The position numbers and the translations under genes are program-made. From NCBI RefSeq assembly GCF_011745625.1, contig NW_027191482.1:124001-188000 (forward strand): a DNA stretch of 64,000 nt, read 5' to 3'. Shown here in pieces: positions 1-64,000 of this stretch. The DNA comes from Cladosporium halotolerans. Its lineage: Eukaryota. Below the pieces are notes generated by a model. It made no database searches, was not told where the DNA came from, and saw only the letters and a program-made list of their open reading frames with translations. Numbering within the stretch: position 1 is the first letter of the stretch; every line of letters begins with the position of its first letter.

Positions 1-344
1 CACTTAATTGACCAAAACGATTCTCGATCAATGAAAATGAGCTCAAGTATTGTACACTGAGTTGTCATAGCCTAGCCTTCTGTCTTTGACGAAGTCGTTT
101 ACGAGAGTAGTGATCGCACAAACGACCTATGAGCTTCCGATGTCGGTTGAGCTTCGTACAGTCTCCACTTCTCGGACATACTACACACCACGGTGTGCAA
201 AAAGTAGAAAATCGACAAGTACGAGATCCATCCCATCGGAGATGACAAGAATACCGTCAGAAAGCTTTCCGCTTTGTGGTCACAGCTAGGGTGACCTAAT
301 GATCACAAAAAATGTCTATCTGAAAAGACTAATGTACATGGCCA

Positions 345-1704
345 TTAAGGGAAGAGACTCGTGATCTTCCTTCCACCATTAGGAAGCTTACACCTCAAGA
401 TCGCACCTGGATGCTCTCTCGAATCCACCCCAAAGTTCCAGTCCGGCTGGTAATAAAGCTGGTTGATGTTGAGATAGATGTACCCGTCGGCACCAACGCT
501 GGCACCATCAGGCCAGAGAATGCGAGGGTCGCGGACGAACGGGTTCGTCTTGCCGTTGCCGCTAGGAGTCGAGTCGTAGAAGTAGACTGCGTTCGACTCC
601 GGCATGAGCTGGTAGACCAGGCCGTTGTTGTCGCCTTCGAAGCCGTTGGCGTCGCCGCCCCGCTGGCCGTGGTCGCTGACGTTGCTGTGAGCATTGAGCT
701 CGGCGGCTGGGTTGCTGTCGCGCTCGCGGAGGTTGGCGGTAGGGACGGAGTAGAGGCGTTTGGAGGTGAGAGGGGAGTAGTAAATTCTCTCGCCGTCGGG
801 GGTGATTTGGATACCGTCAAGGCCCTCCAAGAGCCAGCGGCTTGGCCTGCCAACTTGCTCGAAGTAGAACGGGTGGCCGACGTAAGAGGGGACGTCGTTC
901 TGTCCGCGCAGGACTGAACGGTCTTGGTCAAGTCGGCGCCAGCTCTCTCCGGTTCCAAGATCAACCATGATGAAGCCAAGGCGACCATCGTCGGAGCTGT
1001 CAACAAGGTAGGCAATACCTTTGCCGGAAGTGCCCGTCACATTAGGCCGCAGGTCAAACCGTAGATCGTTCAGGTAAGAACTAGGGTAGTGCACATTCGA
1101 CGGGAAGGTGAAAGTCTGGTAGATGGTGTTGTTGGCCAGCGAGATGGCAACCAGTTTCGGTCCACCGGGCTGAGCATATGGCATGGACGGCTCGCCTTGT
1201 CCATTGTGGATCGTTGGACGGCCTGTGTCAATTGCCCACAAAGTCTCCGGTCTGCCAGTTGCATTGGACTCCGGAGTGACGTAGACTGCTTGCACTGAGA
1301 TAAAAGCGCTGGAGTTGCCAGAGCCGAAGTCGATACCATTCCAGCTGGTGTTGAGCTGATCAACCGGAAGGTTGAGCTCAAGAGAGGGGTACGCTTCCTC
1401 TGCGGTTTGGTTCACGACAACACCAAGTGTGTAGCGGTAGTCGCCACGTGTGTACGTTGTGAAAATGCGCCCATCAGAGGCGGCTGCAATGCCAATGGGC
1501 CATTGATCATAATCTGCCGACTCCAATTAGAGACCGACGCCAGGTTTCAGCTTTCTGCGAATACCTACAGTAGTGCACTTCTTCGATCTCTGGTCCGTAG
1601 GTGCCGTTGTCGACGCGCAACCTTGTACCAGAGCTGTTCTGATAAGTCACTTGTGCTGTTGCACCAATGCCCAATGCAAGGGCCGCAATCGCAGAAAACA
1701 ACAT
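345..1704 (-). CDS. Secreted major royal jelly protein / yellow-family protein (2 exons; intron 1514-1568)
   Basis: Signal peptide MLFSAIAALALGIGATAQ. A GTAGGT...CTAAT...CAG intron restores EEVHYYYDQWPIGIA. MRJP-type motifs DTGRP, GGPKLV, YLNDLRFD, GLDGI, YYSPLTS and WPDG are present. Confidence 0.88.
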
Positions 1705-2649
1705 TGTGAGGGATGATTGTGTTGGATTGCGAGGGAGGAGACGCACGGCTGTTACTACCATTGCCTTATGTATGAGCTATTCGCCCACGCTGCTTTCGTC
1801 ATGATGGCCGGCCGTCGACATGCCGCCAGGTCCGACATGGCTGCTAGCGGAACATCAATCCGGTGCCGAACCGTGTCCATCGCAGCAAAACGTCGATGGT
1901 AATTCCAGGGTTGAAGTCATTGATGCTGGAGTTGAGTGGAGATGATGGAGATGACGCAGTGATCGACATGATGTTGCGTTTGTCGTGGAGTTTGAAGTTC
2001 CGAGGATGAGCTCACATCATAACGGCACAACTTCCGGTACCGTTAATGAAGACGCGTCTCGCGGGTCAAGATTTATTGCATTGGATCGAGGGTGTAGCAT
2101 TCACGCTCTTGTTGCTGCTCTCATCGTTCGACAGCCGACCTTTTTGGCGGAGCGCGGCTGCACGTGCAACATGACACACCGACGAGATCGGACAGAATGT
2201 GAGATGAATGATTCTCGAAACATTCGCGTTCACCTGAACAGACCGATACTGAGGTACGATGAAGAAGCACTTGCATGCCAACACATCAGATCTACCGTCC
2301 CAACGGCACAGTTGCCCTTTGACTCCTCGTCTCACCTTCTCCGCAAGAGGGCCAGTGCGAGTGCGAGCAACAGCCTCGGCCAGGAAGCTCAAGTGGACTT
2401 CACCTCCTCACTTGTCGAGAGGGAAGCTCGTCCGCTCGTGGGCAGCAACGTATCAGCTGCCTATGGGTCCTGTAAGCCCTAGAGCACTCATTGACAGGTA
2501 GGAGAGCATTTATATCGACAGTAACTGTTACTTTCCACTCTACATTCACAAGTACCGAGACAACTCACCAATCTGATCATTTTTCACGCACACCAAAGCC
2601 ATACCTCGCCCGAGACTAACGTAGCCTCCCACCCTGAAAACTAACCACC

Positions 2650-3511
2650 ATGCCCGGCCGCCTAACCGACAAAGTCGCCATCGTAACCGGCGCCTCCTCA
2701 GGCATCGGCCGCGCCATCAGCCTGCACTACGCCTCCGAAGGCGCCAAACTCGTCTGCGCCGACCTGCAACCCGCGCCCCTCGACTCCCCCAACGAACCCC
2801 CAACCCACGAACTCATCGCCTCCACCGGCGGCACCGCCATCTTCCACCCCACGGACGTCAGCGACGCAACCCAAGTCTCCCAGCTCGTCGCCACCGCCGC
2901 CGCGCACTACGGCCGCCTCGACATAATGGTCAACAACGCGGGCATCGGCGTCGCCGCGGCAGCCCCGATCTGGGACCTCGCGCTGGCAGACTGGGAGCGC
3001 ATGCAGGCCGTCAACCTCTCCGGCGTCTTCCACGGGATCAAATTCGCCAGCGCGCAGATGCTGCGCCAGCCCCCGCACGCTTCCGGCGACCGCGGCTGGA
3101 TCATCAACGCGGCTTCGATCCTGGGGCTCGCGGGCCAGAGCGGCGTGGCGGCGTACTGCGCTGCGAAGGGGGGCGTGGTGAATCTGACGCGGGCCGCGGC
3201 GCTGGACTGCGCGCCGCAGAGGATTCATGTCAATGCGTTTGCGCCGGGGTATACGGGGACGGCGATGACGGCGAATTTCTTTGGAGACGAGGGGACGAGG
3301 GGGCAGTTGGAGGGGATGCATCCGTTTAGGGGGTTGGGGGAGCCGGAAGATCTGGCGAGGGTTTGTGTGTTTTTGGCGAGCGAGGATGCGCGGTGGGTTA
3401 CGGGGGTGAGTTCGTGCGGAGGGGTGGTGGGTGGATTGGTGGGAGTGAGAGCTGACTTGGTTGTAGGCTACGATTCCGGTCGATGGTGGGTTTATGGCGG
3501 GCAAGTTTTGA
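2650..3511 (+). CDS. Short-chain dehydrogenase/reductase (2 exons; intron 3406-3466)
   Basis: TGASSGIG, NNAG and YCAAK catalytic motifs. Splicing GTGAGT...GCTGAC...TAG gives the canonical C-terminus WVTG|ATIPVDGGFMAGKF*. Confidence 0.93.
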
Positions 3512-3948
3512 GCGGCGCGGAGGGTCTGAGAGTTTATCATCAATCGATCGATTACTGGACGCGAATGAGTGGCAGGGAGTTCATGACGAGCAATGTGACG
3601 AATCAATGCGTAAATCTCAGTGCCAGAACATTGCGAGGTCTAGTAGCTCTCACTTCCAAACATTCTTCGAATCGCGCCTTTTGGTGGTTTGCACACATCT
3701 TGACACTAGCAGCAAATCCGTAAGAGCTCTGGCGCAAATGGCAGCGAAGCATCGCAGCCTCGAATGGCTCAGAAAATCCGTGACATAGCATCAACCGTGT
3801 CATTGATAGTCTACAAGCTTGCGCTCGGCAGAATCGTCATGCCTCAACAATCCGCAGCGTTGTCGACGAATTGGCTCCTCGTCACTGACAGCAAAAGTGG
3901 AAAAACAGAACCCGAACTCCCGCCCCGTCCATCCTCTTCCAAAACCAC

Positions 3949-4933
3949 CTACTGATCCCTCGCCTTGCGCCAGTTGCTCTCCTGCTCCATCTGAATATCG
4001 CCAATACTCTTGCTGACCTCCTCCAGAATCTCCGCCGCGCGCGCGTGGTACTCCGCCTGGGCGCGCACGAGCTCCGCCAAATTGCGCAGCGGCTCCGGGG
4101 TGTCGAGGACGTTGCGCATGATGCTCGACGCCTCGTCGACCTTCTCGACGAACTCATCCTCGGCCTTCTCGACGGCCGCGCGCTGCGCGTCCGTGTAGCT
4201 CTCCTCGTGGCGGCCGCCGGCGCCCGCGCGCGACTTGGCGGCGTCGAGCGCGAGGCGCGCGTTGTGCACGCCCGTGCGCGCGCGGTCGGCGCTCTTGAGC
4301 CCCTGGTTCAGCGTCGTGCTCCAGCCGGACAGGAAGCGCGACTGGATCTTCTCGTCCTGGTCCAGGCGCGCCTCGCCGTTCTTTTCCTGCGCGATGGCGT
4401 ACTTCTCGAGCGCCTGCGAGAGGGGGTCGGGCTCGGTGGAGCCCTGCGGGGTCGCGGTGGCGATGTCCTGGGAGCCGGCGAGGGCGGCGCGCGCGATGGC
4501 GTGCGGGAAGGTCTTGGGCTGGGGTTTGGCGGAGGGAGGGGCTGTGAGGGCCGCTTGGGCTTCGGCGGCGTTTGAGGCTTTGGAGAGGAGGTTCACCTGT
4601 ACACGTGGTTAGCATGAATCGCAAGCTGTTGTGGAGCCGAGATCGTCTAATGTGTACCTTATCGCTAATGCTCTTGCCCAAGTCCTGGAAGCTCTCCTTG
4701 ACGTTAGGCGGGTAGTCGTAAGCCTCATTGGTGTACTGAGAAGTCGCGGCGAGCAGCTTCTGGTGGGTGGCCTTGAGGGCGTCGACGCGCACCTCGAGCT
4801 CGAGGTAGTCGTGGGGCAGCTCGGTCTTCTCGCCGACGCTGCCGGTCTGCTCCTTGATCCATTGTTGACTGCGGGCGGCGAAGGGCGAGACCTGCGAGGT
4901 GACCTGGTTGGTGAAGGCGCGGAACTTGTCCAT
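3949..4933 (-). CDS. GVP36: BAR-domain protein, Gvp36-like (intron 4597-4657)
   Basis: EKTELPHDYLELEVRVDALK, NEAYDYPPN, PKTFPHAIARAAL and RNVLDTPEPLRNL motifs. A GTACAC...CTAAC...CAG intron joins the two ORFs in frame. Confidence 0.85.
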
Positions 4934-5396
4934 GTTGAGGGTTGGTAGGGTGCCTGTGCTGGATGAGTAGGCGGCGGCTTCTTCTGCAGACATATACGGT
5001 GGGTGGGGGCTATTGAGGTGAGGTGAGCTCGGTGCTGCGCGAGGGAGGGTGTTGTTTCACAGGCAGCCAAGGGTCTGCTGGGAGTGACGATTGGGGGCAC
5101 GGGCACGCGCGCACGCGGGCTGGGGGAGAGCAGCAAGCGCTTGGGGGGAAACGCTTGGGGCAGCGAGGGCTCAGCGGCTCAGCCATCCCCGCGTCGCAAT
5201 CACATGTGCGCGGTCACTGTTTGGCCGGTACGAAGCTACCTCACACTTCACCAAGATCGGACGATTTTCAAGCATCCGCAAGCATGTGTCGATACACATA
5301 TTATTGGCACCGCACTCTTCAATCATCTCGGAATCGTAATCGTAAAGAAACCCCAACCGTCTCGGTCCGCCCATAGCCACAACCTACCCCCCTCCC

Positions 5397-8300
5397 TCAA
5401 GCACCATTAGTCTGCGGCTTAACCGGCTCGACATTCCAGATCATCTCCGCATACTCATCGATACAGCGATCACTCGAGAAGAAGCCCATGCGCGAAACGC
5501 TCGTGATAGTCTTCGTGAGCCACTCGTCCTGCTTCTTGTACGCCTCGTCGATCAACCTTTGCGTGTCGACGTAGGACTTGAAATCGTCAGAAACCAAGTA
5601 GTAGTCGCCGTGGTCGACGATGCCGTCCACGAGCGCGGAGAACTGGCCGGCGTCGCCGAAGACGCCCTCGCGGATGGCGGTGAAGACGCGGTCGAGCATG
5701 GGGTCGAGGTTGAACTCTTCGTAGTAGTGCGCGTGGCGCAGGTCTTCGACGTCTTCGCTGAGGTTGCCGAAGAGGAAGATGTTCTCTTCGCCGACTTCGC
5801 GAGTGATCTGGAATTGAGTTGTTAGTAGCTGTCGTAGGACATCTTGGATAATTCTGAACTAACCTCGATGTTTGCACCGTCGCAAGTGCCGATGATGAGA
5901 CCTCCGTTGAGGACGAACTTCATGTTGCTAATTCAATCGTCAGCCAGTGCCCAAAGCTGCATCCTCAAGAGTTTCCCATGACTTACGAAGTACCAGAAGC
6001 CTCCGTTCCAGCAGTAGAGATGTGCTCCGAGATATCCGAAGCAGGAATGATGATCTCAGCCTTGGACACATTGTAGTCCTCGAGGAAGATAACCTTCAAA
6101 AGGTCCCCAACATCCTTGTCGGCATTGACAACCTTACCAACCTGGTTGATCAAATGGATGACGGTCTTTGCCATCCAGTATCCCGGCGCAGCCTTGCCGC
6201 CGAAAATGCTCACGCGGGGCTGCACCTTCTTCTTCTCCTCTGGCGTCATGTCCTTGATCTCGAGGTAGCGGTGAATGACACCAAAGATGTTGAGCTGCTG
6301 GCGCTTGTACTCGTGCATGCGCTTGACCTGGATGTCGAAGAGCGCGGCCGGGTTGACGGCGACGCCGTTCTTCTCCTTGATGTACTGCGAGAGGCGGACC
6401 TTGTTGGCGTACTTGATCTCTTGGAATTCCTTCCTGAACTCTTTGTCGTCGACGAAAGCCTCGAGCTTGTGGAGCGTGGTCAGGTCGTTGAGGTACTCGA
6501 AGCCGCCGAGCTTGCTGGCGATCAGCTCTGACAGGCGAGGGTTGGCCTGGTGCAGCCATCTCCTGGGGGTGATGCCGTTCGTGACGTTGGTGAATTTGTC
6601 AGGCCCGTAGATCTTGACGAAATCTTTAAAGATCGTTGTCTTGATGAGATCAGAGTGAAGCTCTGCAACACCGTTGACCTTGTGGCTGCCGATCACGGCA
6701 AGGTATGCCATGCGCACCATCTTAGGCTGCGACTCCTCAATGATGGAAACACGACCAAGCATGTCTCGATCCTTGGGGAAGTTACGCTCGACGTACTGCA
6801 AGAATTGCAGGTTGATGTCGTAGATGATCTGGAGGTGACGAGGGAGAAGATGCTGAAGCAGAGGTACAGACCACTTCTCCAGTGCTTCTGGCAAGACGGT
6901 GTGGTTCGTGTATCCGAAGGTTGCCTGCACAATGGCCCAGGCCTCGTCCCACTCGAGGCCTTCCTGATCGATCAGGATGCGTTGCAGCTCAGGAATGGCA
7001 AGGGTAGGGTGGGTATCGTTGAGCTGGGGCAGTGTCAGTCAGTCTATGTTGATAATCAACAACAGGATGGTAGCTCAGTGGATCGTACCTGGATCGCCAC
7101 CTGATTGGGGAAATCCTTCCAAGCCTTCTTGGACTTCTTGAATCGCCTGACAATATCGAACAGAGACGCGGCGCACCAGAAGTACTGCTGCTTCAGGCGC
7201 AACTCCTTACCGCGATCCAGACTATCGTTCGGGTACAGAACAGCCGAGATCGTCTCTGCGCGCTGCTGATCTGCGACAGACTGTTCGTACTCGCCAGAGT
7301 TGAACTTGGTGAAGTCAAATTCGCCATGAGATGCCTTGCTCGACCAGAGGCGGAGGTTGTTGGTTGTCTTTGTGGCATTGCCAGGTATCGGGGCATCGTA
7401 CGCCACGGCTGTGACGATCTCGCCATTTTCCCAAACGCTGATTTGCTTGCCACTCTGGTCCTGGTATTTCCTGACGTTTCCGTAGAATTGAACATCGACT
7501 GTGACATCGTGGCGGGGGAATTCCCTAAACGTCGAGGGTCAGCCAGATGTGATGACAGATGATCAAACACTACAACGTACCAAGGGTTGAAATCGAGCCA
7601 ATAGTCGGGAACCTCGACTTGGTATCCGTCGACGATTTCTTGACGGAAAATACCGTAGCGGTATCGGAGGGCATAACCCCAAGCTGGATAGTTAAGAGTT
7701 GCTAGAGAATCCAAGAAGCATGCAGCGAGGCGGCCGAGGCCACCGTTGCCCAGAGCGGCATCTCTCTCTTGAGCGATGACATCCTCCATGCGAAATCCCA
7801 GATCGGCCAAACCATCTACAGCAAGTGTCAGTTATCGTCCGTGTCAACCAGAATCGACGACCGACCGACCTTTCGCAATATCCTTCATGCCAACGTTGAG
7901 CATGGCATTGTCCAGAGCACGTCCCATCAAGAACTCGAGGGAAAGGTCTGCAGCAAGTCAGCATCGATACAAGCCCCAGCTCACGATCGATCCAGAACAT
8001 ACAATAGACACGCTTCTGATCCGCAAACGTGTGCCTCTGCTGCGTCTTGTTCCATTCAATAACCAGACGATCACGGAAGGCGAGCGCCGTGCCAGCGTAA
8101 GCCGCACTGGGACCTTGATCAGCGCTGACATGGCCCAAATCATCGTCGACCAAACCTACAACTCATCGCAGTTGAACAGCGACCTCGCCAGCGTAGTCTC
8201 AATATGCCTCACAGCCTCGGCCTCAAACTCGTCCTTCGTCTCGAACCCCTTCGCAGACTGTCGGGGTTCACAAGCCAAGTCAGCATCATCCCTGCTCCAC

Positions 8301-8590
8301 AAGCTCTCGCAGGGTACCTAGGTAGCTAGGCGCCGATCACGTACGAACTTCTTCCACCTGCGCAGCTCCAATTAGCCGTCGAAAACTCGCCAATGGTGGC
8401 CTCTTTCCACTCACGCTTCTCTCTGGCCCTCGGGCACGCTGGCCTCGATCGCCTTGATCTCGCCGGGCCCGAAGCCGGTCGCGGTGCGCTTGTGCTTCGG
8501 CCTGCTCATGCCAGGCGGCCCCACGGCCGTCTGGAAGTCGGAGATGGGCGCCGAGACGCTGGGTCTGCGCTCGCGGGTTGGGGAGGTCAT
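5397..8590 (-). CDS. GPH1: Glycogen phosphorylase (10 exons; introns 8358-8414, 8258-8344, 8107-8159, 7948-8002, 7816-7869, 7525-7580, 7024-7088, 5928-5986, 5808-5863)
   Basis: [41 protein letters not shown] motif EASGTSNMK and FSSDR. All nine introns have GT, branch and AG signals that keep the frame. Confidence 0.97.
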
Positions 8591-8627
8591 TGTTGTTGGA
8601 GTTTTGGTGTATCTCTTGGAGGAGACG

Positions 8628-8663
8628 GTGAGGGAGGAGGAGGAGGAGGAGGAAGAGGAGGAG
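8628..8663. repeat. (GAG)n-like purine microsatellite upstream of GPH1 start
   Basis: Imperfect gaggaggag... run, read directly. Confidence 0.8.
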
Positions 8664-9149
8664 AGTCAACAAGGAAAAAGAGAGATCGCCGCTCAGTCAG
8701 CCTTTCAAGCAGCTTGAGTAAACACTCGCAGCGGCTGGGCGTTGTCTAGATGCGCGAGGGGTCGGGGCGTGGTGGAATAGCGGGGTAGCAGCAGCGACGC
8801 CCATGGGGAAGGAAGGCGGCGCTCGCCTGCATTGGCGGCACCTTAAGGTGCACCTCACCTTGACCTTACCTTCCACCTTGTCCTGCATGCACCCGTCACC
8901 TTAATTAGCCGTGCTATCGTCAGACAGCAGTGGTGCTCGCATGTGACAATCCATACCATACCATACCATGGCATCCGAAGCCCTCAAGCAGCATTTCCGA
9001 TATTTCCCAATGTTCCTTCACAACACCGCTCGTATCTCGGCGCCCTCCCCCATCGACGAGCGGGCCTGAGGTATGCCCCAAGCTCCTGCCTGCCCTCCGC
9101 CGGTACCCAACGGCGTCAACCGCAGCTGCAGAGCCGCGCCGCCACAACG

Positions 9150-9178
9150 GCACGCACGCACGCACGCACGCACGCACG
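9150..9178. repeat. (GCAC)7 tetranucleotide microsatellite
   Basis: gcacgcacgcac... read directly in the intergenic region. Confidence 0.9.
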
Positions 9179-9575
9179 ACCCTAGGTAGCGAAGCCGGAA
9201 CGCCACGGCAGCACGCATCAGGCGTGCCAGCGCTTAGCTTGCAACCGGGCCGAATGCGTCGTCTCACATGCGCATCGCAGCGGGTGGAAACGAGGGTGTC
9301 ACGAGGGTTGCTGTTTGAGGTGAAATGGGTCAACGAGCTTGAAATGAGTTATTGAAGTGGGGTATTATTATTGCTGCTGCTGCTGCCGTAGTTCCAATAC
9401 AGGAGCGTACAGTACGGTACCTACAAGGAGAATTATCTTAGATGTCCAGAATCTTGAAAACCAGGTTTTTAAGCGAAACGCGCTTTCTTCCTCGCCGTCT
9501 TGATTCTTTCACGCGCGCGCTGTTCTTTCCTTCTTTCCTTCTCCTCTCCATTCCCTCTAACGAGAAAGTACCACC

Positions 9576-11096
9576 TCATCTCCTCAGCATCTGGAACTGT
9601 TCGCCCAAATACTCCAGCGCAGCCGGCGCCAGCTGGCCCTGGTTGACGAGGTGCTTGGCGAGCAGCTTGACGACCTCGACCTGCTCCTCGGGCGTCAGGC
9701 CCGTGATGGCCGTCTCGATGACGGAGCCGGGCGAGGCCTTGTAGACCGCGATGAAGCTCTGGTAGTACATGAAGGCGAAGAAGCCCATGATGAACTGGCA
9801 GTCCATGCGGTCCGTCATGCCGCCGTGGCCCGGGATCGAGTCGCCGAAGTCCTTGATGTTGAAGGTGCGCTTGAGGCCGGAGGCGAAGAAGCCGCCGAAG
9901 GGCGCGATGAGGGAGGCGAAGGTTGCCATGACCAGGATGTGGAATTGCATGGGTGAGATGCTGGCCGTCGTCGGCAGGTGGGTCCAGTTGGGCGGGATAA
10001 AGGGCAGCTGGTAGGTGTGCGGGATGAAGACTGGGTTGGGGTCGCACTCTAGACCGGTGAAGATGTTGGCTCCGAGGTCGTTGACGGGGCAGATGAAGTA
10101 CTTGGAACGCATGAGGACGTTGGTCATGCCGAAGCCGAAAAGGACTGTGAAGATCCATGCGCCGACGAAACCTATACTGTGTTAGCTTGGGTGCTTGAGG
10201 TGACAACGGAGGCTGGTACATACCCTCAACCGTCTTCTTGGGGCTAATCTTAATCAGTTGCGTGCGCCCAAAGGTGATACCGCAGATGTAGGCGAAGATG
10301 TCGTTTGTGATAACCAGAGACACTGGCAGGAAGAACCAGATCATGCCCTCAAAGATGTTGTTCATGATGAAGTGTGCTTGCACAACGATCAGGTAAAGAG
10401 CCATGTGGGTCCAGGCAAACTGCGTGAATTGGAACTTGTAGTGACCCTTCTGGAGGGAGCCGACAAAGAAAACGAAGCCTGCAGCGTGTTAGTGAAGTAG
10501 ATGGTCTGTCAGTCGAAAGGACACATACCCATAACGTAAAGCATAAACGAGATAAAGCGGTGGTGCGTCGCAAACGGCAGAAGCACTTTGTCGACGAGTA
10601 CAATGTGCTTGAAGTAGTAGATCACACTCTCGCCGTACAAGAAGTACATCGTCGACCCGAGAAAGTACCAGTTGAGTGTCTTAGTAAAACGCAAGCTGCG
10701 CGCTCTCGAAGGCACGTTTGCGATCGCAATCACCTCCTTGTAGCTGATGATCTGCACGGCGGTCACGATGATGAGCATGTAGATGTGGCCGGCGAACATG
10801 GATCCAAAGAAGATGCCGATCATGACAAAGGTCCAGATCGCGCGGGTGATGAATGTCTGCCTCTTCTTCTCGAACTCGGACTGCTCTTTCACCGGCACCT
10901 TCTCGTCGTCGGTCGCCCAGCCAGCGGCCGCATCTGCGCCCTTCTGCTTCTCGGAGTTGGCATGTCTCGTGGGGCTCTTGGAGTTCCCGTTTGCGTTGGC
11001 GCCGTTGCGCTCTTCTGTCGGCGAGTCGGACATGCTGCCTCGGCTCTGGCGGCGTTCGCGGTGCTGGAACTTGATGTCCTTTTTGGGCTTGGTCAT
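9576..11096 (-). CDS. CDS1: Phosphatidate cytidylyltransferase / CDP-diacylglycerol synthase (3 exons; introns 10479-10528, 10172-10223)
   Basis: ISPKKTVEG, ASGLKRTFNIKDFGDSIPGHGGMTDRMDCQ signature and multiple TM helices. Confidence 0.96.
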
Positions 11097-11617
11097 GGTT
11101 GCGGTATTGCGCGAAGTGGGATCCGGGGACGAGAGTGGTGATTGCCCGAAGGAATCCAAGCTGTTGTCGGGCCCCTAGACGTCAGGCAGTGACGATGAGC
11201 TGCGGGTACTCGCTTGCTTGCTCGATGTGCGAGTAAGCGGACACTGATGGGCGAGCGCGTGTCGGGTTTGTGAAGAATCGAATGTCCTCAAAAGATTGTG
11301 GGAGGGGAAAATCAAGGGTCAAAGGAGAGCATGGTCGGATGCGCTGGGCGGGCGGCGGGTCGCGTGGATGTTGCAAGTCTGGCTGCTGCGGATGGATTTC
11401 TCCTCCCCTGCGCGGTGACGACAGTCCGTCCAAGAAGCTGAAGCCTGGCGCGCCTGGAGCTTGGCAGCGCATGTGAACCTGAAGCTCGTCCACCGCTAGC
11501 GCCATTGGCCCGGCCGATCAACAACACACAGATCCTCGACACCTGCGCGCGGAGTGGCTGATGCACCCTGGACGGCGGCACCCTCAAGCATGGTGATGGC
11601 AAGCACATCCCGCCAAC

Positions 11618-14092
11618 ATGGAGGACGATCTCTTCCCGGATGACGACCTCGACGACATCCCGGACAACACTCTGGTCGAGCTTGAAAGAAATGCCATCTC
11701 GTCCACTCAGCGCCAGCGCGCGAGTCCGGCATCACAACATCCACCTCCCGACCTGAGGAGACAGATTCACAATGCTTCTGGTCTGTATCGCGCTCAGAAG
11801 CCTACAAAGAACACGGCATGGCGACCGCCACGGCGACAGCAACCTGGCATGGCCGGGTCATCAGGACCAGCGCCTCCGCCCAACGTGCCAGAGCCACCCT
11901 CGTCCGACTACGGATTCGACGACGAGAACGTGATCGACTTGGATGAGCCGACCATGGTCATCCACCCTGCCTCTGGACCGCCCACGAGAGTGCAGTCTCG
12001 CCCCGCTTCCCGCACTGCTTCGCGCGCCATGGATCCTGAGACTGCCGCAGCCTTCGCTGCTGCGGACGCTGAGATGGGTGGGGGAGCACAAGCATCGCAG
12101 CACTGGGGACAGGCACCGCATCTGCAGAACAAGGCTCGCACAGACTCTGAGGCCGCCACGCTTCTCGCGCGCATCGCAGAACTCGAGGCTGAGCAAAGCC
12201 GATTGCGGCGTTTAGAGCAGGAAGCTCGCGCGGCCGCCGCAACGAAGCAGGGAGAAATCTCCATCGTGCGCGCGAAGGAAGAGAAGGCTGCGAAGGAGTA
12301 TGAGCGGCGACTCAGCGTCATGCAGAAATTGCATGCGGACGAGGCTGCGAAACAGAAGGCTGAGCTTGATGCTATGCGGAAGCAGAGCGAAAAGATGGAG
12401 ACGGACAATCGATTTTTGCAGCACGATCTGGCCCAAGAAGCGGAAAGAGCTAAGCGATCGACTGGTCCAAGCAAGCCAATGCCTGTGAGAGGCAAAGATA
12501 CACCTCGCAAGAGGAAGCAAGGGCTCGGTGATGGCTTCGATGATGACGAGGTACATTTGGTCAGTCCCAGCCGAAGCAGAGACAAGCCGAAAGACCAGAC
12601 TCCCACCGCTGGAGCCAAGCGAAAACGATCGGCACAAGATAGTCCGTTGCCTGCGTTGTCTTTCATGCCCCCGCCGAACAAGCCGTCACGGGAACCTAGC
12701 GGAGAGCAATACTCATTACCTGCAGTATCCAATGGTAATGGCTCAGAGGCAATTCTTGCGCGAGAACGGTATGACTTTATTCAACGCATGCTTAATTACA
12801 AGCAGCGCGGAGGCGAAGAGAGGGTCATTGAGCTCCTCGCCAAGCATAGCTTTCCATCCGCCCCAGCTAGGTCTTTGGCTTCCATTTTCTTCGACGGTCT
12901 CTCGTTCCCCATTCACCCTCAAGATACAGGCAGTATGCCGCTGAGAGTGGCCTACATTCTGCTAGATCTTTGGTCAAATTGTCTGCACGAGAAGATGTAT
13001 GAGCCGTTGACGTTGATCCTTGGTATGCTCCGCGCAGCGCTCTACTTTGAGCTTTCCGATCAAATTGCGAAATTGGTGGAAGAAGGTGTACCTATCTGCC
13101 TCCAGTCGATCGATCTGGTCGTCACACCGGTATTCCAGGCCCAGCGTGCTCCACTGTCTGTTTCCTTTGATCTCAAAGATCTGGAGGAATTGGCTGCCAA
13201 GGTGGACGTTGATGCGATTGTCGACTTCCTCCTTTCTCTGGGTCAATCAGCAGCGCTGTATCCTGAGCGCATCGAAGCCTTTTGGCGGCACATTCATTTC
13301 CGCGGCTCGCTCTTAATCCTCAACAAGGTGCAGCCGATACCTCGCATCAAACAAGCCCTGCAGATTCTTTCGACGTCAGTACTGGGCACGAGCTTCGGCT
13401 CGATCAGTAGTGATCCTAGCCAACAGGGGCAGCAAGAGCGCCAGACGCTCGACCGACTGTTGACTTGGCTATTCGAAACGCCCGAGGCTCCTAAAGACGA
13501 GCCCTCGTACACCCAGGAAGAGATTGCGGAACTTCGAATTGAGACCCTTCTCGTCTTGAAAAGGATGTGCCACACAGATCATAGTGGCAACCTGATCGCT
13601 CACCATCGCATCGCGATTGTGAAGATGGTCAGATTCTTGAACCGTCAGGTCGCCGAACTCTACACCATTCCTCCGTACGCGCGACGACGCAGAGACAGCG
13701 GCGAAAGCGAGAAAAGCGACCACGAGCCACCTCCCACGCTGCATGATCTGATCATCATCACCGTGAACATGACCGTCCGCATCCTCCACCACATTCTACG
13801 AACATTTGACGACTCCATCAACCTCACACAGAAACTCGAAGTAGAGCGAGGCGGCTACCACATGTTCCTCATCAGCATGTCCCGCGTTGCATTCAGCGAG
13901 CAATTGGTGTTTGAAGCCGGCATTGAAGCAGAGGTCATCGAAGCCGCGCACGACATCCTCGATAATGTTCTGAGTCCGGAAGAAGGCGAGGCGATCGTGA
14001 AGGCCGTTGAGACCCCACGTGGGACGCGCAGCACGACGACCAGGAGAGGGGACAGCCAGCAAGACGCGATGGAGATTGATGGCGACGAGTGA
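11618..14092 (+). CDS. rad26: ATR-interacting checkpoint protein (ATRIP/Rad26/UvsD-like)
   Basis: Single-exon 824 aa. Acidic N-terminus, SSDYG motif, coiled coil with KQGEISIVR, DGFDDDE motif and a helical C-terminus ending AAHDILDNVLSPEEGEAI. Confidence 0.75.
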   Translation: MEDDLFPDDDLDDIPDNTLVELERNAISSTQRQRASPASQHPPPDLRRQIHNASGLYRAQKPTKNTAWRPPRRQQPGMAGSSGPAPPPNVPEPPSSDYGFDDENVIDLDEPTMVIHPASGPPTRVQSRPASRTASRAMDPETAAAFAAADAEMGGGAQASQHWGQAPHLQNKARTDSEAATLLARIAELEAEQSRLRRLEQEARAAAATKQGEISIVRAKEEKAAKEYERRLSVMQKLHADEAAKQKAELDAMRKQSEKMETDNRFLQHDLAQEAERAKRSTGPSKPMPVRGKDTPRKRKQGLGDGFDDDEVHLVSPSRSRDKPKDQTPTAGAKRKRSAQDSPLPALSFMPPPNKPSREPSGEQYSLPAVSNGNGSEAILARERYDFIQRMLNYKQRGGEERVIELLAKHSFPSAPARSLASIFFDGLSFPIHPQDTGSMPLRVAYILLDLWSNCLHEKMYEPLTLILGMLRAALYFELSDQIAKLVEEGVPICLQSIDLVVTPVFQAQRAPLSVSFDLKDLEELAAKVDVDAIVDFLLSLGQSAALYPERIEAFWRHIHFRGSLLILNKVQPIPRIKQALQILSTSVLGTSFGSISSDPSQQGQQERQTLDRLLTWLFETPEAPKDEPSYTQEEIAELRIETLLVLKRMCHTDHSGNLIAHHRIAIVKMVRFLNRQVAELYTIPPYARRRRDSGESEKSDHEPPPTLHDLIIITVNMTVRILHHILRTFDDSINLTQKLEVERGGYHMFLISMSRVAFSEQLVFEAGIEAEVIEAAHDILDNVLSPEEGEAIVKAVETPRGTRSTTTRRGDSQQDAMEIDGDE

Positions 14093-14332
14093 ACCGAGTG
14101 AGCCGAGTAGACCCACGATGATGATGTTTGGCTTTGTATAGTACCTCCTTATTAAGCGATCTGCATGCGCCTGGGGTCCTATATCGGATCTTGAAAGTCC
14201 ATGCCCCGCAACTCCAATATACCCCGCAACCGACTATGATGAAACCCGGTTGAGTTGCGACAACATCTTTTTCCCTACATTCCTTTGACACAAAGTTTCT
14301 GTTGCTTGATCGTTGATGTCAAAGTGCTGACA

Positions 14333-15423
14333 ATGGCTCGTCTACCTAAAAATGTTGGTTGGATTGGCCTGGGGATTATGGGCCTTCCAATGGCCCGCAA
14401 TCTGCTCAAAAAGATGGATGACGATACTCAGTTTTACGTCTTTGATGTTATCCAAGAATCGGTGGACAAATTCGTACAAGATGGTCAAGGCAGAGTCAGT
14501 GCCTGCAGCAGCTCGAAAGACGTGGCTGATAAGTCAGTATGATCGTCATCGCCTCCAACTCACCTTAGTATCTCCCATGCTCACAAAGACAGGACATCAT
14601 CATATCCATGGTCCCCGAAGGAAGCCACGTGCGATCCGTCTACCTGACCGAAAACACCGGCGTCCTCGCCAGCAATCTCGACACCAAAATCCTCATCGAC
14701 TGCAGCACAATCGACACGGGCACCTCTCTCGCCGTCCGCGACGCCGTCGCCACCCAACACCCCTCCGCCAAATTCTACGACTCGCCCGTCTCCGGCGGCG
14801 CCATCGGCGCCGAAAAAGCAACCCTCACCTTCATGCTCGGCTGCGCCGCCAGCGACGCCAACATGCCCCTCCTGCACCAGCTCCTCAGCCTCATGGGCGG
14901 CAACATCTTCCCTTGTGGCGGGCCCTCGCTGGGCCTGACCGCCAAGCTCTGCAACAACTACTGCAGCGGCCTGATCGCGATCGCCGTCAGCGAAGCGATG
15001 AACATCGGCATGGCCTCCGGCATGGACCCGCGCGTCCTCGCGAACGTCTTCCACACCTCCACCGCCCAGTCGTCCATTTGCGACGACTGGTGCCCCGTCC
15101 CTGGCTTGTCGCCCGACGCCCCCGCGAGCAAGGGGTATAAGGGCGGGTTCCGCGTGCAGCTGATGAAGAAGGATTTCGGGCTTGCGGTCGACACGGCGGA
15201 GAGGGTCGGCGTGGGGCTTGCGTTGGGCAAGGAGGGGTTGCGGGTTTATGAGGAGACGAGCGTGGATCCGGAGTGTAAGGATTTGGACTCGAGGGTGGTG
15301 TACAGGCACTTGGGGGGAAGGGAGGCTTGGAGGGAGGATTTTCCTGAGGATGTCGAAATGAAGAAGTTTGAGACGAGGAGGTTGTTGCAGAAGGGGAAGG
15401 AGGCGGAGGGGTCGGGTAAATAG
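14333..15423 (+). CDS. 3-hydroxyisobutyrate dehydrogenase-like (beta-hydroxyacid dehydrogenase; intron 14537-14592)
   Basis: VGWIGLGIMGLPMA Rossmann motif, IDCSTID, DSPVSGG, AKLCNNY and GF...LMKKD. Confidence 0.9.
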
Positions 15424-15750
15424 TAACCGATTCGACAGACAGTAGACAAACTGCAGCACACATGTAAATACAGGACTCTTTCCCAACAGGAAGGTCGATC
15501 TCGTTTGGACCAAATTACCAGTGCATTATATACTTCGATATTCGCTTAAACAAAGCACCGAGGTGCCGGAAGCGAGATGATCGCCAGGGCAAGACAGCAC
15601 GAGCGGGGTTGGTAGAGTTTTGGGAGTGGCTGTTTGCGACGTCATCCGACAACATTTCTTGGAGCTTCTGAGGGGGACATATATAGTTCGTGAGTTAGAG
15701 GTCAAATTGTTTCGGAGATTGATCATTACACCACGTGGTCCATCGATACA

Positions 15751-16975
15751 ATGCAGGCTCTCAGGTCGCTGTTAGGGTTGCTTTTGCTCCGAGGGATCGT
15801 TGCCCAAACCGTCTCATCAGCTGACAGTCTGCCATTCGAGATCACACCAGACACCGTCGATGGAGATCCCGATTACATCCCTCCCTATTTCCCCATTCTG
15901 CCGTTCAATCAATATCCAGGCAACCCTATCCTTTCCCCAAATCCAGCCAACAACTTCGAGTCCGCTTACCTTTATAACCCTACCGCCATCGTTCTGAACG
16001 AGACCATCTTTCTCCTGTATCGAGCGCAGAATGAGTCCAAAGTCAGCACCGTCGGCCTCGCTTGGAGCACCGATGGCATCAACTTTGAACGTTTAAACAG
16101 GCCGATCATTGAGGCTACCGAACCCTGGGAGGCCGGAGGAGGCACAGAAGATCCACGCATCATCCGTGTCAACGGCACATTCTACGTGACTTACACAGGC
16201 TACAACCTCACCTCGCCACAGCTCTGCCTTGCTACATCCACAGACCTGCTCAACTGGACGAAATATCCACCGCTCTTCCCTTACTGGCAAGACGTCGCAT
16301 TCAGCGACATCGACATTCCTGGCCCTCGACTCAACCACTCCAAGTCCGGCGCCATAACCAACGAGCCCATCGATGGCCTCTACCACATGTACTGGTAAGC
16401 CCTTGCCCCCATCCCCCACTCGTCCAACAACACCCACTAACAAACCCACCAGGGGCGACTCCTCCCTATACCACGCCACCTCCCCCGACCTCCTAAACTG
16501 GACAACCCTCCCCGCCACCCAACCGTTCGCAGCCCCCGTACACCCGTGGGAAAACCGGCTCCTCGAGCCCGGCCCCGCGCCCATCAAAACCCGCCACGGC
16601 TCCTGGCTGCTAATCTACAACGCCATGACAACCGGACGAGCCGGCTACCCGCAGGGCCAGTACAGCGTAGGGCAGATGCTGATCGACCCGTCGGGGTCCT
16701 TCCGGCCGACGGTCAACGCGAGCATCGAGAACCCAGTTGTCGGAGGCACATACCAGCCGGAGTTGGCGGATGGGCCGGTCGCGAGGTTGGAGAGGCCTTT
16801 TTTGTGGCCCAGCACGCCGGAGCAGACGGAGGGGCAGGTTAATAGGGTTGTTTTTGCGGAGGGGCTGGTTCAGTTCAAGGGGAAGTGGTGGTTGTATTTT
16901 GGGCAGGCGGATAGTTCGTTGGGGGTCGCGATGGCGGATGTGCAGCCTTGGGGGGAGGAGGGGGCTGGGAGTTGA
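15751..16975 (+). CDS. Secreted glycoside hydrolase family 130-like (5-bladed beta-propeller; intron 16395-16452)
   Basis: Signal peptide, NPIL, YNPTA, LYRAQ, EDPR, YVTYTGY, SKSGA, LEPGP and VVFAEG motifs. Splicing restores YW|GDS. Confidence 0.8.
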
Positions 16976-17187
16976 ATTGGTGGATGGAGTGGGGGTTGTA
17001 GAGTTTGTAGAGTTGTGAGACATATGCTGGTCAATTCAATTATTTGTGTTGCTAGGCTGTTAAGGAGATTCATTACCGTGGTCATTATGCTATCGCATTG
17101 GTGATATCAATCTGCGTTACACCCGTTCCGTCCCTTTATAGCGCCCTTGGGACCCTGATAAAACTAACAATAGATCTGGAGTTTAGC

Positions 17188-19029
17188 CTAGTACCCGATA
17201 CCAGAGCCTCTGGAATGGCGACCATCCCGTGACGCGCTCAGTCTGGGAACTGTAGGACTTGGTGCAACATCTTGAGAAGAGATGGCTCTTGCAATCGGCC
17301 AAGGACCGCTGGCATCAAGGTCTGCAGTCTGTGTAGGCTGCTGTTGCATGATATCGTCGTAGCTGCTGTTTGGATCCGATGCTTTCTTGGTCGGGCTCCA
17401 GTCACCGGGGTTGCTGTCGTTGTTGCGAAGTGTAGTCGTCTCACCCTCGCTCGTCTTGACTTCATCGCTGAAGCGGAGATGCTTCTTATGCCATTCGCTC
17501 TCCTCGTAGAAGAAAGACTCATCGCCTCCTTTGCCGTACCAAAGCGGCTCGTTGGCTGCAAGTGCGACGACATTTAGCCAGGGCCTGGGCTGGGAGTTGG
17601 CGTTGGAGAAAATCACGTCCACCTCTTCGAGACTGCGGAAGCCGGTTTCCGGGTAGAGGAAGTAGACGACAGGAACGATAACGAAGTTCAGGACGGCGAA
17701 GATAATGTATGTGCGGTAGCCGATGTTGTGGAACGCAACCGGCGCAACCTGCACAATGGCGTAGTTGACTAGCCAGTTTGCAGCTGTCGACATCGCGTTT
17801 GCTGGGCCGCGGATTCTGAGGGGAACGATTTCGACTTGGTAGAGCCAAGCCATCCCCTGCCAGCCTATGGCGAAGAACGTGCAGTATGCGAATATGAAGA
17901 CTGTGCTGACGATGTCCCCGGCAGTGGTGTTAAGCCACAACATGGCTGACAGAATCACCATGGAGATGCACATACCGCTTGCTCCAAACATCATAAGGCT
18001 GCGGCGACCCCAGAATCGGTCGATACCGACGACTGGCACCACCGATGCCATGAGAAACTCTGTACCAACCGCGGCAGCCAAGATTCGGCCAACCCAGCCA
18101 GAGTAGCCATACAGCTGGATAAACATTAGAGCTAGGAATTGTGTGACGAGGTTGATGCCGGTCGATTGCTGGAATATCTGTAAGGTCACCGCCAAGAGGG
18201 TTCTGTGGACGTGGCGATAATCGCCCATGGAAAATGCTGATTCGAAGCTGCCTTTGGACATCTCGATGACAGCATCTTTGATCTGCAAAAATTCCTGGCG
18301 AACGTCGTGACTGTCTCTTGGAAGATCGTTCAAAGCAGACAACACTCTCAGCGCTTCATCCTCTCGTCCAGTCAAAATCAGCCATCGTGGGGACTCCGGC
18401 ATGAGCAGAAGCATGAGTGCGGCAACCAGCAAGAAAATGAGCTGAATCGCGATCGGTACCCGCCATGCCGCAGAAGACGGGTCGAGCCACGCAAAGGCGA
18501 AGTCCATCCAATAGCTAAAGCTCAATCCAGCGGCGATGAACGTACCGGCCGTGACCATGAGCAAAGTGCCACGACGGTGAGCTTTGGTGCACTCGGCTTG
18601 CCATGCGGGAACCGTCGCTGTGTTGAACCCATTGCCCCATCCAGCGATGGCTCGACCGGCCAGAAACTGCGCCCAGCTGTATGATGACGCCTGGATGATT
18701 TCTCCGATCGCAAGAAACGTCAGGCCCATCAACATTGTCTTCTTCCTTCCGAGCTTGTCACCGATTAAGATGGTCAGGATGGCCGAGAAGAAGCATCCGA
18801 GGTTCCAGATACCGACGGTGAGTCCTTGAAGAGTGGCGACATGAAGGCTCTCGGGGTTCCCGATTGTGTCGGTCTGAGGGAAGCGTTGACGGAATGATGG
18901 GATGGTGAGAATGCCGGCGAGATCTCCCTGATCGTATCCAAAAAGAAAGAATGCCAGTCCTGCGACAGTACCAATGACACTAGCAAGTGCCGGGCCTCGC
19001 AGACCCATGTACGATGTTACCTCAGACAT
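17188..19029 (-). CDS. MFS sugar porter (Stl1-like)
   Basis: FGYDQG, GDKLGRKK, PESPRWL, QQSTGIN, DRFWGRR and YPET motifs with about 12 TM segments. Start taken at ATG 19029. Confidence 0.93.
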   Translation of the reverse strand: MSEVTSYMGLRGPALASVIGTVAGLAFFLFGYDQGDLAGILTIPSFRQRFPQTDTIGNPESLHVATLQGLTVGIWNLGCFFSAILTILIGDKLGRKKTMLMGLTFLAIGEIIQASSYSWAQFLAGRAIAGWGNGFNTATVPAWQAECTKAHRRGTLLMVTAGTFIAAGLSFSYWMDFAFAWLDPSSAAWRVPIAIQLIFLLVAALMLLLMPESPRWLILTGREDEALRVLSALNDLPRDSHDVRQEFLQIKDAVIEMSKGSFESAFSMGDYRHVHRTLLAVTLQIFQQSTGINLVTQFLALMFIQLYGYSGWVGRILAAAVGTEFLMASVVPVVGIDRFWGRRSLMMFGASGMCISMVILSAMLWLNTTAGDIVSTVFIFAYCTFFAIGWQGMAWLYQVEIVPLRIRGPANAMSTAANWLVNYAIVQVAPVAFHNIGYRTYIIFAVLNFVIVPVVYFLYPETGFRSLEEVDVIFSNANSQPRPWLNVVALAANEPLWYGKGGDESFFYEESEWHKKHLRFSDEVKTSEGETTTLRNNDSNPGDWSPTKKASDPNSSYDDIMQQQPTQTADLDASGPWPIARAISSQDVAPSPTVPRLSASRDGRHSRGSGIGY

Positions 19030-20150
19030 CTTGAGGGCTCTTTGGAAGAACAATGCCCGGACCAGCGTTCAGGCAGGAAAAGAAAGGGTCAAAAGTGAAG
19101 CGCTGCCCTGACTTCTTCACGAGAAGGCAGGAAAAACCTCAAGGGAAAAGGAACGTGCGACATGAGAGGCAAAACCTACCATGAAAAACAGACTCTGCAG
19201 CCACGGGGAACGCACGCGGCGGCGTACCACTGTCTGCGGTGGAGCAGAATCGACTGCTAAAACGTGACGTATCGACCGTGACCCGACATGGCGGACACGG
19301 GATGTCTGCACGAATCGACCAGGGCTGGATATTAGTGCCGACATCCATGATTGAAGCAGAACTCTGGAGGTGGCAACCCTTCAAGTTGGCGCCGCCAGGC
19401 GAGGATTGTCGTCGTCGAATGTATGACAGTCTTTCAAGGCCACAAACGGCGGCTGGTCAGTGTGAAGACCATGGGTGGCGACCGCATGGCACGCCGTTGA
19501 GCTGTCAAAACGGCTTGAGCCGGTGGCATGATCGTGTTGTCGATGATGCTTTGGCGCTCGGAGTGTGGGAGGGGATCGCGAGGGCTTGCAGGCCGTTCCT
19601 TGCAGAGGAGCGGCACGGCGTCGACTCCGCGCTGTGCTCTGGCGATCGATCTTGATCTCTCGTTAGATCTTGCCGATGTGCCGCGCACGCGGGAACTACT
19701 CATCTCGGTAGTAGCGCAAGGGACAACATGAACAATAGAGACCATGTCTGATAACCGATTAGACTGGCTGCATGAGAAAGGGTGCTACAAAAAGCATGAC
19801 CCGTGGATTGTGATACGCTTGCGACTCCCGGCAACTATCATATGGAAGATCTGCGTTCTTCACTTTTGGCTCTGCGTGGCGCGACACTAGATCATACTTT
19901 TCTATTGGTGTTTCAGCGAGAAGACCGTCAGAAACTATGACACGTTACTCTGGTCTGATATACATCACACGTCTGACGTGCAAACACAATTGATAGCCAC
20001 AATGCCTCTCCATGAGTATAGCTTGTCATCCACTTTAATCGAGTGGAAGTAGAAAAACCAGGGGATCACGCCTCTATAATTAATAATAGAAGCTTGTCAC
20101 AGCTCGTCCGAAACGAGCGAGCAGCTTTCAGGAAGCAGATTCGGTCCTTG

Positions 20151-20187
20151 TAGGGTTAGGGTCGAATTTTTCAGGGTTAGGGTTAAG
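20151..20187 (+). repeat. Interstitial telomere-like repeats (TAGGG TTAGGG ... TCAGGG TTAGGG TTAAG)
   Basis: Read directly. Flanked by the inverted repeat CGAGCAGCT (20118-20126) / AGCTGCTCG (20192-20200). Confidence 0.7.
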
Positions 20188-21264
20188 TCTCAGCTGCTCG
20201 ACAGAAACCAACTTCCTACATTTGATGATGCGTCCCTGACCATCTCACGCCGCCATGAACAACTCCACCGTCATCTCCCAGCAGAGTTCTGCATTCTTGG
20301 ATCGCACTCCCCGGTGTAACGCTTGCTACCAGCCAAAGGAACACAGACCTCCTGATAAAAGTCCACGGTCTCCAAGTAAATTCCAAGACAAGCAAGACAA
20401 GGGCGCTTGGGGCACCAGAGGTCTTGGAAGTAGTCTCGATGCGATGCCCAAAGATAGCAGTCAATCCAGTTGTGTAGCATACGCGTGAACTATGTGTCAC
20501 GCTTGGCAGGAGAAAAGCCGCTACTTCATTGAGCGAGCGGCTCTCGCCTAGACGTCTCGACGGCCTCCGCGCAGGACATGCGCCAAACTGGATGAGGATT
20601 TCGCACCCCTTGACTCCTTCGTGGCCATGTCAGGGCTCGTGTGAATCCCGCATGCATCCCTCAACAAGCGCCTATCGGACAGTGTAAAGCTGTCTAACAT
20701 CACTTTGATAGGGTACTCAGAGCTCACCCGGCACAATAAATGGAACCAGCCGCCATATCAACGTGAGCACCAGCTTCTCTGGTTCAGACTACTGGTCATG
20801 ATCAGTTGGGCAATGGGGTCTTGCAATAGGACCTTGAAAGTAGCGGAAGCCCACTCTAGAGAACGAGCACGTCTAGAAGCATCAACGGCGCCAGCCCGCC
20901 GCAGGTGGCACGACTGGTGATGAGGTGTGCAATCATAAACTGACGCTCCCTAAAGGCCATCCTTACACTACTGTCTCGTTTCTCCGCAGTTTCACTTCAG
21001 GATTGTTATCCCGGAAGACCAAGGGTCAGCGGCCAATCGGCCATCGGTGATGTTTATCATCCGACTCTGCATACACTCCTCGGAGGCAAAGGTCTCGGCG
21101 GATTCAGGCAGTCGCGAAGTGCTTGGATAGGTGCAAAAGGGCCACTAGAACGAGTTCGCCTGATCCCTCCAGGACTTGGTTGCCGGCTCAGCAATACCGA
21201 CTGGCTACTTATTCATCGCTTCAGATCATACATTCCTACCCACAACAACGCACACTCTAACACA

Positions 21265-22117
21265 TTGCCAGAGCACAGCAATGGAATACAACCAGGCAAT
21301 CCCCAAGCCGTAGGTGATATACGCCACGATATGGTGCAGGCGCTAATGATTGCTCCCTTAGCCGCATTCCCGTCCTCTGCTGGGGCCACAAAGGTACCCA
21401 TTCAACGCTCGCCAAGAAATCCCTCATCTTGCTTGCTGAAACAATATACTTCCAGACCTTCCAAAGCAGAACGGCATCGTCACTTACAGGCTGTCGCCGA
21501 ACCAGATCAAGATCTCGAAGCATTTTTGGACACAGCGCGGCTGGCTAAACACACTTCGGAGGTGCAGCAGCCAGTTCTTATACGTCGTGCCACCAATGTT
21601 CGCTGCGTATCTTCTGATGACGTGGGCTGAAGATAAGTGAGTGCCTAGTAATACTATCTCGCTTTGACCGTTGTGGCTGCTCACGCTATGCTTTTATAGG
21701 AGTCGTTTCTTGAACTCGAAAGAAGGGAGGGCTTTGTATGGTGATGTGGACGACGGCTAGGGAAGCAAAGACAGGAGCAATATTCGGACCTCTGACGATC
21801 CGATAAACGATGTTCACCATAGCTAGTCTTTCAACATTCACGCCGGTGGGACCTCGCGAAATCTCCTGGCAGAGGCTGATGAGAATCCGGTACTCGCGAC
21901 CAAGAGTTGTTTTCGCTCCCAAGTTTGAAGAAACGAGTATTTGAAAAGCCGCATTTTGCAGAGAGCGGACAAGAAGAGCAGCCACCAGGATAGAGTCTTC
22001 GATGCCTATGTTCAAATACTTCCCGTCGCCCTCGGCAAACTTCGAGAAGCGAAGCGCCACGCGATCGCGAATGCTTCGCCATGTCTAACGTCTAAATACC
22101 AGAAAACGTCCCCGTGA
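21265..22117 (+). pseudogene. Possible degraded gene relic with an intact-looking intron (21637-21699) and several in-frame stops
   Basis: GTGAGT...GCTCAC...TTTTATAG intron signals. Protein-like frames on both sides are interrupted by TGA, TAA and TAG and need one frameshift. No family recognised; 5' limit uncertain. Confidence 0.35.
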
Positions 22118-22562
22118 TAGGAAACAATGGTAGCTACATTCAATGACATCAGACTTGCTCTGACTTCTCGCAATCAAAGAAAAACTACAGCGCTTACAAA
22201 AAATGGAAATTGTCGAAACAAAGGGTTGATGTTAAATCATGAAAACGATTCGGTGACGGCAGATGAAAACGCGGTACCTGGCGTATTATTGTTTTATTTT
22301 CACCAGAGCTTGCAGTCTGCGATACAACTTCTTGGACGCAATGTCCTTCGGTAGCGGGGAAAGGACGCTGTTGGGATTGGGATCTTCGTATGCGAGGCTG
22401 CATGAGTACACAGCCACCGACTAATAATTTAGCTGCATCGGCAAGCGCCTGCTAACATGTGCCATTTTTGAGCTCAGCGATGCGGCAGCCTTGATGCGAT
22501 CGTAACCCACATCGAAAAACACGACTACTTTCAGCTAGGAGATCTTATTATAAAAAGGTGCT

Positions 22563-25439
22563 ATGGAGCCTCGCGATCAGCAGGCCGAACTCGAGGATGA
22601 AAGCGGCGCCGCGTTGTTGTTGGCGGAGGCCATGACGCCCACAGAAGACCACAACCTCGTGCGCCAGCAATACGCCCATATGACGGTCAAAGACTCCGCC
22701 AGGTTGCATGCGGGCAATTCGTACGTTGGCCATCAACATAATTACTATGCACCAACGACACACCGAGAGGGTTTTTATCCTACAGATTTAAGCCTGAAGA
22801 ATGCACTGGCGTTTCCTGACATGAACCTCCGCTCCGTCAGTATCGCAAGAGAGCAGTCGCAGACATGTGAATGGCTTTTCGAAACTCAAGAATACAAGAG
22901 ATGGCGCAGCCCAGCGTTTCGATCATTACATCACGGTATACTGTGGATTCGGGGAAAGCCTGGTGCCGGAAAATCGACGCTCATGAAGTACGCTGTAAGG
23001 AAGCACCGAGAAGACTCCAAACGTCACGACCGACAGATATCATTCTTCTTCAATGCGAGAGGGAAAAGCCGGCCAGAGAAATCCACAGAAGGCATGTACC
23101 GCGCTCTTCTCCATCAAGTAGTAGAAGAAGTACCCCAACTACAAGACATGGCTGAGCCCGAAGCAAGAGAAAGTTTCCACAAGCAAGGGTGGCCTCTCGA
23201 GCTATTGAAAGACATGTTCCGCGAAGCTATGCTTTTCTGTGGTCGGAAGGATACCCTCACGTGCTATATCGATGCTTTGGATGAATGCGACGAAGATGAG
23301 ATGCGGGAAATGCTCTGGATGCTCGAAGACCTGGGTGAAGAAGCGACCTCCGCTGGTGTAGCCTTGTGGATCTGCGTGGCGAGTCGGCATTATCCGAATA
23401 TAAGGATCAGTAATCTCGAGGAAATACTATTTGACGACCTCGAAGGACATCAAGAAGACATCTCTTTATATGTGCAGAAGAAACTGAAACTGCAAGACAT
23501 TGGGGACAAACTTGACTTGGCTGAAGAAATCAGACAGAGATCATCCGGAGTCTTCCTATGGGTAGTCCTGGTGGTCGCTATCCTCAACAAGGTCCGCGAC
23601 CACGGAAACATTCACCAGCTGCGAGATCGTCTGCTCAAGATCCCTACGAGCTTACGAGATCTGTTCGACGACATACTGAATAGGGACGAGTCAAACGAGA
23701 GCCTAACACCCATGATCCAGTGGACCTTGTGTGCTGGAAGACGTTTGACCGCTCTCGAGCTATACTTCGCAGTCTTGATCTCTACGAAGCAATTGAAAGC
23801 CGCAACACTCCCATGGGATAGCACTCTTGTGAGCCGGCATGTGCTACGAGACTTCATACTCACTGGGTCAAAGGGCTTCCTAGAGATGAGCGTGCTTCCT
23901 CTCGACGGCCGACCTGATGAATGGCAGTATCAATTCATTCACGAGTCTGTGCGGGAGTTCTTTATCGATCATGGATTACAAAGGCTTGACCCATTGATAC
24001 AAGGCAAAGTGGTAGCCGCCAGCCACGAGCGGCTTGCTGGGTCATGCATCCAATACATATCCTTGCTCAGCACAGCCTTGGCTGATGCGTCCACAGACTC
24101 CGCAGCTCAAAACATGTATCCTTTTCTGGGATACATCTGTCATTACGGAGGATTCTATCACGCAGAGCAAGCTGAAAGCAGAGGTCTGTGTCAGTCCACA
24201 TTCTGCAACAAATTCCCTTTAGACGACTGGATTCTGGTGCAAGTGCTGACGCAAGAATCTGGTCCAGCACTTCATTATGTAGAGTATCACGCGACCTTGT
24301 TGCACATTCTCATCGAGCAAGAGTATCAATACCTGGCAAAGCGAGTGGTCCGGGAAAATACCACGTCCACGAGTGCCCGCGGCAGAGGTCGAGCGTGCAT
24401 AAACGCCCATTATGGACACCTGGGGACAGCACTACATATGGCAGTGGAGCGCAACAACCACGAGATTCTTCGTGTTCTCCTAGACTGTGGAGCCAATACA
24501 ACCGTGCAATGCGGTGATCTGGGGACTGCATTACACTTAGCAGTGAGCCGCAACCACATGAAGGCCATCCGTACCCTCTTGTCCGGTGGAGCTGAAATTG
24601 ACGCCCTGCATGAGAATAAAGGGACTGCACTTCACATTGCGGCGACTCACAGCTACACGGAAGTCGTGTTCCTTCTCTTGACTTCTGGTGCTGATGTAAA
24701 CGTATTTTTGGGTGGCGTCGGAACCGCACTCCATGCCGCAGTGCTCTATCATCACCCAAAGATTGCAAAACTGCTCATAGACAGCGGAGCTGATGTTAAC
24801 GCTCGACACAGCGACGAAAAACGACAAACGCGCTCCGAAACCCCGTTACACATCGCAGTGGGTAGACTCGTCGATGACCCAGAGGTCACTCGTATCCTGT
24901 TAGAGAACGGAGCCGACATCAACGTCCGGCGCAAACGCGAGCGGGTCAGAAGGCCGGCTTTGAGCGAAACTGCATTGCACATTGCCTTGCGTGGTAGAAA
25001 CCTTGCGGTCACACACGTTCTCGTGGAAAGTGGTGCCGACCTCAACATTTGCCGCCAGCCTGGCGAGACTGTGTTGAAGACCGCGGCGGAGTCATCGCCC
25101 GAATGCGTGCGCTGCCTGCTCGAGCGAAATGCTAATCTCAACATCTGGAACAGAGCCGACTTCGGAGACTTCCTTAAAACTGTGGCTAAAGTCAGCAACC
25201 AGGCGGAACAAATCTTGCATTTGCTTATCGAATTCAACGTGCTTGCAACAATTTCACATGACGACATGTTTGCCGCCTTGGAGGCAGCCAGCACACGCGA
25301 CCGCCTCCCGGTGGCCTTTATGGAGATCGTGCTTCAACAATTGCCGGACAGTGCGCACTCCGATTCGAAGTATGATCGTGTGATGGCCCTCTTCCACCAA
25401 CGGCGTTGGATATCTCCGTTCTTTACTTTAAAGGGATAA
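22563..25439 (+). CDS. Fungal NLR: N-terminal amyloid (HRAM-like) motif + NACHT NTPase + ankyrin repeats
   Basis: TCEWL, LWIRGKPGAGKSTLMK (Walker A, 22953-22979), FFFNARG, YIDALDEC (Walker B), SGVFLWV and FIHESVREF, followed by about 7 ankyrin repeats (GTALH/ETPLH). The true start may be Met24 (22632). Confidence 0.93.
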   Translation: MEPRDQQAELEDESGAALLLAEAMTPTEDHNLVRQQYAHMTVKDSARLHAGNSYVGHQHNYYAPTTHREGFYPTDLSLKNALAFPDMNLRSVSIAREQSQTCEWLFETQEYKRWRSPAFRSLHHGILWIRGKPGAGKSTLMKYAVRKHREDSKRHDRQISFFFNARGKSRPEKSTEGMYRALLHQVVEEVPQLQDMAEPEARESFHKQGWPLELLKDMFREAMLFCGRKDTLTCYIDALDECDEDEMREMLWMLEDLGEEATSAGVALWICVASRHYPNIRISNLEEILFDDLEGHQEDISLYVQKKLKLQDIGDKLDLAEEIRQRSSGVFLWVVLVVAILNKVRDHGNIHQLRDRLLKIPTSLRDLFDDILNRDESNESLTPMIQWTLCAGRRLTALELYFAVLISTKQLKAATLPWDSTLVSRHVLRDFILTGSKGFLEMSVLPLDGRPDEWQYQFIHESVREFFIDHGLQRLDPLIQGKVVAASHERLAGSCIQYISLLSTALADASTDSAAQNMYPFLGYICHYGGFYHAEQAESRGLCQSTFCNKFPLDDWILVQVLTQESGPALHYVEYHATLLHILIEQEYQYLAKRVVRENTTSTSARGRGRACINAHYGHLGTALHMAVERNNHEILRVLLDCGANTTVQCGDLGTALHLAVSRNHMKAIRTLLSGGAEIDALHENKGTALHIAATHSYTEVVFLLLTSGADVNVFLGGVGTALHAAVLYHHPKIAKLLIDSGADVNARHSDEKRQTRSETPLHIAVGRLVDDPEVTRILLENGADINVRRKRERVRRPALSETALHIALRGRNLAVTHVLVESGADLNICRQPGETVLKTAAESSPECVRCLLERNANLNIWNRADFGDFLKTVAKVSNQAEQILHLLIEFNVLATISHDDMFAALEAASTRDRLPVAFMEIVLQQLPDSAHSDSKYDRVMALFHQRRWISPFFTLKG

Positions 25440-25978
25440 TAATGCCTGCTTGCTCTGAATGAGAACGATCACATCTCACTATGAAGATGGAAACCATATG
25501 AGCGGCCCGATTGCCGCTATATTGACTGAGGAGTTTACGCTCAGTCTCATGTACAGAATGGAAATGCAGTGCAGCTTTCTAAGATCAGTCACGTGTATCG
25601 ATCGGGTTCTTGAAAGGGTGAAGAATGCTTTCGCTTCAGTGTCACAAGTGCCGCGCAGGGACATATAAGGGTGTTGAGCGTGATGTACAGCTCACAACCC
25701 ACGCTCCCCAAATCGCCAAAAAGGTGTTAAGATGCGTCAGGCCTGCACAACCGACGCACTGCGCGAACATTAGAAAGGAACTACACAATTCGGATTGATA
25801 TCTAAGCAGATATCTTGATCTCTCGGGCCGCTCCGGTGCCCAGCACTGGCGATTGCCCCCAGCCGTGATAAGCCACTCATTGCCACTCCACTTCTTCGTT
25901 CTTGTCCCTTAAGCTTATTTGTTTCTCAGCCGCTCACCTACCATCATCGATGCGCCGGAAGATTACCGACTATTGATC

Positions 25979-26812
25979 ATGTCGGGATCCATGCTTCCCT
26001 CAATCGCGACAATCTTACAAAGTACAGATGTTCTGAGTGCCCCCGATGCTTCAGCGACCGTGGTCAGAGTTGGAGAGTATTTTGCGGTGAAATACGGCAC
26101 TTCAGTCTCCCTGCTTGAAGCACAAAATTTGAGTTTCATCGCAGATAACAGCAATGTCCCAGTCCCTAAAACATATGGCACATTGACCGAGGAAAGTACG
26201 GGACGAAACTTCATCATCATGGAGATGGTACCGGGAGAGCCTCTTTCAAAAGCCCGGCCAAACCTCACCTCTGCTGAGAAACGTGATGTTGCTGAACAAA
26301 TCCAAAGAGCCATGATCAATCTGCGCAACATCCCTCCCGCTGGCTATATCGGATCACTTGCTCGACAGCCCTGCGCTGACGGAGTCTTTTGGGCCCCAGA
26401 TCGTCCAGCTGATCCGTCATTGTCGGGACCGTTTGACACAGAGGATGACATGAATCAAGGGATTTTGCGAAAACTAGAGTCGAGCGAGCATCGTTCATAT
26501 GTGGGCTTCTTACGCACCCTCATGTTGGCGACACTGCACAGCCACCGAACATTCTTCACGCACGGAGACCTTCAGCCAAAAAACGTGATAGTGCAAAGGA
26601 GTACTAGCGCAAGAGGTGAGACGTCACTACTGAAGATCAGGATCATCGATTGGGAGGTGGCAGGCTGGTACCCGGAGTACTGGGAATCTTGCAACGCAAC
26701 GATAAGTGCTCGCTTCGACGCAGATTGGCTGGATCTTGTGCAGAGCGCTATGTCAATGTACCCGCATGAATATTTGATGATGCAAGTGATACGGCAATTG
26801 ATGTTCTACTAA
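25979..26812 (+). CDS. Aminoglycoside-phosphotransferase / protein-kinase-like (APH family) protein
   Basis: AVKYG, EAQNL, VPVPK, FTHGDLQPKNV (catalytic loop) and IIDWEVAGWYPEYWE. First ATG at 25979. Confidence 0.88.
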   Translation: MSGSMLPSIATILQSTDVLSAPDASATVVRVGEYFAVKYGTSVSLLEAQNLSFIADNSNVPVPKTYGTLTEESTGRNFIIMEMVPGEPLSKARPNLTSAEKRDVAEQIQRAMINLRNIPPAGYIGSLARQPCADGVFWAPDRPADPSLSGPFDTEDDMNQGILRKLESSEHRSYVGFLRTLMLATLHSHRTFFTHGDLQPKNVIVQRSTSARGETSLLKIRIIDWEVAGWYPEYWESCNATISARFDADWLDLVQSAMSMYPHEYLMMQVIRQLMFY

Positions 26813-27141
26813 AGCATGGTGGGGTTTGTTCTCGTTGAGGTCCTGATATTTCGGAGCGGCGGCACCATAACGATGCACAGGCGAGAGCCTGCGCGCCAAT
26901 TGTAGTGTCGAAGGATTGAGGCCTGGGCTTTGGCAGGGTAGAAGGAATTACGAGATTACACGTGCAAGATGAAACACTAGTCGAGACACTCAAAACGCCT
27001 GAGTCGAAAGTGTATACGGAAGGAATCAGGTTGAGTCAAGCACAGTACCGAGCTTCGGTGGACTTTGACCCGGCTCGCAAACCACAATAACGTAGCTGCG
27101 ACGCACCCCTCTTGACTACAGACTTCTCCAACCCTCAGAGA

Positions 27142-28324
27142 ATGCTTTCAGACAGCGGTGCAGACCAAGAAGACCTCTGCGCAGCGAATCGAGATGGTGA
27201 TGTCGCGCTTGTTTCACGACTCCTGGCCAATTACCCCTTTGACGCCGACGATGCCACTGCAGCTCTGGACGATGCCGAGCTGGACCCTACGATCATCCGC
27301 ATCCTTCTCCAGCATGGCGCCGACGTCAAAGTCGTTTCTATACGCATGATTCCGTGTTCTGACACGCCTGGCGAACTCATGAGACTCCTTGCCGAGTACA
27401 AGTACGACTTCAAGTCAGATGGTCATCGCATACTCCAGTCAGTCTCAACCACGATCTCTTGCTTAAGACAGGTAGACTAATGCTTCTTAGAGACTTCGAC
27501 CACGACCGCGAAACGCTCGACTGGCTGCTTGACCGGGGTGCAGACATCAACCGCACAGACAGTCAACGGCTCGACGACGGCTTCAATCTTGCTATAGGAG
27601 AGACGGACAGTGCCTTACACTTGCTCAATAACGTAGCAGCAAGTGGCGACATCGACCTATTCGATCACCTTATTACTCGGGGAGCCGACACGTCGCTCTG
27701 CACAGCTCTTCATTCTGCGTCACGATGTAAAGACATCGAGACGTCTAGAGCTATGGTTTGCCATCTGCTAGATAAACACAACATGGACATCAATCGGAAT
27801 AGAATAACGACGACCTACGCCACTTTTACCATGACCCTGAGGATTCTGGCTCGCCTCTCTGCAGCGCGATAATTCACAAAAACCTTGCCGTTGTTCACGA
27901 GTTGCTCAAGAGAGGCGCAAGTGTGAATCCTCCCGATTGGTCTCCTGTTATCTACGCGGTGAAGGCGGGAGGATTCCTCCCTGCCCTGGAGCCGCTCTTG
28001 CGTGCTGGGGCTGATGCAACCGACGCTTTGAAGGTATCGGTGATTAAAAGCAATATCGATGCTGCAAAAACCTGTTTGCAATTTGGGGCAGACCCCGCTC
28101 CTGGATTGCGCGAAGCCATTGCGCAGGAGGAGTACAGAACAAACACAATCGCCGAGAATGCGGCGTATTTTGAGAGCAGACCGGAGTTAAGCTACATAAA
28201 GAGCGAGAAAGAGGTGAAGAAAGAAAGGGCGGAAGAGCGGGAGAGCCAGGAGATGGTCGCGTTGCTGAAGAGCGCGATGGCATACTTACATACTACTATG
28301 CCTAATGTCGCTGTCTTTCACTGA
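27142..28324 (+). pseudogene. Ankyrin-repeat protein gene with a 5-bp duplication frameshift (intron 27438-27490)
   Basis: Ankyrin motifs LLQHGADV, WLLDRGADIN, TALHSA, SPLCSA and LLRAGAD. The frame breaks at GAATAGAATA (27797-27806); deleting one copy restores a continuous ORF to 28324. Confidence 0.8.
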
Positions 28325-31290
28325 TGGCTTCAAGTCTGCATGCTTGCACTTTCGTCAAATCAGTCTCTGTGGTGCAAGTCCTTCGTAGTGACCTTCCCTG
28401 TCTCATGGGGTCGGTGCTAGTAATATCGTTCATTTCGCAAAGCCTGCGTCATGCCGTCGTTCCTTCTTTTGTTGTTTTATCACAATTGTGTTATTGCTTT
28501 GCTGATCTCGAATCCAGTACCTGGCTTTGCTACACTTTCCAGAGGCGGGCGTTTGAGTAGACTCCTGATCAAACCTTCTCAATAGGTGTGGGCAAAGCAC
28601 CTCACGGCCACTCGTGGCAGGGTTCATGAATAGCTGGTGGAGAGGGGCCATTTGCTTCGCCGTCTCGATGTAGCCAGCGTTGGCATCAATGATATCATCT
28701 TCGCAGTGACTCAGGGGGTGCTGGCGTGGATCGCATGGGTCACAAGGATGAAGAAGGTGATCTTAGTGAGCGTAGTGCTTTGTTAGAAAATTGAGATTCA
28801 AGGCTTGCGAGGCACCGCTGCCCATACGGGCGTACAATTGTAGAGTTGGCAGGACGACACTGTGCTTCTTCCAATACCTACTCTGGCATGCAGACACGTA
28901 TGCGCCGTACTTCGGTGGACCCTACCGGACGCGCATAAGTGGCAACCGCAAACGGAATCGGCAATAACTCGATCAATCAGTCTGCCATAATGAGCGGAGT
29001 CGCATTTCGCCGCAGGTCGTTTTGATCGATGAGTATTGATATGAGCAGGAGATGCGTGGGAATCCATAGACGTGACCTAGACGCATGTGATGTGCAAGAG
29101 CGTCTAGCACAGTTGCGCTTCCCTTCACCGGAGGGATGACTACACGAACCAGAAAGGCATTGCTTGCAATGTTTGCCGCTCGCCACAGCCTCAACGAGCC
29201 GTAAATGAATGCTGAGCGGCAGCACCAGCATAACCTTCCATTCGCAGCGTCCCAAGATTGCGCCGGAAGACCAGACCCGGCCGAAGGAATGCAGACAGGC
29301 TTACGTACACCCAGCAGCCAGAACATAAAGCCATGGCGAGAAACACATCCTCGCCCACGGGATTCTAGAGCCGCCACAGACAGTCAGCGGCTCAAAACTT
29401 CATACACCTCCCAAGGCTCTCGAACAGCCCTCGTCCCAGACAAATGCCAGCGACAATCCAGATCATCGCCTATCGGAGAATTCTAGATGTCGTCTGGCGT
29501 GATTGGGTGAGCAGAGAGAGGAAGCAGCCTTAATCGCCAGGCCCTGCATGGGAATTTTGCAGAATGATGGCTCTGGACCCATCTTTCTCGTAGTGAATGT
29601 CTGGAAACGCGGGGATTGGGTTGAGGTTCCGAAGAGGTACTTGGTACATATGACTTAGATCCCGGGACGGCAGTGGGTGCTTGCATCCGAGAGCTATTTT
29701 GATGAGCTCTCTCGCTGACTGTGGTGACTCTCGAGCAACCAGCAAACATCTGCAGCGTGAGCAGCCTCGAAGTGAAGTCTGGATCGCAGTCAGCAGTCCT
29801 CCAGATTACGATTTGCAGCCTCAGGCCCGCCCGGACGTCGGACAACGCTCGTCGGCGGCCTCCCGCAGCGAAGCTTCGCCGCAGAGCCAATCGAGCCGAT
29901 CACGCGACAAGACCAAAGATCGCAATCTCACAATGCCATCTAGACCTCTCTGCGTCAGACACAGTGCGCACGCACAATCTGCACGGAGCCAGACACCGTC
30001 TCACGTCTCGCTGGCCAGGCGACAAAACAAGAGAGCGTCAGCAGTCGCATTATTATTGCATCGTCACAGACAGGACAGCGCCCGGAGACGCCACGGACAT
30101 CATCTCTCGAGGCGCTCGGCAACGCGTCACGGCAAGTCGGGGTCGCCAGCGAGCGCGCAGGTTGGCAGCCCCAAGACGCTTGGGTAATTTCCCCTGTTCC
30201 GACCAGCAACGGCGCGGCAGAGGCGCTGCGCCGGGCCAGACAAGTCTGCGGCCCCACGGCGCCGCACCGCTCGACTTTGTCCGTGAGGGAGGGAGGGATT
30301 GCGATGCGATTGGGATGGGAGGTGCGTCGGAGGTGTGAGTGGATGTGATGGCTAGATTTTTTCGGGCATGAAAATTCACGATGCGTCGGGGAGTGGCTTG
30401 CTGACGTGTGGAAGAGGACGAGGAGCGCGACCAGGAGCACCGGCGTGGCGGGCTTGCTGATGGACGTACCGCCGGGTCGTGGTGATGATCCACGTGGAAG
30501 AGGGCTCTGTGGTGGTGTGCTGCGCGCGCGGGTTTGTGAGAGGCTGGAGGTTTCACACGGCGTACGCGCCTGCGGAGCCTATCGAGGACTAGGAGACGGA
30601 CAGCAATTTCGACAGGTCGGAAAGTGGTTTGCGCGTGTCAGCGATGGGAGTGATGTGGTGAGGTGAGGTGAGGCGGAGGTGGCTGCGTTGCTACAGGAGT
30701 GAGTGTGATGTGCAGCCGTCGCAACCCTGATCGCTATATGCATGGAGTTGCACACGCACGCGCGTGCGACAAGGCACTATTGTGTATCTATTGCAGTGCG
30801 TGCTGGAGCATCGCGGACGGCGCACTGCGCACTGCCGGCGCCTGGCCTGTTCCTGTCGCGCGTGCCGATCACTGATGCCCTAACGGCGGCGCTAAGCCCC
30901 TCGCGGCGCTGCAGTCATCTCGGTTGGCGGGAGGGTGTTGCCGGTAGCACAGGGGCAGCTGCTGGCCGCGCAGTGCTGGCTGGCGCTGCGCGCGCTGCTA
31001 GTCACCACCGCTCTCTTTTCAAAACCGCCGCGCCTCGCCGCCGACCCCGACCCTCCTCCTCCTCCCTGCCACGCATCCACCCAACGCCCACCGCAGTCGC
31101 TCTTTACAGCACCCCGTGCTAGCCCGTCGCTCATTCCCGATCGCGTTGCTCGCCTTCGCCGACTCTCCTTCTCGCCCGCCAGCCGTCTAGACCGCCCCTT
31201 GCGTGCCTCAGCCACCGCGTCTCTTCACGATCAACAAATACCCTCGCCGAATTGTTCCCAGCGCATTCGCGACTCTTACGAACATCCACA

Positions 31291-32802
31291 ATGAAGCAGT
31301 TCATCGGCGCCGCAGCGGCGCTCCTCTACACCAGCGCGGTCTCCGCCAACCTTGAGGCTCGCCAGAACAACTGCGACAACGCCGTCAACGATGGCGGTAA
31401 CTGGTACTGCTCCATGGTCAAGGCCATCACCTACAACGGTGTCAGCGGCGGCGACAACAAGTACAACAAGATCACCAGCATGGACGGCGACTCTGGCTCC
31501 TGCCAGAGCACTCCCTTCTCCTACTCCGGCAACATGGCTCCCCTCGACGAGGAGGTACGATAGCCCATCCACGCCGGCGAGCAATGCCGAGCCACGCGCG
31601 ACGCGTGAACCCAATGTCGCAGACAATGCTGACTTACGTCCCTCCAGGTCTCCATGCACGTCCGTGGTCCGGCCAAGCTGAAGCAGTTCGCCGTCTACAC
31701 CCCTGGTGGCTCCTCTTCCGACAGCAAGGTCCGCCGCAGCGCCACTGCCCGCCGTCACGCCCACGCTCACGCCCACGCCCACAAGCGTGAGGCTGACGCT
31801 GCCCTCGGCGACATGGTCTACGCCACCATCAATGGCCAGGTCCAGAGCTGGGCCAACAACTGGTCTGGTGAGCCCACTTCCGCCCCGGCCGCCTACTCCG
31901 CCCCGGCTGCCACCAGCGCTCCGGCTGTCCAGAACAAGGCCTACGACGCTCCCTCCAGCGCCGCCGCCTACTCTGAGGCTCCCTCTTCCGCGGCTGCTTC
32001 TTCTGCTCCCGCCTCTTCTTCCAGCTCCAGCTCCAGCGGCGGCCTCTTCGGCCTCGGTGGCTCTTCCGGCGACTGGACCCGCCAGGCCTACTACAACGCC
32101 GAGTCTGGCGACGCTGACGGCCTTGTCTTCCTGAACCACAACGGTGGCTCTGGCTCTGGTGTCTTCGACTACTCTTTCGGCAACTCCCTCTCCTACGCCC
32201 GCGCCGACGGCAAGGGCGGCAGCTCTTCTCCTGAGGTTCTTGACGACTGCGAGCTTGCCTCCTCTGACGAGATCATCATCATGTCCGACAAGGAGTGCGA
32301 GGGTGACAGCTGCGGCTACTACCGCCCCGGCACCGTCGCCCACCACGGTTTCGGCGGCGCCGAGAAGGCCTTCTTCTTCGAGTTCCAGATGCCCGACGAC
32401 GGCCAGTCCAGCGCCAACAAGTACGACCCGGTCAACATGCCCGCCATCTGGATGCTGAACGCCCAGATCCCCCGCACTCTCCAGTACGGCAACGCCGAGT
32501 GCTCCTGCTGGACCTCCGGCTGCGGCGAGTTCGACATCTTCGAGGTCCTGGCTCCCGGTGACAAGCGCATGAAGTCCACCCTCCACGGCAACGTCAACGG
32601 CGGCTCCAGCGACTACTTCGACCGCCCCTGCGACAACACCATCAAGGCCGTCATGGTCATGAAGGACAACGACATCCACATCAAGGTCCTCGACGACAGC
32701 ACCGAGTTCGGCAGCACCATGCCCGGCTCCCAGATCGACGACGTTTGCGGCTCCCAGGACCTCCTCTCCCAGCTCTTCTCCGTCTTCAACCTGTCTTCTT
32801 AG
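31291..32802 (+). CDS. TOS1: Secreted Tos1/Pga52-family cell-wall protein (DUF2403 + DUF2401; intron 31555-31647)
   Basis: Signal peptide, GGNWYC, APLDEE|VSMHVRGPAKLKQFAVY, a Ser/Ala linker, NMPAIWMLNAQIPRTLQYG, CSCWTSGCGEFDIFEVL and DYFDRP. Confidence 0.9.
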
Positions 32803-34159
32803 ATGGATGTGTTGACGTTGGGGGCTGGCGGCGTGGCTGGCGCGGATCTTAACCATATAACCTTCTCGTATACCTCCAGTTGCTTTGGTTTGTTCTCTCT
32901 CTGAAATTTTAACGCCTTCGCTACGGCGGGGTATGTTCTGTCTCACGAATTTTACTCGCATGCTTCATCTCTTCATTTCTCCTCTGCATCTTCACACCAG
33001 ACCCGTCGTTCTGCTACAGCGGATGCCACCCGCGGAGCAACTTGGCGGCGCTTCCGAGTTTCTTCAGTTCAGTCCGGAGGAAAAGCCACATTCTCCAGGC
33101 TGATTTGATTTGTTGGATGGAGCTTTTGTCGCCTTGCTAGGCCTTTGGCTGACGGTTATCAATTTTGATGTCTGGATTAGCTCATCGGGGTCAGTTGGGT
33201 TATCTTCCGTAATCTCTAGGTCTTTGCGATAGTAGTGTATATGCATGCTTCCATGGTTCATGCTTGCGTTCCCCGTTGTGTGCTAAAGAAGTCATGTCTT
33301 CGCATGGGCAGGTGTTTGGTGGCGCTCAAACAGTGCCCGTAGAACGTGACCCAGTCTGTGATCTCCACAGTCTGTCTGCAGATTATTAGCTCGCCGTCAC
33401 GACCTTACCTCGTTGACTGATGCTGCTGCGTGCATGCAGGTGAAGTGGCAGAAGACCGTCGCAGCTTGTGGCGCGCTGCTGGAGCAATGTGAGGCGTGAT
33501 GTGCGCTGTCTCGTGAAGTCGATGCAGCAAGCCTCAAACGAGCGCATGATATCTGCAAATAAATGCAGCACCGACTTGCAATGCGCATCTGATGGAAGCA
33601 CGTTGCTTACTACTGTACATTGTACAGTAGTTTGTAGAGGTTGCAAGAAAATCGGACCGCCCGGAAGCACCTGCTACGCGCGGCAAGTCTTCCCGCTCTG
33701 AGCGACGAGTGTGGAGAGATCCGGGGTCGGCGCTCGTCGGCAAGGCCGCTGCTTGTGAAGCCTGAAGGGCCGAGGCAGGAAGGGAAGGCTGGGCGCTGCG
33801 CTGCGCAAAGTGTAATCGCATCGTCGCCGACGACACACGTTGTTCTCGCTCTGACAACTACCCTGCACTACGACAACGACGCCCACTGCCAGCGCATACA
33901 CGACGGACGCACGGGACCTGGATACGTGCGCTTGGCTACGACTGCGGTGTTTTGACGACGACGACGCTGCTGACCGGATCTTGCGCGAGAGTGGTGACGG
34001 CATCGCGATATCACAACATTCGCCGACCGGCATTTGCATACACGGATAGGGAGACTGGAAAATAGGAGCAAGCGCATATCAGGAACCGAGTCTCGAGACT
34101 CAAACGCGCAGAGCGCATTGTATCGGTGCGAGCAAGGCTAGGGCCTCGCTCGGCCCAAC

Positions 34160-35569
34160 ATGTCGGGCGCGTCACCACCGAAACCCTGGGAGAGGGCCGG
34201 CGCCGGAGGCGCTTCAGGTATGCGACCTGAGAGACTGACCTCACGATATTTCAACAGCAAATGCTGACATTCTCAAGCCGCAGTGCCAACCACCACAGCC
34301 GCAACGCCTTCGGCAACAGCGGGCGCAGACGCCGCAACGCCAGCGCTGCCCGCCCGCCCGGATTCGCTCAACAGCGTGGCAACTAGGACCGCTTCCAACT
34401 ACTCATCACCCTACAACCGCACAAGCCCCTACGGCGGCATGGCCAGCTCGCCATATGGAATGGGAGGCGGACTTGGAGGATATGGCGGATACGGCTCAGG
34501 ATATGGGAGCTACGGAAACCGCTTCGGCGGCATGGGCGGGATGTACGGCTCCTCGTACGGGATGGGAGGCGGCTACGGCATGGGCGGGGGCATGTACGGC
34601 CAGCCGGGCATGTACGGGCCCAACGGCCAGGAGCAGAGCCTCACGCAGACCTTCAGCCAGTCGACGCAGACGACCTTCCACATGATCGAGTCCATCGTCG
34701 GCGCCTTCGGCGGCTTCGCCCAGATGCTCGAGAGCACCTACATGGCGACGCACTCCTCCTTCTTCGCCATGGTCTCCGTCGCCGAGCAGTTCGGCAACCT
34801 GCGCCAAACCCTCGGCTCCGTCCTGGGCATCTTCACCCTCCTCCGCTGGATCCGCACCGCCATCGCCCGCCTCACCGGCCGCCCTCCCCCCGCCGACTCC
34901 AAAGACCTCACGCCCGCCAGCTTCGCCGCCTTCTCCAACCCCGGCTCCAGCTCCGTCGGGCCCGACGGCCGGCCCAAACCCAGCAAAAAACCCTTCATCG
35001 TCTTCATCCTCGCCGTCTTCGGCCTCCCCTACCTAATGGGCAAGCTCATCCGCGCCCTCGCCGCCTCCCAAGAAGCCGAAGCGCAGCGCCAGCTCTCCCT
35101 CTCCCCCCACGACCCCGCGACCGGCGACCAGCAGCCCCTGGACCCCAGCAAGCTCGACTTCTGCCGCGTCCTCTACGACTACACCCCGCAGATGCAGCCC
35201 GGCCAGCAGGCGCAGGCGGGCCTCGACCTCGAGGTGAAAAAGGGCGACCTCGTCGCCGTCCTCTCCAAGACAGACCCGCTCGGCAACCCGTCCGAGTGGT
35301 GGCGCTGCCGCGCGCGCAACGGCCAGATGGGCTACCTGCCTTCGCCGTATCTGGAGACGATCCAGCGCAGGCCGCAGCAGGCGCAGATCGCGGATAAGTC
35401 TGCGGACAGCTCGCGCGTGAATACCATGACTGGCAGCGACGCGGGGAGCCGCGCGAACAGTCTGAAGCAACAGCAGCAGGAGGTGAAGGTCAAGCCGGAG
35501 ATGCCGGAGGGGAAGCCGGGGGATGTTGTTGGGGTGGAGAGTTTTCAGAGGGGTGGGTTTTATCAGTGA
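34160..35569 (+). CDS. PEX13: Peroxin 13 (intron from 34218 to 34277 or 34283)
   Basis: SPPKPWE N-terminus, YG-rich region, FGGFAQMLESTYMATHSSFFAM and a C-terminal SH3 domain (FCRVLYDY...WWRCR...GYLPSPY). Confidence 0.97.
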
Positions 35570-36297
35570 GTGATAGGGGAGGTGTAAGCTAAGGTACCTG
35601 GTTTCTGGGGCGATTTAATGCTCTTTTTTTCTTCTTTCCTCGAGCGCATGGCGTTCCTGTGGCGAAACACGCGATTTTTGCATCACGGAAGATCCTCTTG
35701 CTTCATAGCTGTACTGTCATCAATGGCAACGAAGTTCACTTCACAACTCCTATTCTCTCAACAAGATGATGTGACACGCACAGTGGATGATCGGTAAAGG
35801 AAATCAAGTTTCATTGCTCAGTCGTGATAGCTAACCATGCAGGCCAGAGCCAGAGTCTCTGCCGTAGCTCATTGCTAATCAAGGAGAACTCGCCGCTTGC
35901 TTCTGCCCCGGTCCGCGATAGGAGCAGAATGTTCGCGCAAGCGAGCGTCGACAGAGCTTATTTGTTCGTTCGTTCAGTGATGTCTTTTTTGTCGCCGTTT
36001 TCGTCATTCTTTCTTCAGTTTCACTCAAGAAACCAATTGAAAAGCCTCGTTAACCATCCCCGCGCCGCCGTGGTCCAAATGCCAGAACTCGTCGCTCGCC
36101 GCCGCCGCAGTAGCGGCAGCAGCGACGTCCAAGCGAGCCCTCAGCTCCTCCGAACAGCTGTGTCCGCGGACATTGCAGCCGCAAATACAAGTCCAGAAGG
36201 CGAGGTGCGAGGTACTGGGCAGAAGAGCGCGGTGTAAGCTGGGAATGTATTTGGCAGCAAAGGAAAAGAGTAAGTTGGTGTGAAGCACTTTTCGGGC

Positions 36298-37944
36298 TTA
36301 CTTGAGCTTGGCCTCGAGGATGTTGAGGAACTCCTGCTTCTTGGCGGCGCTCCAGGGCTTGGAGTCCTTGTTCTTGAGAGCCTGCTTGCCCAAATCGAGG
36401 ATGTCGACAGCCCAGCATTTCTCGCCAAGGACGAGCTGAGGGGTCTGCTTTGTGCGCGCGTTCTTCTTCTCGTTGCTGTTGGCGAGCCAGTCGGCGATGG
36501 CCTTGGTCCTGGCAGCAGCATCGGTGCTGTTAGTCTTGATGCCGTTAGCACTGCTGGTGGACTTGTTGTCATCGCTGGCAAGCTTGCTGTCGGCGGCGTC
36601 GGAAGCGATTCCGGCATTGCCGGAATCAGAGGCCTCAACAGCGTCCTCAGCATTGTTCTCAGAATCGTTGTCGGCATCTGAGATCTGAGAAGCCTTTGCA
36701 TCGGACACCTCAGATTCGTCCTCCTCACTCTCCTCATCATCTTGGTCATCATCGTCCTCATCATTATCCTCGTCACCCTCCTCAGAAGCGTCGTGTTCCT
36801 GACGCTTGGGAACCTTCGGCTTCGGCTTGCGAGGCGCGACCATCTTCTTGTCGAACTTGGCTCCGACAGCCTCAAGCAGCTTGCCAATGTCGAGCCAGAA
36901 AGACTTGGCTGCCTTGGCCACATCATCCTCGTTGACCACGTTCATCTCGATACGGAGGTGAGCCAGGTTCTTCGCCTCAGCGAGGAAGGCGAGAGCGGTC
37001 TTGGCATCCTTCTTGACGTACGAACGGATCTCGACGTGGCGAAGGTGCATGCGAACGCCAGAAGGGAGACCGGCGAAGAAGGTCATGAGCGTGGACGGGG
37101 TGTCGAAGCGGAGCGGCAGAGCGTAGAAGAGGGGCATGGCCTCATTGTGGATCTGTCAATATGGTTAGCAGAATGCAATTTACGGTCGCTGGAATAAGGA
37201 AATCACCTCTTTGTTGACTGCAAGCAGGGCAACACGGTACTTGCTGCCTTCAGCGTAGTTCTTCGCGTACGGATCCTTGAGTTCGTTCTTGCGCTTGCCG
37301 TCAATGGTGGCCGGCTCGCCTTCGATTCCCTTGGACGCAAAATAGAGGCAAAAGATGCGCTTGCGAACCTCGGCCGGAAGCTTCATCAGCGGGAAGGCCT
37401 TGGCCGGCTTGATGATGATGACCTGGTAGCCTTCGTGCTCATGACGCTCAGGGTTGACGTACTGGATATATCAGTGAGGCCATGCGTGTGTGTGGAGGAA
37501 AGCAAAGACTTACGGTGTCAAGAAGAGTGAATTGAGCATTGCTTTCAAGCTTGAGGGTATGGGTAAAGTTGGACTTGATTTGCTGTGCGAACTATTAGCG
37601 GAGACGCTGGCAGCGAACGAAGATGTTGATGGGCGAACCTTGGCTTCGGCGATGCCACCAGGAAAGGAGACCTCAATTGGGAGGGTGGCATGCTTGTTGC
37701 GCTTGAGGTTGTCCCACAGGACATTCTCTTTGGTCTTCTTGGGAGTGGTAGGCTTAGAGGTCGCCTTGTCGGCCGGCTTCTTCGGGGTTGGCTTCTTTGG
37801 GGTGTCCTGCTTGGGGGCCTCCTTGGCGGACGGCTTCTTCGGAGTGGCGGCGGTGCCTTTTGGCTTCTGTAGGGAAGGTCAGCGACCTGGAGTGACAAAG
37901 GCAGATTGACTGATGGGTCCTACCCCAGAGCCCTTCGGCGGCAT
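36298..37944 (-). CDS. Hypothetical protein with Lys/Pro-rich N-terminus, F-box-like FPLMKLPAEVRKRIF motif and acidic region (5 exons; introns 37867-37923, 37583-37638, 37462-37513, 37153-37206)
   Basis: Strong codon bias and four frame-preserving introns. The LPAEVR...LLAVNKEIHNEA...FY pattern is typical of fungal 2EXR/F-box-like proteins. Confidence 0.75.
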
Positions 37945-38873
37945 CTTGGAAGCTGCGGATACTTGAGAAGTGTCAGGAGGGCTTTGGATGGGTGATGAGA
38001 GGTGTTGATCAATAGTGGCGGACGAGGTTTTGCAACAGCTATAGGACTGGCGCAAAAAGAGCAGTGTTCAAGGAGTCAAGAAGAAGAACGACGAGCGGGG
38101 CGGCCGTAGGAATAAAGAGAAGCGCCTTGAGAACGATTCACATGCTCGCGAGCCACCTTTCCATCCACTTAGAGGTGGGATCGGCAATCACGAGGCCGCC
38201 CGTCGCCAGATTGGAGCCATAAGTGAGCCATAGACAGAGCCTTCCCCCGGCAAATTTTGGTGGAAGGGGCATGATTGAAGTCTTCATTCGCGTTCCCAGC
38301 TTGCTTCAGAGCCCGTAGGCAGCAGCGGGCACAAGCAACAAGGTCCACGTCCACAACTACGAGTCGTTCGTGGCGGGCCGTCTCTTTCACATGTCAAAAG
38401 ACTCCGGTAGTTTTGCTCGCGGGCTTGCAAGGCCGTCGTATGGGTTGCGGCTTGTCGGCGCCCGTGGATCCAGTTGCTCACCGGTCTCCTTGTCTGTTGC
38501 AAGTGATATCCTGGGATCATGATCCATGACGTACGTTTGCGTCTTATGCTGGGCTTGGAATAGCGGGCAAGGTCGATATCCACATGTACTTACTACGATC
38601 AGGGTCACAAAGATTGAGGTTGGCCTTCATCGTCGCATCTAATGTCAACATGGTTCACAAATTCGCATTTTCGATCAGACTGCCTTGAAATATTGATGTT
38701 TGTGCTGAAATCGTACTGTTCAATGGTTGTTCGTCGTGAGGCCGATAAGCTGCAGTAGACGTGAGGTCAAACGCGCCAAGCATCCAAGTCGCGGCTTTCG
38801 GACGCGTTTGCGGCTCATGTCGCAGTCCAGCACAGCATACCAGCACGTTACTAGTGCACGCAACGCAATCACA

Positions 38874-39376
38874 ATGGCTGAACAAATCCCCAATGGCGAT
38901 GCGCCCGCGAACACAGATGTCGAGATGAAGGAGGAGTCTGCGCCAGAGGTACAATTATCGCATCTCCCTGGGTCAATCGCAGCAACTAACAGCTCTACCA
39001 GCCCAATCTAAGCGCAGTTCAACCAACACTCTCCGACCCTACTCCTGCGCCTCAGGTCACAGAAGACGCAGCTCCTCCCGCTCCGAGTGCAGACCATCTG
39101 GCAGCAACCCAAGAAACAGCAGCGCCCGTTACAGTGCCCGCCGCAGCAACACCTTCAGCCAACACGCCGCGCCCGAGCTCGATCCCTCCCCCTTCGACTA
39201 CGAGGCCTGACAAACCTGTCGCACATGGCGGCTCAACGAGGCAATTCCTTAACCAGAACATCACGCCGCATCTGCTGGAGGGTATGAAGTACTTGGCGGT
39301 CTACGAGCCTGAGAAGCCTCTACTTTGGCTCTCGGAGTTCTTGAAGGAGAGGAGCAAGGAGGTCGAGGGTGCTTGA
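38874..39376 (+). CDS. SDC1: COMPASS subunit Dpy-30/Sdc1 (intron 38949-39001)
   Basis: Dpy-30 motif HGGSTRQFLNQNITPHLLEGMKYLAVYEPEKPLLWLSEFL. Intron GTACAA...CTAAC...CAG. Confidence 0.9.
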
Positions 39377-41639
39377 TGTGGTTCTGCTTGCCATTGCTTA
39401 ATTCATTGGCAGATGTGAGATTCCAAGGCTTTGTTTGCATAAGCCCAGGCGTTTTGGGCTGGTTCGAGATACCCAAGGATTTGCACATTTTGGCACGAAT
39501 GCAAGTTTCGCTACCTGCTTCACCCTCGCGGCAGATTCACTACTGAAGCAGCGCCGCGTCTCGCAAATCGCTCCGTACACGCGCGCACGAATGAAGGGTC
39601 GTTCCTTGATTGGGGCCATCTTCGGCTTACGTGTGCAGCATTAGCCTGGCCCAAAGTGAGGGCCTCCGAGTTGTCCACGAGGATGCCCAGAAAAGTCGTC
39701 CGTGCACCCGGTACCACCCATCTGTAGGGCAGGGCATAAGGCTGTGCTAAAAAGAGCATCACCACTCTTCGCGAAGTCCGGGCAGCACGTCGCGCATCAC
39801 AGACACCCGCGTGACACGAGACGTCACCGGGCAGCATGTGACAGGCCGGCGAACGGTCAGTGTCACGGAGTGCAAGGCCGGGATCATGCTTTCAGGCACG
39901 AGGCAAACCTGCTTTTGGGCTGTGAAGAAAACGGGGCTCCTCCCGATAAGCCCGGGGTCAAGGTTTCGAAGCAAATTGAAAGGGTTCGGGAATCTGCCAT
40001 AGCCGGCTCGGCCAATCGTGGTCAGCCCTGGAATCTTGCATCCCGCCGCAATTTTACCTACTTGCGTGCCCAGGCATACCGTGTGACTCGAAGGATTGTG
40101 CAAAGGCCGGCGCGCATAAATAGACCTTCGTCGCCTTCTGTAATTTTGTCTATACCCGTTGATTCTTCATCTTGCGCCGTTCGCCAGCACTCAACTTCAC
40201 CATGGCAATCTTCAATTTCAGCTCCTCCAGCGTCGGCTTCGGCAAAATGTTCCGAAACTCTAAACAAGGCGGCTCACGTGGTGGGCACGCGAGGCACTAC
40301 GTTAAATGTACTTGCGCATTTGACGTGCCCGTCAAGCCATGCTTGTGGTACCATTTGTCCGACTGCAAGTGAAGACATGCGCATTCGTCTTCCATTGCCA
40401 AGATGAATGGTCCCATTGGCCGTCTTAGGGATCACTGGCTGCAGAGCCCGACCACCTAGGCATTGGCGGAGCATCCTCATGATGAGGCGGGCGTGACACG
40501 AGGTCACAAAGTCTCGACAATGGCGCCCTTGCATAACTGAAGCAAAGGAGCCATCAGCAGATGTCAAACCCCTCCGGCGATCGAGTAGCACCCGCCTGAC
40601 GACACGAGCTCCTCAGCATCCATCAACTGCCGAGCACGGGGCCTGCAACCTGCGCAGTCCAAACCCCATCCTCACGACATCAATGAGTTCGGTCGAAAAG
40701 CCAATCGATACAAACTTGATCGAAAAATAGAACATCTAGAGAGAGCGACGATTGATCTTCTCATCCCAAACCTCGACGGCAAGACCGAGCTCGTTTCCAT
40801 CGCCGCCGCAAACCAAGCAGCGCAGACCCCAAGTCCTCCCACCCCTCCTCGCCTCCCCGCGGACCCACGAAGGTGCGACACGCATGATGTCCGAGGAAAT
40901 TAGCAGGGAGGGGCATCGGATCGGACCAGACTATGGCCGGGCACGGAAGTCTAGACCACCCGCGGTCTGGTCTACGAGGTGGCGAGGACGTCAATGTCAT
41001 GTCAGAGTAGCTTGACTTGGTTCCCAGATCATTGTAGTGTTGTATAGAATTATGCGATACGCGAAACGCGGAATCTATACCCCTGCACAAAACCATACCC
41101 ATACCATACCACACCACACCATCAATGAACAAAACATAAAAAAGAAATGAATATTGTGGAATAAGATAGATACTCTCTTTCGAGCAAATGCAGCAGCTGC
41201 TGCTGCTCCTCCCACTCGCCTTCGCGATCGCGTCTTCTGCGTCTAGACCATTGTTCTAATTCACGAGGTTCGGTAATTACTACTTCCAAGGAGAGAAAAT
41301 CAACACAAAAAAAAGCATAGGGACCAACAAAAAAACGCGAAATGGTATCTTGAAAAAGGGGAAGGAAGAAACGAAAAAATGCCAGACTGGCTAAAAGCAT
41401 CAAGAAAAGGTATGTTCGTAGGGTTCGCTCGAGAGCCTCAAGCGCTCGGTAACCCTTGATCAAAGGTTGAAAGAAAGAGAAAAGAGCCGCGGCGGTTCCG
41501 AAGTCGGTCGCGCGCGGCGTCGCTGCGTGAAGGAGTATGGGTGCTTGAAGGCGTGTGTCGTAAAAGGAAATTATGCGGTGGGTAGCGGTGATGGTGTTGG
41601 GTTCAAACGGCGAAGTCGCTGTTGCGGCCTAGGGCCGTC

Positions 41640-44600
41640 TTAATAGCGGTGGGCCGCTGGGCTGTCGTCCATGTTGCCGGTCAGCTCGGCGACGCGTGCC
41701 TTGATGCGGGCGACGCGCGATTCGATTGCTGGGAGGGGCGGGTTAGCTATTGCTGATCTTTGGATGATACTGCATTCAGTTGGTAGCTTACTCTCTTCCT
41801 CGCTCGTCGCGCCGTCGTCGTCCGTCCTGGCGCTCTGGCTAGGACGACTCTGCTCCTCGCTCGCTCTGGCAGCACGACGCGCGGCGTTTTCGCGGATCTG
41901 CGCCCAGCGGTCCTGCACCTGCTGCGGCGCGTAGGGTTCCTGCTCTTTCTCTGCGGAGATGTCGGAGACGGCGTCGTTGTGGGGGTCGTTGCGCTCGAGG
42001 GGTGTAACGAAGCCTTCGTTCGGGGTAGGCTGGTCGCGGTAGGCATCCAGGTGCTGTTGGGGACGAGGGGTGTAGTCAGGTTTGACGGGAGAGTCGGGAG
42101 CGTCGTTCGCGTCGTCATCGATGGAATCGCGCGGCATGGCGGCTGGCATGTCGTCCATTGGTCCTTGGTCGAAGCGAGAGAACTCGTTCTCGGCGTTGCG
42201 AGTATCCTCGGAGTTGGTGCGGGTGACATTGGCGTCCGAGGTCGCGAAGCCAGGCGACAGCGGAGAGACGGGGTCGTGCGCATGGTTCAGGGCGGCGGCC
42301 TGGGCTGCGGAGTGCTGCATACTAGGCTGGTTTGTAGTCTCCTGGGCAGGCATAGGGGAAACTTCCGGTTCCTGCACAGTGGGCTCAGGCACAGAGGCCT
42401 CCTGCACAACAGGAGCTGCTGGGGCCTCGGGCACCTTTGGCGTGACAGGCGGAGAGGCCGTCGTGGTAGAGGCAGGCTTCCTGCTGCGCATAGTCGACAG
42501 CCTGCGAGAGAGGCTTGACTCCGAAGGGGGCGACAGGCTGGCCTGGTTCTCTTGCGTGTCGGAAGAGTTTCTGACAGTCTTGGTGCGACCGAACATTTTC
42601 TTAAAAGCACCGCCTCCAGGAGCCTGCTTCTTGAGAACGTTGTGGTCTCTGTTAGAGACAGGGCTGGCGTTGACTTTGCTCTCGAGAGCTTTCTGAGCGG
42701 CGAGCACAGCCGGCCCGCGGTTGGGCGAGGGCGATGCCTTGGCGGGCTCTTCCACATTCTTCTGGCGGAATGCAGGATGGATCTCGCGGTCAGTCTTGGA
42801 TGGCACTGGCTTCCGTCCAACCTTCTCAGCTTGCGCAGGAGACACGCCGATCTCCTTGTTAAAGAAGTCGGTGGACGGGCGGACAGCAGGTTCGTGAGCA
42901 GGAGGTTGCTCGGCAACTTGCTTCTCGTCGTTCGTTTCCGCCGGAACCGCAACCGCAACGGGCTCTGGTGCCTGAGGCGGGGCAGGCTCAGGCTGCACAG
43001 TCTCTTCCACGGGAGCCTGAGCAGGCACCGATTGCTGTTCCGTCGGCAAAGCAGGCAGATCACGATCAAGTTTGTTGTCTTTCGGGAATGCAGTAGCCTC
43101 ATGCGCCAGAGTGGGAGGCTTCTCAGCTGTAGACGGGACAACGCTCGCACGGCTCATGTAAGAAGTCTGCCTCGTGAGATCATCCTTGCTATCGCCGGCA
43201 GTGCTGAAGCCATCACCGAGGTACTGAGCGCGGATGGCCTTCTTGTCGTAGCTAGTAGCCCACTTCATTGCCGGCCCAGCCGCATTCTGCAAACCGAGTG
43301 TCATCGCACTGGTCGTCTTCGAAGCCGCATCCTCTGCACCCCGACCGCGCCTATGCGGGAGATCCAGCTGATCCTGTTCCTTCTTCGCGAGGGCGGCAGC
43401 AGCCGCTTTGATCTTCGCCTGCTGGCCAGGGGCAACGCTGTGCTTACTAGGCGTGGCAGACTTGATGCGCTCGAGCTCAGCCGGAGGCGGAGATGTGGGC
43501 AGCTGCTTGGTGACGGTCTTCTTGCTGCGCCCACGCTTAGTGAAGCCAAAGCGGCTCTTCTTCTCGACGAGCTGAACGCCTTCCATCGGCTCAGGGGAAG
43601 CACCTTGGACTTGCTCTTCCATGATGAGCCATTGGCCGTTCATGATGGAGGTTTCGATGAGCGCGCAGCGACCAAAGACCGCCTTACGTTCGTTCGGCTC
43701 CTCGCCCGACAAGCTCGTCATCCAAACCCACCAGAAGGCATCGTCAAGCTCAGTATTAGTGATAGCCGCGAGCTCACCAGGAGCAAGGTCATTGTCTCCG
43801 TTGCCAGTATTCGCAGCTGGCGTTTGCGCACGCGAGCTGATGGGCGGGAGCAGATCACCGGGAGGCACGAAAAGTGCGGTCTGCTCTTTAGCAACACCAT
43901 CGTCCTCGAATCCAGTGTTCAGAAAGTCGGCCCACGAGGGCGTCGTCGGCCTTGCGTTGTTGGTGTGTCTGGAACGCGGGCCTGCCTGTAGACTCTCGCT
44001 TGGTCTGCCCGATGCGCCAACACCATTGGAAGCGACCGGCGACTCGGTGGACAGATCAGAGAATCCGAGACTGGAGAACGCCGACCAAGATTCTTCTGGG
44101 TTCTGAAGCTTCGCCTGGCGTGAAGTGACCGGGGCAGAGGAATTGGTAGAAGCGATTGCGTACAGAACACGCTTGCACTCGTCAGTCAAGGCCTCCGATG
44201 GGTCATCGAAGTCAGAGAATTCCTGCAGCACGCGGTTGTCTGATTGGTATTCGAAATGCTTGGCTCTTCGGAGCATAGCGAAAGGTCCGGGCGAAACAGT
44301 ATCGACCAGCATGAGCACACGCGGCGTAGACCTCTGCAGGAGGGTAGGCGTCTCCGGAGGGTACTCGGTCTGAGCAAGCAGCGCCTGCAGGGATCGCGGA
44401 ATTCGTTCGATCACACTCAAGGCCGGGTCTGCCTCTGGGGACAAGGATCGCAGGTAGGCGAAGAACAAATGGCTCGTGGCATCCGCAGCTGCGACCCACG
44501 ATTTGTATCCGCCTTCGAACCCCTTGCCATCGTCCGAATGATCGAAAGCCCACCAACCCGCCAACCGGGAAACCTTGCGCCCGCCCATGCCGTTGGTCTT

Positions 44601-45227
44601 TCCATGCGCCGCGACAGCAGCCAGCAGCTCGAAGAAGTCGACGATGATGTTGGTGCGAGCGCTTGAGTCGTTCGCGATTGGAATGAATGTGTCGAATGCG
44701 TGTCTCGCTTGGTTGGATTCCTTCTCACCGATCTTGAATGCTTCGTATACAGGCCATGTGACGACTCCACCCGGTAGTCTGCTCCAGCACCACTTGAGAA
44801 CGCTGCACAGGACATGAGGTTCGGTCAGGCGCAGCTCCTGCTGTAAATATGCGCCGCGAAATTGTTGAGATCCGGAAGCATTTGACGTAAAAAACTTGGA
44901 AATGAAAGAGCGGGCGGGTGTGGGATCGGAGTCCAAGCGGAAGGGAAGGAGCAGAAAGGGAGCGTCCAATGCCTCAGCTACGTTCGATCGTCAGCGTAAA
45001 AGACCTTGCAAAGCATGCGAGATCACCGTACCTCTCGATTTCATTTGCGCCGTGGCACAATGGATGAGCTCCTCCACCTCTTCGGGGACGACCTCTTTGC
45101 TCGTCCATGTCGATTGGTACTTGGGCTGCGCGGGCACCGGCGGCGGGAAGAAGTTCTCAGCCTCGGCCTGGCTCTTTTCCTTCGCAGGCGTGGTGCCCTT
45201 GCTTCTGAGTCTCGAAAAGAGCGGCAT
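41640..45227 (-). CDS. MSB1: Morphogenesis protein Msb1/MesA-like (RhoGAP-like DUF1708 domain; introns 44978-45031, 41729-41791)
   Basis: LDAPFLLLPFR, KWCWSRLPGGVVTW, NGMGGRKVSRLAGWWAF, DDAFWWVWMTSL and terminal IESRVARIKARVAELT. Confidence 0.85.
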
Positions 45228-46580
45228 CTTGGTAGGTGGTGGAACGCTGACCCGCTAGCACGTGATTGAATCAGATATGGATGATCGCCGGCGATTATGT
45301 AGACATTAATTGACGCGGGCCGTTGCCGTCGCCGCGAGAGGGCAGGAAGGAGAGCGTGAGAGCGTGAGAAAAGTAAGGTCCCAAACGGTAGAGGAGAAAA
45401 AAACGAGCGTCGGCCGTTTGATGCGCGTGGGCAAGCGCGTCCGTGTGGTCTTCACGCACGCGAAAGGGGCGGCAGATCAGGTGACGGCGCTGTCTGGCGG
45501 GCGGGCGGCGCTGCGGTGTGCTTTGAATGGATTGTGTTGTGCGACGCAGGTGGTGCGCGCGGCGAGAGAATAGGATGCACCGTTATAGCCAGCGAGCCAG
45601 GGCGGCGGGCGGCAGAAATGGGGTGCTGCTGCAGGAGGAGAGGGACGGCGTGACGGGCATCAGGGGCAGCTCTCGAGATTGAGAAGCGCAGGGTCGCGGG
45701 TCGCGGGTTGCGGCCGTGCCCTCGGATGAGGCCAGCAGAAAGCTTGCGCGCATCCTTAGGCACTGGGTTGAAGCGCGCGCCGAATCAGCGGCCTCAGGCG
45801 CGGTGGCGGTATTGCAGGCGACGACGTGGTCTGCCGTCGCCGCATCATTCGAGTGTCGCCTCGCCTGCAGGCCCGGCCGTCCATACCATACCATTGGCGC
45901 GGGCGGCGCCAGCGCACGTGTTTCACAGCCATGCCCTCTGCCCGCCGCGCCCTCTTCCCTGTTTCACTTGCATGGTGGATGCAGCCCCGCCGGGCATGGC
46001 GCCGTGGGAGATCATCTCCGAAGATAGCTCCCGACTGACTGCCGCTACATAAACTCAAAAGCAGGCTTTGGCCTCGGTCGACGGGCATTTGTTCGCTTGC
46101 GCAGGTATATGGTGTGATCATGACACTACTCTCGTGCGTTCAACTCCGTTAACAAGGTGGCCGTATCCCTGCCTCATGACTCTGCCCGCAAACGCTCGCT
46201 TCGGGCAATGCGACAGGTTGATCATAAGCTGACAGCATTCGAAGTGTCTAGTCTGAAGTGGCGATAGTCGACACCGCTTCAATGGTAGCGAAGAGACACT
46301 AGCTGCTACCGACATACCTAAATGGACGTGACACTCAGGACTCAGAGCAACCAGAATTTGTGAGACACCGACCGCGTTCGCTGAAGAGTGTTCGGCGGCC
46401 AGGCCACAGCCATACCATGACATCATTTCGAGATCATCTATGATCGCTACGATCCAAACAACAGAAACGGTGCCATGCAGACATGTATATGTGCGCAGGC
46501 TACCGGTCCAATGCTGTAGAACGACATTTCAATAGACACTCTATACCATACGGCACGACTCAATCTACAACACCGCCAAA

Positions 46581-46987
46581 ATGGTCAAAGACACCGCAAC
46601 CGTCATCGAGCAAGCACCCCTCCCCCTCCACTTCCCTCTAACCCTCCTAACACCCCAACCAGAGAGTTCAACTCCATAGTCAACATGACCGCCTCCGAAC
46701 TGCGCTCCTGGCTGCAAGAAGAGTCCTCCGAATCCGCCGGGTGGAGCAAAGACGACGGCGGCGGCGAGACGGTCGGGCACGACAGCGGGCGCAAGATTGT
46801 CGACATCCTCGAGCGCAACCCGAAAAAAGACCCCGATTCCTACGAGGAAGAGGACATCCAGCACATGCGCAAGGTCGTCAGCTACTGCAAGCGGCACCTG
46901 GCGCAGGAGGGGAAGGCGAAGCAGGATCCCGAGAGCAGGTCGGCGAGGTCGTTGAAGAATTGGGGGCATGATCCGCAGAAGTCTTGA
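46581..46987 (+). CDS. DUF3140-family small protein (GC-AG intron 46610-46662)
   Basis: Spliced product MVKDTATVIEEFNSIVNMTASELRSWL...GHDSGRKIV...HMRKVVSYCKRHLAQ...SLKNWGHDP. Confidence 0.88.
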
Positions 46988-47132
46988 AGGGGTGTCGTGT
47001 GCTGGAATCAGGACATGACATTGTAACGATGAAACTTGTAACGATGAAATGATATCTTGCGAGAATTTCGATTTGATTTTGTATCAATTGCGCAGTGCGC
47101 TCTCTCTCGATTTGAACATCGTCAATTCAGTG

Positions 47133-48159
47133 TCATGAGAGTACGCCCGATGTCCTCCGCCGTTTCTGGCTCAGTGGCAACGAGGTCACATCCTGTCCGA
47201 TCCGCACCTTTACCTCGTTGAAAGGAACCCTAATACTACGCACTTGCGCTGGCAGATCCTGGCTTGGAGTCTGGCCTTCGGAAGCTCCCTCTAGTGACCA
47301 TGCAATGCTAATGTGGAATTTCCTTGCGACTTGCTTTGTTGGCTGTTTGCCTGTTGAAGAGCGTTTCTCACCTGCTTGCTTTGCATCGTCGTCGTTCTCA
47401 TACAGCTTCGGCTGTTTGTAATCAGCAGCGATATCGTTACAAGTGCTGAGCAATCGTAGCATCTCGTCATTCTCGTCTGCTGTTCGCAAGACTAAGAACC
47501 ATCGCGTGCGGTCCTCATTCGGATGCCATCGCAGATCTTCAAACGAAGTCTCGAACGCCTTGACACCAGACGTGCAGATAGCTTCTGTGAGTGACCGAAG
47601 AAAGGCGTCCTTCTGTTCAGTCTTTAGGGCCAATGGGCGAGAAAGAGAAATGTGCAAGGGCAACGGAACGCCGAGGTCGTTTTGCAGCAGACTGCGAACG
47701 GCAGGTTGACCGTCTGGCTTCTCGGAGCCATTGATCACGCCATGACCAGATTGATCCCGCGCACCAACCAACCGAGCAAGGACATCGGACTCCTCAGGCG
47801 CAGGACACCCTCGGCAGCGTCAGCGACTGTGGCTCGCAGCGCGGCGCCGAGGAGCGATAGGGCTGAAACTAATAGAAAACTCCGTAGCCCAACTTACATT
47901 CGAGATAGACGTGGCTTGGCCAGTTGCCGGCAACGTGCGGCGTCACGCGTTTGCGGCCGCCGTGCAGTGCCGGGTCGTCCTGCGTGCTGGTGCGGACGGT
48001 GGAAGAGTAGAGATCGCGAAAAGACCGGGGCAAGGGCGGCAGAGTGGATGTCGCATCCGATGCCTTCCGCTTCTTTGATGGTGGAGACGAGGTGCCAATG
48101 AACGTCTTGGGGTTGGCGGGCTCGTCAGGCTCGGAGTCTGAATAGTCGACCAAGGCCAT
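47133..48159 (-). CDS. USB1: U6 snRNA 3'-phosphodiesterase Usb1/Mpn1 (intron 47810-47897)
   Basis: MALVDYSDSE start, HGGRKR...PHVAGNWPSHVYLEW and two 2H motifs (LHISLS, FHISIAW). Confidence 0.93.
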
Positions 48160-48597
48160 TTGCTGGAGAGAAGGCAGTCGACTCTCTGTGTGCTCGCGCA
48201 ACGAGTGATGTCGCGTGCTGATAAGGTAGCGAACGGGCCAGGCGATTGTGTCGCGAGCACGTGCGGTGCTCGCTAGGATCGGGTTGAGGTGGGCGTGTGC
48301 GTGTGCGCGTGCGCTTCGACGGCGATGACGAGGGCGCTGCAGCGATGCGCGCGGAGGATTTGGGCTCGCTGGGGGTCTCGGCTCTCGCCAGCCAGCGCTG
48401 ACGTCGCGGGTCCCACTTTCCATTGCGCAGACTCGCCATGCGCATGGAAGCCGCGCAACCACCACTACAGAGTTAAGGTACACCTCCCGCCGCTGCCCAG
48501 GACTGTCACCCTTCCGTGTTTCTCATTCTGCTCTTGCCCCTGCTTCCGAGCCAAACCATCGCTGGACCAGACCGAGCAACACAACTTCCACACCACA

Positions 48598-49934
48598 ATG
48601 TCTCACGCCGTGAGCTCAAAAGAGGTATGTCATCGCTATCGATCTATCGGCGAAATCTCAACCGATCAAGTGCTCACCTGATACCAGGCTGCCGCCACGT
48701 TGATTGATCCCTTCAATGAGCCGGAACCTGCCTCTGAAACTGGCCCTGGTGCCTCGTTAGGCCAGAGCACATTCGCTGGCATGCCCAATACTGCGACTGG
48801 ATCTTCCTCCTCGCACGCCCGGTCCTCAAGCAACCCGTTCCGCAACTCTCCCCAGCACAAGTCCGGTGTTTCGAGCAGCTCGCGCCCAGTCGGCCACACC
48901 TCACCACCCTCCCACGGAAGCCCTCGCACTCGCAACAGCCCAGGCGGACGCACCAGCCCGCCGTCCAAATTCCCCGATTACCGCGAAGCAGCGTTCGGCG
49001 GTGAGACGCACCGCCCGCGCAGATCCAGCGAACACCCTCCGCCCTCCTATGATGCCGCTGTTGGCAGCAGCAGCAGCGGCGGTGGACACCGTCGTCGCAC
49101 CAGCAGTCTGACGGCACGCTACCCGGGAGACCAGAGCCACAAGCCTCTGGACATCATCAGGCGCGACTCCAGGAAGGCCGGCAAGCCGCACCACCTGAAG
49201 AAGCGCTCCATGCAGGGTCCCGACACCATCGACCGCCTTGACCCTGCCATCGGCGGACGCGCCTACCACCACGAAGGCCCCTACGACGCTGCTTCGCTCG
49301 CGCGCAACCGTGACCCAAAGCACGCCCCTGTCGCAGCTCTGGAGACCACTAACTCCGAAGCCATCCGCGCCACGCCTCAAGAGAATGTCAAGGACTCGAT
49401 CGAGAGGCACATGCCTTTGGACGGCACCGCAGTCGTGCCTCCGGGCGAGCCTGACCGTCTCGGCCGTACCTATGACTATGAGGAGGGTACCGACATGATG
49501 CGCGAGGCTATGAACAGTGAGCCTGGCTACAAGCGATACGGTGGAAAGGTACGTAATATTGCTCTAGAAATATCAAAATTGATGCTAACATCGACGTGCA
49601 GGACTACGACCCCGAAGATCTCAAGGGCCAGGGCTCGAGCTTCGGTCTCGACCGCGCTCTCCGCGCTCACAGAATCGACGACAACGGCGGCATCGAGATG
49701 CAAGACTCAGCTGCCCTGAAGAAGGACTACAAGAAGAAGGAGCGCGAGGGCCTGCTTGATCGCCGTGACCCCACGGCCATCGCGGGTGACGACGCGAGGT
49801 ACGCAGACATTACGGCTGCGAATGACACCGACCTCCACCAGGGACCACGTAGGACCAGCAGTATCAAAGCGGCAGGCCATGACTTGAAGAGGAGGATTGG
49901 AAGTCTGAGACACAGGCACAAGGACGACGAGTAA
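48598..49934 (+). CDS. PAL1: Pal1 cell-morphology/endocytic protein (introns 48625-48687, 49549-49601)
   Basis: NPF motif, YPGDQSHKPLD, DTIDRLD...YHHEGPYDA and LKRRIGSLR. Confidence 0.88.
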
Positions 49935-50336
49935 GAGTGGAGTGATGTGATGGATTGAAGCACGAAAAGGTTATACCAACCAGCTTCTTCTTGACCAGAA
50001 TGGTTCTTTTTCCTTCGGATTACTGTACGATAATGATCAGTAGCGATGCTACGCGGCGCCTCACGATACGCCTATTGAAAATACATATTTGCAACATACG
50101 CAATCTGAAAACGAGTTTATCTATCCCAACCGTCAGCACACCTGAATTGCCTACATCTCGAATAAATTCACTCTCCCACAGACGCAAGGTCACCAGTGCC
50201 TCTCATGACCAATGTAATCATTCCTTTATAGTCGTATGTATGTATGTACACCTGCTGAAAGGTCGCCCAAAAAAAAAGATTCGTACAATACCCGCCGTCC
50301 CCTGCAAACCCCAAACCCCTTCCAAACACCCCAATT

Positions 50337-50834
50337 TCACCACGGATCCGCCCTCGGCGCCCTCACCACAACCTCGCTCTCCTCCACCCCCTCCGCATCC
50401 GCCCTCTCATCCGCCCTCGGATCCTCCTCCCTTCCCCTCCCCCTCCCCTTCGCCCTCCGCCACCCAAACCTCGCCAGCGCCCAAACCAACCCCACGCCCG
50501 CGCCGCCCAGAATCCCCGTCGGCGCAACCACAAACGCCGCGCCGCTCACGACGCTCCCGATCGCGGTCCCGCTGACGGCGGCTACAAGGGCTCCGACGGC
50601 GGCGTATTTGGCGTAGCGGACGAGGCGCCAGAAGAGGAAGATGGCGAGGTAGCGGGCGCTGCGGAGGAGGGAGCGCGTGCGGAGGTGCGCGGGTTGGTAG
50701 GGGCTGGTGCTGGGGGAGTAGAGGTATTTGAGGGTGGCGGTTGTTTTTTGGAGGCGGGTTGTGGGAGATGTGGTTGCAGGGTCGGAGGGCGGTGGTGGTG
50801 TTGTTGTTGTGGTTGTTGTTGCGGGCGAGGCCAT
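50337..50834 (-). CDS. Small fungal membrane protein of unknown function
   Basis: ATG in ACAATGG context, poly-Thr N-terminus and Gly/Ala-rich hydrophobic segments (RYAKYAAVGALVAAVSGTAIGSVVSGAAFVVAPTGILGG). Confidence 0.7.
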   Translation of the reverse strand: MASPATTTTTTTPPPPSDPATTSPTTRLQKTTATLKYLYSPSTSPYQPAHLRTRSLLRSARYLAIFLFWRLVRYAKYAAVGALVAAVSGTAIGSVVSGAAFVVAPTGILGGAGVGLVWALARFGWRRAKGRGRGREEDPRADERADAEGVEESEVVVRAPRADPW

Positions 50835-51361
50835 TGTGGCGGGTGGGCGGTTGAGGTGAGGTGAGGTAAGTGGGTGTGCCGCCTCGGCTGTGAGTTTGGC
50901 TGTTGCTTGGGAACCGAAGTGTTGTGATTTTGCAATTTGTTTGTTCAGAGGGGTATCGATTCCAGGTCGCACGGATATAGATGCTGTGCGTGGTCGTTGA
51001 CTTCTTGGTTTACACCTCTGGAAAACGATGGCGATGCCGTCACTGGCCTCGGATGGCGTTGGCGCTAGCGGCTGGCTGCATTTTGCTAATCTTCTCTGTA
51101 TGCATTCTGCAAACCCTTTGAAGCGGTCTGATATGCAGCACATACTACAATGTTTGGGAAGAACTATTCTTTGATGTGTCCTGAACGGACAATGTACTCG
51201 CGCATTAAGTTTCAGGCCATCACATGTCAAAGGAGAGCTCTCGGACTCTGATTGGCTCGGCTATGTCCGCCACTAGCTGCGGGCTGTGTTTGTGAATTAA
51301 CCTGCCACCCCAACCCTAACCCTTAAGTTCTTTGTCACACGCCAGTAGGAGACCTTGAAAC

Positions 51362-52004
51362 TCATTTACGCCAGACGTGCGCCATCTCAACTCTGGCAAG
51401 GGCCATCACAACAACCTACGAGTATTTCTGTCAGTAGACGTTGCAAGCACACACCACTAATGCGACTTACCACGCCAAGATCGACTCCTTTTGCCGCCCG
51501 GACACGAAACACCGACAAGTCTCTATCGCCATTGAACCGCCTTGGGGTATTGTTGATGTGAAGCCCGATTTCTGCCATGATGGCACCGTCCGCGTTTACA
51601 TAGGCCGTCGTAGCCACATGATCTCTCGGCCGCATCTCAACTTGCATATCGCAGCCGAAGATGTTCAGGTTGATGGCACAGTGCGCTCGCGTGAAATACT
51701 TTTGGTGCTTGAGCTCCGCGATCTTCGTGTTGGCTGCGTCCTTGACAAACCAGCCGTCGAACTGATACCGTCTCAGGCTGAACGCAAGGTTGCCATTGGC
51801 GTCTTTCACGTCGCGTCGCAAGCTCGCTGATGTCAAGGCGCCATCGCCCTCCACGTAGAACAGCTTCTCGCCGTCGTCCCGCACTACCGTGATGTGTTGA
51901 AAGGTGCGGTCATGGCAACGAACCCAGAAGATGGTCTCTTCAGTTGTTTCGTGGCCTTCAAGGAGCGAAATTGGGGCCGACGGTGCGCTGAGGTTCGCAT
52001 CCAT
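51362..52004 (-). CDS. LURP-one / Tubby C-terminal-like (scramblase-fold, DUF567-like) protein (intron 51416-51470)
   Basis: Beta-rich DGEKLFYVEG...RDVKDANGNLAFSLRR segment. Splicing gives the terminal RVRAAKGVDLGV|VVVMALARVEM helix. Start codon uncertain. Confidence 0.7.
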
Positions 52005-53474
52005 TTCCCAAGGGAGATTCAATGGGGAACGTCTTTGTGGGAGTGGGAAGGCTACATTGTGTCAGGAGCAGATGTGGGACGCCAGAACGAAGTTACGTTA
52101 GTCGGTAAGACCATTCACTCATTGTCTGGTGCGGCCTTAGCGATAGCTTAGCTCATACGAGAGTGGGTGCACACAAGGTCATGGGGTGTTATTCGTCCAC
52201 TCAACGGGCGCATAGGGATCACAATTGAGAATGAAGCGGTGGGCCGTGCGTGATACTAGACGTGCTTCGCATCCTTCGACTGAAGCCATTCCATACCGGG
52301 TAGGTCGCGCTGTGTTAGCCTGAGCACGACCCTGCTCGACTGCTCAGGCGTTTGCCGTGTGCTGAATGACTCTACGAGCGCCTGTTGAGCGCAGACGAAC
52401 CATGCTCCAGAATTTTATCCTTGAGTTGATGGTATTTGATCTTGAGCGCCAGCAACCTGACTGCTTTTGAAGGGACTCGAAATGACAGAGTAACCCGATT
52501 GGATTCGTCTGGAGGGAGCTGTGCAGAAGACACTTGGTGCCGTCCATGGATTGGGCAATCGGATGCCATCAAAGATGATCAATATATTGTGAATGCCCGG
52601 GGGAATCGTCATCCCAATCAGCTAAGACTAGCAAAGCTAGTACACTCTCCTTAGCTCAGCTGGAAGAGCGCAAGACTGTAACTGCAGCCGAGTTCGAGCA
52701 ATCGATCATCGAAATCTTGAGGTCCGTGGTTCGATCCCGCGAGGGGAGACTCTTTTGCTGTTCGTCAGCACCCACCTTTTGTCTACTCGGTTCTGTTGCG
52801 CAAGTTACCTTGGTCGATGCCTGAGCCAATGGCGGATCGTGTTTCCCCAAATGCGAGTTGCCGCAGGGGACTTCGCCATTAGGAGCTCGGATCCCCGCAC
52901 TCCAGAGTGCACTACACGCACCCGGTCACCAGAAGATGATCTTTAATTTTTGGATTGCAGCGAGAAATTGACTCTTTTGCAGGAAGGTGTCAATAATGCT
53001 CTCCTGAGCATGCTACGATCGCCCTTAAGATACGGTCATATAACAGCGGATGTGGCGCAAAACGGCTGCTCAGCCCGCCCGCCGTTTACGGGTCAAGCAA
53101 CACAGGAGACGCGGCCGGCATAGCACAAAGAAGCATGCTTCCATGCACTCCTTCCACGAGAGTTTAATGCGCGACCCCTCGGTCGGACTGAAACATGCCG
53201 CGTCCGACGATCAGCGCAACCGCCGTGCCTGACTGGACGCAGGCCTTCCTTGGTCTCAGACACGTACTCTCGTTGTTGTGCAGAGCTGTTGGGGGGCGGT
53301 CTGCGCGGGCGAATCAATGGCATTGTTGCGTGGGCTCACATGGAGAGTAAATCGTTGGCTTTCGCTTTGTGGTGCAGGGCGTTTTCCTTTCAGCTCGTGC
53401 TTGTCCCCCTCTCGATTGCGTTGTTCATTCTCACCTGCGAGGCGTATAACTGTCACATCGACTCACTACCACCA

Positions 53475-53933
53475 ATGGCTCGGACAGCGATCAACCGCAA
53501 ACACCAATCCACGATGTTCACACAAGCTCTACCTTACAGCTCTGGGCCTCCAACCTACCAGCCCCTGAACCCTTCAAAGAGGCCGAGCATGCCCCTCGGC
53601 CGTTCAGCCAGCACCTCTTCGCACAAGATATCCTTCAGCTCCTTTAGGAGCAACAAGTCCGGGGCCTCATCGAAGTCCTCAGAATCGACAGAGTCTTCGG
53701 AATCCAAGAAGCTGAAGTCATTGTTGCCCTCAGTAAAGCGGTCGACCTCTCTACGCAAGTGCCTGGTGCCTGAGACTGAGAGCGACGACGAGGCGCACAT
53801 TTCGATCCTCAGCGAAAAGAAGAAGCAGAAGCGAAGCTCTGTTGTCAGGGATCAGCAGACTGAGAAGATGTTCTCCTGGGCCGCTCTGGGTGCGTACTCC
53901 GCACCTGGAGCAGGTCCTCTCGTCTGGTTTTGA
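53475..53933 (+). CDS. Ser/Lys-rich hypothetical protein
   Basis: Open frame with ATG at 53475 or 53514, followed by a T-rich 3' region. No family recognised. Confidence 0.5.
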   Translation: MARTAINRKHQSTMFTQALPYSSGPPTYQPLNPSKRPSMPLGRSASTSSHKISFSSFRSNKSGASSKSSESTESSESKKLKSLLPSVKRSTSLRKCLVPETESDDEAHISILSEKKKQKRSSVVRDQQTEKMFSWAALGAYSAPGAGPLVWF

Positions 53934-54043
53934 ATTTCTTTTTCACTATTGAGCGAGCCTACGATGTGTGGATACGATACCCGATGAGCAGGACAGAGAC
54001 GGTTGCGCACACATATGTTTTAGGTTTTTTCCTTTTGAATTGC

Positions 54044-54090
54044 ATTTGATTTGATTTGATTTGATTTTCTCTGATTTTCTCTGATTTTCT
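54044..54090. repeat. Compound tandem repeat (ATTTG)4 followed by (ATTTTCTCTG)~2.7
   Basis: Read directly, between two convergent 3' ends. Confidence 0.85.
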
Positions 54091-54267
54091 TCACGGCCTA
54101 TAACACACATTGTCCTTCCGTGGTGGACGCACGAGCAGTAATATACAGGCCCACAGGACTTCTTTCAAGCAAAACGCCAGAATCACCCAAAGCTTTCCGC
54201 TATTCGCTCATTGATTCAAACTCCGATTGCACCGTACACTTTCCCTTCAGTAAGAGCAGTTCGCTCC

Positions 54268-57200
54268 TCAAATCATGATCATGAGCTCCCTCCGCTCGAT
54301 CTTGTCCTCGGCATGCGGGTAGTACGGGACCATCGCGTCAGCACTCATCACATAGGCGTCGTTGTACAGCCTCCAGTACGGCGTGCGCACCTTTCTCGCG
54401 GGGTGGAACAAACCGGCCCAGACGTAGTTCATCACCGCACCCGTACCAACGCACACGCGGATGGCCTCGATGGCTTCGATGACGCGATCGATGACATGAG
54501 GGCTGGTCTCGAAGAGGTTGGGAATGAGCAAATTGAGCAAGTGCATCATTGCATCCTCACAACCGAGACCGACGACGCCGAGAGCCATGTGCTTGACGAC
54601 TGCGGCACCAGTCTGTCTGTGGACCTGGTCGCGGTCGATAAGCGCATCTTCCAGCAACGGGGTGACGGCGTAGACGTAGTCCTTGCCCATCTCGCCGATG
54701 TACTCAAATAGGAAGCTCATAGCCTTGAGAACACCGTTCTGGACGTTCAGCTCGGGGACGCGGTACTCGTTCATCAGAGCCGGGAGGACGGTGAAAGGAG
54801 CGCAGGTCTCGGCGACAATACCGATGGCGACGGCAGTGCAGACACGAGATTGACGGTCCTGGACACGGAGGTTATTAAGCAAGGTGGCAAGCACGTCCTG
54901 GGGTCCGATGGCTTTTGCGATGTATCCGAAAGTGTTGTTCGCGGCGCGGCGAATCCCCTTCTTGTGCGCTTTGAGCATGTCCAGAAGCTCGAAGCAGATA
55001 CGCATCCATTCGCGGGCATTGACAGACTCGGGGCCGCGGTCTGCAATGCGACCGACGAGATCGATGGTGTTCTCCTGGACTTTTTCGTGTCTGTTGCGGA
55101 GGATTGGCGTGATGCGAGGCAGAAGGTCCTTGATCGGCGGTTGCATACTACTGATACCGACGACAGTGACGATTGCACGCATGGCTCCGAGGATCGATCC
55201 AAGAACTTCCGGATACTCCTCACCGAGATATTCGTACAAAACCGTAGAAAGCTTGCCCATGAGTGCATCTTCTCCGCATTGCTTCATGACAACGGCAATG
55301 CTTGAAATCAAGTCCGCAGCTTGCTGGCGGACTGTGGCACTCTTGTTGTTCAAGCGCCAAAGGATGGTAGAGACAATTTGAGGGAGGTAGTTCTTACACC
55401 TGGTGCCGAGCGCGTTGACAACAGTGCCAAAGCCGTTCAACAACACGATGTCCTCAACGCTCTGCTCTTGGAAAGCGTGTAGAATGCCGTCGACCAAGCG
55501 CTCCTCAAGCCTTTCGTTGATGTCAGCAGCACCCATGGCAGAGATGACCTTCTCGATGGTCTCGACAGTCATTTTGCGGTAGGCTTCGCTCTCGTCCTTG
55601 AGATTTCCGACGATGCGCTCGACGATCTCGCCGACACCGACCTTGTTGCCAAGATCGACAGTAGTCTCAACGACTTGCTTGTAGTTCCTCCTGTCGAGCG
55701 CCATTCGCCTAACCCAGAAGAACTTGAAAAAGTCGTCCAAAACGGTTTCCTTAAGGTAACCTGCGGTGACACCGCTGGTGCCAGCACACTGCGAGACGAC
55801 CTTGAGGACGACCTTCTTCATCTCCTCGTCCGGAGACTGGAACTCGCGGATGAGGATCTCCATGATCTGGCTTGTGTAGTAGTTCGAGTACTCTTCGTCC
55901 ATAAGCGGGATAATGTAGCCAACCGCCTTGAGGTAACCGGCCAGACCCTTTCCGCGCTGCTTCCTCGCACCGGTCCAGAGAGGATTGAGGATTTCATCGA
56001 AGCTCTCGATACCGAACGGGTTCGATGCCTCAGCAAGAGCAGCGAGGGCGAGAGAAGTCACCGTGCGCACCTTCGTGTGGTCGTCATTAAGGTTCTCGCC
56101 AATGCAGTCTACAAGCCCCTGAAGATGAGGAAGCACCGCGCAACCCATGAGGATGGGAATCTGCTGTACGATCTTGACACCGGTGTGGCGCGCTTGCCAT
56201 GACTTCTTACTCTTGCAAACAGCCTTCAAGAAAGGCAGCAGAGTCGGGATGCCCAGGGCACTTGCGACAACGGCGAAAGCGCGGGCAGTTGTGTTACGTA
56301 CGTACTCGTCGACATGGTCGATGTCCGGGCGCATCGTGCTGATCATGTGCGCCAGACCGGCCGCCTTAGCCAGGTTGGAGATAATCTCACGGCCTTCCAT
56401 GCGGGCATAGTAGTCCTGATCGATAAGCAGGGGCTCAATGACCACGAGGATTCTGTGAGTGTATGGGCGGACAAGGTCGTCCAATTTGTAGAGAACGCGG
56501 TCAATGACCTTGACGAGCAAGTGGCGCTCCTGGTCCTCGAGGGACTTCTCCATCAGCAGTGGGAGGATCTGATGAAACAACGCTTCGGCGCCAAAGCTCC
56601 TCGCGTTATCAGTCAGTTGGCGCAAAGCCGTCTTCCTCATGGGCGGAGTGCCGTTCTTGACCTTGAGCAATAGGCGCATGATCTTGCGTTCCTTCAGCTC
56701 CTCGACGCTGAGATCGTTCTCATCTGCGCCATCTACCAGTTTGCCAAAGTAATGCATGTCCTCGTTCTTGAAGAATTGGAGGTCGCCGACTCCAGGAATC
56801 TCTGATGGCAGCTGTTTGCCCATGGCACGCGCGTCCACAGGCTCTTGGTTCATAAAACCTCCGGTGGGCAAAGCAGCCACTGAAACACGTTTGGCGGGCG
56901 CAGCAATCGGCTCATATCCTGGAGGAGGGACAAGAATCTGGAAACCTTCGGAGGGGAGAAGTTCGTCCAGCTCTTCATCAGAAATCGGAGCGTTGCGGCT
57001 GTTCACATCAGTGCCGAAAGGCATGACAGGCTGCGCTGCTGCTCCAGAACCGGCCGCAGGTGTAGCATCGACAGCACCCGCGGGACCAGCAACATCCCAT
57101 TTCGAGCGACGCTTCGGAACCGCACTGTCGCCGTTTGTCGTTTCTGATGCTCCGGGTGCAGCAGTTGCGTCCCATCTGGACCTCTTCTTCGGCACCTTCG

Positions 57201-58083
57201 TCTCCGCTGAGATCACTTCGCCTTCCGCATTGACGAGCTGACCCTCCGCGTTGTAAGACTCTCCAGTTTCAGCGCCGCTCGATGTGTCCCACCTCGACTT
57301 CCTCTTCTTGGTTTCGCCGCCTGCAGCATCGCCATTCGTCTTGTGCCCGTTCGTCTCCGACTCCGTCACAGGCGCTGCTTCATCGGTGTCCCAGCCTCGT
57401 CTCCTCGCTCTCCTCCTGGGCTTGGCCTCTGGCGAGCCCTCCTCGGGGCCGTCCTTGAGTGTGGGCTTGGCTTCGTCGATGTCCATACCATCCTCGCCCT
57501 TCGCAATCTGATCCTTCTTTTTGTCCTCAATCAGCCTCCTGACGCGCTCCTCCTCCCTCTCAAGCTCCCTCTCCTCCATGGTATCCTTGAAGGTCTTGCC
57601 CTCAGCCCCACCACTCAGCCGCCGCTGAAACCGCCGCCTCTGGTAGTCCGACTCGCGATTCTGGATCTGCGCCTGCTTCTCCCTCGAGTTCAAAATATCA
57701 TCTTCCGCCGCCTCGCCCGTCGCCCACTCGCCGATCTGGTCCGCAGTCGCAGTGTACTGCCCGACCAGCCTGCCTCCATTCTGATCGTCGTCGTCACCGT
57801 CGACCTCCATTTCGTCGTCCGCGGGAATAGAAGTGTTGTAGCCGGCATACTTGTCCGCGCCACCGTTTCCGTAGAGCTCGGAGTCGAAGTTGTCCGTGAG
57901 CGAGGCCTTGTTAGAGTTGGTGCGCTGGCTGCTGCGGTCGAAGCCCTTTGCACCTTTGTTGCTGGCACCGCGCTCGGCGGCGCCCTGGCGCGCGCGCTCG
58001 AAGTCCGCTGTGAGGTTCGTGTCAGCGTTTTGCGATCGCGTGGGCGGAGGTGGGGAGCTGGAGGCGCGCATACCGTCAGACAT
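54268..58083 (-). CDS. SF3B1: Splicing factor 3B subunit 1 (Hsh155/Prp10), intronless
   Basis: RWD/KWD ULM-like repeats, [31 protein letters not shown] repeats and [10 protein letters not shown]. Confidence 0.98.
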
Positions 58084-58637
58084 TTTCAACGCGGCTGCGC
58101 GCGTGAAGTTGAGTGAGCTGTGGCTATTAGATACTGATGCACAGTTATGGTCGAGTGATGGTGGTTACCGTGTCCGAAAGGAGCGTTTCGATGTCGGTAG
58201 GTGTGTTGTCGCGGATGGGTGATCGCAGCGCCCGCTGAAGAAGTTCAAGTGAACCTCCAAAGCTGGGGAAGCCACTGCAGCGTTCGGCGCTCGGCCTGGG
58301 CGGCCCGCTCGAAGCTTATGTTATCATCCTCACTTCATGCGCATGTGACAGGCATCAATAATCAATGATAAGAGGTGAAGAGTTTACAGAATCATGTGTA
58401 GTTGGCAAAGCCTTTTGTGTAGCTGTCGCTACACGCGAATAAGATTCCATTCTATCAGAATACAAGGCTTGCTCCAAAGATCACGTCCTAGCTGCACGAT
58501 TGCGCCTCGTGCCATACCATGCTGTCCCCATACCCCCAGCGCCAATGCTAGTAAAAGTACAACAAAGAAAGTCGTTAAAAAGTTGTGACCTTAGCGGCCA
58601 CCCAATTTCCAAGGAGGTCTTTCCTTCCAGCCGATCC

Positions 58638-60791
58638 CTAAGCGGCAACAAAAGCGTCCGGTGGCAGATTGGCCTTCACACTCTCAAAAGCCTGCAAAGC
58701 GGTCGGAAAGTCCCAGTTCACCTGCTCCAAGCACTCCTTCGCATATCCGATAGTCATCCGAGTCTGCTTCTGCAGCTCGAGACACATTTGCTCAGCCATT
58801 TCAATTGACAGACCAGCAGGAAGCTGCGGTACTCCCTCCGGTGCCGAAGCAGCGGCGGCCGGTCCGTTGGCGCCTTCGAAGTTGTCTGGATCGAAAGCCT
58901 GCGCACCGCCATAAGCGCGTACTGTCAGAATGTCGTTGACGATGCGAACGCCAGACGGACCGCCCGGCCCGAGAATGAATGTGCGGTCGAAGCTCCTCTT
59001 CTTCTTCGGCTGTCCGGTGGCGCTGTCGAGCTCGTCAAACTCTCCGTGGATGGAAATGAAGAATCCATCAACGCCGCTCTGGCTCGCACCACTGGGGTCG
59101 GGTACACCAGGCTGGATGTGTGCCTCGATCATGTATTTCTTGGCCTCAGTGGCGAGATCAGCGTGCTTCGTCTTCGGGAATGCAGCGAAGACGTCAGACA
59201 CAGCCTGCGGGCCGCGGAACAGTCTGTTCTGACGGGCCGGCAGCTGCGAAATTTTCTTGAGGTTGCGACTGTTCTTGATATAGTCGCCCCACTCTTGCTT
59301 CTCAGTTTGCTCGGTGTTCGAAGGATCACGAGGTGCCTGTGTGTTGACGGAGTAAGAAAAGTCGGATTGTTCGTCGTAATACATGGCCGTAAGCGCTGCG
59401 CGGTCGGTGTCGAAGCCAGCGATAAAGTTGCGAATAAAGCCTTCCGCAATGCCGCCTTCGTCTTGGAAAGCCGGGCTACGGATTGGAAAGGGGAGGTCGG
59501 GAACTTTGCTGCGGTTCGCGATGTCTTCCTCTGTACGCACCTGGATGCCGTTCAGCGTGCGCAAGTTCGGGAACCACTGGATGATAGAGGAGGCATAGTC
59601 TGGTTCTGCCTGCTCGATCGGATTCCCGGTGAGTATGATTTGCTCCAGGTGGTAGAAGCGCTTCTTCCACAAAGCGAGCTGGCCCAGCTTTTCAAATTTG
59701 TTGTTCGAGAGATCCAGATTCTTCAGCTTGGGCAAGGTCTGTGGGAGTGTGCTGATGGCAGTGAGATCACTAAGCTCGTTGTTCGCCAATGAGACACTCT
59801 GCACCGCCTCATCCTTGTCTTTTGCTGTTTCGAACGCGCCTTCCAGAACTCTCATCATAGCCGGGAAGAATTTGCCGGCAGTTGATCTGACGTTGAAAAT
59901 CGATTGCTCCTTGAGCTTCTCGTCCTGGCGGAGAATGCTGAGGTCGAGGAATTTGCTCTCGATGTTGTAGCGTCTCTCGAGTACACCCTTGATCATGTCC
60001 CTGGTCTGCTCCGTCTTCGACCCACCAAGGCCTCCAGCATCTCCGCCGATCCTCTCGACTTTGACGTTGACTCCAGCCCATTGCCACCCATCGAGCCGAA
60101 GTACAGCACCAGCATCTTCGGCGGGCACGCTGACAATGAGATCCTCTCCTTCAACCTGAGACTAGTCGTGTGTTAGTGAAAATTATGAAGCTGGTGTTCT
60201 GAAACGCGTTGTTGAATGATCGAGAAAGGTGAGCCGGCATTGTGCACCGCGGTCGTTCTTCCGAGGATAGCCACGAATGCAAGCAAATGTAATGCGACCC
60301 TTGGGCGTGGTATGCTGGCGATCCAAAAAGCAAGGATAGCGACTGTGGCGACATACCTTCTTGATTTTGACAGTCCTGACTCTTGAACTCAAGCGGTTGC
60401 TTGCCTTTTTCTCCAACCAGCTAATGAGCGAGCTCACACCGCCGTCGGGATTTGTTGAGGCCTTGCTCTTGTTCCAGTTTGTGACTTTCAGTTCCGTGAG
60501 GCCGCGCGAAGGCACCGTCCTCGAGCCCAACATCGCGACGTCGCCGGCGCCTGCATGCTTGAGGATGGCCCTCTGACTCGCAGCGCTGAGAATTCCACCC
60601 TTTGCTTTGCCCGCAGTAAGATCCTTCCTAGCGTTCGAAGCTCCAGAAGCCTTTCCAACCCTGCCACCGCGACCCTTCACCGGGCCATCCATAGAAAGAT
60701 CTCCATCGCGATCGACTTTGGTTCTGTCGCGGCGGGTGGCAGCAGGTCCGCGCGAAGCATTTTTGCTGGCACGGTTGGCGCGTGCTACCAT
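58638..60791 (-). CDS. MEX67: mRNA export factor Mex67/NXF1 (intron 60162-60356; alternative acceptor 60156)
   Basis: RG-rich N-terminus, LRR (SVSLANNEL, LKNLDLSNN), NTF2-like domain (IHGEFDE...RSFDRTFILGPG) and C-terminal TAP-C/UBA (TRMTIGYAKECLEQVNWD). Confidence 0.95.
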
Positions 60792-61518
60792 TGTGGCAGC
60801 TATGGGTTTATTGTTTCGGGAAGTGTCGAGAAGCTGGTACGAGAAGCAAACAGGTCGTCGCGGTCGACTGGCGAATTATTTGCGACTTTTGCGCGAAAAG
60901 CGGCGCTGCACTATTGTCGAGGTCGTTCTATTAGAGAGCGTGTGCGCCGTAAGTTGTCGAAAGAGTGTGAGATTGGTAAATAGAGGTACGAGTGCAGTAT
61001 TAAATGTGGGAGAGGTTGTGTGGAGGGGAAAGATCGGTTTGACAGCAAAGACAATAAGGCTTGAAACAAGCAAGAGCTGCGTCAGGTTGTTCGGCTAGCG
61101 CGTCCCGCCGCCGGCTAGCGGAGGCAGCCAGGCACGTCAGGCATCCACACTTTGGTGCCTGATAATACCTCGAAACCTTACCAGAAGTGGCATGCGACCT
61201 CGAATTTCGAGAACGCGGCTTGAAGCATTGGTTACTGCTCATGAACTGTGTCGCGGTCCAAAATTCCAAGCTGGTCAGAAGATCGCGCACGGCAGGGCTG
61301 AGTGCGGTCAGCACTATATCTACGTCTTCGATTTAGCCTGTTCTGTTGTAATTACCTTACCGTCTTTCCAGCATCTTCCATCATCCATAGACTAGGATCC
61401 TCAATCCAATGACTCGAGCTCAACCACGCCCTACGCCAAACAGGATGCCGGTATAAAACAATAAGCAATAGACCTCCTAAACTCTAAGCAATCAACATCA
61501 AAACCACTGAACGCCAAA

Positions 61519-61995
61519 ATGTCCTACACCATAACCCCCGCCACAACCCCCACCGACCTCGCCAGCGCCGCAACCCTCTTCCGCGCCTACGCCACCGGTT
61601 TAGGCCAAGACCTCTCCTTCCAAGACTTCAGCAACGAGCTCGCAACCCTACCCGGCAAATACGCCCCGCCGGCCGGCGCGCTGCTCCTCGCAAAATCCAC
61701 CAGCACCTCCGAAGCGATCGGCTGCGTCGCCGTGCGGCCGCTACAGCCCGCCGGCGTCTGCGAGATGAAGCGCCTGTACGTCTCGCCCGCGGGCCGGGGG
61801 ACGGGCGTGGGCAAGGCGCTGGCGAAGGTATCCATTGAGGAGGCGAGAAGGTTGGGGTATACGTCGATGAAACTTGATACGCTGAGTTCGATGACGGCGC
61901 CGCTGAAGTTGTATCAGGGGTTGGGGTTTAAGGAGACCGAGGCGTATTATGCTAACCCGCTAGATGGGGTTGTGTATTTGGAACTGGCGTTGTGA
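61519..61995 (+). CDS. GNAT-family N-acetyltransferase
   Basis: LPGKYAPP, EMKRLYV, acetyl-CoA motif GRGTGVGKAL, LDTL and LYQGLGF. Confidence 0.92.
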   Translation: MSYTITPATTPTDLASAATLFRAYATGLGQDLSFQDFSNELATLPGKYAPPAGALLLAKSTSTSEAIGCVAVRPLQPAGVCEMKRLYVSPAGRGTGVGKALAKVSIEEARRLGYTSMKLDTLSSMTAPLKLYQGLGFKETEAYYANPLDGVVYLELAL

Positions 61996-62293
61996 GAAAT
62001 TGGGTGCTTTAGGAGAGGTGTGTGAAATTGTGTTCTAGAGATTGGCGTTGCCGCAGCCGCGCTGTAGAAAGCGGATAGATGTCCGAACAGACGAACAGAT
62101 GAGCAAACATAGAGACGAGAGGAAAGATAAGAATAGATATGTGAAGAGCGCATGATTTGATCAGCGATGCCGTACTCTTTTTCAAAACCAGTGAGACAAA
62201 CAAGACACAATGAAAGAGGTAATCTGCCCTGTAAAAAGCCATCGCCAGGACCCCATTCATGTCATCGTGTACCAACGAACGACTAAGTCTGGC

Positions 62294-64000
62294 TCACGAC
62301 CTCATCAGGTTCGCAAACACGGTGACCTTCTCAACATCCAAGCCCTCTTTGCCGTTATCCCGCGAAGCGGCAACCTCGATCTCGATCCTGTTCACGCCTT
62401 GCGCGAGGCTGCCCTCGTACATGTGCATCTTGAGAGAGCCGTCTCGCAGCGTGTCGAGCTGCGTCAAGCGGGTGCCGTTGACGAAGACGAACATCTTGTA
62501 GGGACGCCCATAGCTCAGAGTCTTGGATACGACTGGGCAGATCTGGAGGAAGTAGTTGCTCGATGGGAGGCTCAGAGTTCGGGACTGCTGAGCGAGCGTC
62601 GGGTGTGGCGGGATGGTAAGCTGAAGGGGCTTAGGGAGTTTCAGATGGGGATGCGTGGAGATGGTGACTTTAGGTAGCAGAGCGTCGGCTACCGAGTATG
62701 TGCGGACTGGCGTCGGAGGAAGATATGCAGGCGCGGTGAACGTATAGCTGCTGACCGGTGGCTGCCCGTTAGGGTATGGGCTGCTGCTCGTGGGCCGGGC
62801 GTTTGGTGGCGGCATCGAACCATCGGCTGCAACGCCGGCAGAAACTGCAGGGACTGCAGGGTTTACGGCTGGTGATTGGGATACCGCTTTTTCGAGTTTG
62901 ACGGCCTCAGCTGGTAGACCAACAGCAACACCAGTCGATGGGCGGCCCTCTTCGGTTGCGGGAGCCTGCGAATTGGATCGCTTCATCCCGTTAACCGCAG
63001 GAGACTGGCGCTGCTCAGTTTGCTGACCACCGACACCGGCGGAAACCATCTGTCGTTGACGAGTAAGGGCGTCGTTGTCAACGGATACGGTTGCAGGTGA
63101 TGGCGAAGGTCGATTTTGTGATAGGTTGAGGGTGACCTTGGGCTTAGGACCGCCAAGCTTAATCTTCGTGTTTGGCTCTGGCACTTTCGATTTGGCGTCT
63201 TCGAGGAGTGATTTGAAGTGTTCCTTCATTCGATCATTAGTATAATGCAAACGTCGGATTCATCAAGTCACTTCTGGGCTTACCTCGAATTGGGTGGCGA
63301 GCTCAAACATCTCGCTGCCATCCTCATTGTAGTCTTTGGCGTTCCGCCAGATGAAGCTCACCATGTCTTCAAAAGCGTCCCATGTTTTAAAATCTGTGAC
63401 TCCAGTATATTCTTTCTTGCCATGTTCTCCGTTGATGCGCTTCCTCACACCCTTCAGAGAGACTGGGAACTTGATCACTTTGTAGTAGTCTTCCAACTTT
63501 CGTGAAGGTAGCTGTGCAAACGGTGTGAAGATCTCCAGGCCCCTAAATATTGTCAGTACGCTGACGAACACTGCTTATGCGGGTAAGGTACTCACTCGTC
63601 ATCAGTGTACTTCAGCAGGGCGTCTATGATGGTCTGTTGAGCGTCCTGGAAGCCCAGGCCGGTGAAGTTGACTCCACTCTCATGTTCGCCGTCGGTTCCG
63701 TTCTGCATGATAGAGGCTCGCCTATCAGGCGGCTCCGACGACGCAGCTGCTGTGGGTTTCCTTTGTCGGCTGGGAGTCTCAGTTGAACGCCCGTTGGCTC
63801 CATGCCCGTCAGTGCCACCATTTGCCCGTCGTTCTACGGCTTTGGGAATCGGTGTCGGGAAGCTTGTATAGTTGGAGTCCTCATTGTACGCAGGGTTGTG
63901 TTGTTTCATGTAGTTGTAGACAAGCTTGCGTATCCTCTCGGCGTCCTCGTAGATCTCGCTGTGGTTGTTGTTGTAGTCTTTCGCATTTTGTACCATGCGC
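62294..64000 (-). CDS. RSC4: Tandem-bromodomain RSC subunit (Rsc4/polybromo-like), 5' end outside the window (introns 63543-63595, 63224-63283)
   Basis: Two bromodomain C-halves (NAKDYN...SEIYEDA; DYYKVIKFPVSL...NAKDYNEDGSEM) and a C-terminal beta domain (GVNRIEIEV). Confidence 0.75.

Follow-up and report, generated by a model that had tools for sequence, protein, structure and literature searches.

Residues 35 to 64 of a 958-residue NACHT-ankyrin NLR of Cladosporium halotolerans may constitute, with a probability that we place at about one half on the basis of sequence comparisons, an amyloid signalling motif related to that of HET-s, in its receptor-side (r0-type) form. The element is probably a receptor-side candidate amyloid motif of the HRAM type, the effector of which is either unlinked to the receptor or missing. 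The DNA analysed, hereafter the window, is a stretch of 64,000 nucleotides (positions 124,001 to 188,000 of contig NW_027191482.1), and the features of the NLR gene are listed below with positions counted from its first nucleotide.

22563..25439, plus strand: NACHT-ankyrin NLR gene (P0001), a single uninterrupted open reading frame of 958 aa, stop codon included, from the ORF listing and Pfam.
22563..22664, plus strand: variable acidic leader (aa 1-34), with column entropy mostly 1.8-3.1 bits.
22665..22727, plus strand: HRAM-like 21-residue unit QQYAHMTVKDSARLHAGNSYV (aa 35-55), in which R47, H49, A50 and G51 are invariant.
22728..22754, plus strand: conserved island tail GHQHNYYAP (aa 56-64), family consensus E-x-Q-x-N-Y-Y-x-P.
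22755..22793, plus strand: variable linker joining the island to the N-terminal region of NACHT (aa 65-77), entropy 1.8-3.6 bits.
22860..23387, plus strand: N-terminal part of the NACHT NTPase (Pfam NPHP3_N; aa 100-275).
22953-22979, plus strand: conserved Walker A motif GKPGAGKST (aa 131-139).
24411..24935, plus strand: ankyrin repeats (aa 617-791, the best Pfam stretches), with more repeats beyond.

The protein is a fungal NACHT-ANK NLR (STAND NTPase) in which a Walker A NTPase is followed by C-terminal ankyrin repeats, with Pfam matches to NPHP3_N (aa 100-275, E 1.7e-32), NACHT (aa 127-282, E 1.3e-7) and Ank (seven stretches, E 1.2e-41) as well as to Ank_2, Ank_3, Ank_4 and Ank_5. Its full-length homologues are P0002, P0023 and P0003. 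No Pfam family matched residues 1-100 of the NLR at E<=10, so that the domain-free N-terminus extends over 99 residues; the sequence-only reading had put it at about 60, while rightly describing a NACHT-ankyrin NLR devoid of an enzymatic or HeLo domain at that end. The stop-to-stop frame starts at 22554, a mere 9 nt upstream of the ATG, which leaves no further N-terminal domain in the same exon, and a tandem-repeat scan over the NLR gene yielded no arrays. A TATA-like TATAAAAA is located 6-13 nt upstream of the first ATG. Among assembled contigs, in which DNA contamination is possible, a 151-nt contig from RNA-library run X23 extends across 22621-22771, and contigs from run X21, a guessed RNA run, cover 22441-22591 and 22609-22753. 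A public 333-residue protein from the same 90% cluster, P0022, comprises the ankyrin end only and points to a likely under-annotated NLR gene.

The peptide QQYAHMTVKDSARLHAGNSYVGHQHNYY (window 22665-22748, plus strand; residues 35-62) lies at the core of an island of 30 residues (aa 35-64) that has variable sequence on either side, shortly before the NACHT domain, and is present as one copy per protein, N-terminal to the NOD. Across diverged homologues the island was free of insertions and deletions in 28 out of 28 sequences, while its flanks differed in both length and sequence, the leader measuring 11-104 aa and the linker 10-21 aa; the conservation among homologous NLRs expected by the sequence-only reading is thus borne out. 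R47, H49, A50 and G51 are invariant across the 28 homologues, as are the Walker A residues G134, G136, K137, S138 and T139 in the same alignment, and conservation is 90% or higher at S45, N52, S53, V55, Q58, N60 and Y61. Conservation reaches to the end of the tail, with Q58 kept in 27/28, N60 and Y61 in 26/28 each, Y62 in 25/28 and P64 in 21/28. A tree built from the NOD only, with the motif excluded, resolved deep and well-supported lineages, all of which have kept the motif. Comparison of the 30 island codons of the window with those of seven related loci (L001-L007) gave pS values of 0.80-0.98 and pN values of 0.16-0.32. Synonymous sites being almost saturated and the amino acid sequence nonetheless retained, the island region is translated and under selection, in agreement with the earlier assumption that translation spans the motif. 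Charged residues account for 9% of the island compared to 26% and 23% of the flanks, and Q/N/S/G/H/Y for 63% compared to 32% and 26%.

To compare the island with published HRAMs, positions were numbered after PMC4518210, where the conserved Gly is position 19 (position 17 in PMC5485727). As described in PMC4518210, the generic HRAM is hydrophobic at positions 5, 8, 10 (T allowed), 16 and 18, with R/K preferred at 15 and N/Q/H at 3, and receptor-side (r0) motifs contain fewer D/E/K and more S and H. Among the 28 homologues, position 3 holds Q in 24 sequences and H in one; position 5 is aromatic throughout (Y19/F9), position 8 is hydrophobic throughout (I18/F6/M2/L2), and position 10 agrees in 24 (A18/V3/T3), the exceptions being G3 and S1. 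The arch position 12 is G in 18 and D in 10 sequences, position 15 is R (R47) in all 28, position 16 is always hydrophobic (I15/F6/V4/L3) and position 18 is A in every sequence. The beta-arc Gly at position 19 corresponds to G51 and is G in 28/28, followed by N at position 20 in 27/28, and the polar position 17 (H) accompanies a polar position 21 (S). The key residues of NWD2 (V5, I8, A10, G12, V16 and G19) have same-class counterparts in the island. Every published generic HRAM feature is found in the island, which resembles HRAM1-5 in its hydrophobic positions 5, 8, 10, 16 and 18, in R 15, G 19 and N 20, and in G/D at the arch. Its low charge and richness in Ser and His are those of r0 motifs, and Gln at position 3, as found in the HRAM2/HRAM5 supergroup, points to that supergroup.

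The HRAM position pattern was written as a regular expression for background counts. The six-frame translation of the window (109,237 residues) contained a single match, the motif itself, and related loci (125,087 residues) contained nine, seven of them motif copies; 58 proteins gave 43 matches, all corresponding to the motif. As read off the match list, the strict pattern fits 22 of the 28 aligned members. The island departs from published HRAMs in its placement and length. Unlike in HRAM1-5, it sits behind a leader of 11-104 aa and not at the very N-terminus (published copies start mostly at positions 5-9; PMC9815663), and the conserved unit is 30 residues long rather than 21, with nine more conserved residues (E-x-Q-x-N-Y-Y-x-P) and with H 17 and A 18 invariant.

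In pairwise comparison, the peptide resembles HET-s repeat 1 no more than expected from background. The gap-free register described by the sequence-only reading was reproduced position by position (Q at 1; Y/M/V at 3/6/8; AR at 12-13; L/A at 14/16; GN at 17-18). Its BLOSUM62 score of 17 was reached by 369 of 5000 shuffles of residues 1-99 (p ~0.07), and one place elsewhere in the full NLR protein scored 18 against the same repeat. The Pfam models HET-s_218-289 (PF11558), NACHT_sigma and Ses_B found no match in residues 1-100 at E<=10, and a PDB profile search with the motif returned no match at E<=10; with PF11558 and PDB both negative and the shuffle score where it is, a specific likeness to HET-s repeat 1 is not supported. 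PF11558 is matched by only 38/155 HRAM proteins (PMC4518210). The ESM Atlas offered no usable match to aa 30-66 or to the leader of the homologue P0044; a further search with this leader gave a single match, at E 1.3, which was dismissed as chance. The island is comparable to PP/RHIM, sigma and PUASM, which are likewise short amyloid signalling motifs at fungal NLR N-termini, and sigma and PUASM also lie 20-99 residues in from the N-terminus (PMC9815663). Unlike these, it has none of their signatures: the PP/RHIM-like pseudo-palindrome on Q, GxQxG, is absent from aa 1-99; the sigma motif, a threefold repeat of two submotifs over ~40 aa, has no counterpart in the 30-aa island, where NACHT_sigma did not match and no internal repeat was seen; and the PUASM signature FxGxGxQxxGxGxF, which has PNP_UDP proteins as its partners, is absent from the N-terminus, with no PNP_UDP gene found nearby. 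When checked against motif families, as suggested for the sequence-only reading, the island agreed with the generic HRAM in every position and with r0 motifs in composition, and was negative for PF11558, sigma and PP. The motif strings HAGNSY and SRVHAGN had no match in literature text or in the searched supplements to PMC9815663.

The effector partner was sought in the window, at related loci and in protein databases. Within the window, the motif itself scored 87.7 bits and the next best site 5.8 bits, leaving no second copy; neither was a second copy found at six to seven related loci, where the next best site scored ~10 bits. HeLo, HeLo-like, PNP_UDP, patatin and SesA/B genes were missing from the 37+76 ORFs of the window and from 105 ORFs of related loci, and a scan of the window and seven related loci for an HRAM-like domain with two repeats was negative. 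The earlier statement that the window lacks a HeLo/HELL effector with two repeats therefore holds by ORF survey, second-copy scan and double-repeat scan alike. Loose matches to a 'double HRAM core' (four in the window, four at the loci) were rejected as antisense frames or hydrophobic segments devoid of the N/Q/H, R/K and G-N positions. Also rejected were a 683-aa ORF preceding the NLR in L003/L005 as a partner, this being low-complexity, Arg/Ser/Pro/Gly-rich and without the motif, and the downstream ankyrin ORFs as a close copy of the NLR ankyrin domain (E 0.03). Database-wide, 1.84 billion representatives yielded 16 matches, 13 of which continue into the NACHT N-terminal region, and a word-based search yielded 28, of which 24 carry PF24883; a C-terminal motif on a non-NLR protein was seen in none of the 16 and none of the 28. 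Since such database searches are blind to partner motifs only ~35-40% identical, presumably the usual distance between r0 and r1/r2, the absence of a partner is weak evidence. HRAM receptors are as a rule paired with a HeLo, HeLo-like, SesA or PNP_UDP effector that bears matching r1/r2 repeats or one C-terminal motif, mostly in a neighbouring gene. An adjacent NLR was reported beside 98/155 HRAM HeLo genes, so non-adjacent partners exist (PMC4518210).

The closest known arrangement is that of NWD2/HET-S from Podospora anserina and of the HRAM1-5 NLR/HeLo pairs, where a single ~21-residue unit likewise stands N-terminal to the NACHT domain (PMC4344463, PMC4518210, PMC5485727). Unlike in these pairs, no adjacent or detectable r1/r2 effector accompanies the NLR described here, and unlike NWD2 it ends in ankyrin rather than WD repeats and gives no significant score with HET-s models. 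Among published NLR classes, NLR40 is defined by an HRAM-related 26-aa motif on 24 ascomycete NLRs, with no effector either neighbouring or genome-wide (Wojciechowski et al. 2022, PMC9815663). In the 14 NLR40 rows found in its table S2, seven proteins are NACHT-ANK, 752-918 aa in length, with the NOD starting at 97-146, and in some NLR40 NACHT-ANK proteins the motif begins at residue 23 or 56 (PMC9815663). The relative P0021 carries the island at ~residues 6-31, the span given for most NLR40 rows, a likeness drawn from the table description. Receptor-only HRAM-like classes having already been published, the present candidate is a probable addition to a known kind of motif. NLR12/HRAM3 provides a model for the unlinked effector, its PNP_UDP effectors being mostly non-adjacent at a mean NLR:effector ratio of 5.7:1 (PMC9815663); an unlinked effector serving several NLRs is the arrangement that we propose for the NACHT-ankyrin NLR. 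Unlike HRAM3, which has His at position 3 (PMC4518210), the island has Gln there, and a PNP_UDP protein with the motif was not found.

Other explanations were weighed against an r0-type motif. One is that the resemblance is fortuitous, the 5' region having no function or remaining untranslated and the true start codon lying beyond the motif, as might be suggested by the ankyrin-only span of P0022 and by the TATA-like element so close ahead of the first ATG. It is a very improbable account, close to refuted by amino acid conservation in the face of near-saturated synonymous sites and by an island length that does not vary in 28/28 homologues; a start at Met24 would moreover keep the motif, and one at Met40 would remove conserved residues. 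More serious, if on balance doubtful, is the proposal that the island is a conserved short linear or folded segment of this NLR clade other than an amyloid, such as a segment bound in autoinhibition to the NACHT or ankyrin domain, or a site that recruits some adaptor, with a coincidental likeness to HRAMs. The background results from Pfam amyloid-motif models, PDB profile search and pairwise scoring argue for it, as do the length of the island beyond the HRAM unit, its position after leaders as long as 104 aa, the invariance of H49 and A50, which are not among the HRAM-defining residues, and the failure to find a partner. Against coincidence, all generic HRAM positions are occupied as published at the same time, by a pattern with a background of ~1 per 100,000 residues; G/D at the arch, an invariant G-N pair and a composition of r0 type agree with published HRAMs, and the island sits where fungal NLRs bear signalling modules.

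The motif could also be amyloid-like and confined to receptors, forming a cross-beta scaffold among NLR copies or paralogues that stabilises or polymerises the signalosome, with no effector being templated and the output made otherwise. In line with this reading, which we regard as unlikely, every search found the motif solely on NLRs, the very low charge of the island suits homotypic in-register stacking, NLR-side classes with no effectors have been published (NLR40 'HRAM' and NLR34; PMC9815663), and the same source proposes that such motifs may help assemble the signalosome. The blindness of database-wide searches to distant partner motifs speaks against it, and the output of an NLR with neither effector domain nor partner would not be evident. 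Less probable again is a more elaborate version, in which the clade would carry a derivative of the HET-s motif in its own right, confined to receptors and made of a fixed 30-residue unit (HRAM rung plus Q-x-N-Y-Y tail). This unit would follow leaders that vary, among them a small helical domain, and would have no HeLo-type partner; its output would be the polymerised receptor itself or an effector of unrecognised type lacking a C-terminal motif.

For the r0-type motif, a mechanism resembling that of NWD2/HET-S may be proposed by analogy with this system and the HRAM pairs. Upon sensing of a ligand by the ankyrin domain, the NACHT domains would oligomerise and bring the N-terminal islands together. 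Stacked in register, the islands would build a nucleus resembling a beta-arch or beta-solenoid, in which Gly51-Asn52 would form the arc. This nucleus would then serve as template for a related motif carried by an effector, whether a cell-death protein or an enzyme. With no partner found within ~20-40 kb here, or at six related loci over distances of up to 10 kb, this effector would be encoded elsewhere in the genome and would probably be common to several paralogous NLRs.

Among the few signalling routes worked out in fungal immunity is the templating of amyloid by an NLR on a death effector, and many NLR N-termini are still unannotated. The island adds to these a well-delimited and strongly constrained candidate motif on NACHT-ankyrin receptors, borne by several paralogous lineages, none of which has a linked effector. 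If the peptide forms amyloid, it would provide a clean test case for signalling by unlinked or receptor-only motifs; if it does not, the HRAM position pattern alone would not be diagnostic.

The NLR gene of the window, read as a single unbroken ORF from the ORF listing and its translation, is laid out as follows.

22563–25439, + strand: NLR gene encoding P0001, 958 aa
22665–22748, + strand: QQYAHMTVKDSARLHAGNSYVGHQHNYY, encoding exactly P0001 residues 35–62
P0001 residues 100–275: NPHP3_N (Pfam E 1.7e-32)
P0001 residues 127–282: NACHT (Pfam E 1.3e-7)
P0001 from ~residue 617: ankyrin repeats (Pfam Ank E 1.2e-41, 7 stretches)

The stop-to-stop frame of P0001 begins just 9 nt 5′ of the first ATG, which leaves no room in that exon for an additional N-terminal domain. 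P0002 and P0023 are two almost identical full-length versions of the protein. P0022, a 333-aa NCBI/UniRef protein of the same 90% cluster, corresponds exactly to the ankyrin end and to nothing else, from Met626 (window 24438–25439), and the public gene model thus seems to lack both the NACHT part and the motif. The sequence TATAAAAA lies at window 22550–22557, merely 6–13 nt 5′ of the first ATG; were it a TATA box, the mRNA might begin further 3′ and be translated from Met24 (22632), which would keep the whole motif, at ~residue 12, as in the related protein P0004.

Relatives of P0001 were collected by a word-based search with residues 1–100 (3 NLRs with a common N-terminus), by running a four-sequence motif profile with HMMER against the full set of 1.84 billion representatives (16 proteins at E ≤ 0.001), and by a profile search against longer proteins (28 at E ≤ 10, 24 of them with PF24883 and 4 being fragments of 80–191 aa). 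When 28 members of full or nearly full length, 39–97% identical overall to P0001, were aligned, they delineated an island at residues 35–64 where column entropy was 0–1.8 bits, except at residues 39 and 63, compared to mostly 1.8–3.6 bits in the flanks (residues 2–34 and 65–77). R47, H49, A50 and G51 were invariant, a level of conservation equal to that of Walker A residues G134, G136, K137, S138 and T139, and S45, N52, S53, V55, Q58, N60 and Y61 were at least 90% conserved. The island was exactly 30 residues long in 28/28 members, between a leader of 11–104 aa and a linker of 10–21 aa; it was poor in charged residues (9% vs 26% and 23% in the flanks) and rich in Q/N/S/G/H/Y (63% vs 32% and 26%). 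A maximum-likelihood tree of the 420 residues after the motif resolved two deep clades (100/100), with support for several lineages, and the island was kept in all of them. Over the 30 island codons, comparison of the window with seven related metagenome loci yielded pS of 0.80–0.98 and pN of 0.16–0.32, and these rates indicate that the region is translated and under protein-level selection, which answers the concern that translation might start downstream of the motif. One lineage (P0044 residues 1–88 = L001:9731–9994; also P0042, P0050, P0052, P0009 and P0010) carries an extra N-terminal segment, ~60–100 aa long and placed ahead of the motif, in which the stretch L-R-E-I-C-x-x-Y-G-A-D-A-S-G-T is conserved. 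This segment, which we take to resemble a small helical SAP-like domain, had no Pfam, PDB or Atlas match.

Disrupted alleles are common among NLR genes. On one 33-kb contig the gene was split into three separate ORFs (P0005, P0024 and P0025), the frame being broken just 3′ of the motif. Among contigs of sequencing run X20, matched to the window at 90% likeness, one had a 1-nt deletion at window 22768, just after the motif, and another skipped 22897–23688, 790 nt whose ends (GA..AC) are not those of an intron. These contigs look like disrupted NLR alleles of other strains. Of the words sampled from window 22000–25600, 0.42–0.47 were present in runs labelled air, urban, dust and soil metagenome, which hints, and no more, at a wide distribution of the fungus or its close relatives.

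The sequence-only reading had proposed a HET-s-like motif here, aligned without gaps to the HET-s repeat. The register proved correct, being also the best in 10/10 family members tested; the pairwise match itself was not significant, in that its BLOSUM62 score of 17 was reached by 369/5000 shuffles of residues 1–99 and a place in the P0001 ankyrin region scored 18. Nor did the Pfam amyloid-motif models recognize it: residues 1–100 alone matched no family at E ≤ 10, HET-s_218-289, NACHT_sigma and Ses_B included. In a HET-s-related amyloid motif (HRAM), as defined by Daskalov et al. 2015 (PMC4518210), position 19 is Gly; positions 5, 8, 10, 16 and 18 are hydrophobic, with T sometimes found at 10; position 15 is preferably R/K; position 3 is N, Q or H, being Q in HRAM2 and in the HRAM2/5 supergroup; and a polar residue at 17 is paired with one at 21. 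The review PMC5485727 gives the identical pattern with numbering offset by two. With G51 set as position 19, the family reads as follows.

Residues at HRAM positions among 28 aligned members
3: Q 24
5: Y 19, F 9
8: I 18, F 6, M 2, L 2
10: A 18, V 3, T 3, G 3, S 1
12: G 18, D 10
15: R 28
16: I 15, F 6, V 4, L 3
17: H 28
18: A 28
19: G 28
20: N 27
21: S 26

The strict pattern was present in 22/28 members, as read off the match list. Encoded as a regular expression, in a form chosen after the motif had been seen, it matched once in 109,237 six-frame window residues, at the motif; 9 times in 125,087 residues of the related loci, 7 of these being motif copies; and 43 times in 58 collected proteins, always at the motif. 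The family further shares an arch residue (position 12) that is G or D, few D/E/K and much S and H with receptor-side (r0) motifs as described in PMC4518210, and the NWD2(3-23) residues reported as probed by solid-state NMR (V5, I8, A10, G12, V16, G19) have same-class counterparts in it. Other motif identities were rejected, the island being devoid of GxQxG (PP/RHIM), of a ~40-aa threefold sub-repeat (sigma) and of FxGxGxQxxGxGxF (PUASM).

We then looked for a partner. Scored in six frames with the motif profile, the NLR reached 87.7 bits and no other place in the window more than 5.8 bits; a simpler core pattern found no second copy there either. Pfam scanning of 37 long ORFs (whole window) and 76 ORF pieces of at least 60 aa (18.8–33 kb) returned housekeeping genes only, such as a sugar transporter, UcrQ, an APH-like phosphotransferase, ankyrin ORFs, a Tos1-like gene, Pex13, Msb1, SF3b1 and an NXF/Mex67-like gene; HeLo, HeLo-like, PNP_UDP, patatin and SesA/B genes were absent, in keeping with the earlier reading, which saw no intact HeLo/HELL effector in the window. 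The APH-family gene (E 1.2e-10; 25913–26809) lies directly 3′ of the NLR on the same strand. Three overlapping ankyrin ORFs in different + frames (27091–28324), either a short-intron gene or a frameshifted one, showed no close copy of the NLR ankyrin domain (E 0.03). Window 30000–32964 is a GC-rich block (62–67% vs ~50% around the NLR) bearing the Tos1-like cell-wall gene on the + strand; a 562-aa − strand ORF at 31276–32964, without Pfam match, is probably an antisense artefact.

The seven related loci, retrieved with the motif pattern and up to 10 kb per side, each held one motif copy, on the NLR (68–75 bits; runner-up ~10 bits), and the 105 ORFs of L001–L006 again revealed housekeeping neighbours. 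L001 and L002 had a neighbourhood in common, as did L003, L004 and L005, and that of the window was a third; the family is thus located at several unrelated places. Tc5/pogo-type transposase remnants (HTH_Tnp_Tc5, DDE_1) occur at L002:2732–3901, ~6 kb 5′ of the NLR. The 16 database-wide matches comprised 13 continuing into the NACHT N-terminal region, 2 short N-terminal fragments and 1 unrelated repeat protein (P0019); in none was the motif C-terminal on a protein of a different type. A partner motif with only ~35–40% identity, presumably the usual level between r0 and effector-side copies (r1/r2), would miss significance in such a search.

The anatomy of the island, its conservation and its fit to the HRAM pattern are established, and we give roughly even odds (about 0.5) to its being a receptor-side HRAM-type amyloid signalling motif whose effector is encoded elsewhere. 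Unlinked partners have precedent in the literature: 98/155 HRAM HeLo genes have an adjacent NLR, leaving 57 without (PMC4518210), and in the NLR12/HRAM3 class, where each PNP_UDP effector is matched by several NLRs, receptor and effector are mostly not linked (PMC9815663). The island could instead be a conserved non-amyloid element, a reading we hold at about one chance in four. Somewhat less probable is an amyloid-like scaffold confined to the receptor, an idea already raised in the Discussion of PMC9815663. Chance resemblance, or an untranslated region, is very improbable in view of the codon rates.

HRAM-like motifs on the receptor side for which no effector is known have been published before: PMC9815663 lists class NLR40 with 24 ascomycete NLRs and 0 effectors. 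Of the 14 NLR40 rows found in the supplementary table, 7 describe NACHT-ANK proteins, 752–918 aa long, whose NOD (NACHT part) starts at 97–146, and the island of family member P0021, at ~residues 6–31, has the span given for most rows. Because of these agreements with the table descriptions the family may equal NLR40. Unusual traits of the family are the constant 30-aa length of the unit and its Q-x-N-Y-Y tail, leaders that vary (a small extra domain being present in one) and the lack of a linked partner. By analogy to NWD2/HET-S and other HRAM pairs, ligand-driven NACHT oligomerisation would draw the islands together, stacking them in register so that G51-N52 forms the arc; the stack would template an effector encoded elsewhere.
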